Shown here: positions 1 through 64,000 of the stretch, one piece after another
Position numbering within the stretch: the first letter of the stretch is position 1
Layout of the letters: every line of letters begins with the position of its first letter
Virus record (IMG/VR): IMGVR_UViG_2873258297_000006
Span: 14,029 to 78,028 of that record
Direction: 5' to 3' (one strand)
From: a virus
Taxonomy: Duplodnaviria > Caudoviricetes
Length of the DNA: 64,000 nt
Made by a program: the position numbers and the translations under genes
Notes under the pieces: model-generated
Told to the model about the DNA's origin: nothing
Databases searched by the model: none
What the model saw: only the letters and a program-made list of their open reading frames with translations

Positions 1-546
1 CAGCGGTTCGCCGGAACCCAGGAAGCCCGCGGCATCAACCCCGGCAAGCCCGACGACCTCGAGGCCGCGGTGCGTATGCACCAAGAGTTCACCGTCCAGA
101 ACTACCTCGAACTCCAGCGCATTGCCCCCGACCTGCCGTGGATACCGGTCCTACAAGGCTGGGCGCTCGAGGACTACGAGCGGTGCGCACAGATGTACGC
201 CGACGCGGGCGTCGACCTCGCCGCTGCCCCGGTTGTCGGCCTTGGGTCCGTGTGCCGACGGCAGGCCACCGAAGAGATCGCCCGCATCGTCGACACCTTC
301 CATGGCCGCGGCCTGCGCCTGCATGGCTTCGGCGTGAAGACCGATGGGCTCGCTGATTACGGCGACCAGCTCGTATCCGCCGACTCCATGGCCTGGTCGG
401 TCGGAGGCCGCCGCAATCCCCGCCTCCCGGAATGCACCCACCGCGCGAAGAACTGCGCGAACTGCGCCACCTACGCCCTGCGCTGGCACCAGCGCATCGT
501 CAACGCCCCACCCACCTGGCGACAGCACCACCTGTTCGCTGCCTGA
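1..546 (+). CDS. DpdA/queuine tRNA-ribosyltransferase (TGT)-like protein, 5' truncated by window edge
   Basis: Frame is open from base 1. Motifs PVLQGW, GLGSVCRRQ, HGFGVK, SADSMAWS and a Cys-rich tail (CTHRAKNCANC) resemble deazapurine DNA-modification/TGT-like phage proteins. Confidence 0.6.
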   Translation, partial: QRFAGTQEARGINPGKPDDLEAAVRMHQEFTVQNYLELQRIAPDLPWIPVLQGWALEDYERCAQMYADAGVDLAAAPVVGLGSVCRRQATEEIARIVDTFHGRGLRLHGFGVKTDGLADYGDQLVSADSMAWSVGGRRNPRLPECTHRAKNCANCATYALRWHQRIVNAPPTWRQHHLFAA

Positions 547-562
547 CCTCGAAGGAGACCCG

Positions 563-868
563 ATGACGATCCACACCGGTGCCCCGATGCCCGAGTCCCT
601 GCGCCACCAGATGCGCGCCACGCAGCACCCGGCCCGCGCCGTCGACTGCCCGCACTGCGGCGCCCACGCCCACCGCCCGTGCCACCTCCGCACGACCGGC
701 CGCCAGTTGCCGCAGCCGCACCCGCAGCGCGTCTCCGCCTGGGCGCAGACCACCGCCTGCTGCCCCGAATGCCAGGTCGAGCCGACCGTGCCCTGCCACG
801 ACGAAGGCCGCGCACGGGCCACCGTCCACCACCGCCGCCAGCAGGAAGCCGAGGCCACCGCCGCATGA
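563..868 (+). CDS. Zinc-finger-like hypothetical protein
   Basis: RBS GAAGGAG; two CxxC...C/H modules (CPHC, CPEC). Confidence 0.7.
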   Translation: MTIHTGAPMPESLRHQMRATQHPARAVDCPHCGAHAHRPCHLRTTGRQLPQPHPQRVSAWAQTTACCPECQVEPTVPCHDEGRARATVHHRRQQEAEATAA

Positions 869-1080
869 GCCCTTACGAGCGCCTGATGGCGGAGGCCCTG
901 CCGACCGGCACGTTCGGCCACGCCGAGCCCGTCCGCCCCCGTCCGGCCGAGCGGGTCTCCCTGTGGACGCCCGACGAGCAGGCCGCACACGTCGCCGCCC
1001 TCGTGGCCGAGCTGGACCGGCTCGAAGGCCGCGGCACCGGCAAGCCGCGCCTGCGGGTCATTGAAGGCGAGGCCGCCTGA
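865..1080 (+). CDS. Hypothetical protein
   Basis: ATGA overlap with the previous stop; operon coupling. Confidence 0.65.
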   Translation: MSPYERLMAEALPTGTFGHAEPVRPRPAERVSLWTPDEQAAHVAALVAELDRLEGRGTGKPRLRVIEGEAA

Positions 1081-1787
1081 TGACCGCCTGCCCGAACCCG
1101 ACGAAGTCCCGGTACGCGACCCGTGAGGCTGCCGAGACTGCGGCCCGCCGTGTCGCCCTGCGCATCGAGGCGCCGCTGAGGCCCTACGAATGCGCCTGCA
1201 CCTGGTGGCACCTCACCAAGAACCTGCCCGAGCGCCCCGTCGACGTCTCCGCCGCCACCCGCCACGACATCGAGTTCCTGAATGTCCTGCCCGACATCGA
1301 CTTCCGCGAGGTCGTCGTCCGCGACGCCGACGGGCAAGGCGACCCCGGGCAGCGGGCCGCACTCCGCCACCACCGCAACCAGGTCCGCTGGAAGAAGCAG
1401 CTCGGCCAGCTGATCGCCGACGTGGAAGAGCAGCTGAAAGACCGCCGCGGCGACAAGTCGCTCGCAAGCCACGACTGGGCGAAGCGGGCCACCGGCTACC
1501 GGGACTCGCTGATCGTGCGGCTCAACGAGTGCAAGCGGCTCCGTGCCGCCGACCACGCGCAGGCGATCGTCAACCAGGAACATCGCCGCCGGGATGCCGA
1601 GATAGCAGCCGCGGCCGGGGCCACCGTGAAGGAACTCCGGGCAGCGGCAGGGGAGATCGCAGTCCAGCGGCTGATCGCGGCCCACGGCCCAGAGTTCGAC
1701 GACTACCTGGCCGAGGAGTACGCGGTGTTGGGGATCAGCTTGCCGGCCCGTGTCGAACGTCACCGGCGCGAACGAGGTGCCGCCTGA
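1080..1787 (+). CDS. Hypothetical protein (N-terminal Cys/His motif, coiled coil)
   Basis: TGATG coupling; YECACTWWH motif; GC3-rich codons. Confidence 0.75.
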   Translation: MTACPNPTKSRYATREAAETAARRVALRIEAPLRPYECACTWWHLTKNLPERPVDVSAATRHDIEFLNVLPDIDFREVVVRDADGQGDPGQRAALRHHRNQVRWKKQLGQLIADVEEQLKDRRGDKSLASHDWAKRATGYRDSLIVRLNECKRLRAADHAQAIVNQEHRRRDAEIAAAAGATVKELRAAAGEIAVQRLIAAHGPEFDDYLAEEYAVLGISLPARVERHRRERGAA

Positions 1788-1903
1788 TGTCGCCCGTTGT
1801 CCTCCGCCCGCAGCCGCCCGGCCTGATCCGTGACCGCCCGCCTGCCCCCGCCCGACCACTGTGACCTGCACGAATCCGTGAACTGACCGACAGGAGAACC
1901 GAC

Positions 1904-2458
1904 ATGACCGACCGCACGCCGCTCACTGAGCAGCAGCTCGACAGCTACGCCGAACTCGCGATCACCGCCGAACACGACGGGATCCAGGTTGATCCGGCCG
2001 TCGTCACACGGCTCGTCGACGAGGTTCGCCGCCTGCAGTTTCAGTGCCGCTACCTGATCGGCCAGCTCGCGAAGCGGGACGCGGCGTCCGGCCGCGGCGA
2101 CCGGGCGGTGCGGGAGTTCCTCACCGCCGACCCCGGCCCGACCGTGCAGCCGACCGGCTACGTCGTCTCCTGCCTGCCCGCGGGTCACGACGACCGGTGG
2201 ACGTTCACCGTTCAGGTGCAGCACGCGGGCGGCGACAAGTTCGTCGTCAGGCACGGCCTCCGCCATTACGGCGTGGACGGCGCATGGTCCTACGAGCCCG
2301 GCTTCGACGAGGACGACGACTCGGCCGAGGTGGAGTGGGCTGATGCGCACCGCTTCGACCACGACACGGCGCTGCGCCTCGCCCGCGAGTTGGCGCCGCG
2401 GCTCACGTACCGGGGCCGGACCGTCGCCGACGTACTGGCCGAGGGAGCGCAGCGATGA
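1904..2458 (+). CDS. Hypothetical protein
   Basis: RBS AGGAGA; typical codon usage. Confidence 0.75.
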   Translation: MTDRTPLTEQQLDSYAELAITAEHDGIQVDPAVVTRLVDEVRRLQFQCRYLIGQLAKRDAASGRGDRAVREFLTADPGPTVQPTGYVVSCLPAGHDDRWTFTVQVQHAGGDKFVVRHGLRHYGVDGAWSYEPGFDEDDDSAEVEWADAHRFDHDTALRLARELAPRLTYRGRTVADVLAEGAQR

Positions 2459-2730
2459 GCGATCTCTTCGAGGCCAACTCCGACGCGGCGACCGCACTTC
2501 TGGCTGCGGGCTGGACCGTCGACGATCACCACTTCCTGCCGACCCTGCGCAACGGCGGCGCCTTCTGGTCCGTCGGCGGTGACGCCACCTCGACGCTCTG
2601 GTCCGGCGACTGGATTGCCGAGTTTGACCGCGGCACCCCGGTGATCGTCGTCGTCGCCGCGTGTCTTGCGGCTGCGGGTCAGACCGCCGAGCGGCTGGCC
2701 GACGTGATCCCGATCCGCCCCACCCCGTGA
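2455..2730 (+). CDS. Hypothetical protein
   Basis: ATGA overlap. Confidence 0.65.
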   Translation: MSDLFEANSDAATALLAAGWTVDDHHFLPTLRNGGAFWSVGGDATSTLWSGDWIAEFDRGTPVIVVVAACLAAAGQTAERLADVIPIRPTP

Positions 2731-2807
2731 CACGCAGGACGGTCGGCCCCGCCGTTACCGGGCCCGACCGCGGCACCCATCATCCCGCACCGATCAAGGA
2801 GCAGCAC

Positions 2808-3986
2808 ATGACCGAGACCACCAACCCGCAGCCCGACCGGGTCACCGCGATCTACGACGCCATCGACGCCTTCCAGCGCACCCATAGGACCGGCGGCGGG
2901 CTTCAGCACGCACAGATCCGGGCCCTGCTCGCCGAGCACCTGGACCGCGCGCTGCCTACCGCGCCTGCCGCTGTGCCGTCTGCGCCCGCCGACCGGGTGG
3001 CGATCCTGCGGGAGGCCGCGCAGCGCCTGTACACCGCCCTCTTCCCCGCCGTCTACGACGACATGGGCCAGAAAGCAGCTGAGGGCGTCAACCGCGCGGT
3101 GAGCGAGCTGCGCCGCATGGCCGACGACGAGCAGATCGGGCTGCGTCTGCCGGACCACACCGTGAACGAGGAGGCGCACCCCCTCGACTGCGACGAATGC
3201 GGACACCCGTCCGCTGTGCACAGCACGGGCGAGGACCCCGTCAGTCCGGGCGAATGCTCCCTGTGCCCGGACGGCGAGCAGACCCACGACTACCGGCCGG
3301 ACCCCGGGACCGTTGCGGCGCCGCCGACCGAGCAGCGGAAGCCCGTCGACCGCGCGGCGGTACTCCACGAAGCATCGGCCGCCGTGATGGCTCTCGACTA
3401 CCACGAGCTGCGCGCCGACTTCGAGTACGACAGTCAGCGCGACGCCTGGGACGGCGGAACGATCGACGCCGCTCAACTCCTGAGCTGCATGGCCAAGGAA
3501 GCCGAGTCGACGACCAACGAGCTGCCCGGCGACGAGGCGCAGCAGCAGGAGTCGGAGTCCGGCTGCGCGCACTGCGTCTGCTGCCACGCCTGGGGCGACT
3601 GCGAGGCGCAGCAGCCCGAGACGCAGGCGCCCGTCCGCGTCGAAACCCTCGCCCGCCTCCTGTGCGACGCCGACACCGCCCTGACCGACGGACCCAGTTG
3701 GGACCGGATCAGCCAGACGCCCGGCCTTGGCCGCGACGAGTACCGCAACGCGGCCCGCTACCTGCTCCGCAAGGTGACCGTGACGCAGGCCGACAACGGA
3801 TCCGTCGAGTGCGGCGATCAGATCCCGGGCATGACTTGCACCCTGCCGGACGGCCCGCACGACGACTGGAAGCACCGAGACGAAGAGGGCCACTGGTGGT
3901 CCCAGATGCGCGTGCCGCCGCACAACAACCGTGACCGCCTCGCCGCAGAGCCCGCCGCCGTGTCCCAGCCCGGCAAGGAGGCCTGA
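2808..3986 (+). CDS. Mosaic hypothetical protein with Cys/His motifs
   Basis: RBS AAGGAG before ATG 2808; long ORF with host-like codon bias. Confidence 0.7.
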   Translation: MTETTNPQPDRVTAIYDAIDAFQRTHRTGGGLQHAQIRALLAEHLDRALPTAPAAVPSAPADRVAILREAAQRLYTALFPAVYDDMGQKAAEGVNRAVSELRRMADDEQIGLRLPDHTVNEEAHPLDCDECGHPSAVHSTGEDPVSPGECSLCPDGEQTHDYRPDPGTVAAPPTEQRKPVDRAAVLHEASAAVMALDYHELRADFEYDSQRDAWDGGTIDAAQLLSCMAKEAESTTNELPGDEAQQQESESGCAHCVCCHAWGDCEAQQPETQAPVRVETLARLLCDADTALTDGPSWDRISQTPGLGRDEYRNAARYLLRKVTVTQADNGSVECGDQIPGMTCTLPDGPHDDWKHRDEEGHWWSQMRVPPHNNRDRLAAEPAAVSQPGKEA

Positions 3987-3988
3987 CC

Positions 3989-4264
3989 ATGGCCGTCCAC
4001 GCCTGCCCGCCCGACGGCTCGGGCCTCACCCCCTGCTGCGCCCGCACTCCCTTCGAGCTTGCCGAAGACGATCGGATCAGCAGCGAGGCGCCCGTCACCT
4101 GCCCCGGGCCCGCCGCCGTGTCGCGACCCGGCAAGGAGGCCTTCACCCCGCCCGTGCACTACGAGCGCGACGACGGCGTCGAGTGCTGCGTCCACGCCGT
4201 CCCCGTCGGGCCCGACTCCTGCACGCACTGCCGCGAGCTCGCCGCCGAGGAGCCCACCCCGTGA
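3989..4264 (+). CDS. Hypothetical protein
   Basis: RBS AAGGAGG; coupled to neighbours. Confidence 0.6.
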   Translation: MAVHACPPDGSGLTPCCARTPFELAEDDRISSEAPVTCPGPAAVSRPGKEAFTPPVHYERDDGVECCVHAVPVGPDSCTHCRELAAEEPTP

Positions 4265-4360
4265 TCGCTGAGGCCATAGACGCCGCCATCGCCATCGGCT
4301 GGGCCTTGCTCGGCTGGATCATCTTCTTCGCCACCGTCGCCGCGATCCTCGGTGTGCGGT
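4261..4360 (+). pseudogene. Probable truncated small membrane protein gene
   Basis: GTGA-coupled start encoding a hydrophobic helix (MIAEAIDAAIAIGWALLGWIIFFATVAAILG); the frame then runs antisense through another gene pair. Confidence 0.4.
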
Positions 4361-4381
4361 GCGAGGCGCTGGGAGCGGCGC

Positions 4382-4627
4382 TCAGGGCTGTTTGCGGGGG
4401 CGTCCGCCTCCGGCTCCGCGGCCGGGGCGGTGGGCTGCCCATTGGTCGATCGTCGTGTCCTGCCATACCGGGGAGCGGCCGAACATGTTGTCTGGCGGCG
4501 GGAAGTCGCCGACTTTGGGGCGGCCGGCGCGCCGGTTCGCTTCGGCCTTGGTGTGGTAGCTGCGCACCGTCTCGTAGGACAGGCCGAGGTGGGTGGCGAT
4601 GGCCTGTAGGTCCAGCAGGTCGGCCAT
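4382..4627 (-). CDS. AlpA/MerR-like helix-turn-helix DNA-binding protein
   Basis: LLDLQAIATHLGLSYETVRSY HTH; FPPPD..FGRSPVW...IDQW pattern. Confidence 0.7.
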   Translation of the reverse strand: MADLLDLQAIATHLGLSYETVRSYHTKAEANRRAGRPKVGDFPPPDNMFGRSPVWQDTTIDQWAAHRPGRGAGGGRPRKQP

Positions 4628-4833
4628 CAGGCGGCCGTCAGGCGTTCGAAGGACACCAGGGAGGGCTCGGTGTCGCCGTCCCAGATGACCAGCGCCTCGT
4701 ACTCGCCGCCGTTCTCGGTGGTCTGGCTGGTGCGGAGCTGGCGGTCGTAGAACTCGCCGGTGCGGATGATGCGGCCGGTGGGCGTGACGCCGTTGACGCG
4801 CTGGCCGGTGCGGTAGGCGAGGTGCTGGGTCAT
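4627..4833 (-). CDS. Hypothetical protein
   Basis: RBS GGGAGG on minus strand; TGATG coupling to the HTH gene. Confidence 0.55.
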   Translation of the reverse strand: MTQHLAYRTGQRVNGVTPTGRIIRTGEFYDRQLRTSQTTENGGEYEALVIWDGDTEPSLVSFERLTAA

Positions 4834-4940
4834 GGGGTTCCTCCCTAGAACGTTCACCGCGTCTTGCGGTGCAAGTAAGACGGTACGCCTCTCACGCCAA
4901 AACAACAACCCCGCCATGCAGTGAAAGTTTTAGGAGACCC

Positions 4941-5717
4941 ATGACCAGCCCCGACACCCTCGACATCACCCTCACCCCGCCCCCCGGCGGCCAGATACTC
5001 CACCAGTCCGACCGCGCCACCATCATCTGGGGAGACTGCCGCGACCCCGACGTCATAGCCCAAGTCCCCCTGGACTACGACCTGCTGTGCACCGACCCGC
5101 CCTACGGCGTGGGCTGGCAGTCCAGCCGGGGCAAAAACTTCGCCAAGATCGAGGGCGACGACGGGGCCACCGACTGGCCCGGCGTACTCAGGCTCTGGGC
5201 GCGCCGCCTGCGTAACTCCCGGCACGTCTACGTGTTCGGATACTCCTCGGACGAGTTGACCGAACCCCTCGGTCTCGGACCCACCGCCGAGATCATCTGG
5301 GACAAGAGGGCGATCGGCATGGGCAACCTGAGCATGCCCTGGGGGCCCGGACACGAAGTGATCACCTTCGGTGTGTCCAACGTGAACCCGAAGCACGGGG
5401 GGAAGGCCCGCCAGGGTGGGCTGACCGCCCGCATGAGGCAGGGATCCGTCATCCGCGTGCCTCGCAAGAACGCCACGGCCGTCACCCGGCATCCGACCGA
5501 AAAACCCTGGCCCCTGCTCGCACAACTGATCGAATCGTCCACCATGCGCGGCGACCTCGTCGTCGACCCATGCGCCGGATCGGGCAGCACCGGCGTTGCC
5601 GCCGTCCTCGAAGGCCGTCGCTGCTTCCTCGTCGAAGTCGACCGCCAGTACGCCGAACTCGCCGTCCAGCGAGTACAGGCGGCCGAGCGGCTCGCCCGGC
5701 AGATGGAGGCGTCGTGA
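4941..5717 (+). CDS. DNA (N6-adenine/N4-cytosine) methyltransferase, beta-type motif order
   Basis: Catalytic DPPY precedes SAM-binding DPCAGSGSTG; HPTEKP motif; RBS TAGGAG. Confidence 0.9.
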   Translation: MTSPDTLDITLTPPPGGQILHQSDRATIIWGDCRDPDVIAQVPLDYDLLCTDPPYGVGWQSSRGKNFAKIEGDDGATDWPGVLRLWARRLRNSRHVYVFGYSSDELTEPLGLGPTAEIIWDKRAIGMGNLSMPWGPGHEVITFGVSNVNPKHGGKARQGGLTARMRQGSVIRVPRKNATAVTRHPTEKPWPLLAQLIESSTMRGDLVVDPCAGSGSTGVAAVLEGRRCFLVEVDRQYAELAVQRVQAAERLARQMEAS

Positions 5718-5857
5718 TTGCCGTCGACTGGGGCTGGGTCGCCGCCATCACCGTCATCGTCTGGCCCTTCGCCTACAGCGCCCTCTCCGCCATCCGGCGG
5801 GGCGGGCGCGCCCTCACCCACACCATCCGCACACACCACCGACGGAGCACCCGATGA
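5714..5857 (+). CDS. Small membrane protein
   Basis: GTGA overlap; one hydrophobic helix. Confidence 0.5.
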   Translation: MIAVDWGWVAAITVIVWPFAYSALSAIRRGGRALTHTIRTHHRRSTR

Positions 5858-6147
5858 CCACACCCGCCGACGAACTCCGGGCCGCAGCCGCCGCCCTGAG
5901 GGCGCGAGCAGTGAAGGTCGAACGCGGCCTCACAGCCGCGCTCTCGGAAGGCACCCGCGATCTCTTCGGCAAGGCGATCCCCGATCGGTCCGCCATGCAC
6001 CCCGGCGTCGGCCTCGCCCTCGCCGCCTGGCTCGACGTGGCAGCCGAGTACGCGGACAAGTGGCCAGCCGATCACCAGACCAACAGCCCGTTCCGGCTTG
6101 GCGCCCTCGCCGTGGCCCGCGCGATCAACGGCGGTGAGCAGCGATGA
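5854..6147 (+). CDS. Hypothetical protein (paralog of 6392-6616)
   Basis: ATGA overlap; ends ALAVARAINGG. Confidence 0.65.
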   Translation: MTTPADELRAAAAALRARAVKVERGLTAALSEGTRDLFGKAIPDRSAMHPGVGLALAAWLDVAAEYADKWPADHQTNSPFRLGALAVARAINGGEQR

Positions 6148-6395
6148 CAGACCAGCCCACGGCCCGCCAGCGTCTCCTCGACGCCATGCGCGCCCGCACA
6201 TGCTTCTGCGGCGCCGACTCCTGCCAGAACGCCGAGCCTCTCGTCGACGCCTACGCCCACGAGTTGGCCGAGCAGCAGCGGCACAACTTCGGCATTGGTG
6301 ACGCACCGGTGAAGGCGCACTGCGATCCCGCCTGCGACTTCTGCCGGGGCGTGTCCAGCGCCGCCGACTTCATCGACCCGGAGACACAGCGATGA
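6144..6395 (+). CDS. Hypothetical protein with Cys motifs
   Basis: Overlapping start/stop chain. Confidence 0.65.
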   Translation: MTDQPTARQRLLDAMRARTCFCGADSCQNAEPLVDAYAHELAEQQRHNFGIGDAPVKAHCDPACDFCRGVSSAADFIDPETQR

Positions 6396-6616
6396 CCCGC
6401 GACGAGCGGGAGCTGCGAACCGCAGCCCAAACCCTTCGTGACGTCGCCCCCGACATCACCGGACGACTTGCCGGACTCGCAGACCCGGTTGCCGACTGGC
6501 TCGACAAGACAGCCGACCACTGCCGGGCCGAGTACCTGTGCTGCGACTACGGCTCATGCTCCGAGGTCACGCCCGCCCTCGCTGTCGCCCGCGCCATCAA
6601 CGGAGGCCAGCCGTGA
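6392..6616 (+). CDS. Hypothetical protein (paralog of 5854-6147)
   Basis: Overlap chain; ends ALAVARAINGG. Confidence 0.65.
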   Translation: MTRDERELRTAAQTLRDVAPDITGRLAGLADPVADWLDKTADHCRAEYLCCDYGSCSEVTPALAVARAINGGQP

Positions 6617-6900
6617 CCCACCTCCTCACCGCGCTCCTCGCCCTGGCCATCGGCTGGTGCTGGGGCCACGCCACCGCCCGTATCCGGGTCGTCGTGGCCG
6701 GCGGCACCGCACAGCAGGACGAGGCCGAACTCGCCGCCGCGGGTCAGCTTCCCGCAGTCGAGGCGCAGCAGCCCGACGGTTGGCAGCAGTGTCCGGCCTC
6801 CGAGTTCGACGGCTACGGCCTTCAGTGCCAGAAAGAAGCCGGGCACAACCTGTGCACCTTCGAGGAGCGGCCCTCCGGCGAGGCGGGGGAGCAGCGGTGA
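6613..6900 (+). CDS. Hypothetical membrane-anchored protein
   Basis: GTGA overlap; N-terminal hydrophobic segment. Confidence 0.55.
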   Translation: MTHLLTALLALAIGWCWGHATARIRVVVAGGTAQQDEAELAAAGQLPAVEAQQPDGWQQCPASEFDGYGLQCQKEAGHNLCTFEERPSGEAGEQR

Positions 6901-7265
6901 CCGACGACCAGGAGACCTTTCACCGCTACGGCACCCCGTGCGCCAACGAGCGCTACCTCGCCCACTTCGGCTTGCAGGTCGATCCGTGGGACCTCGACCA
7001 GTGCGCTGAGTGCGAGTTCTGCGGGAGTTGCGTGATCCACATCTGCTACCGCGACGACGCCAGCACCCTCCTGCACCTCGACCACTTCAAGGACTTCGCC
7101 AACTCCGGCGAGCCCGAGTGCGGGTCGATCGGCGGCCCGTCGAACCTCGTACCCTCGCAGTACCGGCCGCGCCCCTGCAACCTGCCGCCCGGGCACGGCG
7201 GGAAGTGGCATCGGGCGCGGATGGGCTGGCACTGGCCGGTCGCGCGAGTCGGGGAGCGCCGATGA
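6897..7265 (+). CDS. Cys-rich hypothetical protein
   Basis: GTGA overlap. Confidence 0.6.
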   Translation: MTDDQETFHRYGTPCANERYLAHFGLQVDPWDLDQCAECEFCGSCVIHICYRDDASTLLHLDHFKDFANSGEPECGSIGGPSNLVPSQYRPRPCNLPPGHGGKWHRARMGWHWPVARVGERR

Positions 7266-7534
7266 CCGTCGACCTCCCGATCCCCGTGGTCGTGACCCGG
7301 CATCAGTGCCCGTTCTGCCGGATCACCCGGGCGAAGCGTCCGGCGATGGTCGCGCACATCGGCCGCTGCTGGCGCAACCCGGCCGCCCGCAGCTGCAAGA
7401 CCTGCCGCCACTTCGAGCCGCCGGAGGACGGCCCGTACCCGGAGCACCCCGGCTGGCCCGAGAGCTGCACACAGGAGCGCGACCTCGCCGCCGGACTTCA
7501 CACCAACTGCCCGAGCTGGCAGCCCGCCGCCTGA
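7262..7534 (+). CDS. Zinc-finger-like hypothetical protein
   Basis: CPFC...HIGRC, CKTC motifs. Confidence 0.6.
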   Translation: MTVDLPIPVVVTRHQCPFCRITRAKRPAMVAHIGRCWRNPAARSCKTCRHFEPPEDGPYPEHPGWPESCTQERDLAAGLHTNCPSWQPAA

Positions 7535-7607
7535 CCGCTGGACGGCCCGCCTTCACCGACGGGGGCGGGCCGCAACCCCACACCACCACGAACCCTGGAG
7601 GAGTCTC

Positions 7608-7928
7608 ATGCTCAGCACCGACCAGTGGGCCACGATCCGCGGCCTCGTCGCCTGGCTCGACTCGGAGAACGGGCGCAGCCAGCAGGAGATCACCCTGCGC
7701 ATCCTGAAGCTGACCGAGGAGGTTGGCGAGGCTGGCCAGGCCTGGATCGGCGTGACCGGCCAGAACCCGCGCAAGGGCGTCACGCATGATCGGGCGGACG
7801 TTGCCGATGAGCTGTGCGACGTGATCGTCACCGCGGCCGTCGCTCTCGCCTCGGTGATCGATGATCCGGCGGGGCACCTGAACGTGAAGCTGGCGAAGAT
7901 CGCCGCCCGCTCGGGGGTGGACGCCTGA
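7608..7928 (+). CDS. MazG-like nucleotide pyrophosphohydrolase
   Basis: KLTEEVGE...VADELCDV MazG signature; RBS GGAGGAG. Confidence 0.9.
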   Translation: MLSTDQWATIRGLVAWLDSENGRSQQEITLRILKLTEEVGEAGQAWIGVTGQNPRKGVTHDRADVADELCDVIVTAAVALASVIDDPAGHLNVKLAKIAARSGVDA

Positions 7929-8188
7929 TGCCCCGCATGATCAACACTCGTGAGGTGGCCCGCGTCCTCGAGGCCTACCCGCAATCCGAGTTCGCCGACG
8001 GCGACTGGATCCCCGGCTGGCGTGCCGCCCAGGACGGGCGGCGGCGCGTGAACGTCTTCCACGACGGTCACGGCGAGGAGGACGGCCTCGAGCGGTACCG
8101 GCTCGAACTCCAGGCCGCTGGCTACTGCGTGATCCCCGACCAGATGCCCGGCGGCGGACGACGCCGACTGCACATCACCCGAGCCTGA
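7928..8188 (+). CDS. Hypothetical protein
   Basis: TGATG coupling. Confidence 0.65.
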   Translation: MPRMINTREVARVLEAYPQSEFADGDWIPGWRAAQDGRRRVNVFHDGHGEEDGLERYRLELQAAGYCVIPDQMPGGGRRRLHITRA

Positions 8189-8251
8189 CCCCGCCCCTGC
8201 CGCCCCTGTGCCGCGGGGGCGGCACCCCGCACCGAACGTGAGGAACCACCG

Positions 8252-8818
8252 ATGACCGATACCGCCGACCCCTGCGAGCTTGTGGATCTTGTGGACCGCG
8301 AAGGCCGCCCGACACTCCAGCGGATCCCCCGCGATACCGCCGATGACCATCCGGGCCTGTACCTGCCGATCGCCCTCGTGGTCGTCATGTCCAGCATCAC
8401 CGGCGACCTGCTCGTCCATCAACGGAGTTCCGCCTCTGATGCCGCACCCGGCGCCGTCGACCACGTATGCGGCGCCATCCAGTCCGGCGAACCCGCTGAC
8501 GTTGCGGCCCGGAGGGAGGCCCGCGAGGAGGCCGGCGTGGCACTGGATGTGCTGCTGCCGGTGTGCGCTGGGGTCAACGACTACGGCCGCTACCGGCACC
8601 TGTATGCCGGGGTGACCAGGGCAGCGGCAGGCGACCTGGCTGGCGAGGCGGGGGCCGAGCATCTCGGCTACGAGCCGCTCACCCAACTCGTGGGGGATGC
8701 CAAGGCGGGGCGTGTTTTCGTCAAGGGCTTCTTCGATGATCTGGCGTTGGCGGTCCGGAAGTTGGCCGCCAATGCTGTCCGCGGTCCGGTGTCGTGGACC
8801 GGGGAGGCCCGGTCGTGA
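8252..8818 (+). CDS. NUDIX hydrolase (IDI-like)
   Basis: Nudix box GAIQSGEPADVAARREAREEAG; LLVHQRS. Confidence 0.85.
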   Translation: MTDTADPCELVDLVDREGRPTLQRIPRDTADDHPGLYLPIALVVVMSSITGDLLVHQRSSASDAAPGAVDHVCGAIQSGEPADVAARREAREEAGVALDVLLPVCAGVNDYGRYRHLYAGVTRAAAGDLAGEAGAEHLGYEPLTQLVGDAKAGRVFVKGFFDDLALAVRKLAANAVRGPVSWTGEARS

Positions 8819-8973
8819 CCGACGTGCACATGCGCCTGGAGCCGTGCAGCGACGGCGTCCTGTCATGGCTGGCCGCCACACCCGTCCCGTACCCCGACCT
8901 TGTCGGACAGATCAGCGACGGGGAGATCGCCGGGATCGAGACGGTGGAGATCGCGACTGAGGAGTATCTGTGA
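8815..8973 (+). CDS. Hypothetical protein
   Basis: 52-aa ORF bridging two genes with GTGA overlaps at both ends. Confidence 0.5.
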   Translation: MTDVHMRLEPCSDGVLSWLAATPVPYPDLVGQISDGEIAGIETVEIATEEYL

Positions 8974-9341
8974 CCGCTCTGACTTTTCGCCAGCGCCAGG
9001 TCCTCACCCTGGCCGCGTTCGGCAACACGAACGTGATGATCGCCCGGATCCTCGACGTCCACCCGACGACCGTTCAGACCCATCTCACGGCGATCTACCA
9101 GCAGTTGGGGGCCCGGGACCGGGCGAACGCAGTAGCGATCGCCATCCACCGGGGCGACATCAGCCTTGCTGAACTCGCCCGGATCGCAGCCGCATCGAGC
9201 CCACGAGGCGCCGAGACCCAACGAGCGGGCACAGGGCGACCTCAGGGCGCCCCGGAGGCGTCCGGCGGCGCTCGGGACGTCCGAGGCGCTCCCGGGGCCG
9301 CAGGGAGGCGTACAGCGCCGCAAGGGGAGGCGGCAGCGTGA
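8970..9341 (+). CDS. LuxR-family HTH transcriptional regulator
   Basis: LTFRQRQVLTLAAFGNTNVMIARIL...TVQTHLTAIYQQLGARDRANAV. Confidence 0.9.
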   Translation: MTALTFRQRQVLTLAAFGNTNVMIARILDVHPTTVQTHLTAIYQQLGARDRANAVAIAIHRGDISLAELARIAAASSPRGAETQRAGTGRPQGAPEASGGARDVRGAPGAAGRRTAPQGEAAA

Positions 9342-9571
9342 GCACCTACCTCCTCGACGTCCCCGAGCTGTACCGCCACCTCGACGTGAGGCGGCGGCAA
9401 CAGGGCCTCACCTGGCGGGACTTGGCCGCACTGGTCGACGTGTCCCCGTCCACGTTCTCCCGCCTCGCCGACGGCCACCGGCCCGACGCCGACGCCCTCG
9501 TCTCCCTGCTCGTCTGGCTCGACCTCGACGACGGGCTCAACTACGTGATTAAACCCAAGGAGCAGCAGTGA
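9338..9571 (+). CDS. XRE-family HTH protein
   Basis: LTWRDLAALVDVSPSTFSRL HTH. Confidence 0.85.
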   Translation: MSTYLLDVPELYRHLDVRRRQQGLTWRDLAALVDVSPSTFSRLADGHRPDADALVSLLVWLDLDDGLNYVIKPKEQQ

Positions 9572-9894
9572 ACATCACTCCACCCATCGGCCGGATCATG
9601 GACACCAGCCGCCAGCCCTGCGGCTACTCACCCGGCGACACCGACGCCAACACCTGCATGCAGCCCGCCACCTGGCACATCGCCTGGGACGCCGACCTCG
9701 AGAACGGCCTGGCCTGCGACGAACACATGATCTACGCCAAGCAGTTCGCCTACGTCGACCGGCATCCCGTCGGCGTCGATTGCGCCATGCCCGGCTCGAC
9801 CTGGGACTTCGAGGAGAAACGCTGCGGCTATCCCGGCAGTAGCGCGCCCGCCGTTGCCCACGCCGCTGCTGGCCAGCCGGGGGAGCAGGGATGA
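9568..9894 (+). CDS. Hypothetical protein (Cys-rich)
   Basis: Overlap chain. Confidence 0.65.
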   Translation: MNITPPIGRIMDTSRQPCGYSPGDTDANTCMQPATWHIAWDADLENGLACDEHMIYAKQFAYVDRHPVGVDCAMPGSTWDFEEKRCGYPGSSAPAVAHAAAGQPGEQG

Positions 9895-10154
9895 CCGACT
9901 TCGACCGCGACCCCGAAGCCCTCGCCTGGGCGCGCGCCAAGATCCAGCGGCACGTGGACTGGCTCGCCAACGCCGAACGCGAGACCGCCGCGAGGGGCAA
10001 CCGCGTAGGCGCCATCCGCTGGCGATTCGCGAAGAACTTCATGGCCCGCAAGCTGATCGGCGGCACCGGCTGCGTGATCGCCGACTTCGACGAACGACTC
10101 CCCGAGACCCTCGACCGGATCGACAAGGCCACGCCCACCAAGGAGACCCCGTGA
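9891..10154 (+). CDS. Hypothetical protein
   Basis: Overlap chain. Confidence 0.65.
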   Translation: MTDFDRDPEALAWARAKIQRHVDWLANAERETAARGNRVGAIRWRFAKNFMARKLIGGTGCVIADFDERLPETLDRIDKATPTKETP

Positions 10155-10996
10155 CCGAGCCGATGGCCGCAGACGACATCTGCGAGCACCACTACGAGAC
10201 CCGCATCCTCGGCGGCCGACCGATCACCGTCCGCGCTTGCATCTTCTGCCGCACCCCCGACTGGGCTGACCTCGGCGAGCAGGCCACCGCGTTGTACCGG
10301 TGGGGCTGGGAGGAAGGGCGCGACGGGAAGGCGGCACGGGAGACGCTCAGCGCCTACGACAAGCCGCGGGAGGAGCCCGAGGCGTCTCGTGCCATCGACG
10401 ACTATGAGGCGACCACCGGCCACGTCATCACGTGCACTGCCGCGTTCGCCGACATCTGCGACTACCCGCAGGACGGCCCCCACGCGCCCCACAGCGGCCC
10501 GGAGCGGCCGGATGTGGGCGCCGAGGCGGCGGACGGCGGGAACGGGGCCCAGGCGGGCGCAGGCGGCCGCGACCCCTACCGCCAACTCCTCGCCCGCCTC
10601 CAGGAAGAGCGCGCCCGCGCTCTCCGCAACGCGCCCCGCTGCACCATCGACGAAGCCCGCTGGGCCAACGAGGGCATCGCCGCGGGTATTCGGATCGCGG
10701 AAGCCTGGGCAGTCACCCTGCATGAGGGCCACGACGCGCGGCTCGCATACCTCGCGGCCGAGGGCGCCGGCTCCTACGCCCACCGCGCCGAGGAAGCTGA
10801 GCAGCACCGCGACCGGCTCGCCGCCACCCTCGCCGAGGTCCTCGACGAATTCCGCATCCCCGAACACCCCGGCGACTCGTGCGTCCGCACCGACGGCATC
10901 CCCTGCACACGGGTTGAACAGTGGCGCAGCGTCCTCAAGCCCGCCCACGACGACGGGCCCACCGTCACCGAGGCCGCCAACCAGACGCCCACCTGA
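10151..10996 (+). CDS. Hypothetical protein
   Basis: RBS AAGGAG, GTG start; host-like codon usage. Confidence 0.65.
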   Translation: MTEPMAADDICEHHYETRILGGRPITVRACIFCRTPDWADLGEQATALYRWGWEEGRDGKAARETLSAYDKPREEPEASRAIDDYEATTGHVITCTAAFADICDYPQDGPHAPHSGPERPDVGAEAADGGNGAQAGAGGRDPYRQLLARLQEERARALRNAPRCTIDEARWANEGIAAGIRIAEAWAVTLHEGHDARLAYLAAEGAGSYAHRAEEAEQHRDRLAATLAEVLDEFRIPEHPGDSCVRTDGIPCTRVEQWRSVLKPAHDDGPTVTEAANQTPT

Positions 10997-11046
10997 ACCA
11001 CCCGATCGGGGCGGCTAGCCGACGGCCGACGGGGCAGGAATGCCGC

Positions 11047-11256
11047 ATGAACGACGCCGACATCAAGGCTTTCTGCGCCGCACACAACATCAAAACCGAG
11101 ATCGTCACCGACCCGTCCGGGGCCAGCCAGCTGGCTGTCAACGAGGACGGAATGCGGCAACTCGCTGACCTCGCACCAGACCCCGTGCGAGCCCACGCAC
11201 TGGTTGATCAGCTGCTTACCGACGCTGCGGCCGACGAGGAGCCCCCGCGGTCTTGA
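11047..11256 (+). CDS. Hypothetical protein
   Basis: RBS GCAGGAA; 69 aa. Confidence 0.5.
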   Translation: MNDADIKAFCAAHNIKTEIVTDPSGASQLAVNEDGMRQLADLAPDPVRAHALVDQLLTDAAADEEPPRS

Positions 11257-11297
11257 CAACGCCCCCAGCAGCTGTCTGGCTGGGGGCGTTGCGCCGC

Positions 11298-11618
11298 CTA
11301 GAACCGACCCGTGCAGGCCAGGCAGATCTGTGCGCGCTGCCAGTCCGCCAGCGCCGCCTGATACCGCTCCACCCCAGCGTGCATCACCGCCCCGTACACC
11401 AGCCCGCCCACCGCGACCAGCAGGCCGAGCAGGATGCCGCCCGACGTCATGAACGCAATCCCGGCCGCCACCGCCAGCAGGGCGACCCAATACCGGGCAT
11501 CGACCTCATCCGGCGGCGCATACCGCAGCCGCAACGGCGACTCCGCGGGCAGCGACTTCCAGTAGTGGGCGAGGTTCTCCACGTTCGTCGACCCGCACTT
11601 CGAACTCGGACACTGCAT
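11298..11618 (-). CDS. Membrane protein with Cys motifs at both ends
   Basis: CPSSKCGS...CLAC; two transmembrane helices. Confidence 0.65.
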   Translation of the reverse strand: MQCPSSKCGSTNVENLAHYWKSLPAESPLRLRYAPPDEVDARYWVALLAVAAGIAFMTSGGILLGLLVAVGGLVYGAVMHAGVERYQAALADWQRAQICLACTGRF

Positions 11619-11924
11619 CCCAACCCCCGATATCCGCCTGGCACTGACCGCAGATTGCGCAGCCGGGCGGCGGGAGGCAAGGAGTACCGGCGAGTCTGTG
11701 AGCGGGGCCACAGGCGGGCAGCAGCAAGGGCCCCAGCAGTCACGATGGAGCGCCCGTTGCAGTCACGGTCGGTAGTCGCTGGCCAGCTTGCACGCCTTCG
11801 TTTGATCGACCTGCGCAGCCTCGCGCGCGAGCAGCGGCGAGCAAGCCAGGAGGCTCGCCCTCTTCGAGGGATGTAGATCTTCTAGCCAGCCATCTTTCAG
11901 TGACCGTCTTTAGAAAGAGGTGGC

Positions 11925-11980
11925 AATTTCAGGACTCCTGTTCTTCCGGCATCCTGAAATTCAGGCCCCCTGAAAATCAG
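11925..11980. repeat. Iteron-like CCTGAAA direct/inverted repeats
   Basis: AATTTCAGGA (11925-34) / TCCTGAAATT (11952-61) inverted pair, near-palindrome CCTGAAATTCAGG and CCTGAAAATCAG, at the 3' end of a rep-like gene. Confidence 0.5.
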
Positions 11981-12326
11981 ACCCCGGGGCAAGCTGCTTG
12001 AGCAGCGACAACAACCCCTCCGGCGTGTCACTCACGGCAGTCGTCGTCCGCCATCGTCCGTCCTTCCGCTCCTTCGTCTGCGCCACCAGTCCAGCGGCCC
12101 GGAGCTCCTTCAGCCCCTCGCGGATGGCGTGCTCACCCTCGCCCTTGCCGCCGGCCGCCTTATGGAGGTAGGCGAGGCGCTCGATGGTCATGCCGCCGCC
12201 GTCCGGGTGGGAGAGCAGCGTCAGGAGCATGCCCTTGGCCTTGAGGCTCAGCGTGTAGTTCTGGGCAACGTCCCTGTTGCTGACGGGAGTCCAGCCGGAC
12301 TTCGGGCGCGAGCGGTGCGTCCTCAA
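11961..12326 (-). CDS. Winged-helix replication-initiator-like protein (short or truncated)
   Basis: WTPVSN...LSLKAKGMLLTLLSHPDG...IREGLKELRAAGLV resembles the N-terminus of actinophage replication initiators. Confidence 0.55.
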   Translation of the reverse strand: MRTHRSRPKSGWTPVSNRDVAQNYTLSLKAKGMLLTLLSHPDGGGMTIERLAYLHKAAGGKGEGEHAIREGLKELRAAGLVAQTKERKDGRWRTTTAVSDTPEGLLSLLKQLAPGSDFQGA

Positions 12327-12449
12327 CGGGCCACCCCCGTCTGGCAGGGGACGGCACGGATCGGTATTGTCATAGGTGTTGCTCGACTTCCTGGACGTGG
12401 TCGGACAGCTGGTTTGGAGGAAGCGGGGGTGGTGCCCCGCTCAAAGCGA

Positions 12450-12491
12450 AAGCGGCCGGACGGAATGAGCCCCGTCCGGCCGCTTCTTTTT
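12450..12491. terminator. Intrinsic terminator, possibly bidirectional
   Basis: 14-bp stem AAGCGGCCGGACGG/CCGTCCGGCCGCTT with T-rich runs on both strands. Confidence 0.75.
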
Positions 12492-12802
12492 GCTGCAATT
12501 CTACGTGGCGCCTGCGCCTCAAGTGGCCTAATCCGCGCCGGGATTGACCATCAATTACTGAGCGGGCTGCCCGCTACCTGGGCACATCTCGCGCTGCCCG
12601 ACCTGCTGATGCGGTGCCGTAGGCTCACCCGGCTTCGCACTCCCATACGCCCCGCACACGGGACAACACGCCCCGCATTGGCCAGGATCGAAACGCTGAC
12701 CGTTCGCGTGATCACACAATGCAGTACTCCCTTACTCGACGGGATGGTGCTGTTGCGTGGTGCATTCCGCCGCGTACCAGCCATGCGAGCCGCGGGGAAT
12801 TC

Positions 12803-13192
12803 TCAGACCAGGCGAACGAAAGCCCGCTCACCGTTGTGAAAGAACACGGTCAGCCCGGGATCGTTCTTGCCCTCGCGAACCGACCACACCTCGATGCTCT
12901 CCGTGTCCACCGGCTCAGCCGCACCGATCACCCCAGCCAGCCACGCATCCGGCGCGCCACCAACAGGCGCCTCAACGAACGCAGGCGGGCCGCCCTGCAC
13001 AGCTGCGGTCGGCGAGTCGTGCTTGGCGCCCTCGGCGAGCTGCCCGATCACCTGCCAGTGCAACTCGCGGCCGCCCACCGACACGGCCAGAGCGAACGGA
13101 TACGGGCCGTCTTCCAGCACCTCCACACGCTGCACGCCAGGGGTGTTCTTGAGGACGTCGACCAGGAAATCTCGATATTCCAAAGGACGCAT
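12803..13192 (-). CDS. Hypothetical protein
   Basis: RBS AAAGGAA; natural-looking 129-aa sequence. Confidence 0.7.
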   Translation of the reverse strand: MRPLEYRDFLVDVLKNTPGVQRVEVLEDGPYPFALAVSVGGRELHWQVIGQLAEGAKHDSPTAAVQGGPPAFVEAPVGGAPDAWLAGVIGAAEPVDTESIEVWSVREGKNDPGLTVFFHNGERAFVRLV

Positions 13193-13257
13193 ATGTGATC
13201 AATTCCTTTCGTGGCGGGGCTCGGCCAGCCTAGTAGCCGGCCGAGCCCCAAACAGGG

Positions 13258-13731
13258 TTAGGACCGCATCCGTCCCATGTACTCGGAACGGACCGCGACC
13301 AGACGCGCGTGCGTCTCCCGCATCTGCTCCAGCCGGTCAGACAGCGTGCGGATCACGGTGGCCAAACCGTCCGGGTCCAGGCCGTCGATGAACATGTCGT
13401 CGACGAGCTCGATGACGGCGAAGGGGATGCGTTCGGCGATCTTCGGGGACCATGGCTCGACCTTGACCACCGTGTCGAGAACCTTGAACTCCTCCGGCGT
13501 GCCGTGCTCATTCACCGGCAGCGTCAACGGATCCGACCAGAACCAACACCACACATCCTCAGGGAACACCGTGGCGCCGACCTCGCGGTCGTGGTTCATC
13601 GTGCAGCCCTCCATGCACGAGTACGTCACGGGCCGGCCGGTGTGGCGGTCGACGAACGACCACGTGCGAGGAGCCGGCGCAGACGGGGCAGGCACGGAGG
13701 CGACGGCAGACTCAGGGGTTGCTAAAGTCAT
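13258..13731 (-). CDS. Hypothetical protein (DUF6907-like)
   Basis: RBS GAAGGAAGG; C..GC...H N-terminal motif and LDPDGLATVI...L pattern seen in Streptomyces mobile elements. Confidence 0.6.
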   Translation of the reverse strand: MTLATPESAVASVPAPSAPAPRTWSFVDRHTGRPVTYSCMEGCTMNHDREVGATVFPEDVWCWFWSDPLTLPVNEHGTPEEFKVLDTVVKVEPWSPKIAERIPFAVIELVDDMFIDGLDPDGLATVIRTLSDRLEQMRETHARLVAVRSEYMGRMRS

Positions 13732-13830
13732 CGGAGACCTTCCTTCTGGAAGCGGGATAGGTTGTGACAGCGGAGTGGCATCCGCTGGATGAACTGGCCG
13801 GGCGGGTGCAACCGCTCGGCCGTTCGCGTG

Positions 13831-14457
13831 TTACGGGGTGGCGAGCAGCTTCGCGAGCGTCGCCAGATCCTCTTCGCTCATCGACTCGCGGAGTAGGCGT
13901 GCCGCCTCGCCTGGCTGGCCGACCGGAACTCGGACGGTGCGGTCGCCTGCTGCGCGGACGAACACCCCTTCACCTTTGCGGCCTTCGATCAGACCTTCGT
14001 CCTTGAGGATGCGAAGGGCGCGCTGTGCGGTGGTGACGGTGACGCCGAAGAACTGGTGCAGTTCGGCGAAGGAGGGGAGTCGGTCGCCAGCTGTGAGTTC
14101 GCTGCGCTCGATGGCCCCGCGTAGCTCGTCGGCGACTTGGGCGTATCGGGCGGTGCGGTCGCGCTTGTCGACCTTCTGGAGCGCGCCGGCGGTGAGGGCG
14201 AGCGGGGAGGGAACGCCTGCGACGTTGTGCTTCGGGGCCTCGGTCTGGATGGCCGCGAGTTCGGCCTTGAGGGCGTCATCCCGGCTCGGCAGCCAGTCGA
14301 CGGTCTTGCGGGCCACGAGGGGCCACCAAGTGCGGGCCGCCGTGTAAGCGTGCATTGACCAGCGCGTCTCGGGGTCTCGGGTGATGCCGACATAGAGCAG
14401 GCCGTCGCTCTCGTCGAACATCCGGTAGAGCGCGGTGCGCTCCGGGGTTTCGGGCAT
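13831..14457 (-). CDS. GIY-YIG nuclease domain fused to GntR-type winged HTH
   Basis: ALYRMFDESDGLLYVGIT..PETRW..H...KAE...I....PKHN (GIY-YIG), then YAQVADELR..I....L..GDRLPS...FGV...TAQRAL..L..EGLI (GntR). Confidence 0.8.
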   Translation of the reverse strand: MPETPERTALYRMFDESDGLLYVGITRDPETRWSMHAYTAARTWWPLVARKTVDWLPSRDDALKAELAAIQTEAPKHNVAGVPSPLALTAGALQKVDKRDRTARYAQVADELRGAIERSELTAGDRLPSFAELHQFFGVTVTTAQRALRILKDEGLIEGRKGEGVFVRAAGDRTVRVPVGQPGEAARLLRESMSEEDLATLAKLLATP

Positions 14458-14533
14458 GGGATCCCTTCGAGGCAGACATATTTCTAGCCAGAATGTGCGC
14501 ACTGTCACAGCTCGACTACGCAGAACCGTAGCG

Positions 14534-14545
14534 CTATAGAGCAAT
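14534..14545 (-). promoter_or_regulatory. Putative repressor operator (ATTGCTCTATAG)
   Basis: Reverse-complement copy of the motif at 15467 and 15487; lies between the two divergent GntR genes. Confidence 0.5.
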
Positions 14546-14649
14546 TCTATCCACCCCCTGTGCGCGAACGCCTACGGAAGGGTCATTGACCAGCAGATAC
14601 GTGTAGCGGGTAGCGTTGCTGTATATGAATCCGTCCCGAAGGAGAACGC

Positions 14650-15405
14650 GTGCCACGCCAGTCCGGCGAACCGCCTAAGTACCAGGAGATCGCCGACAAG
14701 CTGCGCGGGCAGATCGGCGACGGAACCTACCCGCCCGGCAGCATGCTGCCCCCCGAGCGGAAGATCGCCGAGATCGAAGGGGTGGCAGTCGGCACCGCCC
14801 GCCGCGCTCTGGCAGTCCTGCGCGACGAGGGCTACACCGAAGCCCGGGTCGGTGCCGGTGTGTACGTGCGCACCTGGCGGCCGATCGTCCGCAACGCCCT
14901 GAAGCGGCTGCGCACTTCACAGTGGGGTGAAGGGCGGTCCATCTGGGACGTTGACATCGACGATCGCGACCTTGAGGCCGTAGACGTCCAGATCGAGCAC
15001 ATCCCGGCCCCGGCCGACGTGGCGCACCTGCTCGACGTCGAAGAAGGTCGGCTCGTCTATCGGCGCAATCGCAAGTACCTCGTGGACGGCGTTGCGGTGA
15101 TGCGGTCGACGTCGTACATCCCGGAGGATCTCGCGCGTGGCACGCGGATCACGCAGGTCGACTCAGGGCCGGGCGGAACGTATGCGCGGCTCCGTGAGGC
15201 GGGTCATGGGCCGGTGAAGTTCCGCGAGGAGCTGCGCTGTCGCATGCCGTCCGCTGCTGAGGCGGAGGATCTGGCGCTCGCGGCGGCGACTCCGGTGGTG
15301 GAGATGTGTCGCTCCGCGCAGCGTGCCGACGGGCGCGTCGTTGAGGTCAATCGAATGATTCTGGACGCCTCGCGCTACCTGCTGGTCTACGACTTCCCCG
15401 CCTGA
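14650..15405 (+). CDS. GntR/UTRA (HutC-type) repressor, KorSA-like
   Basis: N-terminal GntR HTH (YQEIADKLR..I..G.Y.PG..LP.E) and C-terminal UTRA domain; sits upstream of a xis/spd/tra module. Confidence 0.85.
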   Translation: MPRQSGEPPKYQEIADKLRGQIGDGTYPPGSMLPPERKIAEIEGVAVGTARRALAVLRDEGYTEARVGAGVYVRTWRPIVRNALKRLRTSQWGEGRSIWDVDIDDRDLEAVDVQIEHIPAPADVAHLLDVEEGRLVYRRNRKYLVDGVAVMRSTSYIPEDLARGTRITQVDSGPGGTYARLREAGHGPVKFREELRCRMPSAAEAEDLALAAATPVVEMCRSAQRADGRVVEVNRMILDASRYLLVYDFPA

Positions 15406-15416
15406 CCTGCGAGTTG

Positions 15417-15448
15417 AGCCCCTGCCCTTGACGGGTGGGGGCTTTTTG
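15417..15448 (+). terminator. Intrinsic terminator
   Basis: GC stem-loop followed by TTTTT just after the stop at 15405. Confidence 0.7.
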
Positions 15449-15466
15449 CATGCCTTGATTTCGCTC

Positions 15467-15499
15467 ATTGCTCTATAGCTCTATTGATTGCTCTGTAGC
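15467..15499 (+). promoter_or_regulatory. Tandem putative operators ATTGCTCTRTAGC upstream of the xis-tra operon
   Basis: ATTGCTCTATAGC at 15467 and ATTGCTCTGTAGC at 15487, 20 bp apart. Confidence 0.55.
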
Positions 15500-15550
15500 G
15501 GTGTGCTTCCATGGAGTCGTCCACCCCAGTCGACCGCAGGGGAGCACCTA

Positions 15551-15793
15551 GTGACGCCTGTCTCCGTCGCCCCCACGGGCGGCTTCCTCACCACTGGAGA
15601 GGTCGCCATCCGCATAGGCGGCACTCCGCAGCACGTGCGTGAACTGATCAAGTCCGGCCGCATCGAGGCGATCGACATCGCCAAGGGAGACGGCCGGCCC
15701 CGCTTCCGGGTCTCCGAGACGGCGCTCGCCGCCTTCCTCGACAGCGCGGCCGTCCGCACCACCCACGTCCAGTCCACCTCGGAGGTGGCGTGA
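15551..15793 (+). CDS. Excisionase-like (MerR/HTH_17) DNA-binding protein
   Basis: FLTTGEVAIRIGGTPQHVRELIKSGRIEA...FRV. Confidence 0.8.
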   Translation: MTPVSVAPTGGFLTTGEVAIRIGGTPQHVRELIKSGRIEAIDIAKGDGRPRFRVSETALAAFLDSAAVRTTHVQSTSEVA

Positions 15794-15794
15794 G

Positions 15795-16478
15795 ATGAGT
15801 ACCGCAACCCCGACTCCCCGCCCCGCTGCCCTGCTGATGTCGTTCTCCACCTCGGCCGGTGCCGTGGTTGAGGTGTCCGCGGTGGACCGCAGCAGCGCCC
15901 CGTACCGCTGGACCTGTTCGGCGGGGCATGACGGTGGCCGCGCTTACGCGTCGCTTCCGTTCTGCCGTGATGACGCGAAGGCTCACGCCGGCGAGTGCCT
16001 GGGTGTCGCGCCGGACCCGGCGGTGGTTGAGAAGGTTCGTGTCGCGCTCGGCTACCGGGCCGGCTGGAAGCCCAACCGGCACCTCGGCGAGATCGCCACG
16101 CGCCTGACGGTGTGGTCGCAGGTCGAGCTGAACGAGATCTTCGAGCGGGTCGGTGGCACGGTCACCACCCGCGAGGTCGAGCGCAGCACCTCGGACGGCA
16201 GCTCCACCTGGATGGCCACCGAGATCACCCTGACCGTTGTCGTTCCGGGCGTCGGGCCCGTCGAGGTCGTCACCGACATCGAGGACGATCCGGAGCACGG
16301 CTACCGCACCGACGTTCCCGTCGTGGCCGTGGCCCGCTATCGCGCCGCTGCCGCCCACTGCCGGGCGCTCGCCGCGGATGGCGACTTCGATGGCTGCCTG
16401 CCCGTGCAGGACGAGATGGCGATGTGCCGCTGCCAGCTGGAGCGCGCTGGCCGCCTCGACCTGATTGGGGCGGCGTGA
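15795..16478 (+). CDS. Hypothetical protein
   Basis: RBS GGAGG; coupled ORF. Confidence 0.65.
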   Translation: MSTATPTPRPAALLMSFSTSAGAVVEVSAVDRSSAPYRWTCSAGHDGGRAYASLPFCRDDAKAHAGECLGVAPDPAVVEKVRVALGYRAGWKPNRHLGEIATRLTVWSQVELNEIFERVGGTVTTREVERSTSDGSSTWMATEITLTVVVPGVGPVEVVTDIEDDPEHGYRTDVPVVAVARYRAAAAHCRALAADGDFDGCLPVQDEMAMCRCQLERAGRLDLIGAA

Positions 16479-16774
16479 TGGCCCGCAGGTTCAAGGACAT
16501 GCAGACGCCGGAGCAGCAGTACGCGGCCGGGCAGGTGCCGACGCGGGCGCATGCGTTGCGGCAGGAGGCGCAGGCTGCGCTGGATGAGGCGGGCCGTCTG
16601 ACTGCCCCTCGTCGCAGGGAGGGCCAGCGCGGGAGGGTCCTGCCCGAGTTCGGCCCGCACAGTGACCGTGACGGGGCTCGGGTCGATCAGCTTCGAGCGA
16701 AGGCGCGGGATCTGCGGGCTGCCGCGGACGCGGCCGAGGCGCCTGCGCCGAAGCCGAAGCGGCGGTGGTTTTGA
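16478..16774 (+). CDS. Hypothetical protein
   Basis: TGATG coupling. Confidence 0.6.
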   Translation: MARRFKDMQTPEQQYAAGQVPTRAHALRQEAQAALDEAGRLTAPRRREGQRGRVLPEFGPHSDRDGARVDQLRAKARDLRAAADAAEAPAPKPKRRWF

Positions 16775-16932
16775 TGGCCGAGATCCTCGACCGTTTCCCG
16801 GCGAGCAATCCGCGTGGCAGCTGGCCGGCGGAGGAGTCTGCGGCCCGGCTGTCTGAGCAGGGAACTCCGTCGACCGTCGTCATGGACCTCGACTCCGACC
16901 AGTTCCTCGTCGTCCGCGAGGGCGACTCCTAG
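16774..16932 (+). CDS. Small hypothetical protein
   Basis: TGATG coupling; 52 aa. Confidence 0.55.
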   Translation: MAEILDRFPASNPRGSWPAEESAARLSEQGTPSTVVMDLDSDQFLVVREGDS

Positions 16933-17039
16933 GCCGCTGCGGGCGGCGGGGATGACGTCCCCCACGGCCTCCGCCGCCCGCGGCTCCCAGTTCCCCGCAC
17001 CACCCCACTGTTCCTGTGTCCCGGAAGGGCCGATGAATC

Positions 17040-17282
17040 ATGTCTCCGCTTGTTCTGTCCGATGCCGACCTGGCCGCCTCCGAGCTGGGCCGTAAGCGGC
17101 GCGCCGGTGTGACTGTCGCCGACGTCAAGGCTGATGCGGTCGCTGACTTGTTCGCTGACTTCGCGACCGCTCGCGCTGATGGGCGTTCGGATCTTATGCA
17201 GCTGATCCGTGATCACGCCTACGCCATCGACCCCGCCCTGGTGGACGAGCTCGACGGCTTCGACTACCCGGCCGCCGCCTGA
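17040..17282 (+). CDS. Hypothetical protein
   Basis: Natural-looking 80-aa ORF. Confidence 0.55.
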   Translation: MSPLVLSDADLAASELGRKRRAGVTVADVKADAVADLFADFATARADGRSDLMQLIRDHAYAIDPALVDELDGFDYPAAA

Positions 17283-17421
17283 CCGCCTGGTCCGCCGTGG
17301 CGCGGTACATCCCCCGGCCGCGCCACGGCCACAGCCCCGGCATCCAGCCGTGAGGGCGCCGGATCGAATCCGGCCCGGGGCGCGCATTACCCGCCGATCA
17401 CCCAACCGAGAGGACCAGATC

Positions 17422-17640
17422 ATGAGCGAGGCCACCACGACCGCGCCCGTCACCTACCACTGGATTGCCACCGTGCAGACCGAGCGTGGGCGGATCGAGA
17501 CCAACGACGGTCCGGTCGACGCGATCCCGGGTGTCCACACGCACACCTCTACGTACCGGGCCGTCCTCGCCAACCTCACGGAGAAGTACGGGCCGGACTT
17601 CGGCCTCCTGTTTTTCGCCCTTGAGGCCGACCAGCTCTGA
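17422..17640 (+). CDS. Hypothetical protein
   Basis: RBS GAGAGGA. Confidence 0.65.
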   Translation: MSEATTTAPVTYHWIATVQTERGRIETNDGPVDAIPGVHTHTSTYRAVLANLTEKYGPDFGLLFFALEADQL

Positions 17641-17751
17641 ACCTTTACAGCCGACCTGCAGCGCCGCCGCTGACCGGCTGCCCGATCCGCCCGTCTCGCA
17701 CGGGCCCGGACGGGGAACCAGCGACTTCCAACCCAACCCGAGGAGAACCGC

Positions 17752-17916
17752 ATGTTCGGCAAGAACGAGACCGGCAAGCCCTGCCAGGCGTGCGGCAACG
17801 AGACCACGAAGGACGACCCGGCGGTGCGCCTGAAGGACAGCGGTACGCGCGTCCACAAGAGCCACACCACGAACCCGAAGTCCTGCCTGTTTGGCGAGCA
17901 GACCAAGCGCAGCTGA
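17752..17916 (+). CDS. Small Cys/His protein
   Basis: RBS GAGGAG; CQAC...VH. Confidence 0.6.
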   Translation: MFGKNETGKPCQACGNETTKDDPAVRLKDSGTRVHKSHTTNPKSCLFGEQTKRS

Positions 17917-18004
17917 CCGGCTGTCCGCGGTGCCTCGGCCAGCCGAGGCGCCAAGGAGAACTGGCGCAGCACCACCCCATCCCATCGTTCGAAGAGAGGC
18001 TGTC

Positions 18005-18214
18005 ATGCGTCGTCACCCCATCCTCTGGTCGCTGCTCGCGGCCTATCTGCTGGTCGTGGGTCTGTGGCCTGCGGCTGCGATCCCGGTCGAGCTGGCTGCG
18101 ACGGGCGCGTTCACCGTGCTGGCGAAGCCGGCCGTGCTGCTGCTCGTCGCGGTCGTCGCCCTGATCGTGTCGGCCCTCCGTCGTCCGGCCCACGTGCACG
18201 CCGGGAGGCACTGA
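18005..18214 (+). CDS. Spd-like small membrane protein
   Basis: RBS GAGAGG; two hydrophobic helices; lies in the tra operon. Confidence 0.6.
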   Translation: MRRHPILWSLLAAYLLVVGLWPAAAIPVELAATGAFTVLAKPAVLLLVAVVALIVSALRRPAHVHAGRH

Positions 18215-18405
18215 TGCCGGTCACGTTCCGCAAGAGCTTCCGGATCCTGCCCGGCGTCCGGTTGAACATCAACCGGCGCTCCTGGTCGATCACGTTGGGC
18301 GGAGGCAAGGGCCCCCGCTATACGCGGAGTTCGACGGGCCAGGACACCGTCTCGCAGAACTTGCCGGGCGGGTTCGGCTACCGCTCCACCCACCGCCGTC
18401 GCTGA
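18214..18405 (+). CDS. DUF4236-like protein
   Basis: FRKSFRILPGVRLNINRRS...LPGG..YR. Confidence 0.75.
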   Translation: MPVTFRKSFRILPGVRLNINRRSWSITLGGGKGPRYTRSSTGQDTVSQNLPGGFGYRSTHRRR

Positions 18406-18455
18406 CCGCCACCCACCCCACTACGCCCACGGAATCCTGAAGGGACTGATCCACC

Positions 18456-19754
18456 GTGACCACCTCCGTCGAGAAGAAGGTCAACGGCACGTCCGTGGCC
18501 TCGCCCGAGCCGCGGTTCGACCCGTGCGCGCTGGCCGAGGCGGAGGCGATCCGTACCCGAGCCGACGCCGAAGCCGAAGCGCTGCGCGTCAAGGCCGAGG
18601 GTGAGGCTGACGCCGCGCGAACCCTGGCCGCCGAGCAGGCGGAGAAGGACCGCATCGCCAACGAGCGGGCCCGCATGCGCTTGCAGAAGGAGCAGGCCGA
18701 CCACCAGGCGTACATCGCGAAGAAGGCCGCCGATGCCGCGAAGTCGAAGGCCGAGGAGGACAAGGCGCAGCAGGCTGCCTCCGAGAAGGAGGCCGCGGAG
18801 GCGAAGCGGGATGCGGAGCAGCAGCGCTCCGAGCGCTGGTGGAAGTGGGGTGCCCGCGGCATCTACGCGGTCGGCCTGATCATCGCCGCCCCGGTGCAGT
18901 TCATGCACTTCTGGGACCCGAAGCGGCCGTTCCTCGTCGCCGCCCCCGCCCTCCTCGAAGGCCTCGCCCTCGTTCTTGCGTTCGGCGCCGCGTGGGCGGT
19001 TGCTCACCGGCGGGATGTCGCCCCCTACCGGGTCGGCATCATGCTCGGCGCGGCGATCGCCGCCGGGATCAACATGTACGGCGGCCTGTCCGACGAGCGG
19101 ATCGGCTTCAACGCCGGCCTGATCGGCGCCATCGCCTCCCTCGGTGGGCCGATCGTCCTGATGGCCTACGAGCATGGCATCGCCCAGAAAGCCGACGGGA
19201 TCCCGTCCTTCCGTGAGCGCCGCGCGGCGGAGAAGAAGGCCGCCGCGGAGAAGAAGGCGCGCGAGAGCGCACGGGCCGAGAAGCAGGCCGCGGAGAAACA
19301 GGCCGCGGAGGAGAAGGCGGCCCGCGAGAAGGCCGCGGCGGAGGAGCAGGCGCGCAAGGATGCCGACCGCCAGGCGAAGCACCCCGACGTGTGGGAGGTC
19401 GCCGACGCGCTCCGTTCCGCCCGCGGTTCGCAGTACGTCACCGAGCAGATCTGGGCCGAGGCCTGGTTCCTCGTTACCGGCTGCAAGACGGTCGGTATCC
19501 GCCCCGAAATCGAAGCGCAGTCGCGCGCCGCGCAGGCCCACATGCGGACCGTCACCGACGCGCCCGTTTTGGGACCTCAGTCGCTGATCAGTTCCCAAAT
19601 GGGTTCCCGCACGAAGCGCGACCCGAACGCCCCCGACGGACGCCGTAACAACGGCGGCACGCCGCCCGTTCGCCGGCCCGGCGACACCCAGCCCTACAGC
19701 CCGCTCGCGAAGAAGCAGGCGCGCATCGAGCAGACCACCGAGAAGAAGGACTGA
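18456..19754 (+). CDS. Spd (spread)-like membrane protein with coiled coils
   Basis: Long A/E/K coiled coils flanking about 4 TM helices; immediately upstream of traB. Confidence 0.7.
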   Translation: MTTSVEKKVNGTSVASPEPRFDPCALAEAEAIRTRADAEAEALRVKAEGEADAARTLAAEQAEKDRIANERARMRLQKEQADHQAYIAKKAADAAKSKAEEDKAQQAASEKEAAEAKRDAEQQRSERWWKWGARGIYAVGLIIAAPVQFMHFWDPKRPFLVAAPALLEGLALVLAFGAAWAVAHRRDVAPYRVGIMLGAAIAAGINMYGGLSDERIGFNAGLIGAIASLGGPIVLMAYEHGIAQKADGIPSFRERRAAEKKAAAEKKARESARAEKQAAEKQAAEEKAAREKAAAEEQARKDADRQAKHPDVWEVADALRSARGSQYVTEQIWAEAWFLVTGCKTVGIRPEIEAQSRAAQAHMRTVTDAPVLGPQSLISSQMGSRTKRDPNAPDGRRNNGGTPPVRRPGDTQPYSPLAKKQARIEQTTEKKD

Positions 19755-19763
19755 GACCCCGCC

Positions 19764-21884
19764 ATGGCTACCCCGCTGAGCGACGAGCGCACGCCGCTGG
19801 CCCTCGTCACCGACACCCCGGAGAAGGTCGACCCCGCCGCGTCGTGGGTTGTGGAGAAGCGCCCGCGCCCTGCGTGGATGATGTCCGGCATACAGCTGCG
19901 GCAGTGGGCTATGTACGCGAAGGACAATACCGTCGACGCGGTTGTCTTCCACGCCACCCACTCGCCGTACTACCTCGGCTGGTCGCTGCGCGGCTACCGG
20001 CGCCTGTGCCTGCGCTGGTGGGAGGCCCGGCACGACGACTACCGGCAGCAGATCGCCACCGCCAAGCTGATGCTGCGCCAGGCGAAGGAGCAGCCTCGCG
20101 GTGCCGCGCGCGCCGCGGACGAGTCGAAGGCCCGCGCCCTCCTGGAGGTCCGCCGAGCCGAGTTCAAGGCGCACAAGAAGCGGCACTGGATCCGCACCGG
20201 CATCAGCGGCCTGATCATCGTCGGCGGGTCCATGGCCGCCTTCACGCAGGGCAGCTGGTGGATGCAGGTGCTGCTCGCCCTCGCGGTCATCTTCACCGGC
20301 GTCTACTTCGGCCGACCCGACGCGCCGACCGTCGCCCCGATCCAGGCGCCGACCCGTACCTCGCACCTCGGGGAGGAGACCATGCGGCGCGTCCTCGTCG
20401 AGGCCGGCGTCGTACCTGAGAAGCGGGCGACGGAGATCCGTGGCGTGGGCCTGCCCCACACCGATGGGCCCGGCATCGCTTACGCGGTCGACCTACCCTC
20501 CGGCATCCCCGCCTCTGCGGCGCTCGGTAAGGAGACGCAGAAGAAGATCGCGTCCGCTCTCGCCGTGCACCTGGACTGGATCGACCTCGACGTCGACCGC
20601 AGTCCCGGCAGCAGCGAGTCCCGCCTCACGGTGTGGGTATCCAACGGCGACCCGTTCGCCGTCGTCCGCCGCTCCCCGCTCCTCGACCACAAGGGGCAGC
20701 TCAACACCTTCCGCGACGGCATCCCAGCCTCGTTCGGAAAGCGCGGCAACCCGATCATCCTGCGGATCCGCGACACCAGCATCCTCGTTGCGGGCGCCAC
20801 CCGCCGCGGCAAGGGCATGTTCCTGGCGAACATCCTGATCGGCGTCATGAAGGACCCGTGGGTCAACGTCCGGATCTTCGACGGCAAGGGGACGGCAGAG
20901 CACAACCCCTACGCGCCGACCCTGGCCACGTTCGTGAAGCGCAACCCCGAGCGGCTCGCCATCATCACCCGCGCGATCGTCGCCGAACTCGACCGCCGCT
21001 CCGACCTCCTTGACGAGCACGGCTACGAGAAGATCGACGACGACAACTACGACGAGGTCATGGAACTCCTCGGCGGCCGGGAAGTCTTCATCTGCGACGA
21101 ACTCGCCACCTACACACCCAAGGGCACTAGCCCCTACGACGAGGAGATCACAGAGAACCTGTCGCAGATCGCCGCCGTCGGCGCTGCGCTCGGAGTCCTT
21201 CTCATCAGCGTCACCCAGGTTCCCGAGGTCAGCGTCATCCGCGGCCGACTCCGCCAGAACCACATCGGCCGCGCCGCGATGAACACCGAGTCCGGCACCG
21301 CGTCCAACACCATCCTCGGCGACGGCATGACCGGGCAGGGATATGACGCATCCAAGATCCCGATCGACCAGCCGGGGCGATTCTGGCTGGCCACCCCCGA
21401 GACCGGCGTCATCGAAGGCCGCTCCTACCTGGTCACGCCCGATGACAAGAAGCGGGTCGCGGCTGAGGGTTACGAGATCCGCAAGGCCGCCAGCCGCCTG
21501 CCAGGCCAGTGGCGCGACCCGATCGAGGAGCACCTGCAGCAGGTGACCGGCGTGTCCTCCGCGGCCGGCGGCGAGGGAGGCAAGGGGCGCATCGTCCACT
21601 TCGACTTCCTTACCTGGCTGGAGGATCTGGCCCTGTCCACGGGGCGCGGCAACGTCACGAACCTGGAAGTGTTCACCAGCCTCGTCGACATGTCGCCGGA
21701 GTATGCGCGCCGTGACGGCGAAACGGACGAGGGCTGGACTGCCCGGGTCGGGAAGCTCGTCAGGGACTTGATCGCTGCGACGGGCGCCGAACTGCGGGTC
21801 AAGCGCGTGCCGGTGGACGACGGGAAGCGCTCGCAGGGCTACCTCCTCGACGACGTCACGAAGGCCCGCAAAAGCCGCAAGTAA
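19764..21884 (+). CDS. traB: TraB-type FtsK/SpoIIIE conjugal DNA translocase
   Basis: N-terminal TM pair, Walker A AGATRRGKG, Walker B FICDE, RLRQN motif, C-terminal wHTH-like domain; not a phage structural gene. Confidence 0.8.
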   Translation: MATPLSDERTPLALVTDTPEKVDPAASWVVEKRPRPAWMMSGIQLRQWAMYAKDNTVDAVVFHATHSPYYLGWSLRGYRRLCLRWWEARHDDYRQQIATAKLMLRQAKEQPRGAARAADESKARALLEVRRAEFKAHKKRHWIRTGISGLIIVGGSMAAFTQGSWWMQVLLALAVIFTGVYFGRPDAPTVAPIQAPTRTSHLGEETMRRVLVEAGVVPEKRATEIRGVGLPHTDGPGIAYAVDLPSGIPASAALGKETQKKIASALAVHLDWIDLDVDRSPGSSESRLTVWVSNGDPFAVVRRSPLLDHKGQLNTFRDGIPASFGKRGNPIILRIRDTSILVAGATRRGKGMFLANILIGVMKDPWVNVRIFDGKGTAEHNPYAPTLATFVKRNPERLAIITRAIVAELDRRSDLLDEHGYEKIDDDNYDEVMELLGGREVFICDELATYTPKGTSPYDEEITENLSQIAAVGAALGVLLISVTQVPEVSVIRGRLRQNHIGRAAMNTESGTASNTILGDGMTGQGYDASKIPIDQPGRFWLATPETGVIEGRSYLVTPDDKKRVAAEGYEIRKAASRLPGQWRDPIEEHLQQVTGVSSAAGGEGGKGRIVHFDFLTWLEDLALSTGRGNVTNLEVFTSLVDMSPEYARRDGETDEGWTARVGKLVRDLIAATGAELRVKRVPVDDGKRSQGYLLDDVTKARKSRK

Positions 21885-22037
21885 CCCCTGGCAGACCCCT
21901 GGCGGCGAGTGGATATCCCCAGGTCGCTGCCCTGACACACCCCTGACAGCCGCGGTCTCGAACAGTTCGGCGAGCCACACGCAGTCAGGGGTCTGTCAGG
22001 GGTCCCACCTGCAGGTATCCAGACTCCGCCAGGGGTC
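21883..22037. repeat. clt-like locus: GACCCCTG 8-mer direct and inverted repeats
   Basis: (G/A/C)ACCCCTG at 21883, 21894, 21938; CAGGGGTC at 21986, 21997, 22030; directly after the traB stop. Confidence 0.7.
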
Positions 22038-22072
22038 CGCCACCCCCAAAAGACTCAGGAAGGACTGGCCCG

Positions 22073-22678
22073 ATGCTCACCCTGAAGATCCAGCAGATGA
22101 CGGTCGACGGGCACCCCTACCTGTGCCCTGACTGTGCCTCGCAGGCCTTCACTCTCGACGGCAGCGGCTTCATCGACGCGTTCCCCGTCTGGGGCAACTG
22201 CTGGAACGGCCACAGGTGGGAAGAGCCCCTCATCACCCTCGGCACGCTGAAGGAAATCAAGGCTGCGAGCACCGGCCGCGAGCGCGCCGAGGACGACGAC
22301 GCCTTCGCGATCGTCATCGGCGGCGCCGTCCTCGCAGGGATCCTCCACCCCGAACTCACCGCCGACGACCTGAAGACGGCAGGCGGCGCCGCCTGGAAGC
22401 GGATCATCAAGCCCGCTGTGCGTCGTCGGAAGCGCGCAGCCTTCCGTGCCGTCAAGCGGCCCGTCTCCAACGCGGTCGCCGCCGCGCAAGCCGCAGCCAT
22501 CGGTGCCGCTTGGGTCCTCCAGGCCGGCGGCCACAGCCCCGACCCCGACTACAAGCCCGAGCCCATCAACCCGTGCGCTGCCTGCGGCGGGAAGGGCGGC
22601 CACAACATCGAATACCGCCTGCACAAAACCACCCGCGTCCGCTGCTCCGTGTGCTCCGGCACCGGCGAAATCGACTAG
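22073..22678 (+). CDS. Zn-finger protein (DnaJ-like CxxCxGxG C-terminus)
   Basis: CPDC, CAACGGKGG, CSVCSGTG; RBS AGGAAGGA. Confidence 0.7.
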   Translation: MLTLKIQQMTVDGHPYLCPDCASQAFTLDGSGFIDAFPVWGNCWNGHRWEEPLITLGTLKEIKAASTGRERAEDDDAFAIVIGGAVLAGILHPELTADDLKTAGGAAWKRIIKPAVRRRKRAAFRAVKRPVSNAVAAAQAAAIGAAWVLQAGGHSPDPDYKPEPINPCAACGGKGGHNIEYRLHKTTRVRCSVCSGTGEID

Positions 22679-22691
22679 GAGACCCACCACC

Positions 22692-23180
22692 ATGCCCACC
22701 CTGCCCGAGCCGAAGCCCACCGCCCCCGCGGCCGGGCAGGCCCACCTCAACGACCAAGCGCAGCAGCTCCTCGCCGCGATCGAGGACGCCATGCGCACCC
22801 CAACCAGCTTCCGCGACGACACACCGGTTCCGCACCACGGCACCGCCCCGCCCGTACCCCAACCCGGACGGCCGCCAATGAGCCAGGGCGCCGTCGACGC
22901 CAGCACGATGATGCTGTCCGGGGGAGTCGCGACCGTCCTCGTCGGCGGTGCCGCCTCGCTCGTGATGCTGGCGTCCGGACATGCCGACCCCACCGTGTGC
23001 GCCATCATCTTCGGTGCCCCCGCCGGGCTCGTCCTCGCCCTCAGCCGGCTCGTCAAGCGAGCCAAGGAATCCCAGCCCGACGAGCACCACCACCACTACA
23101 ACGGCACCGTCTACCAGGACCAGCGCCACACCCACACCTCGACCCGCGGCGTGTGGGCGAAAACCAACAACCAGCAGTGA
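22692..23180 (+). CDS. SpdD-like membrane protein
   Basis: Pro-rich N-terminus, two TM helices, HHHHYNGTVYQDQR tail typical of Streptomyces plasmid spread-region proteins. Confidence 0.6.
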   Translation: MPTLPEPKPTAPAAGQAHLNDQAQQLLAAIEDAMRTPTSFRDDTPVPHHGTAPPVPQPGRPPMSQGAVDASTMMLSGGVATVLVGGAASLVMLASGHADPTVCAIIFGAPAGLVLALSRLVKRAKESQPDEHHHHYNGTVYQDQRHTHTSTRGVWAKTNNQQ

Positions 23181-23195
23181 GAGGACACTCACCCC

Positions 23196-23345
23196 ATGAC
23201 CAACACCCCGAAGCCCGCCCGCAAGCACACGCCCCTGAAGGCCATCAACCCGAACAGCCAGGCCACAGCCCGCGCCGCGGGACGCGTCGGCGACATCCCC
23301 GGCAGGCGTCCTGTCAAGCCCATCACCTTCGACTCCGCGCTGTAG
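23196..23345 (+). CDS. Small hypothetical protein
   Basis: RBS GAGAGGA; followed by a hairpin at about 23361-23398. Confidence 0.5.
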   Translation: MTNTPKPARKHTPLKAINPNSQATARAAGRVGDIPGRRPVKPITFDSAL

Positions 23346-23466
23346 CGCACCGCAGACGCGAGGGTCCCTGCTGACTTGGGAGTAGCAGGGGCCTTCGTCG
23401 TTCCCGCCCGCATTGTCAGCGGTGGGGGCTACGATCCCGGCCACACCGAGAGTTCCGGGGGGAACC

Positions 23467-23769
23467 ATGAGCCGCCGCACTGTCCTGATCATCCTGTCCG
23501 CTGCCGTCGCCGCACTCGTCATCGCCGGGGCCGTCGTGTGGCTGAACGCCAAGTCGTATGACGACACCGTTGCGGCCTGCAAGAAGGCTTTGGACTCGTC
23601 GTCGACCAAGACTCATCGACCCAGTGCCTGCGAGGGCGTGAAGCAGGATGACTACGACGCTCTCCTGGTGGGCTGGGCTTTGAAGCACGCGTTCGACGAC
23701 ATGCCGAAGTCGGACCAGGACATGCTCGACTACTACGACGACGGGTCGATCAACGGCAGCATCGGCTGA
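23467..23769 (+). CDS. Membrane-anchored/secreted small protein
   Basis: N-terminal signal/TM helix, Cys pair; RBS GGGGGGA. Confidence 0.65.
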   Translation: MSRRTVLIILSAAVAALVIAGAVVWLNAKSYDDTVAACKKALDSSSTKTHRPSACEGVKQDDYDALLVGWALKHAFDDMPKSDQDMLDYYDDGSINGSIG

Positions 23770-23781
23770 CCAGGCGTAGCC

Positions 23782-23811
23782 AGGCCCCGCTCCGGAGTTC
23801 GGGCGGGGCCT
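23782..23811. terminator. Hairpin between convergent genes
   Basis: AGGCCCCGC...GCGGGGCCT. Confidence 0.6.
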
Positions 23812-23826
23812 TCGTCATGCGGCGGG

Positions 23827-24108
23827 CTACTGGCCGTCGTACTCGTACACGAGGGTGCCGTCGTCGTCGCGGCTGGGCTGACCGAGACCGTCGAGGCGCG
23901 GCCGGTAGAGCGCTTTGGGGAGCGGCCGGAGCGGGGTGGTGAGGTCGGCGATCGTGGGCGGCCCCGTGTCGACGGGGAGCACGATGCCGAGGGGCGGCTC
24001 ACCGGTGGACCATGCCATGGTCCGGCCGTCGCCGGGGACGCCGATGAATCGGACGCGCGTGTGGTCGTTGTCGAGGTAGAGCGGCAGAAGGTCGCTGGGC
24101 TCGCTCAT
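23827..24108 (-). CDS. Hypothetical protein
   Basis: ATGA overlap chain on minus strand. Confidence 0.65.
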   Translation of the reverse strand: MSEPSDLLPLYLDNDHTRVRFIGVPGDGRTMAWSTGEPPLGIVLPVDTGPPTIADLTTPLRPLPKALYRPRLDGLGQPSRDDDGTLVYEYDGQ

Positions 24109-24413
24109 GTGGTCGGCTCCTCGCCCGGGCGCACCGGGCCCGCGCTGGCGTGGGGCGCCGACTTGACCTCGTGGCCGCAGGGAAGGTAGCGCGTGACTAC
24201 CACCCTCTCGAACACGCTGGCCTCCGGGTCTTCCAGCCAGTATCGGAAACGCTCGAACTCGACGTTGCAGACGGGGCAGCGCCGCTGCTGCTCGGCGAGC
24301 TCGCGGGCGTACCCGTTCATCAGGTCACTCGCCTCGTCTACCGAGACGCCGAGGACAAGGAGCTTGTTGTACAGCTTCCAGGACGGGCGGCTCATGTCGA
24401 GGGCATCGCTCAT
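24105..24413 (-). CDS. Hypothetical protein
   Basis: Overlap chain; CPVC...CGH. Confidence 0.6.
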   Translation of the reverse strand: MSDALDMSRPSWKLYNKLLVLGVSVDEASDLMNGYARELAEQQRRCPVCNVEFERFRYWLEDPEASVFERVVVTRYLPCGHEVKSAPHASAGPVRPGEEPTT

Positions 24414-24628
24414 GCGGTCTTCTCCTCGCTGCTCGCCGGGCGCTTCGAGCGGCCATCATCCACGGCCGGGGCCTTCGTCGTGCGGGCGGGGACGGCGCGC
24501 GCCATCCACCGGTTGTCGGTGAGGAGCTTCGGCAGCATCACCGGCACGAACCCGGCATCCACCAGCAGGGCGAGCCCTTCCGCGCACTCGTCCTGACTGT
24601 CCGCCTGCACACCGACTCGGATCGCCAT
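24410..24628 (-). CDS. Hypothetical protein
   Basis: Overlap chain. Confidence 0.55.
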   Translation of the reverse strand: MAIRVGVQADSQDECAEGLALLVDAGFVPVMLPKLLTDNRWMARAVPARTTKAPAVDDGRSKRPASSEEKTA

Positions 24629-24680
24629 ATCGGCAGTGTGCCCGGGGTGGTGGGGGAGGCGGGGCGGTTTGCGGGAAGCG

Positions 24681-24935
24681 CTACTCGGTCTCGGCGGCCG
24701 GCTGCGTCTCGGTTGCTCCAGAAGCCCGTTCAGCGTCGACGCGGTCGGCGATCTTCCGCGCCCATTCCCTGCTGTAGGGCGTGTGCTTGGCGATCGTCAT
24801 GAGGGGTACACCGGCTGACCGCGCGTCGGCGATCAGTTCTTCGAGGCTTGTCCTGGCCTTCTCGTGGGTGGCGGTTGCTCGGTCGAGTTTGCGTAGCCAG
24901 GCGGCTTCGGTGTGCGGGTCGGGGCGGGGCGTCAT
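24681..24935 (-). CDS. Putative HTH regulator
   Basis: IADARSAGVPLMTIAKHTPYSREWARKI HTH-like; divergent from the 25114 operon. Confidence 0.6.
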   Translation of the reverse strand: MTPRPDPHTEAAWLRKLDRATATHEKARTSLEELIADARSAGVPLMTIAKHTPYSREWARKIADRVDAERASGATETQPAAETE

Positions 24936-24959
24936 GTCCCAGATGGTCTCACGCGTGGG

Positions 24960-25081
24960 TGCCAAGTCGGTAGGCAGGTTGCTGCCAACTCGGTTGGCGC
25001 TGTCTTCGCGATTCGTCATGCCAACTATGTTGCACTCTCGGTGGTGGTCGTGTCATCATCGAAGTGCCAACAAAGTGGGCA
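24960..25081. promoter_or_regulatory. Four imperfect 17-bp palindromic operators, consensus TGCCAAC-N3-GTTGGCA
   Basis: Sites at 24960, 24983, 25019 and 25065 in a divergent intergenic region. Confidence 0.65.
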
Positions 25082-25113
25082 GTAAGTCGCAGCAGGAACC
25101 GCAGGGGGACCCG

Positions 25114-25452
25114 TTGATCGCCTCGAACCGCAGCCGCCGCGCCACGCTGAAGGCCCGCAGCGTCGCGACCCGCGCCGCCGCCCGCATCGCCCGCAAGGGC
25201 GTGGCCACGCTCGCGAGTCACTGTCTGGCCGCCGGCCTGGCCCCCAAGGAGGCGCGCACCGTCGCCAGTAGCCTGCGAAAGAACGCCGCCAAGGCCGGCG
25301 TGACCGGCGTCGTCGGCACCGCCTACCGCAAAGGTCTGGCTCGCCAGTGCACCCGCTACACCCCGGCCGAGGTCGCCGCCATCGCCGTCATCTACCGACC
25401 CAGGCGGGCCGAGTTCAAGATCGTCGCCGCCCGCCTTGCTCTCGCCGCCTGA
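25114..25452 (+). CDS. Basic Ala/Arg-rich hypothetical protein
   Basis: TTG start with RBS GGGGGA. Confidence 0.6.
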   Translation: MIASNRSRRATLKARSVATRAAARIARKGVATLASHCLAAGLAPKEARTVASSLRKNAAKAGVTGVVGTAYRKGLARQCTRYTPAEVAAIAVIYRPRRAEFKIVAARLALAA

Positions 25453-25470
25453 CGCCGGGAAAGGAACCCC

Positions 25471-25683
25471 ATGCTCAACCCGATGATCCGCCACGTACCC
25501 GGCACGCCCGTCCGCTACCACGGCAGCATCACCACCCTGCACGGCACCTACCAGGCCCACCCGTGCTGCTGCCTCCGCTGCGACGACCCGATCCTCGGCA
25601 CTCCGCGGTTCCGGCTCGCCGACGCGGCTGGGAAGACCGTCGTGTGCTGCGTCCGCGCCCGCTCCATCACCCCCGCCGCCTGA
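25471..25683 (+). CDS. Hypothetical protein
   Basis: RBS AAGGAA. Confidence 0.65.
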   Translation: MLNPMIRHVPGTPVRYHGSITTLHGTYQAHPCCCLRCDDPILGTPRFRLADAAGKTVVCCVRARSITPAA

Positions 25684-25698
25684 TCGAACGGAGAACCC

Positions 25699-25854
25699 AT
25701 GCCCCGCATGATCGGCCGCCAGTGCCCCGACGGGCCTGGTGGACGCGACTGCCACTGCTGCGGCCAGCCGCCCGGCCAGCAGCGGAAGACCGCCCGCCGC
25801 CGGATGAAGCGCAGTGAGCGCAACGCCTGGAAGCGCGACACCCGCCGCACCTGA
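25699..25854 (+). CDS. Small basic Cys-containing protein
   Basis: RBS GGAGA; 51 aa. Confidence 0.5.
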   Translation: MPRMIGRQCPDGPGGRDCHCCGQPPGQQRKTARRRMKRSERNAWKRDTRRT

Positions 25855-25896
25855 CCGCCACCAGCAACCGCCAGACCCGAACCGAAAGAGCACCCC

Positions 25897-26277
25897 ATGA
25901 CCGATACCGCGAACTGGATCTGCCCGCAGCACCCCTTCGGGCACACGTGGCAGGCCGACTCCCTCAAGTGCACCCTGTGCGAGGCCCGGCGGACCGCAAG
26001 CGAAGCGATCGTGGCGCTCCTCGCTGGACTCCCCGGCTGGGACATCCCCCGAGCCGAACGCCTCATCTCCGCCCACCAGGCCGAAGCGGCACCCCCTGCC
26101 GACGACACGATTCCCCTCACCGTCCACTGGGACCGGATCGTCATGCACCCCGGCGAGACCGATGACGACACGATCGTCGGCTGCCTTACCGAGGACGGAC
26201 GGCCCGCCGCCCTCGTCCTCGACGACGAGCACCGCGAAGCCCTCGGCCTCATGCTCGTGGACCCGGACGGCAACTGA
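25897..26277 (+). CDS. Hypothetical protein
   Basis: ORF with host-like codon bias. Confidence 0.65.
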   Translation: MTDTANWICPQHPFGHTWQADSLKCTLCEARRTASEAIVALLAGLPGWDIPRAERLISAHQAEAAPPADDTIPLTVHWDRIVMHPGETDDDTIVGCLTEDGRPAALVLDDEHREALGLMLVDPDGN

Positions 26278-26600
26278 TGCCTCTCATCGACGACATCGAG
26301 TTCTACGGCCGTGCCGTCGCCGCAGGCGAACTCGACCGGGCTCGGGCTGCCGAACTGTTGGCCCGGGACAGCGGCAGTTTCTTCACCGTGCCGTGCGCGG
26401 CCAGCTGGATCGACGGCTGGGAAGGCGTCCGCGCCCGCTTGGACCGAATCCACTCCGACGTGTTCCACACGCTGAAAGCCATCGAGAACGGGCGGCCGGT
26501 CCGCTACCGGGCACTCCCGCCGAAGCTCCCCGCCTGGGAGGAAAGCCCGCACGAAGCCGCCCGCTACGACCGCCACCACTTCGAACGAGACGAGGACTGA
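26277..26600 (+). CDS. Hypothetical protein
   Basis: TGATG coupling. Confidence 0.65.
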   Translation: MPLIDDIEFYGRAVAAGELDRARAAELLARDSGSFFTVPCAASWIDGWEGVRARLDRIHSDVFHTLKAIENGRPVRYRALPPKLPAWEESPHEAARYDRHHFERDED

Positions 26601-26602
26601 AC

Positions 26603-26908
26603 ATGGCCAGCATCACCACGAAGGTGCGGCAGCACCTCATCTCCCTGCGCCTGCAGGGTGCACCCGATGTCGAGAATCGCCACGGGCCCGGCGTACTTCG
26701 CCCGACCGAGGTCCGGGTCACCTACTGGTACGACGGCGACGAGGCGACAACCCCCGACGCCACGGTGCGGCTCTTCGGCTTGTGGGTGAGCGAGGGCGGC
26801 GAAGGGACCGACCACGTAATGGATCAGTCCTACACGGGTCCGCAACGGAACTGGCCCGAGTGGCTCGTCGAGATCGTCCGAGTCAACCAGCCCAAGACGC
26901 GCCGATGA
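26603..26908 (+). CDS. Hypothetical protein
   Basis: RBS GAGGA. Confidence 0.65.
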   Translation: MASITTKVRQHLISLRLQGAPDVENRHGPGVLRPTEVRVTYWYDGDEATTPDATVRLFGLWVSEGGEGTDHVMDQSYTGPQRNWPEWLVEIVRVNQPKTRR

Positions 26909-27132
26909 CCGCCCTGCCCACCCCGTCGCTGGCTGAGGAGTTCCCGATCCGGCAGGTCCGGTTCGTCAACGGCCGCACTTATCACCGCACCCGCCGGCCC
27001 GACGACGAACGCTGGTGGGACCTCCTCGAAGCCGCCTGCGGAAAGCAGGGCTACCTCGCCCGCGGCTACCCGAACGGCGCCATCCGCGAATGCCCCGGCT
27101 GCGTGCGGGCCGTCGAAGCCGACACCGCATGA
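26905..27132 (+). CDS. Hypothetical protein
   Basis: ATGA overlap. Confidence 0.6.
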   Translation: MTALPTPSLAEEFPIRQVRFVNGRTYHRTRRPDDERWWDLLEAACGKQGYLARGYPNGAIRECPGCVRAVEADTA

Positions 27133-27142
27133 CCGACACCGC

Positions 27143-27301
27143 ATGACCGGCACCAACCCGATGGGCTGCCGCTGGTGCGGCATCGACCAGCGGCCCCACG
27201 CCATCCAGTACGGCGCCAACGGCCCCCACACCTGGCAGCAGCCCACCCAGCAGCAAATCAAAGGCCGCATGCTCGCCCGGCGAGCAGAAAGGAAACCATG
27301 A
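27143..27301 (+). CDS. Small hypothetical protein (CRWC motif)
   Basis: 52-aa ORF overlapping the next start; 14-bp tandem duplication at its start. Confidence 0.5.
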   Translation: MTGTNPMGCRWCGIDQRPHAIQYGANGPHTWQQPTQQQIKGRMLARRAERKP

Positions 27302-27534
27302 CCACCTGGCCGTTCGGCACCGACGCCGACGAACACGACCCGCAGGCCACGCCCGAGTGCGGCCAGCACGGCCCGATGGAGCAGCGCCAGCCTGAGACGC
27401 CCGAACAGCGCTGGTGCGGTACCTGGTACCAGTGCACGTCTTTTCGGTGCGGCTCGGCGGCCCTGCTTCCTTCGCTCGAACTGCGAGCACAGCTCGCCGC
27501 CCAACGGGCAGCTTCATCGAAGGCCGCAGCATGA
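27298..27534 (+). CDS. Hypothetical protein
   Basis: RBS AAAGGAAA; ATGA overlap. Confidence 0.6.
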   Translation: MTTWPFGTDADEHDPQATPECGQHGPMEQRQPETPEQRWCGTWYQCTSFRCGSAALLPSLELRAQLAAQRAASSKAAA

Positions 27535-27836
27535 CCGACCGCCGCCTCATGTCCGCCCGCCGCGCCCAAGAGATTATCGAGGGCGCCGAGTTGGTCAAAG
27601 CCCCCGACTGGCGGGACACCCGCAACTGGCATGTCGTGGCCGCCGACGGCACAGTCCTGGTCGTCGTCGCACCCTCCTACGGCGGCACGTCCCGCACGGG
27701 CCGCAACGGGTGGAAGTACTTCCTGGCCGCGATGGGTCCCTCCGGCAACCGCGACCCAGAACCCACCCGTCAGCAAGCCGCTGCCCGCGGACTCGCCGCA
27801 TGGAAGCGATGGGTTACCACCGCAGCCCGCCGATGA
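27531..27836 (+). CDS. Hypothetical protein
   Basis: ATGA overlap. Confidence 0.6.
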   Translation: MTDRRLMSARRAQEIIEGAELVKAPDWRDTRNWHVVAADGTVLVVVAPSYGGTSRTGRNGWKYFLAAMGPSGNRDPEPTRQQAAARGLAAWKRWVTTAARR

Positions 27837-27894
27837 GCCGCACCGTGCAGGGCCCGCCGCCAGCCCGGGGCGGGCCTGCGGCGTGCGTGCGGCG

Positions 27895-28119
27895 CTAGCT
27901 GGGGTCGCGCCGCCACGGCCGACTGGACTCGCTTGGCCGCCGCCCGCCACCAAACTGGCGCCGTGCGGCAGTCGTCACCATCACCCCGATCAAGACCACC
28001 CCAGACAGGGCCGCAAGGACGGTCCAGCCCTGCGCAATGCTGACGAGAAGCAAGACGAAAGCCGCGACGAATACGCCAGCGTCCACGGCTCCGGGCTTAT
28101 GTGCGGGTGCGTCACTCAT
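27895..28119 (-). CDS. Small membrane protein
   Basis: Two hydrophobic helices. Confidence 0.45.
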   Translation of the reverse strand: MSDAPAHKPGAVDAGVFVAAFVLLLVSIAQGWTVLAALSGVVLIGVMVTTAARRQFGGGRRPSESSRPWRRDPS

Positions 28120-28204
28120 GGCGGCGAGTGTGACGTGTGCCGAGCGTGTCCGGAATGGGTGTTGATGAGTTCGTTACGTCATCTGCCGTCGCGGTCGCTG
28201 ACCA

Positions 28205-28399
28205 TCAGCGCCCCTTGCGTGCCGCGCGGCGGCGCCCGGCCGCGGCCATCTTCGCCATGCGCTTGGCCCCGTACTTCTTGCGTCCAGCAGCTGCTGCGAC
28301 GGCGTTGGGATCTCTGGCGCCTGATCTGCGGGCCGAGGCGGCGACGGCTTTGAACCGCTTGCCCGAGCCGAGCTTCGGGGTCTTCTTCTTCGCTGCCAT
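28205..28399 (-). CDS. Small very basic Lys/Arg/Ala-rich protein
   Basis: MAAKKKTPKLGSGKRFKAVAASARR...; RBS GGAAGG; divergent from terS. Confidence 0.65.
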   Translation of the reverse strand: MAAKKKTPKLGSGKRFKAVAASARRSGARDPNAVAAAAGRKKYGAKRMAKMAAAGRRRAARKGR

Positions 28400-28467
28400 G
28401 CCTTCCATGGTGCGCCCGCGTCAGCGGTTGCGGTAGGGGAGTTAGCGACCAATGCGCGCCCGTGTCC

Positions 28468-28486
28468 TACGATTCAAAGGTGAAGG
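28468..28486 (+). promoter_or_regulatory. Putative late-promoter motif (CTACGATTCAAAGGTGAAGG)
   Basis: Near-identical motif recurs upstream of the portal, capsid and endolysin genes. Confidence 0.55.
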
Positions 28487-28528
28487 TGATGTAATTCTGG
28501 CGATTCAACGGCAGCGAGGAGCTGGGGT

Positions 28529-29128
28529 ATGGCTGGCGGACCCAACCCATACAAGAGGAAAAACCCGGCCGAGCACGCCGAGAAGGCGGCCATCGTCTTC
28601 CAACTCAAGCTTGACGGGCACTCCTTCCGCGCCATCGAAGCGATCACCGCCGCACCCAACGGGCCCACCAATGGTGTCCGCATCCCCTGGACCACCGCCC
28701 GCGACCTCCTGCGCGAGGAGTTGGCACGCCGCGTCGACCCGAAGATCGACGCCTACCGGACCCTCCACCTCGCCCGCCTCGAAGCCGAACTCGTCCGCCT
28801 CAGCGAGCTTGAGGCCCGAGCCAAACAGGTACTCGACCGGCACCACATCACCGTCAACAACGGCCGCGTCATCAGCATCGACGGCGAACCCCTCCAGGAC
28901 GACGGCCCCGTTCTCGCCGCCATCGACCGCCTCATCAAGATCGAAGACGCGCGGCGAAAGAACAACGAATCCCAGCGCAAACTCCTCGGGCTCGACGCCC
29001 CCACCAAAGTCGACGCCCAAGTCACCGAAGTCACCCAGCAGGACATCGAACTGCAGGAGATGCTCCGCGAAGCCAAAGCCAAGGTGCAGATCGAAGAGCA
29101 GCGCATCATCGACGGCGGTAACTCGTGA
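28529..29128 (+). CDS. terS: Terminase small subunit
   Basis: Position before terL; HTH-like N-terminus; RKLLGLDAP(TK) motif. Confidence 0.75.
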   Translation: MAGGPNPYKRKNPAEHAEKAAIVFQLKLDGHSFRAIEAITAAPNGPTNGVRIPWTTARDLLREELARRVDPKIDAYRTLHLARLEAELVRLSELEARAKQVLDRHHITVNNGRVISIDGEPLQDDGPVLAAIDRLIKIEDARRKNNESQRKLLGLDAPTKVDAQVTEVTQQDIELQEMLREAKAKVQIEEQRIIDGGNS

Positions 29129-29364
29129 CCCGCAGCACCTACTTCATCGAATCCCTCGTCCCGTCCTGGCTGATGCACGACGGCGGCTACCGAGCCGCCC
29201 TCACCCAACACCTCCGCGACCGGCTCACCCTCCAGGGCTACGACATCGTCGCCCCCATCCGCATCCGCCCCGAGGCCGGGCAAGTCCCGCCGCCCGTCGG
29301 CATGCTGATGCTGCGCGTCGAAACGGAAGTCGAAGAGTTCGACATCGAGGTCGGCGAGGACTGA
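29125..29364 (+). CDS. Hypothetical protein
   Basis: GTGA overlap between terS and terL. Confidence 0.6.
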   Translation: MTRSTYFIESLVPSWLMHDGGYRAALTQHLRDRLTLQGYDIVAPIRIRPEAGQVPPPVGMLMLRVETEVEEFDIEVGED

Positions 29365-29365
29365 C

Positions 29366-30931
29366 GTGGCGACCGCGACCCGCACCCGCGGCTACCTCGA
29401 AGGCATGGACGCCGAGACGTTCGATCTCACCACCTACCTCGCCCAGTTCGACTCGGTACTGCTGACCCATGAGGACGACGAAGTGCGCGCGGAAGCGCGC
29501 CGCACTTACTCACGCCTGGATCCCGTCTTCTTCGCCGCCACCTACCTGCGCCACCATCTCCGCGACAGCGAAGGGCAGATCACGTTCGGGGATGCGCACC
29601 TCGACTGGTGCCGCGCCGCACGGGCCTGGATCCGTCCGGTCACCGCGCCGGCGCAGCAGCGGGATGCTTATATCGCTCCGAGGAGCATGGGCAAGTCGAC
29701 TTGGTGGTTCATGATCCTGCCGCTGTGGGCCGCCGCTCACGGGCACGTCAAATTTGCTGCCGCCTTCGCGAGTTCGGCAAGCCAGGCGGAAACCCACCTA
29801 GCCTCGTTCAAGGCTGAAATCGATCGAAATAGGCTGCTGCGCCGCGACTTCCCCAGCCTATGTACGCCGGCTAAGCGGCCGTCCGGGGCGAACGTTGCGG
29901 ACACGCAGGCGATGTACATCGCCGAGTCCGGGTTCGCGTTCGCTGCGCGGGGTGTCGATTCCAGTAACCTCGGTATGAAGATCGGGGAGCGCCGTCCAGA
30001 CCTCCTACTGGCGGACGATGTGGAGCCGGATGAAAGTAGCTATTCGGCTGATCTTGCCCGAAAGCGGCTCACCACGCTCCTCGATGCGATCCTGCCGTTG
30101 AACATTTACGCACGGGTCGTGATCTCCGGAACCGTGACCATGACTGGATCTGTAATTCACCAGTTGGTGAAGCATGCTCGTGGCGTTGAGACGGCCGACT
30201 GGATTCGCGACGAGGGGATCCGCGCGCACTACACGCCGCCGATCGTGAAGCGCGCCGACGGCACGGAGCGCAGTGTGTGGCCGGCGAAGTGGCCCATCGA
30301 ATATCTGCGATCTATAGAGGGGACCAGGAGCTATGCCAAAAACATGGCCAACGATCCGCTCGGCGCGGACGGTGATCTGTGGACGCCGGACGACTTCCGC
30401 TACCCGGGCGACGAAGGTGTGGACCCGGTTACGCACATGATGCTGTCGATCGACCCCGCGGTCACCGCGAAGCGGTCCAGCGACTTCACGGGTTTGGGGG
30501 TGGTGTCGTGGTCGGCCCGGCATCAGCGGTGCACCGTGCATGTCGCGACCGCAGTGAAGGTGCAGCCGGGGCCGCTGCTGCGGGACAAGGTGCTCGCGCT
30601 GCTCGATGAGTTCCCGCAGATCGGGCTGATCCTGGTCGAGGTGAATCAGGGTCAGGACACGTGGCAGGCGATCTTCCATGGGATGCCGGTGAAGGTGAAG
30701 ACGGTCAGTCAGACGGAGCCCAAGTTCACGCGCGCTGAGGGGGTGCTGAATCACTATCAGCGGGGCCGGGTGATCCATGCGCGCAGGCTGCGGGAGTTGG
30801 AAGAGCAGATGTGCGCCTTCCCGAAGGCGCCGCACGACGACCTCGTCGACTGTGTCGGGTCGGCTATCCGGCGTTTCATCCCGAACAAGCCGAGGAAGGT
30901 TACGCAGGCAAGCGCCGGGAGTTACCTTTGA
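29366..30931 (+). CDS. terL: Terminase large subunit
   Basis: Walker A APRSMGKST, LLLADDVE, nuclease SIDPA and FPKAPHDDLVD motifs. Confidence 0.9.
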   Translation: MATATRTRGYLEGMDAETFDLTTYLAQFDSVLLTHEDDEVRAEARRTYSRLDPVFFAATYLRHHLRDSEGQITFGDAHLDWCRAARAWIRPVTAPAQQRDAYIAPRSMGKSTWWFMILPLWAAAHGHVKFAAAFASSASQAETHLASFKAEIDRNRLLRRDFPSLCTPAKRPSGANVADTQAMYIAESGFAFAARGVDSSNLGMKIGERRPDLLLADDVEPDESSYSADLARKRLTTLLDAILPLNIYARVVISGTVTMTGSVIHQLVKHARGVETADWIRDEGIRAHYTPPIVKRADGTERSVWPAKWPIEYLRSIEGTRSYAKNMANDPLGADGDLWTPDDFRYPGDEGVDPVTHMMLSIDPAVTAKRSSDFTGLGVVSWSARHQRCTVHVATAVKVQPGPLLRDKVLALLDEFPQIGLILVEVNQGQDTWQAIFHGMPVKVKTVSQTEPKFTRAEGVLNHYQRGRVIHARRLRELEEQMCAFPKAPHDDLVDCVGSAIRRFIPNKPRKVTQASAGSYL

Positions 30932-30967
30932 TTCCAAGGTGAAGGGTTATCATCACCCTAATGAAGG

Positions 30968-32524
30968 GTGGTGGTTGTGAGTATCGATGACCTGATGTGC
31001 GGCATCGAGGAGCTCGCCGAGGCGCGCCCCGACTACGACACCGCCGCCATGTACTACGACGGCACCGCCCCCGAGATCTTCGCCAGCAGCAAGATCCGTG
31101 CCGCCCTGCGCGCCCACAACATCGACTTCGAGCTCAACTTCGCGAAGACCCCCGTCAACGCGGTCGTCGACCGCCTCGAGGTCGCCGCGATCTCCAGTAG
31201 TGACGAGAAGATCACCGCGCTCATCTCCCGCATGTGGGACGACAATCAGCTCGACCTGGAGTTCCGCAACCTGCACCGCCGCACGTGCGAGTTCGGTGAT
31301 GCCTATTTCATCTGCCTGCCCGTTGAGGACGACAACGGCACCGTCGTGCGGGTCGACATGTTCTACAACTCGCCGCAGACGGTGCGGGTCATCTACTCGC
31401 AGGAGAACCCGCGCCTCAAACAGTTCGCGATCAAGAAGTGGGCTGACGGTCGCTACCTGCGGGCCGAGCTGTACTACGCGGACCGCATCGAACGCTGGAC
31501 GACGAAGGTCGACACCACCGGCGGACAGCAGACGGACTGGGAAGAGTGGCTGGCCGAACCCGAACCGGACGGCGACGGCACCGTAGGCGAACCCGACCCC
31601 GACTCGTGGTACATCGCCCACGACTACGGCGAGATCCCCGTCTTCCACTACCGCAACGACCACCCCTACGGGCAGCCCGAACACTACGGTGCCTACGGCC
31701 CACAGAACGCCATCAACAAACTCCAGGCCACCCACATGGGCACGGTCGACTACCAGGGCTTCCCGCAGCGCTACGCCCTCACCGAAGCCGCCACCACCGA
31801 CACCTCCGACCTGGAGCCCGGCGACTGGGACGACGCCGACTTCCCCGAGGACACCACCGGCCGCGGCCCCTCCGACACCGGCGACGACTCCTCCCTCAAA
31901 GCCGGGCCCGGCGAAGTGCTGCTGCTGCGCGGCTTCAAGAACGTCGGCCAGTTCGACGCGGCCAAGCCGGAGATCTTCCTCAACCCACTCATGTTCAACG
32001 TGCGGGCGATGGCGCAGATCACCGTCACCCCCCTGCACCTGTTCGACCCGCAAGGCGACCAGCCGTCCGGCGAGTCGGTGCGCGCCAAGGAAGCCCCGTT
32101 CATCCGCAAGGTGCGTGACCGGCAGCTGTTCATCGGCGCCACCCACCGCGAAATGATCGTGTTCTGTCTGCGCCAGTTCGGCATTCCGAACCCGGTTGTT
32201 GACGTGCGCTGGGCGGCCGCCGCCACCATCGACGACAAGGACGGCTGGCTCACCGTCGGCGAAAAGATCCGCAACGGTGTGCCGCGCAAGCAGGCATTGA
32301 TGGAGGCCGGCTACCGGGCCGAGCAGGTCGACGAATGGCTGGAGGGTGTGGACGACGCCGAGCTCACCCGCCGCGTCGACATCCTCGCAACTGTCGCCGA
32401 CTCCGCCCAGAAGCTTGGCGCCGCTGCCACGCTCGGCGTCATCGACAACGCCCAAGCGCATGCCCTCCTCAACGGCGCCCTGTCGGACATCGAACTGCTG
32501 GCCGGGGTGGAGGCGAGGACATGA
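30968..32524 (+). CDS. Portal protein (SPP1 gp6-like)
   Basis: Follows terL; 518 aa; YY.G...NFAKTPVNAVVDRL and MWDDNQLD patterns. Confidence 0.9.
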   Translation: MVVVSIDDLMCGIEELAEARPDYDTAAMYYDGTAPEIFASSKIRAALRAHNIDFELNFAKTPVNAVVDRLEVAAISSSDEKITALISRMWDDNQLDLEFRNLHRRTCEFGDAYFICLPVEDDNGTVVRVDMFYNSPQTVRVIYSQENPRLKQFAIKKWADGRYLRAELYYADRIERWTTKVDTTGGQQTDWEEWLAEPEPDGDGTVGEPDPDSWYIAHDYGEIPVFHYRNDHPYGQPEHYGAYGPQNAINKLQATHMGTVDYQGFPQRYALTEAATTDTSDLEPGDWDDADFPEDTTGRGPSDTGDDSSLKAGPGEVLLLRGFKNVGQFDAAKPEIFLNPLMFNVRAMAQITVTPLHLFDPQGDQPSGESVRAKEAPFIRKVRDRQLFIGATHREMIVFCLRQFGIPNPVVDVRWAAAATIDDKDGWLTVGEKIRNGVPRKQALMEAGYRAEQVDEWLEGVDDAELTRRVDILATVADSAQKLGAAATLGVIDNAQAHALLNGALSDIELLAGVEART

Positions 32525-33558
32525 TGGCCCGCCGTGCAGCCAACGACGAACTGGCCGAGCTGGTGCAGGGCGAGCAGACCGACGCCGTGCGGGTTCTCGA
32601 AGACCGCATCGCCGTCCGCGCCGTAGGTACCCTCGATGACCGGTTCACGATCCTGTCGCAGAGATCTCTCACTGCCTGGGTCACTGCATTCGGTGGCGTG
32701 GCTGCCGAGGCAAGCGATCCCGGCGCATTGCGGCGGATTCTGGCGAGCATTCGGGCGGCGATCCGACGCCTCCTCACGCCGCTCGGGAGGCGCGCCGAGC
32801 AGGTCCTCACCGAAGCGCTCGCCGAAGCGGTCATGCTGGGCGCACAGCAGCACGCCGCCTTCGTCTCGGAAGCTACCGGGCGCCGCAACCGGCCAGTCAC
32901 CAGCCGCGTCTCCGGGGCGCTGCGCGCCAGAGCCGCCGCCATCACTCAAGCCGTCACCGACAGACGCGACCGGGCCCTCGCCGCACTCCGCCCCAACCGG
33001 ACCCGCCGCTGGAGCGAAGTACAGACCGGCATCGGCGTGGCTCGCAGCGCCATCCCGGCCGTCCGCACCCACATCACCACCACCGTGAACGAGGCCGTCA
33101 ACGAAGCGGCCGAGACAGCCATCAAGCATGCGGGCGAGAAGAAGGTGTGGATCGCCGAACGCGATGCCTGCGTCAACTGTGCTGCCTATGCGGGCCTGAC
33201 CGTCGCCGCCGAGGCGAAGTTCCCAGCCGGCCTGTCCTGGGACCCGAACCAGCGGGGCCGCGGCGAGGCGTTGGCCGCTCCGCCGAAACATCCGAGCTGC
33301 CGATGCCGTGTCACTGCCTGGCAGGACGCCTGGAAACAGGACGGCGTGATCTCGTTCCCGGATTCGCTGCGCCGTGAGGCCCGCCGCTCCATCGCCCGCG
33401 GCTGGAGTCTGCCCACCGAATCCGGCGCCGCCCGCATCCGGGCGGCCCGTGAACTCCTGCGCACCGGCGCAGGTCTACCGAAGAGCGTCGAGGAGTTCGC
33501 CGCTCAAGCCGTCCGGGCCGGCCGCTTTGCCGACCGCACCTTCCCGACCGGCCCGTGA
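32521..33558 (+). CDS. Head morphogenesis protein (MuF-like)
   Basis: Follows the portal; KVWIAERDACVNC...PPKHPSCRC motif. Confidence 0.75.
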   Translation: MMARRAANDELAELVQGEQTDAVRVLEDRIAVRAVGTLDDRFTILSQRSLTAWVTAFGGVAAEASDPGALRRILASIRAAIRRLLTPLGRRAEQVLTEALAEAVMLGAQQHAAFVSEATGRRNRPVTSRVSGALRARAAAITQAVTDRRDRALAALRPNRTRRWSEVQTGIGVARSAIPAVRTHITTTVNEAVNEAAETAIKHAGEKKVWIAERDACVNCAAYAGLTVAAEAKFPAGLSWDPNQRGRGEALAAPPKHPSCRCRVTAWQDAWKQDGVISFPDSLRREARRSIARGWSLPTESGAARIRAARELLRTGAGLPKSVEEFAAQAVRAGRFADRTFPTGP

Positions 33559-33590
33559 TGGGCAACCCGCAACCCCGCGATGGGAGCACC

Positions 33591-34400
33591 ATGAACACTT
33601 TTCCCCGCCGCACGGTGGCCCGTGCCGTCCGCGGCATCAGCCTGCCGCCGCGCACCATCGTCGGCTACGTCGCAGGCCGCCCCGTCTACAACATCGCAGG
33701 CGGCGCCGAAGGCGACGAGCAGGACACCGATGTCGACATGGGCGACGAGTCCGGCACCGAGGACCCTGACCGCGACGAGCCCGAGGCAGAACCCGGAGCC
33801 GAGCCGGACGAGGAGCCCAAGCCGAAACCGCCCGCGAAGAAGGCCGCCCCCAAGCCGGGCGACGACGACTACGTCGCCCCATCACGCACGGAGTGGGAGC
33901 GGACGCAGGCCGCCCTCAAGAAGGCCAACGACGACGCGAAGCGGCACCGGCTGCGCAACAAGGAGTTGGAAGAGAAGACCCGCGCCGACGAGACCGAGCA
34001 CGAGAAGGCGCTGCGCCTGGCCCGCGAGGAGGGTGAGAAGAAGTTCCGTGCCCCGCTCGTGCGCACCGCGGCCCGCTCTGCGCTCGTTGAGGCCGGGGCG
34101 CTGGCGTTCCTGTCGGAGGAGAAGGAGCCCAACTCGCGCGAGGCCAGGGAGAAGGGCGAGTCGCGGCTGAGCCGGCTGATGAAGCTCCTCGACACCGACG
34201 TTCTCGACGTGGATGAGGACGGGGCCGTGTCTGGGTTGGAGGCTGCGGTCGACGATCTGCGTGCCGACTACCCGGAGTTGTTCGCCGCGCCGAGGTCGAA
34301 GCCGAAGGCGCGGCCGACGGGTGCGCCCCGTCCGGCGGCACCGGAGAAGCCGAAGTCGGCGGCGGAACAGCATGCGGCCCGTGTCCTGGGCCGCGCTTGA
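33591..34400 (+). CDS. Capsid scaffolding protein
   Basis: Acidic N-terminus plus coiled coil, directly upstream of the capsid gene. Confidence 0.75.
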   Translation: MNTFPRRTVARAVRGISLPPRTIVGYVAGRPVYNIAGGAEGDEQDTDVDMGDESGTEDPDRDEPEAEPGAEPDEEPKPKPPAKKAAPKPGDDDYVAPSRTEWERTQAALKKANDDAKRHRLRNKELEEKTRADETEHEKALRLAREEGEKKFRAPLVRTAARSALVEAGALAFLSEEKEPNSREAREKGESRLSRLMKLLDTDVLDVDEDGAVSGLEAAVDDLRADYPELFAAPRSKPKARPTGAPRPAAPEKPKSAAEQHAARVLGRA

Positions 34401-34535
34401 CATTCCAAGGTATATTCGTCGTGCGATGAATTGATTCGGTGATCGGATCAGGCCACCGCCCTTGTATGCGAAGGCGCCCGTGATGGGGCCAGAGCCCACC
34501 AGCTACCCCCATCACGCCGCCCGCAGGAGGGCTCA

Positions 34536-35441
34536 ATGGCTCGCAACACCATGGAGGCCTGGATCCCGGAAGAGTACGACTCCGCGGTCATCCAGCGAAT
34601 CACCCAGACGTCCGTCATCGAGGCCCTCGCCAACCGCCTCCCCATGACGTCCGACACCCGCCACGCCCCCCGCTCCGCAGGCATGGGCGTCGAGGTCATC
34701 GACAAGGGCGGCGCCTACGGCGAGGACACCAGCCTCAACGACGACGTCGTCCTCACCGCCAAGAAGTTCGGCAAGGTCGTCCGCATCGCCGAGGAGGACA
34801 TCAATGATGCCCTCCCCAACACGCTCGCCGTGAAGATGAAGGACTGGGGTATCTCCTACGCGAAGATCCTCGACAACGCCTGCCTCGGCGTCACCGCGGC
34901 CCCCGGCGCCGGTGTCCCCTTCCAGTCGCTGTACAGCCTGCTCAACACCACGGACGCCACCCTCGGCTACACCGGCGGCGACAACATCACCACCGCGGCC
35001 TCCTCCGGCGCAACCTACGACGACTACTCCACCGCCATCGGCGACGTCGAGGCGGGCGACTACTACGACCCGGCCACGATGATCTCCATCGCGCACCCGT
35101 CGTTCAAGAAGTCCATGCGCGGCATCAAGGACAGCCAGCAGCGCCCGATCTTCATCGAGGGCCTCGCCGGAACTCCCGACACAATCTTCAGTGTGCCGAT
35201 CCACTGGTCGCTCGGCGCCCGCCAGCACGCTACCGCCACCGCCGCCCCGACCGGACGGCCCCTCATGGCGTTCGTCTCCACCGACCTCATGCTCCTCGGC
35301 ATCCGCTCCGGCCCCGAGAGCGTGTTCATCGACGGACGCGACGGCACCTCCGCCCTCACCGACGAGTCGCTGCTGAAGATGCGTGCCCGCCGCGGCTGGG
35401 CCTACGGCCACCCGGCCGGCGCGTCCATCCTCGTCGGCTGA
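34536..35441 (+). CDS. Major capsid protein (HK97 fold)
   Basis: 301 aa; WIPEEY..., LTAKKFGKVVRIAEE; RBS AGGAGG. Confidence 0.9.
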   Translation: MARNTMEAWIPEEYDSAVIQRITQTSVIEALANRLPMTSDTRHAPRSAGMGVEVIDKGGAYGEDTSLNDDVVLTAKKFGKVVRIAEEDINDALPNTLAVKMKDWGISYAKILDNACLGVTAAPGAGVPFQSLYSLLNTTDATLGYTGGDNITTAASSGATYDDYSTAIGDVEAGDYYDPATMISIAHPSFKKSMRGIKDSQQRPIFIEGLAGTPDTIFSVPIHWSLGARQHATATAAPTGRPLMAFVSTDLMLLGIRSGPESVFIDGRDGTSALTDESLLKMRARRGWAYGHPAGASILVG

Positions 35442-35509
35442 CCCTCACTTCCCCACCCCTGCACCGCCCTTGTGGCTGGGCGGTGCAGGCCTACCGGAAG
35501 GAGGAAGCC

Positions 35510-35893
35510 ATGGCAGCAGCGAAGAAGACGGCAGCCAGCGTCCGCGCCAAGCAGTTCCCGGCGCAGGAAGGCGAGCCGGAGACTGAGGTCGACGAGCGGT
35601 CTGCGGACGGCGCCGAAGGCCTGCGGTACGTCAAGGAGTTCGTCGTCCTCAAAACGTCGTGGCCTGCCCGCGACGAGGACGAGGCGCACAAGGCGAACGG
35701 GGCGGCCGTCTGCAACGAGGCTATCCAGCGCGGCCTCCACCCGCGTGGCGACGTCTCGTTCGACGGCGCCGAGGATCACCCCGACGGGTACTCCGTGACC
35801 CTCACCTACAGCGTGCGGACGGTCCCGTCGTCTGTCGATGACACCCCGCAGGACACCACCACCCCGCGGGACGTCATCGAGGGCACGGAGTAG
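35510..35893 (+). CDS. Hypothetical virion-associated protein
   Basis: RBS GGAGGAAG; follows the capsid gene and a hairpin at about 35458-35490. Confidence 0.7.
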   Translation: MAAAKKTAASVRAKQFPAQEGEPETEVDERSADGAEGLRYVKEFVVLKTSWPARDEDEAHKANGAAVCNEAIQRGLHPRGDVSFDGAEDHPDGYSVTLTYSVRTVPSSVDDTPQDTTTPRDVIEGTE

Positions 35894-35897
35894 CGCC

Positions 35898-36341
35898 ATG
35901 GTCGACGCTTGGGCCACGCCGCAGCAGGTCATCGACATCACCGGTGTCACGGTGACCGATGCCGAGCTGTCTCGGGCGCAGTCCAGCGTCGAGGTGTTCT
36001 GCAACCGGATCTACACCGACACCCCGCGCATGCGGCTGCGGGACCTGTACTGGCTCGCCCGTGCCGTCGCTTACCAGGCGGCGTGGGAGAAGGGGCAGTT
36101 CGACCTCAACACCCGACTGGACGCTAACCAGGTCCAGCAGGACGGCATCGTCGCCAACCTTGCCGAGAAGGCGATGACGTTGGGCCCGAGGGCGAAGGGT
36201 GCGCTGCAGCGCTGCTCCTGGATGCGGTCACGCACCATCCACCTGCGGACCCCGTTGGAGAGTGCAGGCCGCTACGCCAACGCACTCGCTGACGCATCCG
36301 ACGACCAGCAGCAGTGGATGCCGATGGGCGGCCGCGGATGA
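35898..36341 (+). CDS. Head-tail adaptor
   Basis: Position and size; WATPQQV..ITG. Confidence 0.7.
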   Translation: MVDAWATPQQVIDITGVTVTDAELSRAQSSVEVFCNRIYTDTPRMRLRDLYWLARAVAYQAAWEKGQFDLNTRLDANQVQQDGIVANLAEKAMTLGPRAKGALQRCSWMRSRTIHLRTPLESAGRYANALADASDDQQQWMPMGGRG

Positions 36342-36673
36342 ACGTGGCCACCACCACCGTCAGCATTCTCGGCGGCACCAGCGAGGACGAGTTCGGGGAC
36401 GAGACCGACGGCAACACCGTCCTCGCCTCCCGCATCCCGGCCTCGCTAGTCGAGTCCACACGCACCGCATCCGAGCCGGTCTCCGGCATCAAACGAATCG
36501 TCCGCACCCACATCTGCCGCCTGCCCCCGGACACCGCGGTCGATGAGAACAAGCGGATCAAGGACGAGGTGACGCAGGAGATCTACATCGTCGTCTCCGT
36601 CACGAAGAACTCCAACCCCGTCCTCGCGCAGCCCCTGCGCGCGGACCTGAAACGCACAGGACGAGCCGCCTGA
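36338..36673 (+). CDS. Head closure/stopper protein
   Basis: Position; EDEFGDE motif. Confidence 0.7.
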   Translation: MNVATTTVSILGGTSEDEFGDETDGNTVLASRIPASLVESTRTASEPVSGIKRIVRTHICRLPPDTAVDENKRIKDEVTQEIYIVVSVTKNSNPVLAQPLRADLKRTGRAA

Positions 36674-36772
36674 GGCTCCGACATAGCAACACCGCCCCGC
36701 CCGGCACCCGCGGCCCGTAAACGGCCAGCCAGGCAGGCACCGACAGCCATCCGTAGAGGAGGTGCAGGAGAG

Positions 36773-37147
36773 ATGAGCGCTGCGTTCACGCTCACGGTCA
36801 ACACCGCATGGCCGGAAGAGGTCGACCATGCATCCTCCCGCTTCCTCGAATCGGTGGCACTGGGCATCGAGACGGACGCCAAGCGGCTGGCCGCCGTCGA
36901 CACCGGACTGATGCGATCGCGTATCTACCGTGAGGTCAACGATCTGACCGCCCGCATTGGAGTTCGGGACGTCGAATACTGGATGACCGTCGAGTTCGGG
37001 TCCGGCCCGCACGTCATCACCCCCGTCAACAGGAAAGCCCTGTACTGGCCCGGCGCTAGGCACCCTGTTGCTCGCGTCAACCACCCGGGCACCCCCGTGC
37101 AGCCGTTCCTCCGGCCCGCACTCATGCGCAGGCGGGAGGCACTCTGA
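36773..37147 (+). CDS. Neck protein (HK97 gp10-like)
   Basis: AAVDTGLMRSRI...VEFGSG...HPGTPVQPFLRPAL. Confidence 0.8.
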   Translation: MSAAFTLTVNTAWPEEVDHASSRFLESVALGIETDAKRLAAVDTGLMRSRIYREVNDLTARIGVRDVEYWMTVEFGSGPHVITPVNRKALYWPGARHPVARVNHPGTPVQPFLRPALMRRREAL

Positions 37148-37599
37148 TGGCCGCCACCCCGCGTGCGAACTCCGAACTCGTTGCCGTGGCCTGGCTGCAG
37201 GGCGCTGCTGGCATGGAGGCCGGCCAGGTCGCGACCACCCTTCCATCGGACCAGGCCGCGTGGGAGGCGAACGGGTTCGTGCAGGTGCCCATGATTGTGG
37301 GCGGAACCCCGCAGCTGCACTACGCGCTGCGCGAGCCCGTCGTGCAGGTCGACGCATGGGCAGTCAACCGGAACTCGGGCAAGCCGCCGTGGGGTAAGGC
37401 CGCAAGCCTCATGGAGCTGATCGTCGCGGCGACCTACGACACGGCGCGCATGCAGCGAACTCTCATCCTGCCGTCCGGCTACCCCCAGGCCCGCGTCATG
37501 ACCGCCCACTTCATAACCGAGCCGCGCCGGATCCCGGCCGATGACGCCTCGTGCGCCCGCTATTCGGCCGATCTCGCCTTGCATTGGATCACCCTCTAG
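37147..37599 (+). CDS. Tail terminator/completion protein
   Basis: Position before the tail tube; VVQVDAWA. Confidence 0.7.
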   Translation: MAATPRANSELVAVAWLQGAAGMEAGQVATTLPSDQAAWEANGFVQVPMIVGGTPQLHYALREPVVQVDAWAVNRNSGKPPWGKAASLMELIVAATYDTARMQRTLILPSGYPQARVMTAHFITEPRRIPADDASCARYSADLALHWITL

Positions 37600-37606
37600 G
37601 AGCGCC

Positions 37607-37771
37607 ATGCCGATCGTCCGCACCACCATCCAGCCCCATCTCGAGGTCGAGGTCTCCGACGCGGAGTACACCGACCTGAAGCGACAGGGCCTCCTCATCG
37701 AGGACGCCCCGGCCGCTGCTCCTGCCGCCGCACCGGCCAAGACCACCGCCGCAGCGAAGAGCAAGGAGTAG
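37607..37771 (+). CDS. Small hypothetical protein
   Basis: RBS TAGGAG; 54 aa. Confidence 0.6.
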   Translation: MPIVRTTIQPHLEVEVSDAEYTDLKRQGLLIEDAPAAAPAAAPAKTTAAAKSKE

Positions 37772-37774
37772 GAC

Positions 37775-38335
37775 ATGGCGGTCACCACCACAAACCTGAT
37801 CATGGGACCGGCCGACCTGTACATCGGGGCGTTCGGTGCCACGGAGCCCCTCGACACCGCGGTCAACACGACCCCCGCCGCGTCCTCCTGGACCGATCTG
37901 GGTGGCACGCAGGACGGCGTCAAGCTCACCGTCGACCAGACGTACACGCCGCTGGAGGTCGACCAGATCGTCGACGAGCCCGGCGCCCGCCTCACCAAGC
38001 GCATGTTCACCATCGAAACGAACCTCGCCGAGGCCACCCTCGAGAACCTCAAGTACCTGCTCAACGACGGCACCGCCGCCTCGGGGGCCGGCTTCAAGAG
38101 CTTCGAGCCGATCTACGCCTCGTCCGCGACACAGCCCACCTACCGGGCCGTCATCCTCGACGGCTACGCCCCCAACCAGCTACGACGCCGCTTCATCATC
38201 CGCCGCTGCCTGTCCAACGACAAGGTCGAATCGACCTACAAGAAGGACGGCCAGACCCTGTTCACCGTCAAGTGGCAGGGCTTCTACGTCAGCTCCGTCA
38301 TCGCCCCGTTCAAACTCGTCGACGCCACCAGCTAG
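37775..38335 (+). CDS. Major tail tube protein
   Basis: WTDLGGTQDGVKL; position in the tail operon. Confidence 0.85.
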   Translation: MAVTTTNLIMGPADLYIGAFGATEPLDTAVNTTPAASSWTDLGGTQDGVKLTVDQTYTPLEVDQIVDEPGARLTKRMFTIETNLAEATLENLKYLLNDGTAASGAGFKSFEPIYASSATQPTYRAVILDGYAPNQLRRRFIIRRCLSNDKVESTYKKDGQTLFTVKWQGFYVSSVIAPFKLVDATS

Positions 38336-38343
38336 GAACCCGC

Positions 38344-38751
38344 ATGCCCAAAGCACCCACAACACGTCCCGCCCACCCGCACGAGGACGAGGAGATCTTC
38401 GAGATCACCACATCCGAACCGGCGGAGCAGGCCGAAGAACGCCGCACCCTCTTCACGATCGACGGGGAAAAGATCACCGTCCCCAAGGTCATCGACGAGC
38501 GGCTCGTGTTCCTCGCCATGAACTACATGCGTACCGAGGGTGCCTGGTTCGGAACCATGTACCTCACCGAACTCATCCTCGGCACGCCCCAGTTCAAGAA
38601 GATCGTCAGCCTGCTGGAGCAGCGCCGCATCAACCAGGACCAGTTCGACAGGATCAGCAGCCGGGTGAACGACCTGTTCTTCCAGCGAACCAAAGTCGAC
38701 GACGTACAGGGGGAGCAGGGAAAAGCTTCACCCGATTCACCCGGCAACTAG
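38344..38751 (+). CDS. Tail assembly chaperone (gpG-like)
   Basis: Between tube and tape measure; GGGAAAA slippery site near the 3' end. Confidence 0.8.
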   Translation: MPKAPTTRPAHPHEDEEIFEITTSEPAEQAEERRTLFTIDGEKITVPKVIDERLVFLAMNYMRTEGAWFGTMYLTELILGTPQFKKIVSLLEQRRINQDQFDRISSRVNDLFFQRTKVDDVQGEQGKASPDSPGN

Positions 38752-39023
38752 CAGACCACGCTTGGATCGTCGACTACTACGACGACCTGGACGCGGACTT
38801 CCTCGCCATCTACGGCATCGACCTCGACCGCACCGTGGTCGGAGCCAAGCGATTCCTTGCCCGAGCGACCCGACTCCCCGCCTACCAGAGCGTCCTCGCC
38901 GCACGCCTGGCCGCCGAACAACAAGAAGACCAACCCGCACCCCCGCACGACGGGCAAACAGACGTGCCCGTCGACGCAATGAACCTGATGATGCCCGGCC
39001 TGATCGAACGCGCGGAGGTGTAA
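38718..39023 (+). CDS. Tail assembly chaperone -1 frameshift extension (gpGT-like)
   Basis: G GGA AAA at 38718-38724; the -1 frame stays open to 39023 (WIVDYYDDLDADFLAIYGIDL). Confidence 0.75.
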   Translation, partial: GKSFTRFTRQLADHAWIVDYYDDLDADFLAIYGIDLDRTVVGAKRFLARATRLPAYQSVLAARLAAEQQEDQPAPPHDGQTDVPVDAMNLMMPGLIERAEV

Positions 39024-39027
39024 CCCG

Positions 39028-42000
39028 ATGTCCTTCCTCGTCGCGTCCGGTCACGTCCAAGTCGACGCCAGAACCCGCGACGCCAAAGACGAGATCCAAG
39101 ACCTCATCCGAACCATGGGCGGCCTCAGCCCCGCCGCGCAGGCCGCCGCAAACTCGCTGAAAGACCTGGGCAAGCGGGCGTCACTCGCCGGCCAGTCCCT
39201 GGGGAGGCTGGGAGAGCGAGCCGAGGACGCCGAACGGGCCCTGGCCGGATTGCGCGCGGTCGCGGGCGATATCCGCGTCAAGGCCGAACTCGACGACGAC
39301 ACCAGCGCCGGGGTGGCTACCGTCAAGGCTGCCATCGCCGACCTGAAGGCGCAGAGCCCGGTCCGCCTCGAGGTCAATTTCGACGGGGACGCCACGCAGA
39401 TCACTGCTACAGCGCAGGCCATGCGGGATCTGCGTAACGATGCCCGTGACGCAGGCCAGTCCCTGACTACCCTCGCCATCCGCTCGGCCGCCGCCGCCCT
39501 GGCACTCCAGGAATTGGAGAACGCGGCGCAGGGCGCGTCGCGTGCGCTGCGTACCCTGCGGGGGCGGGCAGCGGCCACCGCGGCCGCCATGAGCGATCTC
39601 CGGGACACGACGGCGCGCGCCTCGACTGCTCTGCGGACCATCGCCAACCGGGCCGAGAGCACCGACGGCCGGCTCAACACACTCGCCGCCCGCAGTCGGG
39701 CACTGCGCGGCGATATGGACGAACTCGACGGGGTGCTGCGTCGTGTCGGCGGCAGTATGGGCGCCTTGCGTCCCCGCCTCGGCGGCCTCGGATCCTCCAG
39801 CGGGGACGCATCCGGCGGTATGCGGAAGCTGATGCTCGCCGCGAGCGGCCTGTCCACCGCACTCATCCCGGTCGCCGCGGCGACCGTCCCCATCGCAGCC
39901 GGCACCGTTGCAGCCGCAGCCGGGGTCGCCACGTTCGGGCTGGCGATCGGCCAGCAAGTCGCGGAGATGACGAAGGCCAGCGGTGCAGCCAAGAAATACC
40001 AGGACGCGGTCCGCGAGCACGGCCGCGGCTCGGAAGAAGCAGCCAAGGCGGCCCGTCAGACACAGCTGGCGCTAGCGGAGATGCCCGCTCCCACACAGCA
40101 GGCCGCAGCAGCCCTGAGCGTCCTCAAAGACGAATACGAGGACTGGTCCGACGCCCTGTCTGCGGACACCATGCCGGTCGTCACCAAGTCACTCGGCCTG
40201 TTCCAGGCGATGCTGCCGCGGCTGACACCCGTTGTCCGGAGCACCTCGGCGCAGCTTGAGAACATGCTGAACGTCCTCGCCGGCGGTATGCAGACTGCGG
40301 GCTTCGAGCGGTTCATGGACAAGCTGGCGGGGTGGTCAGGGGGGGCGCTCGCGCGGGCCACGTTGGGCATGGTGAAGTTCTCGCAGGCGTTGGACACGGG
40401 TGCGATCGGCTCGGACCTGGACCGGTTCATGGACTACGTCCGCGAGAACGGGCCGCTGGTCGCGGACGCGCTGGGCAATCTAGCGAAGGCCGCGGTACAC
40501 CTGGTGGTTGCTGCGTCCGACATGGGTGTCAGTGTCCTCGGTGTCGTGAGTGCGTTCGCCAAGCTCGTCACCGCGATTCCGACGAGCACCCTGTCGACGA
40601 TGTTGCAGCTCTATGCCGCTCTCAAGCTGGTCAGCGTTGGTGTGGGCATGGTGTCGGCCGCTGCGTCGTCTGGTGCGGTGGCGCGTCTGGGCGCCTACTT
40701 CGCGGTGATGCGCGCCGCTGGCGTGGGCCCGACGCTGCGGGCGACCGCGGCGAGCATGACGGCTGTGCAGAAGGCCAGCATCGGGCTGGGTGTGCTGGCG
40801 ATAGCCGCGATCGGCATCGACAAGTTGGCGGACAAGGCGCGGGGTGCGCCACCGGATGTGGACCGGCTTGCGACGAGTTTGAAGAACCTGTCGCAGACGG
40901 GGAAGTTCACAGGCGAGTTGCAGAAGACGTTCGGTGACCTCGACGGCTTGGTCGAGAAGGTCAAGAAGCTGCACACCGAGGCAGACAAGGCGAACAACAC
41001 GGCGCTCGGGTTCCGTATCCCTGGCCTCGACGACACAGCCGACTGGATCGCCAGCAAGATCAACGACGTGTCGAAGGGCGGCGAGAGCCTCAACGCCCTG
41101 AAGGACGACTTCAAGAGCCTCGACGAGGCAATGTCCGGCATGGTGTCGTCCGGCTACGGCAAGCAGGCCGCGCAGGACTTCAACATGATGCGCGACGCCC
41201 TGAAGGCCGAGGGCCTCTCCATGAAGGAGATCAATGATCTCTTCCCGGAGTACCGTGCCTCGGTGGCCGCGCTCAAGGCGGAGCAGAAGCTTGCCGCGCA
41301 GGGCATGGGAATCTTCGGGCAGCAGGCCATGGAGACGAAGACGAAACTGGACGCCCAGAAGGCCTCGGCTGATGGCTTGCGGGCGAGCCTCCTGGCCCTG
41401 AACGACGTGAACCGGTCTGCGCATGACGCGCGGATCCAGTTCGAGGCGGGCATCGATGCCCTCACCGCATCGTTCAAGGAACATGGCGCGACCTTGAATG
41501 AGGACACCGCGGCCGGCCAGGCGAACGGTCTGGCTATGTCGCAGGCGGCTAAGGGTCACGACGAGATGCTCGCGACGAGCCTTGCCGCGGGCGAATCGCT
41601 GGAGTCGATGACCGGCAAGTCGGACAAGCTGCGCTCGACCATGATGCGTCTGGCGACGGAGGCTTTCGGCGGGAACAAGAAGGCGGCGGAGGAGTACGTC
41701 AACAAGCTCCTTGGTATCCCGTCCGAGGTCAAGACGATGATCAAGGCGGAGCGGGCGGAGGCTATCGCTGGCCTTGAGGCGGTGCGAGCGGCGATCCAGA
41801 AGACGCCGGGGGCGAAGACAGTCAAGGTCGACACCCTGAACGCTGCCGCCATCAAGGCGCTGGAAGCGGTCGGGTACAAGACCAGGACCCTGCCGGACGG
41901 CCGCACCGAGGTGTTCACGAAGAACGGCCAGGCCATCGGCAGCATCGGCGAGGTGAACAGGGCCCTGTCCAACCTGAACGGGAAGACGGCGAACACCTAC

Positions 42001-43422
42001 GTCAACAGCTACTTCACGTCGATCTACCGGGTGAAGGGGACTGCGCCGGGCGACAAGGGGTACGGGGTCGTGGCTCCCGGACGCGCTTCAGGTGGTCCGA
42101 TCGGGTTTGCTGCTGGCGGCACCCCGGGCGGCCGGATTGCTGGGCCTGGAACCAGCACGTCGGACAGCATTCCGGCGATGCTGTCGAATGGCGAGTGGGT
42201 GATCCGCGCGGCGGCCGTGGCGAAGTACGGCGACGCGTTCATGGCGGCAGTGAACGACGGCCGCTTCCGCCCGCCCGGCTTCGCGAAGGGCGGCAAGCTC
42301 ACCGAGAAGCAGAAGGCCGCGATCAAAGCGGAGAGCGACGCCAAGAAGGGATTGGCCTCCGACTTCGGCATCAGCCACTTCGGCACGATGGCGGGCTACC
42401 AGCGGGACCCGTTCGAGAAAGCGCTGGGCGTGCCAGCCAGCGTCAGCGACCTTGTCTCCAACTTGAACAAGGTGAGCGGGCAGATCAAGGCGGCATCGCA
42501 CGGCAAGACCGAGTCGACGCTGCTGAAGAAACTGGACTCCTCGGGTAAGGCGCTGATCGCGAACCAGAAGAAGCTTGAGGGCGTCAACAAGGCGCTCGAA
42601 GGGGCGAAGTCGAAGCTCGAGGATTTGAAGGGCAAGTTCGACTCGCTCAAGACCAGCGTCGCCTCCTCGCTGGTGTCCTTCGGCAACATCACGAAGATCG
42701 GCAAGTACGGGACGTCACCGGACACGCTGATAAAGCAGCTCACCTCGGACGCCGGACGCACCACCGAGTTCGCCAAGCAGCTTGAGCAGCTGAAAGCAAA
42801 GGGCCTCAACGCCCAGTCCATCAGCGAGATAGCACAGGCAGGGATCACGGGCGGCGGCATGGCCACAGCCCAGTCCCTCCTCAACGCCACCCCGGAGCAG
42901 ATCGCGCAGATCAACGCCCTGGAGAAGCAGCTCCAGACGTCGGCCAACAAGGCGGGCACAGTCACCGCGGATGCCATGTACGGGGCTGGCATCAGGGCCG
43001 GCGAGGGCTTGGTGAAGGGGCTCACCGCCCAGCAGGACAAGATCGAAGCCACGATGATGGCCATCGCGAAGAGCATGGAAGCCGCCATCAAGAAAAGCCT
43101 TGGGATCCAGAGCCCGTCGAAGGTGATGGAACCGATCGGCGACTTCGCCTTCCAAGGAGTCGAGCAGGGCTGGGTCAAGCGGCTCGCCAAGGGAAACACC
43201 CTGCTGTCCGGGAACGCCGCAGCCCTGCGCATGCGCCCCGCCCTCATGGCGGGTTCCGGCGCGGCCACGACTACGGCAGGGCCGGGCGTCGTCGTCCACC
43301 TCAACCCCGTGTTCAACACGATGACCCTGCCGGCTCCGGCCGAACGCAAGGCGTTCGCCGTGGCGATGGCCAGGGATATCAACGACGCGTTGCTCGACTA
43401 CCAGAAGCAGCGGAGGCGCTGA
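39028..43422 (+). CDS. Tape measure protein
   Basis: 1464 aa, Ala-rich helical; GPGTSTSDSIPAMLSNGEWV motif; SPSKVM near the C-terminus. Confidence 0.92.
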   Translation: MSFLVASGHVQVDARTRDAKDEIQDLIRTMGGLSPAAQAAANSLKDLGKRASLAGQSLGRLGERAEDAERALAGLRAVAGDIRVKAELDDDTSAGVATVKAAIADLKAQSPVRLEVNFDGDATQITATAQAMRDLRNDARDAGQSLTTLAIRSAAAALALQELENAAQGASRALRTLRGRAAATAAAMSDLRDTTARASTALRTIANRAESTDGRLNTLAARSRALRGDMDELDGVLRRVGGSMGALRPRLGGLGSSSGDASGGMRKLMLAASGLSTALIPVAAATVPIAAGTVAAAAGVATFGLAIGQQVAEMTKASGAAKKYQDAVREHGRGSEEAAKAARQTQLALAEMPAPTQQAAAALSVLKDEYEDWSDALSADTMPVVTKSLGLFQAMLPRLTPVVRSTSAQLENMLNVLAGGMQTAGFERFMDKLAGWSGGALARATLGMVKFSQALDTGAIGSDLDRFMDYVRENGPLVADALGNLAKAAVHLVVAASDMGVSVLGVVSAFAKLVTAIPTSTLSTMLQLYAALKLVSVGVGMVSAAASSGAVARLGAYFAVMRAAGVGPTLRATAASMTAVQKASIGLGVLAIAAIGIDKLADKARGAPPDVDRLATSLKNLSQTGKFTGELQKTFGDLDGLVEKVKKLHTEADKANNTALGFRIPGLDDTADWIASKINDVSKGGESLNALKDDFKSLDEAMSGMVSSGYGKQAAQDFNMMRDALKAEGLSMKEINDLFPEYRASVAALKAEQKLAAQGMGIFGQQAMETKTKLDAQKASADGLRASLLALNDVNRSAHDARIQFEAGIDALTASFKEHGATLNEDTAAGQANGLAMSQAAKGHDEMLATSLAAGESLESMTGKSDKLRSTMMRLATEAFGGNKKAAEEYVNKLLGIPSEVKTMIKAERAEAIAGLEAVRAAIQKTPGAKTVKVDTLNAAAIKALEAVGYKTRTLPDGRTEVFTKNGQAIGSIGEVNRALSNLNGKTANTYVNSYFTSIYRVKGTAPGDKGYGVVAPGRASGGPIGFAAGGTPGGRIAGPGTSTSDSIPAMLSNGEWVIRAAAVAKYGDAFMAAVNDGRFRPPGFAKGGKLTEKQKAAIKAESDAKKGLASDFGISHFGTMAGYQRDPFEKALGVPASVSDLVSNLNKVSGQIKAASHGKTESTLLKKLDSSGKALIANQKKLEGVNKALEGAKSKLEDLKGKFDSLKTSVASSLVSFGNITKIGKYGTSPDTLIKQLTSDAGRTTEFAKQLEQLKAKGLNAQSISEIAQAGITGGGMATAQSLLNATPEQIAQINALEKQLQTSANKAGTVTADAMYGAGIRAGEGLVKGLTAQQDKIEATMMAIAKSMEAAIKKSLGIQSPSKVMEPIGDFAFQGVEQGWVKRLAKGNTLLSGNAAALRMRPALMAGSGAATTTAGPGVVVHLNPVFNTMTLPAPAERKAFAVAMARDINDALLDYQKQRRR

Positions 43423-44627
43423 TGCCGCAAGGCGACTGGGGAGATCTCAAGGTCGGCAGGCTGCTGCTGCGCGAGACCTTCAAGGAAGGCGAGTCGGCCG
43501 GTACATCGCGCACCCTCGACCTCGAGGGGCAGGAGTCGTCGCCGCCGCTCACCCGCACCGAGCTGGTGTGGCGGCACGACAACATCACCGCCCTCGAGTC
43601 CGGCTGCGTCCTGCCGTTGACCTTCACGGACAAGCCGGAACGCAACTGCTACGTCAACGTCGACTCCGTCAGCGCGGACTACACCGAGTACCGCACCGAA
43701 GTCGTCACCAGCGACTGGAAGCTCAGCCTCACCCGCCTCGGCTCGGACGCCGAGGTCGACCTGCAGAGCAGGCTCACCGGCGCCATCCGCGTCAACGACT
43801 TCTCCCTGACGGGGGAGCGCTGGCATGCCCCGCCGATCGGCCACTACGGCTACCAGACCGGCACCAGCAACCCGACGATGATGACCCGCACCGGCGCCGA
43901 CGGCGCCATGACCGTCTACCGCAGCATCCCCACCGGGGCGTCACCGCGCTGGGGCTGCGCACCAAGCAGCTACCTCAACGGCCGCGTGCGGCTTACCTCG
44001 AACGGAACGGAGCTGTGCGGCGTCGACCAGTCCCTATCGCCGACCGGATGGGCCCTGACGAACGGCCTGGTCAATGTCGCCATCGCGGCGTCTGCCTCGT
44101 TCGACGTGCAGGCCTACACGGGCGGGGCGTGGCACAGCAAGCTGTGGAACGTGTCCGTGGCAGGGTCCGCGTCGTCGATCACGTCGTGGGACGGGGCCAC
44201 ACTGCTGCGCAACGACCCCGAGCACGTCATCCTCCGGCTGTCCAAGGGCCTCAACCCCGGCCGGGCCACACTGGATCTGACGCTGCGCCGCGGCTCCCGC
44301 ACGGTCGAGGGCTACCTGCAAACCACCACATCGAACACCCTCGCCGCCTACCGGTCCACGCTCGAGACGAACACGTCATTCGCCGCATCCGGCTACGTCG
44401 TCGCCACCAGCAATGACGCGGACGGCAACAAGTTCGCCTGCGGCTCCGCGCGTACCTTCGCCGCGCACACCAACGGCGGCGTGCAGAAAGCGGCGTCAAC
44501 CACCCTCGACTTCTGGATCGGCGTTGCCGCAGGCGGCAGCAGCGCCGTATCGGGCGACGCGGCAACCGACCTGCGGAACATGTACATCGCCTGTCTACCG
44601 GAGACGATCTATGCGGTGAGGCGGTGA
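43422..44627 (+). CDS. Distal tail/minor tail protein
   Basis: Directly after the tape measure gene, TGATG-coupled. Confidence 0.75.
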   Translation: MPQGDWGDLKVGRLLLRETFKEGESAGTSRTLDLEGQESSPPLTRTELVWRHDNITALESGCVLPLTFTDKPERNCYVNVDSVSADYTEYRTEVVTSDWKLSLTRLGSDAEVDLQSRLTGAIRVNDFSLTGERWHAPPIGHYGYQTGTSNPTMMTRTGADGAMTVYRSIPTGASPRWGCAPSSYLNGRVRLTSNGTELCGVDQSLSPTGWALTNGLVNVAIAASASFDVQAYTGGAWHSKLWNVSVAGSASSITSWDGATLLRNDPEHVILRLSKGLNPGRATLDLTLRRGSRTVEGYLQTTTSNTLAAYRSTLETNTSFAASGYVVATSNDADGNKFACGSARTFAAHTNGGVQKAASTTLDFWIGVAAGGSSAVSGDAATDLRNMYIACLPETIYAVRR

Positions 44628-44630
44628 CCG

Positions 44631-47498
44631 GTGGCTGTCAATGACGTACTCGGCGCACTCGGCTCCTGGGACCTCACCCTCAAGCCGACCACCCCACCCG
44701 ACACGTGGGACGCCATCGGCTACTTCGGGCACGTGGCGTTCATCTCCGGCCGCCTCGACCCAGCCCAATACGGCGACAACCTCCTCACTGCGGCCCGCTA
44801 CGTCGGAGTCGTCCGTGAGCGCAGCAACAGCGGCGACGACCGGCGCACCAAGCAGGTCGAGCAGGGCTACGAGCTCGGCGGCGTCGGCATGGCCATGTGG
44901 CTCGGCGACGACGAAGACAAGGGTGACGTCTACGAGAACGCCGTCCAGCCCGCCTCGGCCAGCTTTGCCACCACGATCAACATGCTGCTGCCCGCGTCCG
45001 GCGCCGTCACCGCAGGCACGATCTACGCGGTGCCCGGCAACTACTCCGGTCGGCACCAGTACGAGACGCCCCGCAAGGCGATCACCTACGTGTGCGAGAC
45101 GTTCACCGCCTCGTCGGGACAGAAGGTCGGCTGGCGCGTCAACGGCAACGGAACGCTGGATGCTGGACCCGAGGCGAACCTTTTCGTAACCGATCCGCGG
45201 TGCGTGATCTCCCGCAAGACCTCAGGCAAGGACACATCCGGGATCGAGTCCGTGCCGGGCGCCTTCGGGGTCAGCCGCGACATGGAGGACTTCAGCACCC
45301 GGGTCGTCCTGCTCGCCGAGGGGGAGGGGGAGTCGATCGCCACCGGCTCGGCGGACATCTCGGGCGGCCTCAACCCGTACAAGGACATCCACGGTGGGAC
45401 GCTCAAGCTGACCCGGCTGGCGAGCGAGTCGGATACCACGGTCACCAACGCCGACACCCGGGCCGCCCTGCTGCTGTCGCAGTACACGGCGTCGCAGGAC
45501 GAACTCGTCGTCGAGACCGACAACTACTACATCGAGGGCAGCTTCGATGTCGGCGACTACGTGTGGGTGTGGGACCCCAACGCCGGACTCGTCGACAACG
45601 CGAACGAGATCACGTTCCGCGGGGAGCGCCTCAACCCGATCAAACTCCAGGTGACGGAGGCCAAATGGCCTGTCACGGAGGGGTACACCGTCGCCTATCG
45701 GGACGCGAACGGCGTCTGGTACGACCTGACGGACCACGTCGAATGGGACGGCTCCCACACCGTCTACGTCACCGTCGGCGGCTTCGCCCGCGCCCTCGAA
45801 GGATCCGGCACCCAACCCGTCGGATCACGGCCCAGCCAGGACACCAGCATCCCCGGCACACCCGTCCTCGTCACCCCCTTCGCGGGGTCCGCCTACCTGG
45901 ACGGCCGGGGATACACGAGGGCCCGCGTCATCGTGCAGTGGACGGCGCCCCTCAACGTCGACGGCTCGACCGTCCTCGACGGCGACCACTACGAGATCCG
46001 ATACGCCGTCGACACCGACATGATCTACCCGGCCACCTGGTCCCAGGTGTCCCAAGTGCGATGGATGGACCTGCAGATCTGGGCGCAGCCGTTCGCGGCA
46101 CCCGACCAGAAGTGGCAGGTGCAGTACGTTGCCTGGGGCGAATCCACCGCCCAACTCAACGACCTGAGCCCCGGCGTCGGCTACGACGTACAGATCCGCG
46201 CCGTCGACAAGGCCGGGAATACGGGAGCCTGGTCGGGCATCACGACGTTCGTTGCGTCCGAGGACAACATCCCACCGTCCACTCCGGCCGCCCCGTCGGT
46301 GGCTGGGTCGCGGATCGCCCTGCAGATCACGCACACGCTCGGTGTGTCGAGCGGCGGCACCTACAACCTCGAGTCGGACCTCCAGCACCTCGAGATCCAC
46401 GTTGACTACGAGCCGACCTTCACCCCCAGCAACGACACCCTGAAGGCGAAGGTCAATGCCACGGCGGGAATGATCCAGGCGCAGATTCCCGCTGTGGCCA
46501 CCGTGCAGGTCGAGGAGACGTCGGCCCGCTACGTGCGCGTTGTCGCGGTCGATAAGACCGGCAACAAGAGCGGTCCGTCCGATGCGGCGTCTGCGACCGC
46601 GCTGCTCATCGATGACGCGCACATCTCCGACCTGACCGTCTCCAAAGTCACCGCTGGGGAGATCTCTGCGGACTGGATCGTCGGCGCCCGCATCAAGACC
46701 GCCGACACCGGAGCACGTACAGAAATGAGCGCGTCGGGGTTCGAGGCCTATGACGCCGCAGGAACCCGCACCTTTTTCGCCGACGCTACGACGGGCGATG
46801 TGTCCATCCTCGGCCGCCTACGATCCGGCACGACTGGCCAAAGGCTCGACATCAACCCCAGCTCCATCCTCCCCGAAATCCGTTTCTACCCCAGCAGCGG
46901 CAGCGACTACGGCTTCATCAACGCCCTCAGCAGCGGCACAGACGTCAACCTCGGCGCCAACAGCTCGTCCTACGACGACGACGGCGTCCAGTGCGCATCC
47001 CGCACATACCTCGCCGTCGGATCAGCTCAGTTGGAGACCATCCGCAGCGACACCCAGCAGCGGCGCGGCGGATACGTATGGGCCCAGCCCGACGCCCTGT
47101 TCGCGGGATTCAACCGTGACGGAGTAGAGGGCGGAACCATTCTCGCCAGCGCCAACGTGGGGACCTTCGGCTGGAACGACGGCACGGCGTCGACGGCGAA
47201 CCTCATGCGGTTCCAATCCGGTGTGACGCGCCATATCGGCCGCTGGCGAGACTTCGTCTCCGCCGACTCCAATGAGGGCCTGTTCACCGGGTCGGTGGTG
47301 GCGACGTCGGGTGCAACGAGCTTCTCCGTCGGCTACGGGGCGACAATGCTCACCCAGCCGCTGCCCCTCACGTCGATCCGTGACGACGTCGTGCACTCCT
47401 ACGCGATCACAGGGTCGGATACCTCGGGCTTCACCATCACCATCTCCCCGGCCGCCAACGGCGGATGGTCGCTCTACTTCTGGTGCTTCAGGATCTGA
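44631..47498 (+). CDS. Tail tip/baseplate hub protein with fibronectin-III-like domains
   Basis: 955 aa; LSPGVGYDVQIRAVDKAGN and YVRVVAVDKTGNKS FN3-like segments. Confidence 0.8.
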   Translation: MAVNDVLGALGSWDLTLKPTTPPDTWDAIGYFGHVAFISGRLDPAQYGDNLLTAARYVGVVRERSNSGDDRRTKQVEQGYELGGVGMAMWLGDDEDKGDVYENAVQPASASFATTINMLLPASGAVTAGTIYAVPGNYSGRHQYETPRKAITYVCETFTASSGQKVGWRVNGNGTLDAGPEANLFVTDPRCVISRKTSGKDTSGIESVPGAFGVSRDMEDFSTRVVLLAEGEGESIATGSADISGGLNPYKDIHGGTLKLTRLASESDTTVTNADTRAALLLSQYTASQDELVVETDNYYIEGSFDVGDYVWVWDPNAGLVDNANEITFRGERLNPIKLQVTEAKWPVTEGYTVAYRDANGVWYDLTDHVEWDGSHTVYVTVGGFARALEGSGTQPVGSRPSQDTSIPGTPVLVTPFAGSAYLDGRGYTRARVIVQWTAPLNVDGSTVLDGDHYEIRYAVDTDMIYPATWSQVSQVRWMDLQIWAQPFAAPDQKWQVQYVAWGESTAQLNDLSPGVGYDVQIRAVDKAGNTGAWSGITTFVASEDNIPPSTPAAPSVAGSRIALQITHTLGVSSGGTYNLESDLQHLEIHVDYEPTFTPSNDTLKAKVNATAGMIQAQIPAVATVQVEETSARYVRVVAVDKTGNKSGPSDAASATALLIDDAHISDLTVSKVTAGEISADWIVGARIKTADTGARTEMSASGFEAYDAAGTRTFFADATTGDVSILGRLRSGTTGQRLDINPSSILPEIRFYPSSGSDYGFINALSSGTDVNLGANSSSYDDDGVQCASRTYLAVGSAQLETIRSDTQQRRGGYVWAQPDALFAGFNRDGVEGGTILASANVGTFGWNDGTASTANLMRFQSGVTRHIGRWRDFVSADSNEGLFTGSVVATSGATSFSVGYGATMLTQPLPLTSIRDDVVHSYAITGSDTSGFTITISPAANGGWSLYFWCFRI

Positions 47499-47506
47499 GG
47501 AACAGC

Positions 47507-48088
47507 ATGGACATATATGAAGTGCAAGGCGTCGAAGCGACCGCCACCACACAGGGAACCCCGATCTGGATGGTGGCGATGGGCAAGCCCGACGGCACCA
47601 TCCACGCCTACGCCTTCCCGCCGTCAATCATCGAGTGGCGCATGGCCGAGTACCAGCTCGACACCGTCGATGAAGCCCTCGATATCGTGTTGCACGAACC
47701 GTGGGCGACGAACCCGCTTGACCCGCTGACAAGGCGAGACGATGCCGCCCTTCGCCAGGGCATGGTCGTCCGTGCGCCGGGCCCGGTCGTTGATTACGAG
47801 CCGATCCGCCTACACAACGCCGACACCATCGACGACGCCCGGACAGCGCACCGCATCCGCATCGCCGACGCCAAGACACGCGTGCGCGTCACCCCACCGA
47901 AGGGCAAGCCGGACCCGCTCGACATCATCCGGACCCGGCATGGCGTCACCGATGAAGGGCTGCGCCAGAAGGCGGCGCATGTTGACGCCGCACGCCGCTC
48001 CTATCGCGGCGAGGCAGTCCCGGGCGATCCGAGCCTCGCCATCGAATCGCAAGCCCGTCAGCGCCTGAAGGAGGCCACCAGTGCCTGA
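47507..48088 (+). CDS. Hypothetical tail-region protein
   Basis: RBS GAGGAA. Confidence 0.7.
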   Translation: MDIYEVQGVEATATTQGTPIWMVAMGKPDGTIHAYAFPPSIIEWRMAEYQLDTVDEALDIVLHEPWATNPLDPLTRRDDAALRQGMVVRAPGPVVDYEPIRLHNADTIDDARTAHRIRIADAKTRVRVTPPKGKPDPLDIIRTRHGVTDEGLRQKAAHVDAARRSYRGEAVPGDPSLAIESQARQRLKEATSA

Positions 48089-49112
48089 TCCGTCCACCAC
48101 CAGGTTGGCCCTGTACAAGTCCAAGTCGGACGGGTCCGAGCTGGTCAACTACACGCAGGACATCGGCCAGAACTGGGACAAGGTCGACGCCGCCGCAGGC
48201 TTCCAGGCGGCCACCTCCAGCACCCGCCCGTCGACTCCCTACAGCGGAAAGCCGATCTTCGAGACCGACACTTTCTATCGGACGCTGTTCTCCAACGGCA
48301 CCTCGCCAGCCTCCGCGTCCTGGGTGGAGATCCCCAACAGCTCCGCCACCTTCAACAACAACCTCAAGCTCGCCTCCGGCAAGCAAGTCAACATCGGCGC
48401 CAGCGGCTCCAGTGCCAGCTACACCGCCCTCCTGCCCACCGCCACAGGCGACTACATCCTCGCCAGCCGCGTCACCGCCGACTCCGTATCCCGCCTCACC
48501 ATCCGCGCCGACGGCCGACTCGACTGGTCCAGCGGCGCCGCCACCCAAGACACCAACCTGTTCCGCGACACCGCAAACGTGCTGCGCACAAACGACTCGC
48601 TGACCGTCGACCTCAACCTCACCGTCTCCGGCAACATCACCGTGGCCGGTATCGGCCAGACTCTCTTCGCCCGCAAGACGGGCGACACGTCACGCGCCAG
48701 CACCACCACCCAGGCCGACGACCCGCACCTGACGGTCTCCCTCACCGCCAGCGCCACCTACCTGCTCTACGCCTACCTCGTCTACCAGGCAGGAACCACC
48801 GGCGATATCAACGTCGGCTTCACCATCCCGTCCGGCGCGGCGGGATCGTGGCAGGGCACCGGCATCGGCCGCGACGTCGTCGCCTCCGTCGGCACCGGCG
48901 GATGGACCGTCCGCATGAACGCCAACGACGTATCCACCACCCAACTCCGCTCCTACGGCGGAGACACCACCAACCAGGTCGTCCAAGTGATGGGCATCGT
49001 CCGCACATCCTCGGCCGGCGCATTCACCGTGCAATGGGCTCAGGCTGCCATCGACGCCACCGCCACCATCCTCCGCACCGACTCGTGGATGCAGCTCACC
49101 CGCGTCGCATAG
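48081..49112 (+). CDS. Tail fibre/receptor-binding protein
   Basis: N-terminal MPDPSTTRLALYK...NWDKVD anchor; beta-rich C-terminal head. Confidence 0.7.
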   Translation: MPDPSTTRLALYKSKSDGSELVNYTQDIGQNWDKVDAAAGFQAATSSTRPSTPYSGKPIFETDTFYRTLFSNGTSPASASWVEIPNSSATFNNNLKLASGKQVNIGASGSSASYTALLPTATGDYILASRVTADSVSRLTIRADGRLDWSSGAATQDTNLFRDTANVLRTNDSLTVDLNLTVSGNITVAGIGQTLFARKTGDTSRASTTTQADDPHLTVSLTASATYLLYAYLVYQAGTTGDINVGFTIPSGAAGSWQGTGIGRDVVASVGTGGWTVRMNANDVSTTQLRSYGGDTTNQVVQVMGIVRTSSAGAFTVQWAQAAIDATATILRTDSWMQLTRVA

Positions 49113-49126
49113 AAGAGAGGCAGAAC

Positions 49127-49324
49127 ATGGACTACCCCAACATCGCTATCACCGCTACGAGCGCCAACGGCGAGAACGACGCCTCGGTAACCCTGACTAT
49201 CGGCGGGACGCTGACCGTCGACGAGGCCGCACTCATCGACGTCGTCACGAACTACCTGCTCGGCCTGCCGGGCCTGACGACCGCGCGCGCCGTCAAGCGA
49301 TCCATTGCCGAGCAAGACGTATAG
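49127..49324 (+). CDS. Small hypothetical protein
   Basis: RBS GAGAGG. Confidence 0.6.
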   Translation: MDYPNIAITATSANGENDASVTLTIGGTLTVDEAALIDVVTNYLLGLPGLTTARAVKRSIAEQDV

Positions 49325-49333
49325 GAGACTGCC

Positions 49334-49414
49334 ATGTCCACGTTCCAGGTCATCCTGCTGATCGAGGTCGGCATCATCGCCATCGGTAGCCTCCTCGGCT
49401 GGCGCCGCCCCTAG
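49334..49414 (+). CDS. Small membrane peptide
   Basis: RBS TAGGAG; 26 aa single TM ending WRRP. Confidence 0.45.
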   Translation: MSTFQVILLIEVGIIAIGSLLGWRRP

Positions 49415-49596
49415 CCCTGCTCGGCGACCGGCCCCGTCATCGTCGGATGCGGGTCCGGCTCGCCGTTGTGGAGGCGTTCGATCTCCGCCTCCAGCTCGCT
49501 GACGAGGGCCTTGAGGAGGATATTCTCGTCGGCGAGCTCGCCGTGCCGCTGCCGGAACGCCTTGAGCGCCCACTCGGGGCTGATCTGCTGGGCCAT
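49411..49596 (-). CDS. Small coiled-coil protein
   Basis: Coupled to the end of the GT gene. Confidence 0.55.
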   Translation of the reverse strand: MAQQISPEWALKAFRQRHGELADENILLKALVSELEAEIERLHNGEPDPHPTMTGPVAEQG

Positions 49597-50444
49597 CACG
49601 CCACCTTGTCTGCGAGCTCGCGGTACCGGTCGAGGAGATCGGTGTTGTTGAGGAACGGATGCTGCGGGAAAAACGACCAGTGACTGACCACGGCGTTGCC
49701 GATGAGGATGTTCGGCTGGCCGCTCACCGTCGGCCAGTGCACGGTGTGGAAATGCTCTTCCTCATCCGGCACCAGCACCCCGGGCTGAGGAAGCGAGGCG
49801 TAATCGCGGCCGGCTGAGGCGAAGCAGGACACGGAGAACTGCTCGCCGAGCTTGATGGGAAAGTCCTGGTACAGGAAGCAGTCCTCGACCGTGCCGGCCT
49901 CGACGTGCCCGATGAGCTTCTCGTGCATCTTCACGGCGAACGGGCCGTTCGCCCAGCCGACCGGATCCATGCAGTACGGGGAGACCTCGCCCCACTCGCG
50001 GGGGATGATGCCGCACTGCTGGAGGTACCAGGACACGAGCGCGTTGTTCCAGATGATCGGGAAGATGGCCTTCGACGGCTCCATCTCGATCTTCTTGCGG
50101 ACGAGGTTCTCGATCGAGTCGTCGTGGACGTACACCACGTCGTCGTCAAACCTCACGAAGATCGTGTCAGGGTCGGTGGCATACCGGTAGAAGTAGCCGG
50201 TCGAGCGCTGCTTCGGGCCGGGATGCTTCATCGGGCGCTCGATGATGCGGATCCAGTCGTACTGCTCGGCCAGCTGGTATCCGTAGGCGCGGTCGCTGAC
50301 CTGGCTGTCGTCGGTGTTCATGTACAGGATGTACTCGTCGACGATGCCGCGCTTCACGTCACGCTCGATGTACTTGACCAGGATGCTGACGGTGGACTCA
50401 CGGCCGAACGGAGTCCAGCAAGCCACCTTGTGACCGTCAATCAT
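49596..50444 (-). CDS. Glycosyltransferase (GT-A fold, GT2-like)
   Basis: WTPFGRES N-terminus; FVRFDDDVVY DxD motif. Confidence 0.75.
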   Translation of the reverse strand: MIDGHKVACWTPFGRESTVSILVKYIERDVKRGIVDEYILYMNTDDSQVSDRAYGYQLAEQYDWIRIIERPMKHPGPKQRSTGYFYRYATDPDTIFVRFDDDVVYVHDDSIENLVRKKIEMEPSKAIFPIIWNNALVSWYLQQCGIIPREWGEVSPYCMDPVGWANGPFAVKMHEKLIGHVEAGTVEDCFLYQDFPIKLGEQFSVSCFASAGRDYASLPQPGVLVPDEEEHFHTVHWPTVSGQPNILIGNAVVSHWSFFPQHPFLNNTDLLDRYRELADKVA

Positions 50445-51463
50445 GCTGCTGCCCTCTCTGCTGCGGGCGCAGAGAGCGCCGCTTCCCACTGCACGTTGAT
50501 GGCCTGCAGGATCGACCCGGAGGCCTCGGCGCGAGCGGCCATGCCCATCTGTTGCCGCAGCCCGGGATCGTCGACGAGCTGCTTCAAGTAGCGCCCCCAC
50601 TCGTGCTCGTGGCGCACGAGGAAGCCGTTCTCGCCGTGCCGGATCACTGCCCGGTACGGCTCGATGTCCGACGCGATCAGCGGAATGCCGAGCATCGACG
50701 ACTCGAGGAACTTCGTCGCGAACTTCGCCCGGTTGAACGGGATGTCCCTGTACGGCGCCACCCAGACGTCGAACGCCGCCACGGCCTGCAGGTAGTGGCC
50801 GAAGTTCTCCACCCAGCCGAGTGCACCCAGCCGCTCACCCTTCAACCCGCACGCGACCGCCGTCCGCGGGTCGATACCGACAAGGCGCACCACCACCCCG
50901 CCCGGCCGCCGATACTCCGCGATCCGGTTCAAGGCGCGCACCGCTTCGGGGAGTTCGTGCACCGTGGACGACGTGCCGGCCCAGCCGACGGACAGGATCT
51001 CCGGGTTGTAGTCGCGGACCGCGCCCAGGTATTGGGCGGGCAGCCCGTTGGGGACGACCCGCACGTCGTGGTGGTAGTCGCGCAGCACTTCGGCGAGCGG
51101 CTCCGAGCAGCAGGTGACCGTGTCGGAGATGGCGATGTTGTCGACCAGCCCCTGACGCAGCCGCGGGTCAGACCACAGCTGATAGGCCGCAGCGTTGGAC
51201 GGATCGAGGTGGAAGTAGTCGTCGTCGAGATCCATCACCAGGCGGATGCCAGCCTCGCGCATCTCCCGCCACGTCCGCGACGGGCCCGGCTTCGCCACCC
51301 GACAGCCCACCACCACGTCGAAACCCGGCTCCCGCCAGTCCTCGGGGAGACGCGGTCCGGCGGACGGCTTGTGGCCGATCCAGTCGAGGGACATGGCGGG
51401 GAGAACGCCGCGGTACAAACCCGAACCTGAGCCGTCCGCCGTCCAGAAGTGGATACGCGCCAC
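50441..51463 (-). CDS. Glycosyltransferase (GT-B fold, GT4-like)
   Basis: LVMDLDDDYF; VGWAGTSS; FDVWVAP...FNRAKFATKFLESSMLGIPLIASD...NGFLV. Confidence 0.85.
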   Translation of the reverse strand: MARIHFWTADGSGSGLYRGVLPAMSLDWIGHKPSAGPRLPEDWREPGFDVVVGCRVAKPGPSRTWREMREAGIRLVMDLDDDYFHLDPSNAAAYQLWSDPRLRQGLVDNIAISDTVTCCSEPLAEVLRDYHHDVRVVPNGLPAQYLGAVRDYNPEILSVGWAGTSSTVHELPEAVRALNRIAEYRRPGGVVVRLVGIDPRTAVACGLKGERLGALGWVENFGHYLQAVAAFDVWVAPYRDIPFNRAKFATKFLESSMLGIPLIASDIEPYRAVIRHGENGFLVRHEHEWGRYLKQLVDDPGLRQQMGMAARAEASGSILQAINVQWEAALSAPAAERAAA

Positions 51464-51464
51464 G

Positions 51465-52412
51465 TCAGGCCGCCAGATACCCGGGGAGCCAAGACTCCGC
51501 GTAGTAGCGGACGGTGTGGTGGATGCCCTCGTCGAGGGGCACGAAGTCCTTGGCGGTCATGCCGATCTGCTGCAGCGTCGACGTGTCGGAGGAGACGACC
51601 GCGTTGGGGACTTCACCCGGGCGCATCGGCAGGTGCTTGATGGCGACGGGCTCACGGCCGGTATAACGGGTGGCCTCCTCGGCGACCAAGCGCGCGATGT
51701 CGTTGACGGTGACGGAGTCGAGCGGGCCGCACTCGACGGGCTTCTCAGTGGGGCCGTGGACGGCGGTGTGCTCGAGGGCCTGAGCGAAGGTGCGGGCGAC
51801 GTCGGCGATGTACGCGCAGTCGCTGATCTGGGTGCCGTCGCCGTACACCTCGAGGGGTGCGCCGGTGAGGGCGCGGCACGTGAAGGCGGGGAGGATCTTC
51901 CGCACCTTGCCGGTGCCGTAGGGGGCGGCAACGGACTGGCCGGGGCCGTAGGCGTTGACCGGGCGGACGATGGTGATGCGGCCGTCGCGGTAGGCGTTGA
52001 ACATGCGCGCGTAGTCCTCGGCTGCGGTCTTGCTGATCGTGTACGAGCCGGTGCCGAGGTCTCTCATAAACGCGTTCCCGACACCCGCGTAGACGACTGG
52101 GAGCCCGTACTGGTTGGCAGCCTCGAAGACGTTGAGGCTGCCCCGGATGTTCGTCTCCGCCGACGGCCGCGGGTTCCCGATGGTTTCCTGCGTGCCGAGC
52201 ACGGCAGCGAGATGGATGATGCCCTCGACGTGGGCGGCGAGTTCGACGACGGCTGTCTCGTCGCGGATGTCGCCGAGGAAGAACTCCTCACGAGTGGCCA
52301 TCTCGGTGTGTGGGTTGCGGTCGAAGACGACGACCTGGTGCCCGCGTCGCAGCAGCTCGGTGCGGATCCATGAGCCGATGAAGCCCTGCCCGCCAGTGAC
52401 GCCGATCTTCAT
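51465..52412 (-). CDS. NAD-dependent nucleotide-sugar epimerase/dehydratase
   Basis: VTGGQGFIG; IHLAA; YTISK (YxxxK); RPVNAYGPGQ. Confidence 0.92.
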   Translation of the reverse strand: MKIGVTGGQGFIGSWIRTELLRRGHQVVVFDRNPHTEMATREEFFLGDIRDETAVVELAAHVEGIIHLAAVLGTQETIGNPRPSAETNIRGSLNVFEAANQYGLPVVYAGVGNAFMRDLGTGSYTISKTAAEDYARMFNAYRDGRITIVRPVNAYGPGQSVAAPYGTGKVRKILPAFTCRALTGAPLEVYGDGTQISDCAYIADVARTFAQALEHTAVHGPTEKPVECGPLDSVTVNDIARLVAEEATRYTGREPVAIKHLPMRPGEVPNAVVSSDTSTLQQIGMTAKDFVPLDEGIHHTVRYYAESWLPGYLAA

Positions 52413-52717
52413 GCCTGCTCCTTGACGAGGGTGGGGATTGGTGAGGCCGCTTGTGCGGCGCGGGTGACGGCGTCCCAGAACTCGCGGGCGGCTTCATCGG
52501 GCTGGTAGTTGGGGCCGGTGACGATGCTGCCGTCGGGGCGGATGCCGAGGGTGAGGATGCCGTCGTCCTCGTACAGGGCGATCGCCAACTCGGGCGACGT
52601 GGCAGGCCTTGGCCCGGAGGCGTGGGGGCAGACCTTGCAGTGGTCGCATTGCGGTGCGTTGTCGGGGCAGTCGCAGCGGGGGCAGCGGCGCCCGGTGTCG
52701 TCGTTCGGCTGGCTCAT
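52409..52717 (-). CDS. Hypothetical protein (Cys-rich N-terminus)
   Basis: ATGA overlaps. Confidence 0.55.
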   Translation of the reverse strand: MSQPNDDTGRRCPRCDCPDNAPQCDHCKVCPHASGPRPATSPELAIALYEDDGILTLGIRPDGSIVTGPNYQPDEAAREFWDAVTRAAQAASPIPTLVKEQA

Positions 52718-52821
52718 CGGCTGCTCCAGGCGACGGTTGCGTACTCGATGCGTGTCTCGACGGGCTGTGCGAGGGCGAGGTAGGCGAACAGGAACGCCGG
52801 CGCGGCGCAGACGGCGTTCAT
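52714..52821 (-). CDS. Small hypothetical protein
   Basis: 35-aa ORF with ATGA overlaps at both ends. Confidence 0.4.
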   Translation of the reverse strand: MNAVCAAPAFLFAYLALAQPVETRIEYATVAWSSR

Positions 52822-53273
52822 GAGCCGTCCCCGTCCCGCGCGAGCTCAACGCCTGCGCAGGCCATGTTCGCGAGGCCCGTCTCGCCCCGCCACCACGGCG
52901 CTTTGGGCGTCCAACTCCGCCGCAGGTTCACCACGTGGCCCTTCGCGGAGCGCCCTCCGCACACCTCGCAGCGGGTCAACAGGCGCCGACGCAGCTGCTG
53001 AAGGGGGTGCACCTGGAGCCGCCAGTGGTGGACGTGGAACCGCCACGCGTTCCCTGGATGGGTGGGGCAGGTCTTGTCGTCGAACCCGGACGGATCGCGG
53101 TGCCACACGGTGATGAGGCTCGGCCACCGGATCGCGCGGCCTGCGAGCACCGTGTCGCGGTGGCGGCGGAGTTGCCAGCGGACGCCACTCCGGGCGGCCT
53201 GGCGTGTGCCGTAGGCATCGACGCGCGGCCACGGGCGCGGAACCTCGAAGGCGACTGTGAGCGGATCCTGCAT
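52818..53273 (-). CDS. Hypothetical protein
   Basis: RBS AGGAG; first gene of the antisense operon. Confidence 0.6.
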   Translation of the reverse strand: MQDPLTVAFEVPRPWPRVDAYGTRQAARSGVRWQLRRHRDTVLAGRAIRWPSLITVWHRDPSGFDDKTCPTHPGNAWRFHVHHWRLQVHPLQQLRRRLLTRCEVCGGRSAKGHVVNLRRSWTPKAPWWRGETGLANMACAGVELARDGDGS

Positions 53274-53468
53274 GGGCGTGCTCCTGTGCGGGTCAGGTGT
53301 GCGGGTGGGGCGCGGGTTTTGGTGTGGCAGGGGTGCAGACCCGCACGGCCACACCCCTGCCACGGATCCTCTGAGCCAGGACCTACCGCAACGATACCTG
53401 TGATTCGTAGGTGAATGGCGAGGTTCAAGCTACGATTCCAAGGTATCGGTCGTATCGAGGAGACCCGC

Positions 53469-54395
53469 ATGGCCGCACCACTGAGCCCCGACAGACTGCT
53501 GGCCGTCCTGCACACCGAGGGCGTCAACGCCCGCGAGTACAAGAACTGGCGCACACACAACCGTGACGACGAGACCGGCCGCCCGTTCGGCCCCGTCAAC
53601 GGCATCGTCATCCACCACACGGCAGGCACGAACTCGCTGGCTCTCTGCTACAACGGCACCCCTGATCTGCCGGGACCCCTGTGCCACACCCACCTGGACA
53701 AGACAGGCGTGGCGACGATGCTCAGCGCTGGCCGCGCCAACCACGCCGGATCGTTCGCGCAGAACGCCCACGACGCCGTGGTCGCCGAGTCGTCAACGCA
53801 TCCGCGTCCGGACGCTGCGGAGCCCGTGGATGCGAACGACAAGTACTACGGCATTGAGATCGAGAACCTCGGCAACGGCAATGATCCGTATCCGGCGGCA
53901 CAGTACGACGCTGCGGTGCGGTGGGCGGCGGGGATCTGCCGGGCGCATGGCTGGTCCGCGGACTCGGTGATCGGCCACAAGGAGGGGACGCGCCGCAAGA
54001 TCGACCCCTCGTTCGACATGCACCAGTTCCGCACCGACGTCGCCGCGCGCCTCGCCCACACCGCGGACTGGAACCCTGACGAGGAGGACGACATGCCCAC
54101 CGCCAACGAGGTCGCCAAGGCTGTCCTGACGTATGACGGCGTAATCGCCGTCCCCGGCGCCCCCGCCACCAACCCCACCTGGACGCTGTCGAGTTCCGTC
54201 ACCGAGATCCTCAAGCGGCAGGACAAGGCCAACGCCACGCTCGCCGCGCAGAAGGCGACCATTGACGAACTCGTGAAGGCGGTCGCCACGCTCGCCGCAG
54301 GCATCGGCAACCTCGACCCCGCCGCGATCGTCCGCGAACTCACCGCCGCCATCGAAGCCATCGACATCCACCTCGACGTGCCGGACGCTTCGTGA
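53469..54395 (+). CDS. Endolysin, N-acetylmuramoyl-L-alanine amidase (Amidase_2)
   Basis: GIVIHHTAG...RANHAG...YGIEIEN...IGHKE...KIDP Zn-amidase motifs. Confidence 0.92.
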   Translation: MAAPLSPDRLLAVLHTEGVNAREYKNWRTHNRDDETGRPFGPVNGIVIHHTAGTNSLALCYNGTPDLPGPLCHTHLDKTGVATMLSAGRANHAGSFAQNAHDAVVAESSTHPRPDAAEPVDANDKYYGIEIENLGNGNDPYPAAQYDAAVRWAAGICRAHGWSADSVIGHKEGTRRKIDPSFDMHQFRTDVAARLAHTADWNPDEEDDMPTANEVAKAVLTYDGVIAVPGAPATNPTWTLSSSVTEILKRQDKANATLAAQKATIDELVKAVATLAAGIGNLDPAAIVRELTAAIEAIDIHLDVPDAS

Positions 54396-54405
54396 CCGCG
54401 ATCGA

Positions 54406-54942
54406 CTACGACCCGTACCGGGCGATCACCTCATGAGCCCAGGCCAACATGTCCTCGACGCGCTGACCGTTGGGCTGGAACTTTACCCACAACTCCAGGT
54501 TCTCCAGCCGGTTGTCCTGCTTGTCGCCGTTCTTGTGGTGCACGTTCTCATCTGGGCGAAGGAGCCGACCCAAGTGGCGTTCCATAACGAGGCGGTGCTC
54601 CAGAACCCAGAGGTTGTCGCCGACGGCATCGGGACGCCGCACCCGTATGTAGCCAGCCTTGGTGACGTATCGGCCCTCCATCGAACGTCGGCCTCGTTTG
54701 ACGCCGGGGCTACCGCGCCCCGGCCCGGCCAGCGGGTCTCCGTACCGCCGTTGGCGGTTGGCATGGCCGCTGCACAGGTCAGCCGTGTGGGCCTTGAGTT
54801 CGCAGCCGTCCACTCGACAGGCGGGACGTTCGGGCCTGTGAAGCCACCAGTACTGGTAGCAGCGGCGGCACAGCCTGCGCGCCTTGTACTGGATCGGCCG
54901 TTCGCAGCCCTCAGTCGAGCAGGCGCCCTCTGGTTCAAGCAT
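54406..54942 (-). CDS. HNH endonuclease
   Basis: LEHRLVMERHLGRLLRPDENVHHKNGDKQDNRLENLELW; Cys-rich N-terminus. Confidence 0.9.
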   Translation of the reverse strand: MLEPEGACSTEGCERPIQYKARRLCRRCYQYWWLHRPERPACRVDGCELKAHTADLCSGHANRQRRYGDPLAGPGRGSPGVKRGRRSMEGRYVTKAGYIRVRRPDAVGDNLWVLEHRLVMERHLGRLLRPDENVHHKNGDKQDNRLENLELWVKFQPNGQRVEDMLAWAHEVIARYGS

Positions 54943-54959
54943 GAAAGGATTCTACCGTC

Positions 54960-55505
54960 TTGAACCTGTACTACGACTTGGAGTTCCTGGAGAACGGCCG
55001 CACCATCGAGCTGATCTCCATCGGCATGGTGTGCGACGACGGCCGCGAGTACTACGCGGTGAACCGGGACATGCCCGTGCGGCGGATCCGGAAGCACAAG
55101 TGGCTGATGGAGAACGTGGTGCCTGGGCTTCCGAAGGGCCACGGAGACCAGCGGATCCACATGCCGAAGCGCTGGCTCTTCCACTACGCCGACCACAGGG
55201 TGAAGCCCCGAAAGGTCATCGCGGATGAGGTCATGAACTTCATCCGAGCGGCTGGGTCGGACGTCGAGTTGTGGGCCAACTACGGGGCCTACGACCACGT
55301 CTGCCTCGCCCAACTCTGGGGCCGCATGATCGACCTCCCCGAAGGTGTCCCCATGTTCACCCGGGACATCCAGCAGGAACGCGCCCGCCTCGGCCTCGCA
55401 TGGAACGACCTTCCCCAGCAAGAAACGGGCGAGCACAACGCGCTCGCCGATGCCAGACACAACCAGACCGTCCGGCGCTGGCTCGCCGAACGCACACAGA
55501 AGTGA
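54960..55505 (+). CDS. DEDDh 3'-5' exo(ribo)nuclease
   Basis: YDLEFLE, NYGAYDHV, HNALADARH; TTG start. Confidence 0.85.
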   Translation: MNLYYDLEFLENGRTIELISIGMVCDDGREYYAVNRDMPVRRIRKHKWLMENVVPGLPKGHGDQRIHMPKRWLFHYADHRVKPRKVIADEVMNFIRAAGSDVELWANYGAYDHVCLAQLWGRMIDLPEGVPMFTRDIQQERARLGLAWNDLPQQETGEHNALADARHNQTVRRWLAERTQK

Positions 55506-55513
55506 GACCCGCC

Positions 55514-55765
55514 ATGAGCACTCCCACGACCGTCATCAAGACCGCCCAGACCTACGCCAAGGACCTCGCTGAGCGTGTCATCTGGACGTTCCTCGGCGCA
55601 TCCGGCGCGGTGGCCCTCGCGGGCGGCCCAGCCGACATGCTGCACGTGTCGTTCTGGCAGGGCGTCGGCACCGCCGGTCTCGCCGCAACGGTGTCCCTGG
55701 TGAAGGGAATCGCTGCTCGCGCCTTCGGCGAGAAGAACTCCGCGTCGACCGCCTCGGGCGTCTGA
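55514..55765 (+). CDS. Holin
   Basis: DLAERVIWTF..., two TM helices, r1t-like holin pattern. Confidence 0.75.
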   Translation: MSTPTTVIKTAQTYAKDLAERVIWTFLGASGAVALAGGPADMLHVSFWQGVGTAGLAATVSLVKGIAARAFGEKNSASTASGV

Positions 55766-55796
55766 GACTGCCCACCTTGCGCGACCGGGAGGGCGC

Positions 55797-56063
55797 ATGG
55801 ATGCCGCCACGGTCACGGCCCTAGGGGTGCTCGGTAGCGCCCTGATGGCCGGGCTGGCAGCCATGTACGGCTCTCGGATCGCCGGGCGGACTCAGCGGGA
55901 GGGCGGAATCATCGGCGGATACAACAGCCTCACGGACCAGCTCCAGGAGGAACGCAAGGAGTTGCGTGCCGACTTGGCCGCGCTGCGCCTGGAGCTGGCC
56001 ACAGAGAAGGCGGAGACGGCCCGCCTCAGGCTGATGGTGCAATCCCTCGGGGGCACGCCGTGA
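55797..56063 (+). CDS. Membrane protein with coiled coil (lysis cassette)
   Basis: One TM plus LQEERKELRADL coiled coil. Confidence 0.7.
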   Translation: MDAATVTALGVLGSALMAGLAAMYGSRIAGRTQREGGIIGGYNSLTDQLQEERKELRADLAALRLELATEKAETARLRLMVQSLGGTP

Positions 56064-56770
56064 CCCGGGCCGAGCGGGCATTCGTCCGCCGCCGCCACCT
56101 CATGTGGATCGCCTGCGCACTACTCGCCCTGACCGGGTTCGGGATCCTCATCTGGCAGCGCATCGACGCCGGCGACCGCCGCGCCGACGAGCTCACCAAG
56201 GAAGCCGACCTCCGTGGCACCGCCGTGTCCACGCTCGCCGGCGATGTGCGGGCGCTGCGTGAACAGGTGAAAGCCAAGGGCGGAACACCCGTCGCCCCGG
56301 ACCCGACGAAGGCTGTGGAGAACCTGCCCGACCGGGCGGAGGTTCCGGTGCCAATCCCCGGACCTCCGGGCCCCAAAGGAGACCCGGGTGAACCGGGGAA
56401 GCCTGCGCCGACCATCACTCCCAGCCCAGGGGCACCAGGATCCAGCGGCGAAAACGGGGAGGATGGGGAGGATGGCACCGACTCGACCGTGCCAGGGCCA
56501 TCAGGGCCGCCCGGTCCTCCCGGCACCGACTCGACCGTGCCAGGACCCGCAGGACCTCAAGGAGAGAAGGGCGATTCGGGGAGTCCTGGATCGCCCCCCA
56601 TTGGGTGGACGTTCACGTACAGGGGCGTTGAGTACACCTGCTCGCCCGTCTCTGACTTCAACGAGTCCAACCCGCGCTATGCCTGTGAGTCGAATGAGCA
56701 GGACCCTGCGCCAAATCTTCCCCTGAGCTACCGAGATTCGGCTTTGGAGCCCAGTAGGCGTCGTTGGTAG
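56060..56770 (+). CDS. Membrane-anchored collagen-like protein
   Basis: TM helix, coiled coil, G-X-Y repeats (GPPGPKGDPGEPG), C-terminal Cys pair. Confidence 0.75.
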   Translation: MTRAERAFVRRRHLMWIACALLALTGFGILIWQRIDAGDRRADELTKEADLRGTAVSTLAGDVRALREQVKAKGGTPVAPDPTKAVENLPDRAEVPVPIPGPPGPKGDPGEPGKPAPTITPSPGAPGSSGENGEDGEDGTDSTVPGPSGPPGPPGTDSTVPGPAGPQGEKGDSGSPGSPPIGWTFTYRGVEYTCSPVSDFNESNPRYACESNEQDPAPNLPLSYRDSALEPSRRRW

Positions 56771-57223
56771 CTATACCTTCAGCTTGTCCTCGGTCCGCCA
56801 TTTCTGTCGAAGCCGCCTGTTCTTCGCGGCTTCGCAGATGCTGCAATAGCGCTGACTCCCAGGGCCTCCCGATTTCGGGTAGACGCGGTCGAAGGGATGA
56901 CCCCTCTTGCAGTGCGTCTTGCGGGCGTTAATCGCGGAGACGGTGGCGGAGTCCTTGAGGGTGTTCTCCCTGACGGTGACCACCTGTAGGTGCTGAGCGT
57001 TGACGCAGGCCCGGCTGCGGCAGACGTGGTTGATGACCATGCCGTCGGGGATCTCCCCGTGCATGTCGTACCAGGCGACGCGATGGGCCCGCCGAGTCTT
57101 GCGGCGAAGGTAGAAAAACCCGTAGCCGTCTTTGTCGAGGCGGCCAGTCCATATGAGGCAGTCACTGTCGCGCCGCGTGCGCGACAGGAATCGTCCCCTT
57201 TCGGGAGTCGTGAGGTTTCCCAT
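56771..57223 (-). CDS. HNH endonuclease
   Basis: CLIWTG...GYG...AHRVAW...NHVCRSRACVNAQHL...KTHCKRGH. Confidence 0.9.
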   Translation of the reverse strand: MGNLTTPERGRFLSRTRRDSDCLIWTGRLDKDGYGFFYLRRKTRRAHRVAWYDMHGEIPDGMVINHVCRSRACVNAQHLQVVTVRENTLKDSATVSAINARKTHCKRGHPFDRVYPKSGGPGSQRYCSICEAAKNRRLRQKWRTEDKLKV

Positions 57224-57325
57224 GCTTCATTTATCTGGCCCGCACGGCACTAAAGGCCCGTCAGGTAATCAACTCGCCTTATTGATCTGTGACTTGCGTA
57301 ACGCATTCATGGAATAGGAAGCAGA

Positions 57326-57493
57326 ATGCCTGAGCCGATCCCGCGCGCCCGGCGCCGAGACGACACCGCAGCCGACATGACGAGCCTCGTCCAACTCGGC
57401 CGCGCCGACCCGCAATCCGTCCCCGCGCCGAGCATCAGCCCGTTCCTCGAACCCGACCTGCCGCCACCGCCCGCCGAAGGCGAACCCGCGTAA
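57326..57493 (+). CDS. Small hypothetical protein
   Basis: RBS TAGGAAG; 55 aa; followed by a hairpin. Confidence 0.55.
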   Translation: MPEPIPRARRRDDTAADMTSLVQLGRADPQSVPAPSISPFLEPDLPPPPAEGEPA

Positions 57494-57495
57494 CG

Positions 57496-57533
57496 ACGCC
57501 CCGCTCCTGCTTTGGCAGGCGGCGGGGCGTTTC
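57496..57533 (+). terminator. Intrinsic terminator
   Basis: ACGCCCCGC..CCTGC/GCAGG..GCGGGGCGT then TTC. Confidence 0.65.
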
Positions 57534-57615
57534 GTCATGCCTGGGGCGCCTGATGTTGAACTTGCTGGACAAGCAACACGGTTTGCCGGTTACAGTGGGT
57601 CCACAACTTCATGCA

Positions 57616-57686
57616 CCTCCCGGTGCGCAGGCCCGCGGCTACTTCTTTGGAAAAGTTCCGCCGCAGGTCGACTTGATCTCGGGAGG
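57616..57686 (+). ncRNA. Short Y-RNA-like ncRNA (71 nt)
   Basis: Terminal stem CCTCCCG/CGGGAGG; shares CCCGGTGCGCAGGC and TTGATCTCGGG with the adjacent RNA; upstream of the Ro60 gene. Confidence 0.7.
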
Positions 57687-57696
57687 CACAGCATCG

Positions 57697-57843
57697 GGGG
57701 TGCCCGGTGCGCAGGCAGCGGATACTTCTCCTGCTAAGAGAGAGACGCGGGTTCGAATCCCGTCCACCGGTCCAGGGGACCGGAGGTAGCTCAGCGGCCT
57801 AGAGCGCTTCGTCTCCGCAGCCGACCTTGATCTCGGGCACCCC
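57697..57843 (+). ncRNA. yrlA: YrlA-type tRNA-mimic Y RNA (147 nt)
   Basis: Terminal stem GGGGTGCCCG/CGGGCACCCC; T arm GCGGG-TTCGAAT-CCCGT, then capped acceptor-like hairpin, then TA-GCTC...GAGC D arm (permuted order); adjacent to rsr. Confidence 0.8.
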
Positions 57844-57855
57844 ACTGCTGGACCT

Positions 57856-57878
57856 CCCCTCCTATGCGAGGGGTTTTT
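57856..57878 (+). terminator. Terminator-like hairpin overlapping the rsr ribosome-binding site
   Basis: CCCCTC-CTATGC-GAGGGG-TTTTT immediately before ATG 57880. Confidence 0.55.
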
Positions 57879-57879
57879 C

Positions 57880-59508
57880 ATGGCCAGGTTCAACCAGCGC
57901 GGCACCCGTCCCGCCGTCCACTCGCCCGTGACCACAACCGGGGAGCGGACCGTCACCCACGAAGGCGCCACCGGGCACCTCCGCGATGCACGCTCCGAGC
58001 TCTTCCTGCTCGCCGTCTCCAACTTCGTTGGCCAGGACGTCTTCTACGAGAAGGGCGGCGACCGCGACGATCGATACACGCAGCTTGTTCGGCAGCTCGC
58101 CATCGAGGACCCCGAGTGGACGGCCGGCCTGCTCGGCTGGCTCCGCGGCGAAGGCAACATGCGGACCGCGGCACTCGTAGGCGCCGCCGAGTTCACCGCC
58201 GAACGGCTCCTCCACGAGGCACCCGGCTACTCCCGCCAGGTCATCGACTCTGTTCTCCAGCGCGCCGACGAGCCGGGGGAGATGCTCGGCTACTGGACAT
58301 CGAAGTACGGCCGCAAGCTGCCGAAGCCGGTGAAGCGCGGCATCGCCGACGCCGTACAGCGGCTCTACAACGAGCGGTCGCTCCTCAAGTACGACACCGA
58401 CTCCAAGGGCTACCGGTTCGGCGACGTCCTCAATCTCGTCCACGCGGCGCCCGACCCCGACAAGCCGTGGCAGGGAGACCTGTTCGCCTACTCGCTCGAC
58501 CGTCGGCACAAGCGCGGCACCGTCCCCGACCCCGACACACTGCCGACCCTCGCCCGGAACATGGCCTTCCCGGAGTTCGTTGACCACGCCCCGGCCATCC
58601 TCCTCGACGCCGACGAGGTGAAGCGCGCTGGCCTGACGTGGGAGATGGCGCTCTCGATGGCGGGCGGCAAGGTCGACAAGGCCAAGCTGTGGGAGGCGCT
58701 CATCCCGTCCATGGGAGTGATGGCGCTCGCCCGGAACCTACGGAACTTCGACGAGGCCGGGGTCTCCGACGAGGTCGCCGCGCGGATCTGCGCCCGGTTC
58801 GCTGACGCCGATCAGGTCGCCAAGTCACGCATGTTCCCCTTCCGCTGGTGGGCTGCCTACAAGCACGCTCCCTCCCTGCGGTGGGCCCACGCGCTCGAGC
58901 AGGCACTCGGCCACTCGCTCGCCAACGTGCCGCGCCTGAAGGGTCGGACGTTGATCCTGGTAGACCGGTCGCCGTCGATGTTCCCGGGCTACGGTTTCTC
59001 GACGCCGAACAGCTCCGACATCACGCTCGCCGAGCAGGCCGCTGCCTTCGGCTCCGCCCTCGCACTGCGGGCAGCTGACCCGACGCTCGTCGAGTTCGGA
59101 TGGACCAGCCAGAAGCTGGACGTCCCCAAGGGCGGCAGCGTCCTCAAGCTCATCGAACGCTTCGGGCAGATCGACGGCACCGACATCCCGTCCGCCGTCA
59201 AGCAGCACTACGACCTTCTCCGCCACAACCGGATCGTCATCGTCACCGACGAGCAGACCCGGCCCGGCTGGCTGCCCTCCAACGGCTGGCAGCGCGGAGG
59301 CATGCGCGAAACCCAGATCGACGACCTCATCCCCAAGACCGTGCCCGTCTACATGTGGAACATGGCGGGCTACAAGCCCGGCGCTATGCCGTCCGGAACC
59401 GCGGGCCGGCACACCTTTGGCGGGCTCACCGACCATGCCTTCCGGATGGTGCCGCTCCTCGAATCCGGCCGTGACGCCGACTGGCCGTGGGTCTCGAAGC
59501 AGGCCTGA
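57880..59508 (+). CDS. rsr: TROVE-domain Ro60 ortholog (Rsr) with C-terminal vWA domain
   Basis: ELFLLAVSNF..., RGEGNMRT, LLKY, MALARNLRN, FPFR..AY, MIDAS-like DRSPSM, TDI, IVTDEQ. Confidence 0.9.
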   Translation: MARFNQRGTRPAVHSPVTTTGERTVTHEGATGHLRDARSELFLLAVSNFVGQDVFYEKGGDRDDRYTQLVRQLAIEDPEWTAGLLGWLRGEGNMRTAALVGAAEFTAERLLHEAPGYSRQVIDSVLQRADEPGEMLGYWTSKYGRKLPKPVKRGIADAVQRLYNERSLLKYDTDSKGYRFGDVLNLVHAAPDPDKPWQGDLFAYSLDRRHKRGTVPDPDTLPTLARNMAFPEFVDHAPAILLDADEVKRAGLTWEMALSMAGGKVDKAKLWEALIPSMGVMALARNLRNFDEAGVSDEVAARICARFADADQVAKSRMFPFRWWAAYKHAPSLRWAHALEQALGHSLANVPRLKGRTLILVDRSPSMFPGYGFSTPNSSDITLAEQAAAFGSALALRAADPTLVEFGWTSQKLDVPKGGSVLKLIERFGQIDGTDIPSAVKQHYDLLRHNRIVIVTDEQTRPGWLPSNGWQRGGMRETQIDDLIPKTVPVYMWNMAGYKPGAMPSGTAGRHTFGGLTDHAFRMVPLLESGRDADWPWVSKQA

Positions 59509-59520
59509 CCGAACGCCGAC

Positions 59521-59560
59521 GCCCCCGCTCCTCTCGCCTCAACGGCGGGGGAGCGGGGGC
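59521..59560. terminator. Hairpin between convergent genes
   Basis: GCCCCCGCTCC...GGAGCGGGGGC. Confidence 0.65.
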
Positions 59561-59580
59561 GCCTCGTCGTGCTCCAGCGG

Positions 59581-59850
59581 TCAGATCGGCGCGGGGCCGC
59601 TGCCGGTGAAGGTCGTGGCCTCCGTGCCGTCGGCGCGGGTGGCGATGATGACACCTTCCTTGCCGTCTGGCATCCGAAGTAGCACTCGGTCGGCTGACGC
59701 CAACTTGAAGCCGAGTCCCGCCTCGGGCGCACTCACGGAGCCGTGCCACTCCTTCAGCGGGCCGTCCGTGAAGGTGGTGAAGCGTGCGTAGACAGGGATC
59801 GCCTCGCCGTCGATGACGACGTGGGCCTTGCTCTCGTAGTCCTTTGCCAT
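59581..59850 (-). CDS. Hypothetical beta-rich protein
   Basis: 89-aa natural-looking ORF converging on rsr. Confidence 0.55.
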   Translation of the reverse strand: MAKDYESKAHVVIDGEAIPVYARFTTFTDGPLKEWHGSVSAPEAGLGFKLASADRVLLRMPDGKEGVIIATRADGTEATTFTGSGPAPI

Positions 59851-59994
59851 GCCGACAGTGTGCACCGCGCGTCTGACAGCCAGGACGATCCACGCGATCG
59901 CTAGCGCATAACGTTCCCTTGGGCGCTGCCAGTTGATCAGCGACGGCCCGCGATAACATGCCATATCGAGGGCGAAAAATTGGTACAATCGGGT

Positions 59995-60381
59995 ATGGCT
60001 GACGACCTGACACTCGGAGAGATTCGCAGCGAACTTCAGCGCCTCGCATCCTTGGCTTGCAGCATCGAGCGCCCCAAGCCGACCCGCATCAACGGCCCCG
60101 AGCACCAGTGGCCCGGACATGAGTGGGATCTGCGCGAGATGACGCCCCCGCACGGCACCAAGGACAAGGTGTGGGTCATCCGCACCGTCGACGAACGGGA
60201 CGCGGCCGACGGGCTGGTGTATGTATCCACCCCGGAGTCGATGTACCCCGGTCTGGACTTCGTGCCGCTCTACGCCTCCGACGCGCGATTGCTCGCCATG
60301 GCACTCCTTGCCGCAGCGGATCGCGCCGACCATGAGGCTCTTGGCGTACCGCGCCTCGAAGACCGACGGAAGGCGGGCTGA
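59995..60381 (+). CDS. Hypothetical protein
   Basis: Preceded by AT-rich TACAAT -10-like element. Confidence 0.6.
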   Translation: MADDLTLGEIRSELQRLASLACSIERPKPTRINGPEHQWPGHEWDLREMTPPHGTKDKVWVIRTVDERDAADGLVYVSTPESMYPGLDFVPLYASDARLLAMALLAAADRADHEALGVPRLEDRRKAG

Positions 60382-60382
60382 C

Positions 60383-60658
60383 GTGACCGAGCCCTACGAC
60401 CCGCTGCCGGATGTCATCGAGCGGGCAGAGAAGCGCCCTGACGGCGTCGGCCAGTTGAAGGACGTCGCCCGGCTCGCCCTCCACTGGCACAGGCCCACGC
60501 TGACGTGGGCCACGAGCGGCATGCGCAAAGACCCCGAGACAGGCGAAAACCTCTGGCGTGCGGCAACCGTGTGCGCCTGCGGGGTCGGCGAGTTCCCGTG
60601 CCCCCAACGCCAGCAGCTCACAGCGATCCTCGGCGTGGTCGAGGAGTACCAGCCGTGA
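60383..60658 (+). CDS. Hypothetical protein
   Basis: GTG start; overlaps the recombinase start. Confidence 0.55.
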   Translation: MTEPYDPLPDVIERAEKRPDGVGQLKDVARLALHWHRPTLTWATSGMRKDPETGENLWRAATVCACGVGEFPCPQRQQLTAILGVVEEYQP

Positions 60659-61671
60659 CCGACCTCGCCCCGCGCCAGCCAGACGCCACGCCCGTGGTCC
60701 GCGACCCCAGGGCGCTTGCCGTCCTGGCCGCCATGGAGAAGGCAGCCGAACAACACCTCGACGCCATCCGCCCCGAAAACACGAAACGCAGCTATGCCAA
60801 CGACTGGGACCTGTGGCGGGAGTTCCACGACTGGCTCGCCGAGCAGACCAGCCACCGGCTCGCGTTGACCGACGTCACCAAAGGCACCCTCGTCGGATTC
60901 GTGGTCTGGCTCGACACGATCAAGCTCGCCGCGCCCAACAGCATCGACCGCAGGATCACCGGTGTCACCGTCACAGCCCGCCGCGAGCACGGCGTCGAGG
61001 TACCGAAGGAGGCGACCGTCGCCGCCCGACAGGCCCTCAAGCCGCTGAAGGCAGACGAGGACCGCATCGCCCGCGGACGCGGAGCAGCCAAGGCGGTGAC
61101 CCCGAAGCAGCTCCGGCAGATGGCCGCCGCCGTACCCGACGGGCTCACCGGACTACGCGACCGCGCCCTCTGGCTCATGGCCTTCTTCATCGCAGGCCGC
61201 TCCGCCGAAGTCGCCGCACTCCGAACCGAAGGCATCACCCTCCACAGCGAAGGCCTCAAGGTCCGAGTCCCCGGCGTCAAAGGCAAGCCCGCCCGCGAAG
61301 TCGTCGTCATGTACGACAAGAACCCCGACACCTGCCCCGTCCGCGCCTGGTCCACCTGGAAGGCGACCAGCGGCATCACCACCGGTGCCGCCTTCCGCCC
61401 CATCGACGTGTGGGGCAACATTGCCGACCGGCATCTGACCGCCGAAGCCGTCCGCGAGATCATCGCCCGCAATGCCGAACGCGCTGGCGTCGCGGTGCGC
61501 TTGACCGGCCACAGCATGCGCGCTGGATTCATCACCGCCTCTCGCCGGGCAGGCAAGCGCGAAGAGAAGATCCGCGCCCAGTCCGGCCACGCCGAGAACA
61601 GCCCCGCCTTCTGGGGCTACATCCGGGACGCCGACAAGTGGACCGACGCTGCATCCGAGGACATCCTCTGA
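60655..61671 (+). CDS. Tyrosine recombinase (Cre/Xer-like)
   Basis: NTKRSYANDW; LRDRAL..MAFFIAGRSAEV; LTGHSMRAG; QSGH; terminal Tyr in FWGYIR; no arm-binding domain apparent. Confidence 0.88.
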   Translation: MTDLAPRQPDATPVVRDPRALAVLAAMEKAAEQHLDAIRPENTKRSYANDWDLWREFHDWLAEQTSHRLALTDVTKGTLVGFVVWLDTIKLAAPNSIDRRITGVTVTARREHGVEVPKEATVAARQALKPLKADEDRIARGRGAAKAVTPKQLRQMAAAVPDGLTGLRDRALWLMAFFIAGRSAEVAALRTEGITLHSEGLKVRVPGVKGKPAREVVVMYDKNPDTCPVRAWSTWKATSGITTGAAFRPIDVWGNIADRHLTAEAVREIIARNAERAGVAVRLTGHSMRAGFITASRRAGKREEKIRAQSGHAENSPAFWGYIRDADKWTDAASEDIL

Positions 61672-61678
61672 GACACGG

Positions 61679-61714
61679 CAACGCCCCCTCAGCCGTCCAG
61701 CTGCGGGGGCGTTG
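61679..61714 (+). terminator. Hairpin after the recombinase gene
   Basis: CAACGCCCCC...GGGGGCGTTG. Confidence 0.6.
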
Positions 61715-62056
61715 TGCTGTCCGGGCTTAGCCCCAGGCGGTGTCGCTCATGTCCCCTCCTACGTCAGGTGCGGCCACGGTAGGAGAATTCCGTCCAGCCG
61801 GTCAGCCCCTCGTGCCACACTGGTCGTGGCCACGCTCGTCTGCTCTGGGAGACCTGGGCACCCGAGAACATGTCGGCTCAAGCCGAGCGGGCCGAGGGGT
61901 GGCATGATCCACGGCGAACGCGCGTGACACCTGGCGGTGACGGCCTCCACCCCTCACCTGATGCGCCCGCATTGTGGTGCTCAGCGGGGATGGCCGTAAG
62001 GCGCGATCACCAACACCGAGCGCTCGGCCGTCACGCAACGGCCGGGCGCTCGAGCG

Positions 62057-62269
62057 TCACAACCACGCGCCGGGCCCGACTGCCCGCCATTCCACCCAGT
62101 CCTCGTCGGCGACATCCTCAGGCTCGACATCCTCCAGGCCGGCCCCGCGCAGGAACTCGACCACGTCCAGGATCGTGTACGCCATGCCCACGAACTCGGC
62201 GCCGACGCGGACTCGCCGTCCGCCGTCTTCGCCGGGCGGGTAGATGACGACAGGCGGGTTGCTTGCCAT
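62057..62269 (-). CDS. Hypothetical protein
   Basis: RBS GAAGGT; 70 aa. Confidence 0.6.
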   Translation of the reverse strand: MASNPPVVIYPPGEDGGRRVRVGAEFVGMAYTILDVVEFLRGAGLEDVEPEDVADEDWVEWRAVGPGAWL

Positions 62270-62591
62270 ACCTTCAGGGTGCGGCCGCGGTCGCCTGCGC
62301 GCATGCGGGCGTCCCTGTCACCGGGCGTTGAGGAGCTGGCGACCTGCCTGGTGGCCGTCTGTCATGCTGGTCTTGGCTATCGGTATCTGGCGGCGGGTGA
62401 GGTCCCAAACTCACCCGCCGTTGCCGTTGGTGGCTGCGACACTGGTCCCGCCCCTCGCTGCCCCCCGTCGGTGAGGGGCGCCTCGTTGTCGGTGCCCGCC
62501 GTTAAGCTGATCGCACGTATCCGCGCATGCTGGCTGCACGCGCCCGCCCCGCCCCGTGATGCAGGGGCGGGGCGCACGACTTGGAGGACCC

Positions 62592-63017
62592 GTGGAGCTC
62601 GTCGACTTCCTGCGCGCACGGCTGGACGAGGATGAGGCGTTGGCGCGCGAGGCGCCCAAGGGGCCGTGGCACATCGGCAATGCGGTCGACCCGACACAGC
62701 CGTGCAACGTCCACACCTTTCCCGGCGCCCGGCCCGTAGCCGATGGGCTGAACTGGCTGGTCGCCGAGCACATCGCCCGCCATGATCCGGCCCGTGTCCT
62801 CGCCGAGGTCGACGTCAAGCGGCAGCTGATTGCTCGGGGCGGCCCGTTCTGCACCAGCGACTGCGACGAGCCCGGCAACGAACCCATGGATCCTGACACC
62901 AACTGGACGACGCCGCTGGAACACCACCTCGACTGCGCCGCCTACGAGGCCGCGAAGTTGATGGCTCTGCCGTATGCCGACCACCCGGACTTCGACCCGG
63001 CCTGGCTGGAGGACTAA
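62592..63017 (+). CDS. DUF6221-like protein
   Basis: LVDFLRARLDEDE...HIARHDPARVLAEV...LPYADHPDF; RBS GGAGG. Confidence 0.75.
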   Translation: MELVDFLRARLDEDEALAREAPKGPWHIGNAVDPTQPCNVHTFPGARPVADGLNWLVAEHIARHDPARVLAEVDVKRQLIARGGPFCTSDCDEPGNEPMDPDTNWTTPLEHHLDCAAYEAAKLMALPYADHPDFDPAWLED

Positions 63018-63193
63018 GCCGCCTTCACGACCTCGCTGCGCGTCGCTGCCTCCCACCGTAGGACGAGCGCCTCGTACTCCCGCCGCCGCTCATCCGTCAG
63101 CCGCACGGACGGGTCCACCCACAGCGCACGGATCTGCGCATTCAGCTCGTCAGCTGAACACGCGTCGCCGTCAGGCAGGGGGGAGGGGGGCAT
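63014..63193 (-). CDS. Small hypothetical protein
   Basis: 59 aa, ELNAQIRALW...YEALV..W. Confidence 0.45.
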   Translation of the reverse strand: MPPSPLPDGDACSADELNAQIRALWVDPSVRLTDERRREYEALVLRWEAATRSEVVKAA

Positions 63194-63225
63194 GGATCAA
63201 GCGTAGCCGCGGGCTCGGACAGCGG

Positions 63226-63474
63226 TCAGCCCTGTGCAGGCGGCTGCGGCAGCTCGGTGACGAACGTGCCGATACCCGGCTGCATGTACGCCAGCCCCTC
63301 CGCCCGCAGCTCCTTCAACGCCTTGCGTGCGGTCACCTGCGAGATGTCGAACTCGGCGCACACATCAACCACCGACGGCAGCCGTTCCCCAGGCGGGTAT
63401 GTGCCGTCGACGATCCGCTCCCGCAGCTGCTCGTACACCTGCTGCCACCTCGGCACATCCGCTTCCCACCTCAT
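63226..63474 (-). CDS. GntR-family HTH regulator (HTH only)
   Basis: WQQVYEQLRERIVDGTYPPGERLPS...ISQVTARKAL..LR.EGL. Confidence 0.85.
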   Translation of the reverse strand: MRWEADVPRWQQVYEQLRERIVDGTYPPGERLPSVVDVCAEFDISQVTARKALKELRAEGLAYMQPGIGTFVTELPQPPAQG

Positions 63475-63635
63475 GATCCAGACGCTAGGTCCGCTTGGTC
63501 GGCTAGGCGAGATCGGTGGGCCACGTGCACGTATCGCACGCATCGCGCCTATCGCGATACCGTGCCATGCAAGGACCCCCGCGACCGCCTGTTCCGCGGC
63601 CCGGGGGCGTGGACGACACTGACCGGAGCGCCGCC

Positions 63636-63854
63636 ATGAACCAGCCTACGGAGCCCGAGCCCGCGGTACAGGCCGCCGACAAGCCGGACCCGATCCCGCA
63701 ACTCTGCTGCCACTGCGGAGAACTCACCCGCGAACCCGTCCTCGTCGGCGAAGTCCACACCGCCAGCGGCGCCGGCTCCAGCATCTTCGCCTGCCCCAAG
63801 GACGCGCCCCTCTTCGGCGAGCACACGGTCCGGCTGCAGGGGCGTGCCTCATGA
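63636..63854 (+). CDS. Hypothetical protein (CCHC motif)
   Basis: Divergent from GntR; RBS GGAG. Confidence 0.55.
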   Translation: MNQPTEPEPAVQAADKPDPIPQLCCHCGELTREPVLVGEVHTASGAGSSIFACPKDAPLFGEHTVRLQGRAS

Positions 63855-64000
63855 AGCCGAAGAGCCCGCCCGTCGCCCCGCCGACACCTGAGTGGACTGC
63901 CCTCGTCAAGCACCTGCAGACCTGCCAGTTGTGCTTGACCAGTGGGCCTTGTAACGACGGGCAGCAGCTCGTCGACGCGCACAAGGCGACGCGCCGCTGA
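63851..64000 (+). CDS. Small hypothetical protein
   Basis: ATGA overlap; CQLC motif. Confidence 0.5.
   Translation: MKPKSPPVAPPTPEWTALVKHLQTCQLCLTSGPCNDGQQLVDAHKATRR

What the first reader, a model, noticed from the sequence alone, without database searches (positions are those of the whole stretch)
57616..59508. Phage-encoded Ro60 (Rsr) with two tandem Y RNAs
Seen: two self-closing hairpin RNAs (57616-57686 and 57697-57843) share a 14-nt 5' block CCCGGTGCGCAGGC, a GCGG(C/A)TACTTCT block and a 3' G(T/C)CGA..TTGATCTCGGG block. They sit directly upstream of a full-length TROVE+vWA gene. Known: bacterial Rsr binds the terminal stem of Y RNAs encoded beside it (Salmonella rsr-yrlBA-rtcBA; Deinococcus RYPER). 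Seen: no rtcB/rtcA is in this window. Inference: an autonomous phage RNP module that may act as a decoy or shield against tRNA-targeting defences or redirect host RNA decay.
Basis: partly seen in the sequence, partly recalled or inferred. Interest (0 to 1): 0.9.

Follow-up and report, generated by a model that had tools for sequence, protein, structure and literature searches.

The report
Prophage Ro60 gene with two Y RNAs
An 83.5-kb prophage in a Streptomyces chromosome carries its own Ro60 (Rsr) ring protein gene preceded by two small partner RNAs, one of them a tRNA look-alike; this is a clean new example of a protein-RNA module already described in bacteria and phages.

Summary
At 57614-57688 and 57695-57844 lie two structured RNAs with the same closing-stem blocks, directly upstream of a full-length Ro60/Rsr gene (57880-59508). 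Comparison with 77 and 84 distinct relatives supports both folds; the long RNA shows strong covariation. The long RNA is a YrlA-type permuted tRNA mimic. The short one is a YrlB-like hairpin. The protein model matches every solved Ro60 structure and keeps the MIDAS residues.

"Phage-encoded" is also right. The module lies inside an 83.5-kb insertion bounded by perfect 95-bp repeats, and congeners have an empty site. The Rsr falls in a clade rich in viral contigs, apart from the host's own rsr (61% identity), which has three Y RNAs.

The kind is not new. YrlA RNAs beside Ro60 were reported in 22 phages in 2014, and Thermus phage phiLo Ro60 with two upstream Y-like RNAs was characterised in 2025. 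This scan has also noted phage Ro60/RNA modules on other DNA many times.

The decoy idea is untested. Small additions:
- the module is a promoter-to-terminator unit;
- the rsr ribosome-binding site sits inside a conserved terminator-like hairpin;
- the short RNA's closing helix is invariant and resembles an SD/anti-SD pair.

No expression data were found.

The parts
57495..57531 (+). Strong hairpin after the upstream small ORF (stop at 57491-57493). It is terminator-like and insulates the module on its 5' side.
   Evidence: Fold of 57494-57540: -32.1 kcal/mol, z -5.2, 0 of 200 shuffles as stable. The U tract is weak (UUUCGUC), so termination is inferred.
57591..57596 (+). Candidate -10 hexamer TACAGT of the Y RNA/rsr promoter.
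   Evidence: TACAGT, TATGGT, TAGAGT or TACATT is kept at the same distance from the short RNA in the prophage-clade loci, and in chromosomal loci that lack a distal YrlA. The E. coli-type consensus scan found no promoter. Inferred, not shown.
57603..57613 (+). Conserved leader ACAACUUCAUG just before the short RNA.
   Evidence: The same or nearly the same (one or two changes, or a short insertion) in most prophage-clade and chromosomal loci.
57614..57688 (+). Short Y RNA (YrlB-like): a long hairpin. It has a closing helix carrying the GGUGCGCAGG / UUGAUCUC blocks, an inner GCGGC/GCCGC helix and a pyrimidine-rich apical region.
   Evidence: Model R1 hit at 82 bits, one of only two in the 8.7-Mb genome, both beside an rsr gene. 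18 pairs, 5 with compensatory changes; closing helix almost invariant in 77 distinct copies.
57695..57844 (+). Long Y RNA (YrlA-type): the same closing-stem blocks plus a circularly permuted tRNA-like domain.
   Evidence: Model R2 hit at 142.6 bits. 31 pairs in 5 helices, 20 with compensatory changes, 0 of 500 shuffles as good. Rfam YrlA partial hit 57744-57805, 21.8 bits, E 0.039.
57726..57742 (+). Anticodon-arm-like hairpin (the 'V' stem-loop of Chen 2014): UUCUC / CUGCUAA / GAGAG, followed by the 4-nt AGAC.
   Evidence: Read from the sequence. 71 of 87 relatives have a 5-bp stem (at least 4 pairs) with a 7-nt loop at this place, and 54 of those keep U at loop position 2 and a purine at position 6.
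57747..57763 (+). T arm GCGGG-UUCGAAU-CCCGU.
   Evidence: GGUUCGAAUCC is nearly invariant. Helix 3 is 100% paired, and 3 of its 5 pairs have double changes. Aligned to the T arm of Rfam YrlA and of tRNA.
57764..57786 (+). Closed acceptor-like stem: 7 positions with one A-A mismatch, a 3-bp extension and an AGG loop. UCCA follows its 3' strand.
   Evidence: Helix 4: 6 of 7 pairs show compensatory changes. The stem has 7 of 7 pairs in 66 of 86 relatives. An encoded NCCA occurs in only 7 of 86.
57789..57805 (+). D arm GCUC-AGCGGCCUA-GAGC, preceded by UA (positions 8 and 9 of a tRNA).
   Evidence: Helix 5 is 97.9% paired, and 3 of its 4 pairs have double changes. Aligned to the D arm of Rfam YrlA.
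57856..57878 (+). Terminator-like hairpin CCCCUC-loop-GAGGGG plus U5, ending one base before the rsr ATG. Its 3' arm GAGGGG (57868-57873) is the likely rsr Shine-Dalgarno.
   Evidence: It is the only terminator-like site found in 57200-59700. The same hairpin and U tract occur directly before the start codon in all 24 prophage-clade loci examined. Its function is inferred.
57880..59508 (+). rsr: a Ro60 orthologue of 542 aa, with a TROVE/HEAT-repeat ring and a vWA domain with a MIDAS site.
   Evidence: Pfam TROVE and phrog_850 at 5e-46. Sequence match to phiLo Ro60 9KOP/9L5Y at 5e-32. AlphaFold model pLDDT 85, pTM 0.80. The Ro60 structures listed take Foldseek ranks 1-11 and 13, TM 0.61-0.72 on target length. 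D362, S364, S366, T434 and D457 are invariant in 29 relatives.
59513..59570 (.). Very stable hairpin between the rsr stop and the convergent ORF 59581-60333(-). Likely a two-way terminator closing the module.
   Evidence: -45.9 kcal/mol, z -6.6, 0 of 200 shuffles as stable.
54960..55505 (+). Context: Rv2179c-like 3'-5' exoribonuclease gene 2.4 kb upstream. It is a recurrent but not obligatory neighbour of this rsr.
   Evidence: Pfam PF16473 at 6.5e-15. Homologues of 69-87% identity lie 2-4 kb upstream of rsr in 9 viral contigs. The family occurs in 234 phage records, against 71 that hold a Ro60 relative.
60505..61671 (+). Context: prophage integrase. The right attachment repeat lies just outside the window, at window coordinates 65178-65272.
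   Evidence: Pfam Phage_integrase. The same integrase (75-80% identity) lies within 6 kb of rsr in 10 related loci. 95-bp perfect repeats and an empty site in congeners.

Best explanation
This is a Ro60 (Rsr)/Y RNA ribonucleoprotein module carried by a temperate Streptomyces phage that is integrated as an 83.5-kb prophage.

The module is one self-contained transcription unit. A promoter with a conserved TACAGT -10 element drives a precursor. That precursor holds a short hairpin Y RNA (YrlB-like) and a 150-nt YrlA-type Y RNA. A terminator-like hairpin then ends most transcripts one base before the rsr start codon. The same hairpin buries the rsr ribosome-binding site, so RNA is probably made in excess over protein.

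Both RNAs present the same closing helix (GGUGCGCAGG paired across from UUGAUCUC), which is the counterpart of the Ro-binding helix of known Y RNAs. The Rsr ring binds that helix. The other end of the long RNA is a permuted tRNA mimic with anticodon-like, T, closed acceptor and D arms. It serves as the effector-recruiting end.

By analogy with Deinococcus, Salmonella and phage phiLo, the particle most likely couples the Rsr ring to a 3'-5' exoribonuclease, namely the host PNPase. This would change which structured RNAs are degraded or trimmed, either in the lysogen or during lytic growth.

Shown here: the anatomy, conservation and covariation of the RNAs; the fold of the protein; the location in a prophage; and separate descent from the host's own rsr. 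Inferred: transcription, processing, Rsr binding, the exonuclease partner and the benefit to the phage.
For: RNAs: the shared blocks can be read in the sequence. There is strong covariation in all five helices of the long RNA and in the inner helix of the short one. In the whole 8.7-Mb genome the short-RNA model hits only the two places next to rsr genes. The long-RNA model gives full-length hits only at the three YrlA-type copies beside them; its two other hits are the host locus's short RNA (59 bits) and a partial 42-bit match at 5.95 Mb that was not examined.

Protein: TROVE and phrog_850 matches. A confident model whose best structural matches are the solved Ro60 structures. Invariant MIDAS residues.

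Phage origin: terminase, portal, capsid, tape measure, tail and lysin genes lie in the window. Perfect 95-bp direct repeats lie 83.5 kb apart. Left and right flanks are contiguous in 11 congeners. The window's Rsr falls in a 27-row clade (support 99) with 17 viral contigs, while the host paralogue falls in a 31-row clade made only of genome sequences. The same integrase lies near rsr in 10 related loci.

Unit architecture: flanking hairpins, a conserved -10 element, and a conserved terminator/SD hairpin.

Literature: Rsr-bound YrlA and YrlB are processed from one precursor upstream of rsr in M. smegmatis, and YrlA was found in 22 phages (PMC4201824). phiLo Ro60 binds two upstream Y-like RNAs and forms a complex with host PNPase (PMC12135203).
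Against: There is no evidence of transcription, processing or binding for this locus. Rfam's YrlA model scores only 21.8 bits against a gathering score of 69, and covers only the tRNA-like core. The published 5' motif GNCGAA(N)G is matched only approximately: GUGCGCAGG here, GUGCGAAGG in some relatives. The order of the RNAs (short first, YrlA-type next to rsr) is the reverse of M. smegmatis. No exonuclease partner was tested. The role of the tRNA-like domain is unknown even in the studied systems.
Confidence: 0.85

Rival explanations
1. The conserved structures are mainly a cis-acting leader of the rsr mRNA. In this reading they are Rsr-binding sites plus an SD-sequestering terminator that autoregulate rsr, rather than stable trans-acting Y RNAs.
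For: They lie on the same strand directly upstream of rsr. No terminator separates the two RNAs. A conserved terminator-like hairpin contains the rsr Shine-Dalgarno. No full-length Y RNA copy is found away from an rsr gene in this genome.
Against: In M. smegmatis the homologous upstream RNAs accumulate as discrete Rsr-bound species (PMC4201824). The tRNA-like domain is conserved far beyond what a protein-binding leader would need. The two roles do not exclude each other.
Confidence: 0.1
2. The long RNA's tRNA mimic acts as a decoy or sponge for host tRNA-targeting defences such as anticodon nucleases, with Rsr protecting or presenting it.
For: The tRNA-like domain keeps a 5-bp/7-nt hairpin with an anticodon-loop-like CU-NNN-AA pattern. 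The central triplet differs between relatives: GUU 13, GCU 13, GUC 8, CAU 4. The module sits in an accessory position of a temperate phage.
Against: There is no experimental or genomic link to any defence system. The same architecture is present beside the chromosomal rsr of about half of the sampled Streptomyces species, so it is not a phage-specific invention. In the studied systems the particle works with exoribonucleases.
Confidence: 0.06
3. The stretch 57704-57774 is an ordinary tRNA-Ser(GCU) gene or pseudogene, as ARAGORN calls it, and the rest is chance.
For: ARAGORN call. Rfam tRNA partial match of 19.9 bits. A related phage record annotates the equivalent stretch as tRNA-Arg.
Against: The Rfam tRNA score is below the gathering score of 29. 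No D arm lies at the tRNA position. The D arm lies after the closed acceptor stem, and that permuted order is supported by compensatory changes in 6 of 7 acceptor pairs. The 5' strand that ARAGORN uses as acceptor (GGUGCG) is invariant although its supposed partner varies.
Confidence: 0.01
4. The rsr/Y RNA module is host chromosomal DNA that merely lies next to a prophage.
For: The host genus commonly has a chromosomal rsr (100 of 200 species genomes sampled). The module's nearest non-prophage relative is the host-type rsr at about 60% identity, closer than any isolated phage at 50% or less.
Against: The module lies 5.7 kb inside the right attachment repeat of an insertion that is absent from 11 congeners. 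It groups with viral contigs in the tree. It shares an integrase, and in some loci exonuclease neighbours, with them.
Confidence: 0.02

Closest known systems
Mycobacterium smegmatis Rsr with YrlA and YrlB (Chen et al. 2014, PMC4201824)
   Same: An actinobacterial Ro60 orthologue with two Y RNAs encoded directly upstream on the same strand and not linked to rtcBA. One RNA has a T arm, a closed 7-bp acceptor-like stem and a D arm. The other is a long hairpin. The published RNAs are processed from one precursor.
   Different: Here the order is short RNA first and YrlA-type next to rsr. The element is on a prophage, not the chromosome. [quoted passage not shown]
Thermus phage phiLo Ro60 with Yrl1 and Yrl2 (PMC12135203; PDB 9KOP, 9L5Y)
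   Same: A phage-encoded Ro60 with two Y-like RNAs immediately upstream. It is the closest solved structure by sequence (E 5e-32) and by fold.
   Different: About 25% identity over the structural alignment. phiLo has a 178.5-kb genome; this is an integrating temperate phage of 83.5 kb. The phiLo RNAs are described as stem-bulge-stem Y-like RNAs; whether either carries a tRNA-like domain was not checked here. The PNPase complex is shown for phiLo, not here.
Salmonella Typhimurium YrlA (Rfam RF02553; structure 6CU1, 10.1101/312249) in the rsr-yrlBA-rtcBA operon
   Same: A modular Y RNA: a Rsr-binding stem formed by the 5' and 3' ends, plus a permuted tRNA-like domain with T arm, closed acceptor stem and D arm.
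   Different: Salmonella YrlA lacks an anticodon loop and has a 6-bp acceptor stem. Its locus is under RtcR control next to rtcBA. Here a 7-nt anticodon-like loop and a 7-position acceptor-like stem are present, and rtcB is elsewhere in the genome. The Rfam model scores below threshold.
Ro-like RNA-binding proteins of isolated actinophages (Streptomyces phages Kela, JustBecause, BRock; Gordonia phage VanLee)
   Same: Annotated Ro60 orthologues in phages of the same host group. VanLee has at least two YrlA-type RNAs upstream of its Ro gene, one of them annotated as tRNA-Arg.
   Different: At most 50% protein identity to the window's Rsr. The closing-stem sequence differs in VanLee. The window's lineage is closer to the host-type rsr (61%) and is known only from prophages and viral contigs.

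Membership tests
Ro60 / Rsr (TROVE + vWA ring protein) | TROVE domain detectable by sequence | tested here: met
   Pfam PF05731, 58.3 bits against a cut-off of 23, although only residues 253-326 align. phrog_850 covers residues 20-531 at 5e-46. phiLo Ro60 matches at E 5e-32 in two stretches.
Ro60 / Rsr (TROVE + vWA ring protein) | HEAT-repeat ring plus C-terminal vWA fold | tested here: met
   AlphaFold model pLDDT 85.2, pTM 0.80. The listed Foldseek ranks 1-11 and 13 are all Ro60 structures (9KOP, 9L5Y, 1YVP, 1YVR, 2NVO, 2I91, 9NEN and others), with TM 0.61-0.72 on target length.
Ro60 / Rsr (TROVE + vWA ring protein) | MIDAS motif (DxSxS plus T and D) in the vWA domain | tested here: met
   D362, S364, S366, T434 and D457 are invariant in the 29-sequence alignment. 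DRSPS can be read at 58963-58977.
YrlA-type Y RNA (sensu Chen et al. 2014) | Encoded close to the Ro60 gene (within a few kb) on the same strand | tested here: met
   The 3' end at 57844 is 35 nt from the rsr ATG, on the same strand.
YrlA-type Y RNA (sensu Chen et al. 2014) | tRNA-like domain: T arm, closed acceptor-like stem, D arm in that order | tested here: met
   Helices 3, 4 and 5 are 98-100% paired, with compensatory changes in 12 of 16 pairs. They align to Rfam YrlA positions 28-81.
YrlA-type Y RNA (sensu Chen et al. 2014) | 5' motif GNCGAA(N0-1)G in a stem formed by the 5' and 3' ends (candidate Rsr site) | tested here: inconclusive
   The stem is present and covaries (helices 1 and 2). 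The motif here is GUGCGCAGG. Some relatives have GUGCGAAGG, which contains CGAAGG. This is a near match, not an exact one.
YrlA-type Y RNA (sensu Chen et al. 2014) | Bound by Rsr in vivo | not testable with these tools
   Needs co-immunoprecipitation. No RNA run was listed for this locus.
Rfam RF02553 (YrlA) as curated | Score at or above the gathering threshold of 69 bits | tested here: not met
   21.8 bits, E 0.039, model positions 28-81 of 114 only. There is no hit at gathering thresholds in the whole window. I therefore do not file it under the Rfam family as such, only under the wider YrlA type.
YrlB-like second Y RNA | [quoted passage not shown] | tested here: met
   Fold and consensus structure. 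It has the same closing-stem blocks as the long RNA, and its apical region is CUUCUUUGG. YrlB is defined by binding, which was not tested.
Integrated temperate phage (prophage) | Virion, lysis and integrase genes bounded by direct repeats, with an empty site in relatives | tested here: met
   genes; 95-bp repeats 83.5 kb apart; flanks contiguous in 11 congeners.

The most novel reading that the evidence does not exclude
The short Y RNA may be more than a second Rsr ligand. Its closing helix is almost invariant in 77 distinct Streptomycetaceae copies, phage and chromosomal alike, whereas the long RNA's equivalent helix covaries freely. The helix pairs CACCUCC (identical to 7 nt of the host 16S rRNA 3' tail) with GGGAGG (a Shine-Dalgarno-like sequence). 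Ro60 is reported to open the Y RNA helix on binding. If so, the freed strands could guide the Rsr/exonuclease particle to the 16S 3' end or to ribosome-binding sites. That would give the prophage a handle on ribosome turnover or translation.
Probability: 0.06. Interest if true: 0.7.

Novelty: new member of a known kind. Interest (0 to 1): 0.35.

Why it matters
It adds a well-delimited temperate-phage lineage to the known Ro60/Y RNA modules. That lineage is integrated in a genetically tractable host genus that also carries its own paralogous module. This makes a practical system for an open question: what a phage gains from a Ro60 particle, and what the tRNA-like domain recruits. Host and prophage copies can be deleted separately. 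The lysogen can be induced. The two sets of RNAs share a nearly identical Rsr-binding helix, so cross-binding can be tested. The conserved hairpin that combines a terminator with the rsr ribosome-binding site suggests a simple way in which RNA-to-protein ratios are set. It also shows that such RNAs are still annotated as tRNAs in phage records. None of this changes the known picture of the system.

Tried and rejected
- Rfam at gathering thresholds over the whole window gave no hit. At relaxed thresholds only a partial YrlA hit and a partial tRNA hit appeared, plus chance-level matches to mir-1257, SorX and others. The SorX match is just the terminator hairpin.
- ARAGORN's tRNA-Ser call was rejected on the covariation evidence.
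- The E. coli-type promoter scan found nothing. The -10 element was found only by comparing relatives.
- The host PhoX-like upstream neighbour was tried as a synteny marker for chromosomal loci and gave no hits, so it was dropped.
- I considered that the Rv2179c-like exoribonuclease is a dedicated partner of this Rsr. It recurs near rsr in 9 viral contigs. But the family occurs in 234 phage records, far more than the 71 that hold a Ro60 relative, and in VanLee it lies 17 kb from the Ro gene. I therefore make no claim, and no complex prediction was run.
- I considered that the encoded UCCA after the acceptor strand is functional. It is present in only 7 of 86 relatives, so it is probably incidental.
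- The supplementary tables of Chen 2014 that list the phages are not held.
Full report
**What is in the sequence.** The stretch 57600-57880 contains two adjacent elements on the + strand. They share three blocks:
- CCCGGTGCGCAGGC, at 57619-57632 and 57703-57716;
- GCGG(C/A)TACTTCT, at 57635-57646 and 57718-57729;
- G(T/C)CGAC(C)TTGATCTCGGG, at 57667-57684 and 57821-57838.

Each element folds back on itself so that its first and last blocks pair. The ORF that follows (57880-59508, 542 aa) matches the TROVE domain and the phage family phrog_850 over nearly its whole length.

**Are the RNAs real?** I fetched 80 loci from species genomes and 35 from viral contigs that encode a relative of the protein. 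In nearly all of them the same blocks lie upstream of the gene.

An alignment of 84 distinct copies of the long element gives a consensus of five helices with 31 pairs. Of all cells, 98.8% are standard pairs, 20 pairs show changes on both sides, and none of 500 column shuffles reaches any of the five measures. Sliding the partners by 1-3 columns drops pairing to 37-50%.

The short element (77 distinct copies) has 18 pairs. Five have compensatory changes, all in the inner part.

Covariance models built from these alignments were run on the whole 8.7-Mb genome. The short-RNA model finds two places. The long-RNA model finds three full-length copies. All of these lie directly upstream of one of the two rsr genes. 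The long-RNA model also gives a 59-bit hit on the host locus's short RNA and a weak partial hit at 5.95 Mb, which I did not examine. These are conserved structured RNAs tied to rsr, not chance hairpins.

**Anatomy of the long RNA.** Read 5' to 3', it consists of:
- a closing helix with the invariant GGUGCG...UGAUCUC blocks;
- an inner helix, GCGG/CCGC;
- a 5-bp hairpin with the 7-nt loop CUGCUAA (57726-57742), then four bases;
- a T arm, GCGGG-UUCGAAU-CCCGU (57747-57763);
- a closed acceptor-like stem (57764-57786), then UA;
- a D arm, GCUC-AGCGGCCUA-GAGC (57789-57805);
- the return strands.

This is the circularly permuted tRNA layout described for YrlA (PMC4201824; 10.1101/312249). Rfam's YrlA model aligns to the T, acceptor and D part only. 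It scores 21.8 bits, far below its gathering score of 69. By Rfam's criterion the RNA is therefore not a member, although it has the YrlA architecture.

ARAGORN calls 57704-57774 a tRNA-Ser. That reading uses the invariant GGUGCG strand as an acceptor strand, whereas the compensatory changes support the closed stem instead. I reject it. A related phage record annotates the equivalent RNA as tRNA-Arg.

Two details differ from Salmonella YrlA, which lacks an anticodon loop and has a 6-bp acceptor stem:
- The hairpin before the T arm keeps an anticodon-loop-like CU-NNN-AA pattern. 54 of the 71 relatives that have a 5-bp (at least 4 pairs)/7-nt hairpin there keep U at loop position 2 and a purine at position 6, and the central triplets vary.
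- The acceptor-like stem has seven pairs in 66 of 86 relatives. That is the stem length reported for M. smegmatis YrlA, which is cut by RNase P.

**The short RNA.** It has the same closing and inner helices, but a short pyrimidine-rich apical hairpin replaces the tRNA-like domain. This fits the 'long hairpin' second Y RNA reported in all three studied bacteria (PMC4201824). Ten bases separate it from the long RNA, with no terminator between them. The two are probably cut from one precursor, as in M. smegmatis.

**The protein.** An AlphaFold model built on 29 relatives is confident (pLDDT 85, pTM 0.80). Its best structural matches are the Ro60 structures: phage phiLo, Xenopus, human and Deinococcus, with TM 0.61-0.72 on target length. 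Integrin-type vWA domains follow. The MIDAS residues are invariant. By sequence, the closest solved relative is phiLo Ro60.

**Is it phage-encoded?** Yes, for four reasons:
- The window holds a terminase, portal, major capsid protein, tape measure, minor tail protein, amidase-type lysin and integrase.
- A perfect 95-bp direct repeat lies at window coordinates -18265..-18171 and 65178..65272, which is 83.5 kb apart. This matches the size of related viral contigs.
- In 11 congeneric genomes the left and right flanks are contiguous and overlap at the repeat. This is an empty site. The rsr module lies 5.7 kb inside the right end.
- In a FastTree of 115 Rsr proteins, the window's protein sits in a 27-row clade (support 99) that contains 17 viral contigs. 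The host's second rsr (61% identity, C1:6708157-6709731) sits in a 31-row clade made only of genome sequences.

Ten related loci carry the same integrase within 6 kb. The host copy has three upstream RNAs, in the order YrlA-type, short, YrlA-type.

Among 200 congeneric species genomes, 100 have an Rsr match, and only three have one at 70% identity or more to the prophage type. Isolated phages reach at most 50% identity. This lineage is therefore known only from prophages and viral contigs, and it is closer to the host type than to the large lytic Streptomyces phages.

**The transcription unit.** The module is bracketed by two very stable hairpins, at 57495-57531 and about 59513-59570. A TACAGT-like -10 element is conserved about 18 nt upstream of the short RNA.

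A hairpin, CCCCUC-loop-GAGGGG, followed by five U's ends one base before the rsr ATG. Its 3' arm is the only plausible Shine-Dalgarno. This arrangement is present in all 24 prophage-clade loci examined. The chromosomal clade has a different conserved element, GAAUUC-GGGGG-AAUUC.

I infer that most transcripts stop as Y RNA precursors and that rsr is translated from read-through transcripts with a masked ribosome-binding site. This is not shown.

**Function.** No RNA data could be found, so everything beyond anatomy rests on homology. In Deinococcus and Salmonella the Y RNA tethers Rsr to PNPase. In phage phiLo, Ro60, its Y-like RNA and host PNPase form a ternary complex (PMC4201824, PMC12135203). 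The most likely role here is the same kind of exonuclease-coupled RNA surveillance or decay, supplied by the prophage in addition to the host's own system.

The same architecture beside the chromosomal rsr argues against a phage-specific invention. RtcB is not linked: the genome's two copies are at 2.83 and 3.79 Mb.

**Novelty.** Ro60 in phages has been known since 2003. YrlA RNAs next to it were reported in 22 phages in 2014, and a phage Ro60 with two upstream Y-like RNAs was characterised in 2025. This scan has also noted many phage Ro60/RNA loci on other DNA.

This is a new member of a known kind. The points that go a little beyond the literature I could read are:
- the temperate, attachment-site-proximal setting alongside a host paralogue;
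- the combined terminator and ribosome-binding-site hairpin;
- the invariant SD/anti-SD-like helix of the short RNA.

Noticed in passing
window 57614-57627 and 57674-57688: The short RNA's closing helix (CACCUCCCGG.../...CUCGGGAGG) is almost invariant (single exceptions at three pairs) in 77 distinct copies from both prophage and chromosomal clades, while the long RNA's equivalent helix covaries. Its 5' strand equals 7 nt of this genome's 16S rRNA 3' tail (GGAUCACCUCCUUUCU), and its 3' strand is Shine-Dalgarno-like.
   Followed up: partly
window 57856-57878: A terminator-like hairpin whose 3' arm is the rsr Shine-Dalgarno. It is conserved in all 24 prophage-clade loci examined. The chromosomal clade instead has GAAUUC-GGGGG-AAUUC before the ATG.
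   Followed up: partly
window 54960-55505: An Rv2179c-like 3'-5' exoribonuclease gene lies between the lysin and the rsr module. Homologues lie 2-4 kb upstream of rsr in 9 viral contigs whose Rsr is 53-83% identical. The family is common in actinophages (234 records, against 71 with a Ro60 relative), where it is annotated as DnaQ-like or RNase H.
   Followed up: partly
G000:C1:6707722-6709731 (loci L002, L005): The host chromosome has its own rsr (61% identity) preceded by three Y RNAs in the order YrlA-type, short, YrlA-type. The leader ACAACUUCAUG and the short RNA's closing helix are identical to the prophage copy.
   Followed up: partly
locus L006 4690-5230 (Gordonia phage VanLee, NC_073474.1): Two YrlA-type RNAs (4847-4982 and 4991-5137), and apparently two short hairpin RNAs, lie upstream of the Ro-like gene. 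The record annotates 4997-5068, part of the second YrlA-type RNA, as tRNA-Arg(tct).
   Followed up: partly
window coordinates -18265..-18171 and 65178..65272 (G000:C1:7296968-7297062 and 7380411-7380505): Perfect 95-bp attachment repeats of the 83.5-kb prophage. The core lies in a stretch of host DNA that is 80-88% conserved in all 24 congeners searched, possibly the 3' end of a gene. The flanks are contiguous in the 11 congeners compared.
   Followed up: yes
window 49596-52412 (- strand): A leftward gene block with a group-1 glycosyltransferase and an NAD-dependent sugar epimerase lies between the tail genes and the lysin.
   Followed up: no
window 19764-21884: A 706-aa FtsK/SpoIIIE-like ATPase gene (phrog_1358) lies within the prophage's early region, upstream of the terminase.
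   Followed up: no
window 57775-57778: UCCA (a discriminator-like base plus CCA) is encoded directly after the 3' strand of the acceptor-like stem. Only 7 of 86 relatives have it, so it is probably incidental.
   Followed up: yes

What the first reader, a model, noticed from the sequence alone, without database searches (positions are those of the whole stretch)
57718..57818. Permuted tRNA mimic that keeps a full anticodon arm (GCT, Ser-like)
Seen, in order: anticodon stem TTCTC/GAGAG with 7-nt loop CT-GCT-AA (57726-57742), 4-nt variable loop, T arm (57747-57763), acceptor-like stem closed by a loop (57764-57786), U8-A9 and D arm GCTC/GAGC (57787-57805). It is a circularly permuted tRNA opened between the D and anticodon arms, with no free CCA end. 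Known: YrlA RNAs mimic the D/T elbow. Inference: a canonical-looking anticodon loop makes it a possible decoy for anticodon nucleases or tRNA-modifying enzymes, and it cannot be aminoacylated.
Basis: partly seen in the sequence, partly recalled or inferred. Interest (0 to 1): 0.75.

Follow-up and report, generated by a model that had tools for sequence, protein, structure and literature searches.

The report
Y RNA with a full anticodon arm
This is a prophage copy of a known bacterial Y RNA (YrlA type) that sits in front of its Ro60 partner gene. Its extra hairpin is a conserved copy of a tRNA anticodon arm whose shape is kept across Actinobacteria and their phages, while the "anticodon" triplet drifts freely.

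Summary
The RNA (about 57697-57847, +) is a YrlA-family Y RNA. It lies 33 nt upstream of rsr (Ro60, 57880-59508) in the accessory end of a siphovirus-type prophage.

The hairpin is the stem-loop that Chen et al. 2014 called "V" (variable arm). Comparison of 94 distinct actinobacterial copies and 40 full-length copies on viral contigs shows it is built like an anticodon arm.
- The loop is 7 nt in 92 of 94 copies: C32 97%, U33 99%, A38 98%.
- A 4-5 nt variable loop follows, ending in the Levitt partner of position 15.
- The top two stem pairs are most likely made with the two bases after the D arm (C57807-G57742, U57808-A57741). These pairs show many compensatory changes.
- The Ro60-binding helix therefore most likely branches from the side of the anticodon stem.

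The triplet is not conserved. There are 24 different triplets, changing as fast as the least constrained loop, so "Ser-like" is not supported. The decoy idea is untested. "Cannot be aminoacylated" is unsafe, because M. smegmatis YrlA is cut by RNase P and receives CCA.

The scan noted a similar Streptomyces-phage cassette before. This is a known family with a refined architecture.

The parts
57697..57725 (+). 5' strand of helix H1, the presumed Rsr/Ro60-binding helix. It includes GGUGCGCAGG (57706-57715) and the invariant UAC (57723-57725).
   Evidence: Pairs with 57811-57847. 7 of 8 inner pairs show two-sided changes. The motif resembles the published GNCGAA box. Binding itself was not tested.
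57726..57727 (+). Invariant UU. It is a junction linker in model B, or the outer two hairpin pairs in model A.
   Evidence: 0 changes in 94 sequences. It cannot pair with position 42 or 43 in 16 cells where 27-28 do pair.
57728..57740 (+). Lower anticodon stem (CUC/GAG, tRNA 29-31:39-41) and 7-nt loop CU-GCU-AA (57731-57737; triplet 57733-57735).
   Evidence: Compensatory changes at 30:40 and 31:39. Loop frame C32 97%, U33 99%, A38 98%.
57741..57742 (+). tRNA positions 42-43 (A, G), pairing with U57808 and C57807.
   Evidence: 42:28 = GC 66, AU 17, CG 4, UA 2. 43:27 = GC 80, CG 8, AU 2, UA 1. At least 17 and at least 10 pair-state changes on the tree.
57743..57746 (+). Variable loop AGAC (4 nt). 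C57746 is position 48.
   Evidence: Length is 5 nt in 74 and 4 nt in 19 of 94. Levitt pair 15:48 is G:C in 79 and A:U in 12 of 94.
57747..57763 (+). T arm.
   Evidence: Rfam YrlA local match. 99.6% of cells pair.
57764..57786 (+). Acceptor-like stem closed by a loop (10 pairs including one A.A; loop AGG).
   Evidence: 5 of the 7 acceptor pairs counted show two-sided changes.
57787..57805 (+). U8-A9 and the D arm.
57806..57810 (+). N26 (G57806), tRNA 27-28 (C57807, U57808) and linker UC.
57811..57847 (+). 3' strand of helix H1. It begins with the nearly invariant GU (about 88% of copies) that pairs with UAC.
57856..57878 (+). Terminator-like hairpin and U run, ending 1 nt before the rsr start codon.
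57880..59508 (+). rsr (Ro60; TROVE domain), 542 aa.
   Evidence: Pfam TROVE 1e-15. PHROG 850 5e-46. 513 relatives found.
57616..57686 (+). Short companion Y RNA with the same Ro helix and UACUUC but no tRNA module.

Best explanation
The region is the tRNA-like effector module of a prophage-borne YrlA-family Y RNA, whose partner Rsr (Ro60) is encoded immediately downstream.

In the actinobacterial subtype found here, the module copies a whole class I tRNA rather than only the D/T elbow. It has:
- a D arm and N26;
- a 5-bp anticodon stem, most likely made of 2 pairs between the bases after the D arm and the 3' end of the hairpin, stacked on 3 pairs within the hairpin;
- a 7-nt loop of the form C-U-NNN-R-A;
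- a 4-5 nt variable loop, a T arm, and an acceptor stem closed by a loop.

The Ro60-binding helix leaves from the 5' strand of the anticodon stem as a side branch. Selection keeps the shape and frame of the anticodon loop (positions 32, 33, 37, 38) but not the triplet. The arm therefore serves recognition or folding as a generic tRNA shape, not mimicry of tRNA-Ser.

Shown: identity, architecture and conservation pattern. Inferred: Rsr binding, coaxial stacking of the two parts of the stem, and the role of the arm. The most likely role is to let tRNA-handling proteins treat the Rsr-bound RNA as a tRNA. [quoted passage not shown]
For: Identity:
- TROVE/Ro60 gene starts 33 nt downstream.
- Local Rfam YrlA match over the T arm, acceptor hairpin and D arm.
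- The same RNA lies upstream of rsr in Streptomyces, Kitasatospora and many other actinobacterial loci.

Structure:
- A4, 94 distinct sequences: 96.4% of cells paired, covariation 0.502 against 0.148 in shuffles, 0 of 500 shuffles as high.

Anticodon arm:
- 92 of 94 loops are 7 nt.
- Positions 32, 33 and 38 change 4, 2 and 3 times on the tree, against 25, 30 and 24 for positions 34-36.

Trans pairs 27:43 and 28:42:
- Nine canonical (fully pairing) combinations of these two pairs occur: CC/GG, CU/AG, GC/GC, CG/CG, CA/UG, UC/GA, AC/GU, GU/AC, UU/AA.
- The pairs hold in mycobacterial-type YrlAs that lack the UU.
- They hold in 30 of 32 viral-contig copies.
- The same pairs are part of the Rfam YrlA consensus stem, positions 24-26 with 82-84.

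Frame:
- Levitt pair 15:48 covaries, so the 4-5 nt before the T stem are positions 44-48.

Origin:
- The model hits genuine tandem tRNA genes over positions 23-98, for example the host tRNA-Asn pair at 52.8 bits. This fits the dimeric-tRNA origin model quoted in 10.1101/312249.

Enzymes acting on YrlA: PMC4201824.
Against: - No expression, binding or probing data exist for this RNA.
- Rfam's YrlA model scores only 21.8 bits against a gathering score of 69.
- The nearest-neighbour model prefers the plain 5-bp hairpin (-70.3 kcal/mol) to the composite stem (-64.4 kcal/mol) in this sequence. In about 85-90% of sequences the invariant UU could also pair with positions 42-43, so the two forms may interconvert.
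- A few homologues break a trans pair (L077, L168, L166, L051).
- The sequences are related, so cell counts overstate the number of independent events.
- C occurs at position 37 in 12% of the 92 loops of the 94-sequence set, which real tRNAs avoid.
- The published authors model the hairpin as a variable arm. I could not see their figures.
Confidence: 0.75

Rival explanations
1. The arm is a specific decoy: it presents a tRNA-Ser(GCU)-like anticodon loop to soak up an anticodon nuclease or a tRNA-modifying enzyme during phage-host conflict.
For: - The loop frame is conserved in prophage, phage and chromosomal copies.
- Loops follow a tRNA-like 36-37 rule: 14 of 15 G36 loops have G37, and most U36 loops have A37.
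- From my own knowledge, G36-G37 is the TrmD determinant and U36-A37 the t6A determinant.
- Phage Kela has an RNA ligase gene beside its Ro gene.
- Salmonella rsr-yrlA lies in an operon induced by damaged tRNAs (PMC7790460 abstract).
Against: - The triplet is not conserved even among the closest relatives, which share the CUC/GAG stem and AGAC variable loop: GCU, GCC, UCC, GUC, CUU.
- Its rate equals that of the least constrained loop.
- There is no long variable arm, and the stem is unlike the host tRNA-Ser genes.
- No nuclease gene was identified nearby.
- Being a substrate is not the same as being a decoy.
Confidence: 0.1
2. The published drawing is right. Helix H1 is the anticodon-stem equivalent, as in Salmonella YrlA, and the hairpin projects as a class II-type variable arm.
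For: - Chen et al. 2014 label the stem-loop upstream of T as V.
- In the Salmonella crystal structure the anticodon stem continues into the Ro module.
- The conserved UA of YUAY lies at the top of H1 here too.
Against: - The hairpin lies 5' of two covarying pairs (27:43, 28:42) that abut N26 and the D stem, so it is inside the anticodon stem, not between positions 43 and 49.
- 4-5 nt ending in the Levitt partner separate it from the T stem.
- A 7-nt CU...AA loop is typical of anticodon loops. Class II variable arms have 3-5 nt loops (my own knowledge).
- There is zero linker between positions 41 and 42, which favours stacking of the hairpin on the 2-bp helix (three-way-junction rule of Lescoute and Westhof 2006, from memory).
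Confidence: 0.1
3. The arm is an evolutionary leftover of the first tRNA of a tandem tRNA ancestor. It is kept only as a stable hairpin with no partner of its own.
For: - The model matches tandem tRNA genes.
- The dimeric-tRNA origin model exists in the literature.
- The triplet is free to vary.
Against: - Four of the seven loop positions, the loop length and the stem length are held across families, across phages with 37-67% GC, and across two subtypes. A mere stabilising hairpin would not need this.
- The classical type-2 Y RNAs in the same loci do without the hairpin.
Confidence: 0.08
4. It is a genuine tRNA-Ser(GCU) gene, as ARAGORN calls it (57704-57774).
For: - ARAGORN call.
- Rfam tRNA local score of 19.9 bits.
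Against: - The score is below the Rfam threshold of 29.
- There is no D arm in the called span.
- The called acceptor stem borrows the Ro-helix strand CCGGUG, a pairing absent in the close relatives L031 and L103.
- tRNA-Ser needs a long variable arm.
- The host has two normal tRNA-Ser(GCU) genes.
Confidence: 0.01

Closest known systems
YrlA of Mycobacterium smegmatis and mycobacteriophages (Chen et al. 2014, PMC4201824)
   Same: - Encoded just upstream of rsr.
- Same element order: Ro-helix 5' strand, hairpin, T arm, closed acceptor stem, D arm, Ro-helix 3' strand.
- The published 5' probe reads as UUAC-CCA-CUUCUAA-UGG, the same kind of 7-nt loop.
- Relatives of that type obey the same trans pairs.
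   Different: - The hairpin was published as a less-conserved "V" (variable) arm.
- The mycobacterial type lacks the UU linker and has the GNCGAA box; here the box reads GUGCGCAGG.
- The window's acceptor helix has 10 pairs rather than 7, so RNase P processing is uncertain.
YrlA of Salmonella Typhimurium (Rfam RF02553; structure 6CU1, bioRxiv 10.1101/312249)
   Same: T arm, closed acceptor stem, D arm, tertiary-contact nucleotides, Levitt pair, and the top pairs of the anticodon stem.
   Different: - In Salmonella the anticodon stem runs straight into the Ro module and "lacks the anticodon loop".
- Here a 3-bp stem with a 7-nt loop continues the stem and the Ro helix branches off.
- The classical layout also exists in Streptomyces as the second, rsr-proximal Y RNA (type 2).
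Tandem (dimeric) tRNA genes
   Same: The run from anticodon arm, variable loop, T arm and acceptor 3' strand, through a spacer, to the acceptor 5' strand and D arm is collinear with two adjacent tRNAs. The model hits such pairs.
   Different: - The outer parts are replaced by the Ro-binding helix.
- The spacer is reduced to a hairpin loop.
- The element is linked to rsr.
Deinococcus radiodurans Yrn1
   Same: It is described as having a potential anticodon arm with a 5-bp stem.
   Different: It has the opposite orientation of the T and D elements, a 6-nt loop and an incomplete D arm.
TYMV tRNA-like structure and tmRNA
   Same: L-shaped tRNA mimics. The TYMV structure has an anticodon-domain mimic.
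   Different: Both have a free CCA end and are aminoacylated. Neither has a Ro60 partner.

Membership tests
YrlA-family Y RNA | Encoded within 4 kb of an rsr/Ro60 gene | tested here: met
   The RNA ends at about 57847 and rsr starts at 57880.
YrlA-family Y RNA | Nearly invariant T and D stem-loops separated by a closed acceptor-like stem-loop, with T before D | tested here: met
   Rfam YrlA local alignment 57744-57805. Covariation.
YrlA-family Y RNA | tRNA tertiary-contact nucleotides, including a covarying Levitt pair 15:48 | tested here: met
   G:C 79, A:U 12 of 94. U8 in 94 of 94, A14 in 92 of 94, T loop UUCGANU.
YrlA-family Y RNA | 5' motif GNCGAA(N)G in a helix formed by the two ends (Ro60 site) | tested here: inconclusive
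   The window has GGUGCGCAGG and chromosomal copies have GGUGCGAAGG. This is close to the published box but not identical. The helix covaries. Binding was not tested.
YrlA-family Y RNA | Reaches the Rfam RF02553 gathering score | tested here: not met
   21.8 bits against 69. The mycobacterial-type L333 also fails at 43.3 bits. The model is built on the classical layout.
YrlA-family Y RNA | Bound by Rsr in vivo | not testable with these tools
   Needs immunoprecipitation.
Genuine tRNA (tRNA-Ser GCU) | Cloverleaf with an open acceptor end, a D arm 5' of the anticodon arm, a long variable arm, and a score above threshold | tested here: not met
   Rfam tRNA 19.9 bits against 29. No D arm in the called span. 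Variable loop of 4 nt.
tRNA anticodon arm (as a structural mimic) | 5-bp stem, 7-nt loop, U33, purine 37, then a 4-5 nt variable loop | tested here: met
   92 of 94 loops are 7 nt. U33 99%, R37 87%, A38 98%. Variable loop is 4-5 nt in 93 of 94. On viral contigs U33 is 32 of 32 and R37 is 32 of 32.
Class II tRNA variable arm (published label V) | Stem-loop located between position 43 and the T stem | tested here: not met
   The hairpin lies 5' of the covarying pairs 42:28 and 43:27.

The most novel reading that the evidence does not exclude
Actinobacterial and actinophage type-1 Y RNAs are whole-tRNA mimics that enter tRNA pathways while tethered to Ro60.
- Their anticodon loop would be modified by the position-37 enzymes (t6A or TrmD class).
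- Some would be cut by RNase P and CCA-tailed into two-piece, possibly chargeable tRNA-like molecules.
- Alternatively, their freely changing triplet would track the specificity of host anticodon nucleases, so that the phage copy acts as a decoy or sensor.
Probability: 0.1. Interest if true: 0.85.

Novelty: new variant of a known kind. Interest (0 to 1): 0.5.

Why it matters
The effector that reads the tRNA-like domain of bacterial Y RNAs is still unknown, and published work stresses the D/T elbow. This analysis gives three leads.
- In Actinobacteria and their phages the module keeps a full anticodon arm with a conserved loop frame, and the Ro60 helix is most likely only a side branch. The partner may therefore read the whole tRNA shape, including the anticodon loop. 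That narrows the candidates and gives clear mutants to test (U33 and A38 against the triplet).
- It supports the idea that these RNAs arose from tandem tRNA genes.
- It explains a practical artefact: tRNA finders and deposited phage annotations call these RNAs tRNA genes.

Tried and rejected
- Rfam at gathering thresholds found nothing.
- Single-sequence folding gave no significant z-scores.
- The ARAGORN tRNA-Ser call was rejected as a hybrid of Ro-helix strand, hairpin, T arm and acceptor strand.
- Specific mimicry of host tRNA-Ser(GCU) was rejected.
- An exact search for the published M. smegmatis probe sequence found nothing in genome contigs. A degenerate pattern then recovered relatives, but mostly noise.
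- The two Wolin-lab reviews (PMC6047535, PMC10870794) are not held, and the supplements and figures of Chen 2014 are not held. I therefore could not see how the V arm was drawn.
- A third trans pair, 29:41 (U.G), was considered and dropped, because 7 of 39 sequences have A there.
- The alternative pairing CCGGUG/CACCGG between the Ro strand and the acceptor strand is not conserved in close relatives.

Full report
**What is there**

The full map is given under Parts of this report. Briefly, it runs from the stem-loop at 57726-57742, through the 4-nt AGAC, the T arm, the loop-closed acceptor-like helix, and U8-A9, to the D arm ending at 57805. The elements are embedded in a long helix formed by 57697-57725 and 57811-57847. 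A terminator-like hairpin with a U run follows (57856-57878).

The next gene, 57880-59508, encodes a 542-aa TROVE-domain protein, that is Rsr/Ro60 (Pfam 1e-15; PHROG 850). Upstream lie terminase, portal, tape measure, minor tail, endolysin and an HNH nuclease. The cassette therefore sits in the accessory end of a prophage in an 8.7-Mb Streptomyces-like genome. A second, chromosomal rsr locus with two tRNA-like Y RNAs lies at G000:C1:6707733-6708101.

**Family**

- Rfam's YrlA model matches locally over the T arm, acceptor hairpin and D arm. The score is 21.8 bits against a gathering score of 69, and nothing passes gathering thresholds.
- ARAGORN calls a 71-nt tRNA-Ser(gct) at 57704-57774. This is a hybrid of the Ro-helix strand, the hairpin, the T arm and the acceptor 3' strand. 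It has no D arm and scores 19.9 bits against 29 on the Rfam tRNA model. Its acceptor pairing is not conserved in close relatives.
- The host already has two ordinary tRNA-Ser(GCU) genes with unrelated anticodon stems and long variable arms.

**Literature**

- Chen et al. 2014 (PMC4201824) defined YrlA RNAs. [quoted passage not shown]
- Their M. smegmatis 5' probe shows that this RNA carries the same kind of element, with a CUUCUAA loop.
- M. smegmatis YrlA has a 7-bp acceptor stem, is cut by RNase P and receives CCA in vivo.
- The Salmonella structure (bioRxiv 10.1101/312249) has the anticodon stem running into the Ro module and "lacks the anticodon loop". The same paper quotes a dimeric-tRNA origin model.
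- None of the papers I could search describes the hairpin as an anticodon arm. The two reviews and the figures were not available.

**Comparative data**

I collected rsr loci and Y RNAs from four sources:
- 40 relatives;
- 80 Streptomycetaceae loci;
- pattern scans of genomes and viral contigs;
- a class-wide search with a covariance model, R1, built so as not to favour either pairing of the outer hairpin bases.

Two layouts coexist.
- Type 2 is usually the rsr-proximal copy at chromosomal loci. It is the classical YrlA, with a 5-bp anticodon stem made in trans and showing clear compensatory changes such as UCUGA/UCAGA and CCAGG/UCUGG.
- Type 1 is the window's layout. The invariant UAC-UU is followed by a short hairpin.

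**The hairpin in type 1**

These figures come from 94 distinct type-1 sequences (alignment A4).
- The loop is 7 nt in 92 of 94.
- C32 is 97%, U33 99%, A37 79% (purine 87%) and A38 98%.
- The two loop-proximal pairs show full compensatory changes.
- The segment between hairpin and T stem is 5 nt in 74 and 4 nt in 19. Its last base covaries with D-loop position 15 (G:C 79, A:U 12). It is therefore the true variable loop, positions 44-48.
- Positions 34-36 carry 24 different triplets.
- On a tree built without those columns, positions 34-36 change 25, 30 and 24 times. This is as often as the closing loop of the acceptor hairpin (21-34 times). Positions 32, 33 and 38 change 4, 2 and 3 times.

Among 40 distinct full-length copies on viral contigs (GC 37-67%), 32 have the 3-bp stem with a 7-nt loop. 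In those 32, U33 is present in all, purine 37 in all and A38 in 31, with 16 different triplets.

**Where the molecule is "opened"**

The outer pairs of a plain hairpin therefore show no two-sided change, and 16 cells cannot pair.

The two bases after D stem + N26 behave differently. They are complementary to the last two bases of the hairpin in almost every sequence.
- They occur in nine canonical (fully pairing) combinations.
- 42:28 is GC 66, AU 17, CG 4, UA 2. 43:27 is GC 80, CG 8, AU 2, UA 1.
- The pair states change at least 17 and at least 10 times on the tree.
- The rule holds in the mycobacterial-type YrlAs, which have no UU at all.
- It holds in 30 of 32 viral copies.
- These pairs correspond to positions 24-26 with 82-84 of the Rfam YrlA consensus, the top of the classical anticodon stem.

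The best model is therefore a 5-bp anticodon stem. Two pairs form in trans (C57807-G57742, U57808-A57741). Three pairs form in cis (57728-57730 with 57738-57740). No nucleotide separates the two parts on the 3' strand. The Ro helix leaves between tRNA positions 28 and 29.

Stacking of the two parts is inferred from junction rules recalled from memory, not shown. For this particular sequence the nearest-neighbour model prefers the plain hairpin by 5.9 kcal/mol. Both forms remain possible, and either gives an anticodon-like arm.

**Origin and meaning**

The model also hits genuine tandem tRNA genes over the span from the anticodon arm of the first tRNA to the D arm of the second. One example is the host tRNA-Asn pair at 52.8 bits. 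This fits the dimeric-tRNA origin model.

The loops fall into two flavours, NNU-A-A and NNG-G-A. 14 of 15 G36 loops have G37. This mirrors real tRNAs and, from my own knowledge, the determinants of the t6A37 and TrmD enzymes. It is suggestive only, because the sequences are related and 12% of the loops in the 94-sequence actinobacterial set have C37.

Function is inferred. [quoted passage not shown] A complete arm would make the module a whole-tRNA mimic for such proteins or for the unknown effector. A nuclease decoy role remains possible but has no direct support.

**Verdict**

This is a real, conserved RNA of a known family. The anticodon-arm reading of the published V stem-loop appears to be new relative to the papers I could read.

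Earlier notes of this scan describe a similar Streptomyces-phage cassette (e1-3456877). They also describe Ro-binding arms grafted on complete tRNA shapes in other lineages (e1-733404, e1-1940638). These are leads, not evidence.

Noticed in passing
window 57616-57686: A short Y RNA directly upstream has the same Ro helix and UACUUC motif but only a small AU-rich hairpin instead of the tRNA module. It resembles YrlB.
   Followed up: partly
L114:1204-1338 (Gordonia phage VanLee), L113:1269-1409 (Streptomyces phage GiJojo): Features deposited as tRNA-Arg(tct) and tRNA-Arg(cct) just upstream of the Ro gene overlap covariance-model hits for the Y RNA (107 and 35.6 bits). They look like the 5' two-thirds of Y RNAs miscalled as tRNAs, as ARAGORN does in this window.
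   Followed up: partly
G000:C1:6707733-6708101 (L027/L239): The same genome has a second, chromosomal rsr locus. It has a type-1 Y RNA (loop CUGAUAA) and a classical type-2 Y RNA, so the prophage adds a second Ro/Y RNA system.
   Followed up: partly
L096:1015-1145 and other type-2 copies; G000:C1:4499214-4499287: The trans anticodon stem and variable loop of type-2 Y RNAs (UCUGA/UCAGA, AGGUU) are identical to those of the host tRNA-Arg(ACG). Mycobacterial-type loops CUACGGA and CUUCUAA equal tRNA-Arg loops.
   Followed up: no
L111:729-1481 (Streptomyces phage Kela): An annotated RNA ligase gene sits immediately upstream of the phage Ro gene. In several other actinophages the Ro gene lies inside the tRNA array.
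   Followed up: no
window 57856-57882: The terminator-like hairpin ends one base before the rsr ATG. Its 3' arm GAGGGG could double as the ribosome-binding site, so Y RNA termination and rsr translation may be coupled.
   Followed up: no
alignments A4 and A5, loop positions 36-37: Loops are either NNU-AA or NNG-GA. G37 is almost confined to G36 loops: 14 of 15 G36 loops have G37, and only 2 of 109 other loops do.
   Followed up: partly
L403:6882-7013 (IMGVR_UViG_2660238121_000003): A viral contig carries a near-twin of the window's RNA, with the same CUC/GAG stem, CUGCUAA loop and AGAC variable loop. Several further Y RNA hits lie in the same 600 bases.
   Followed up: no
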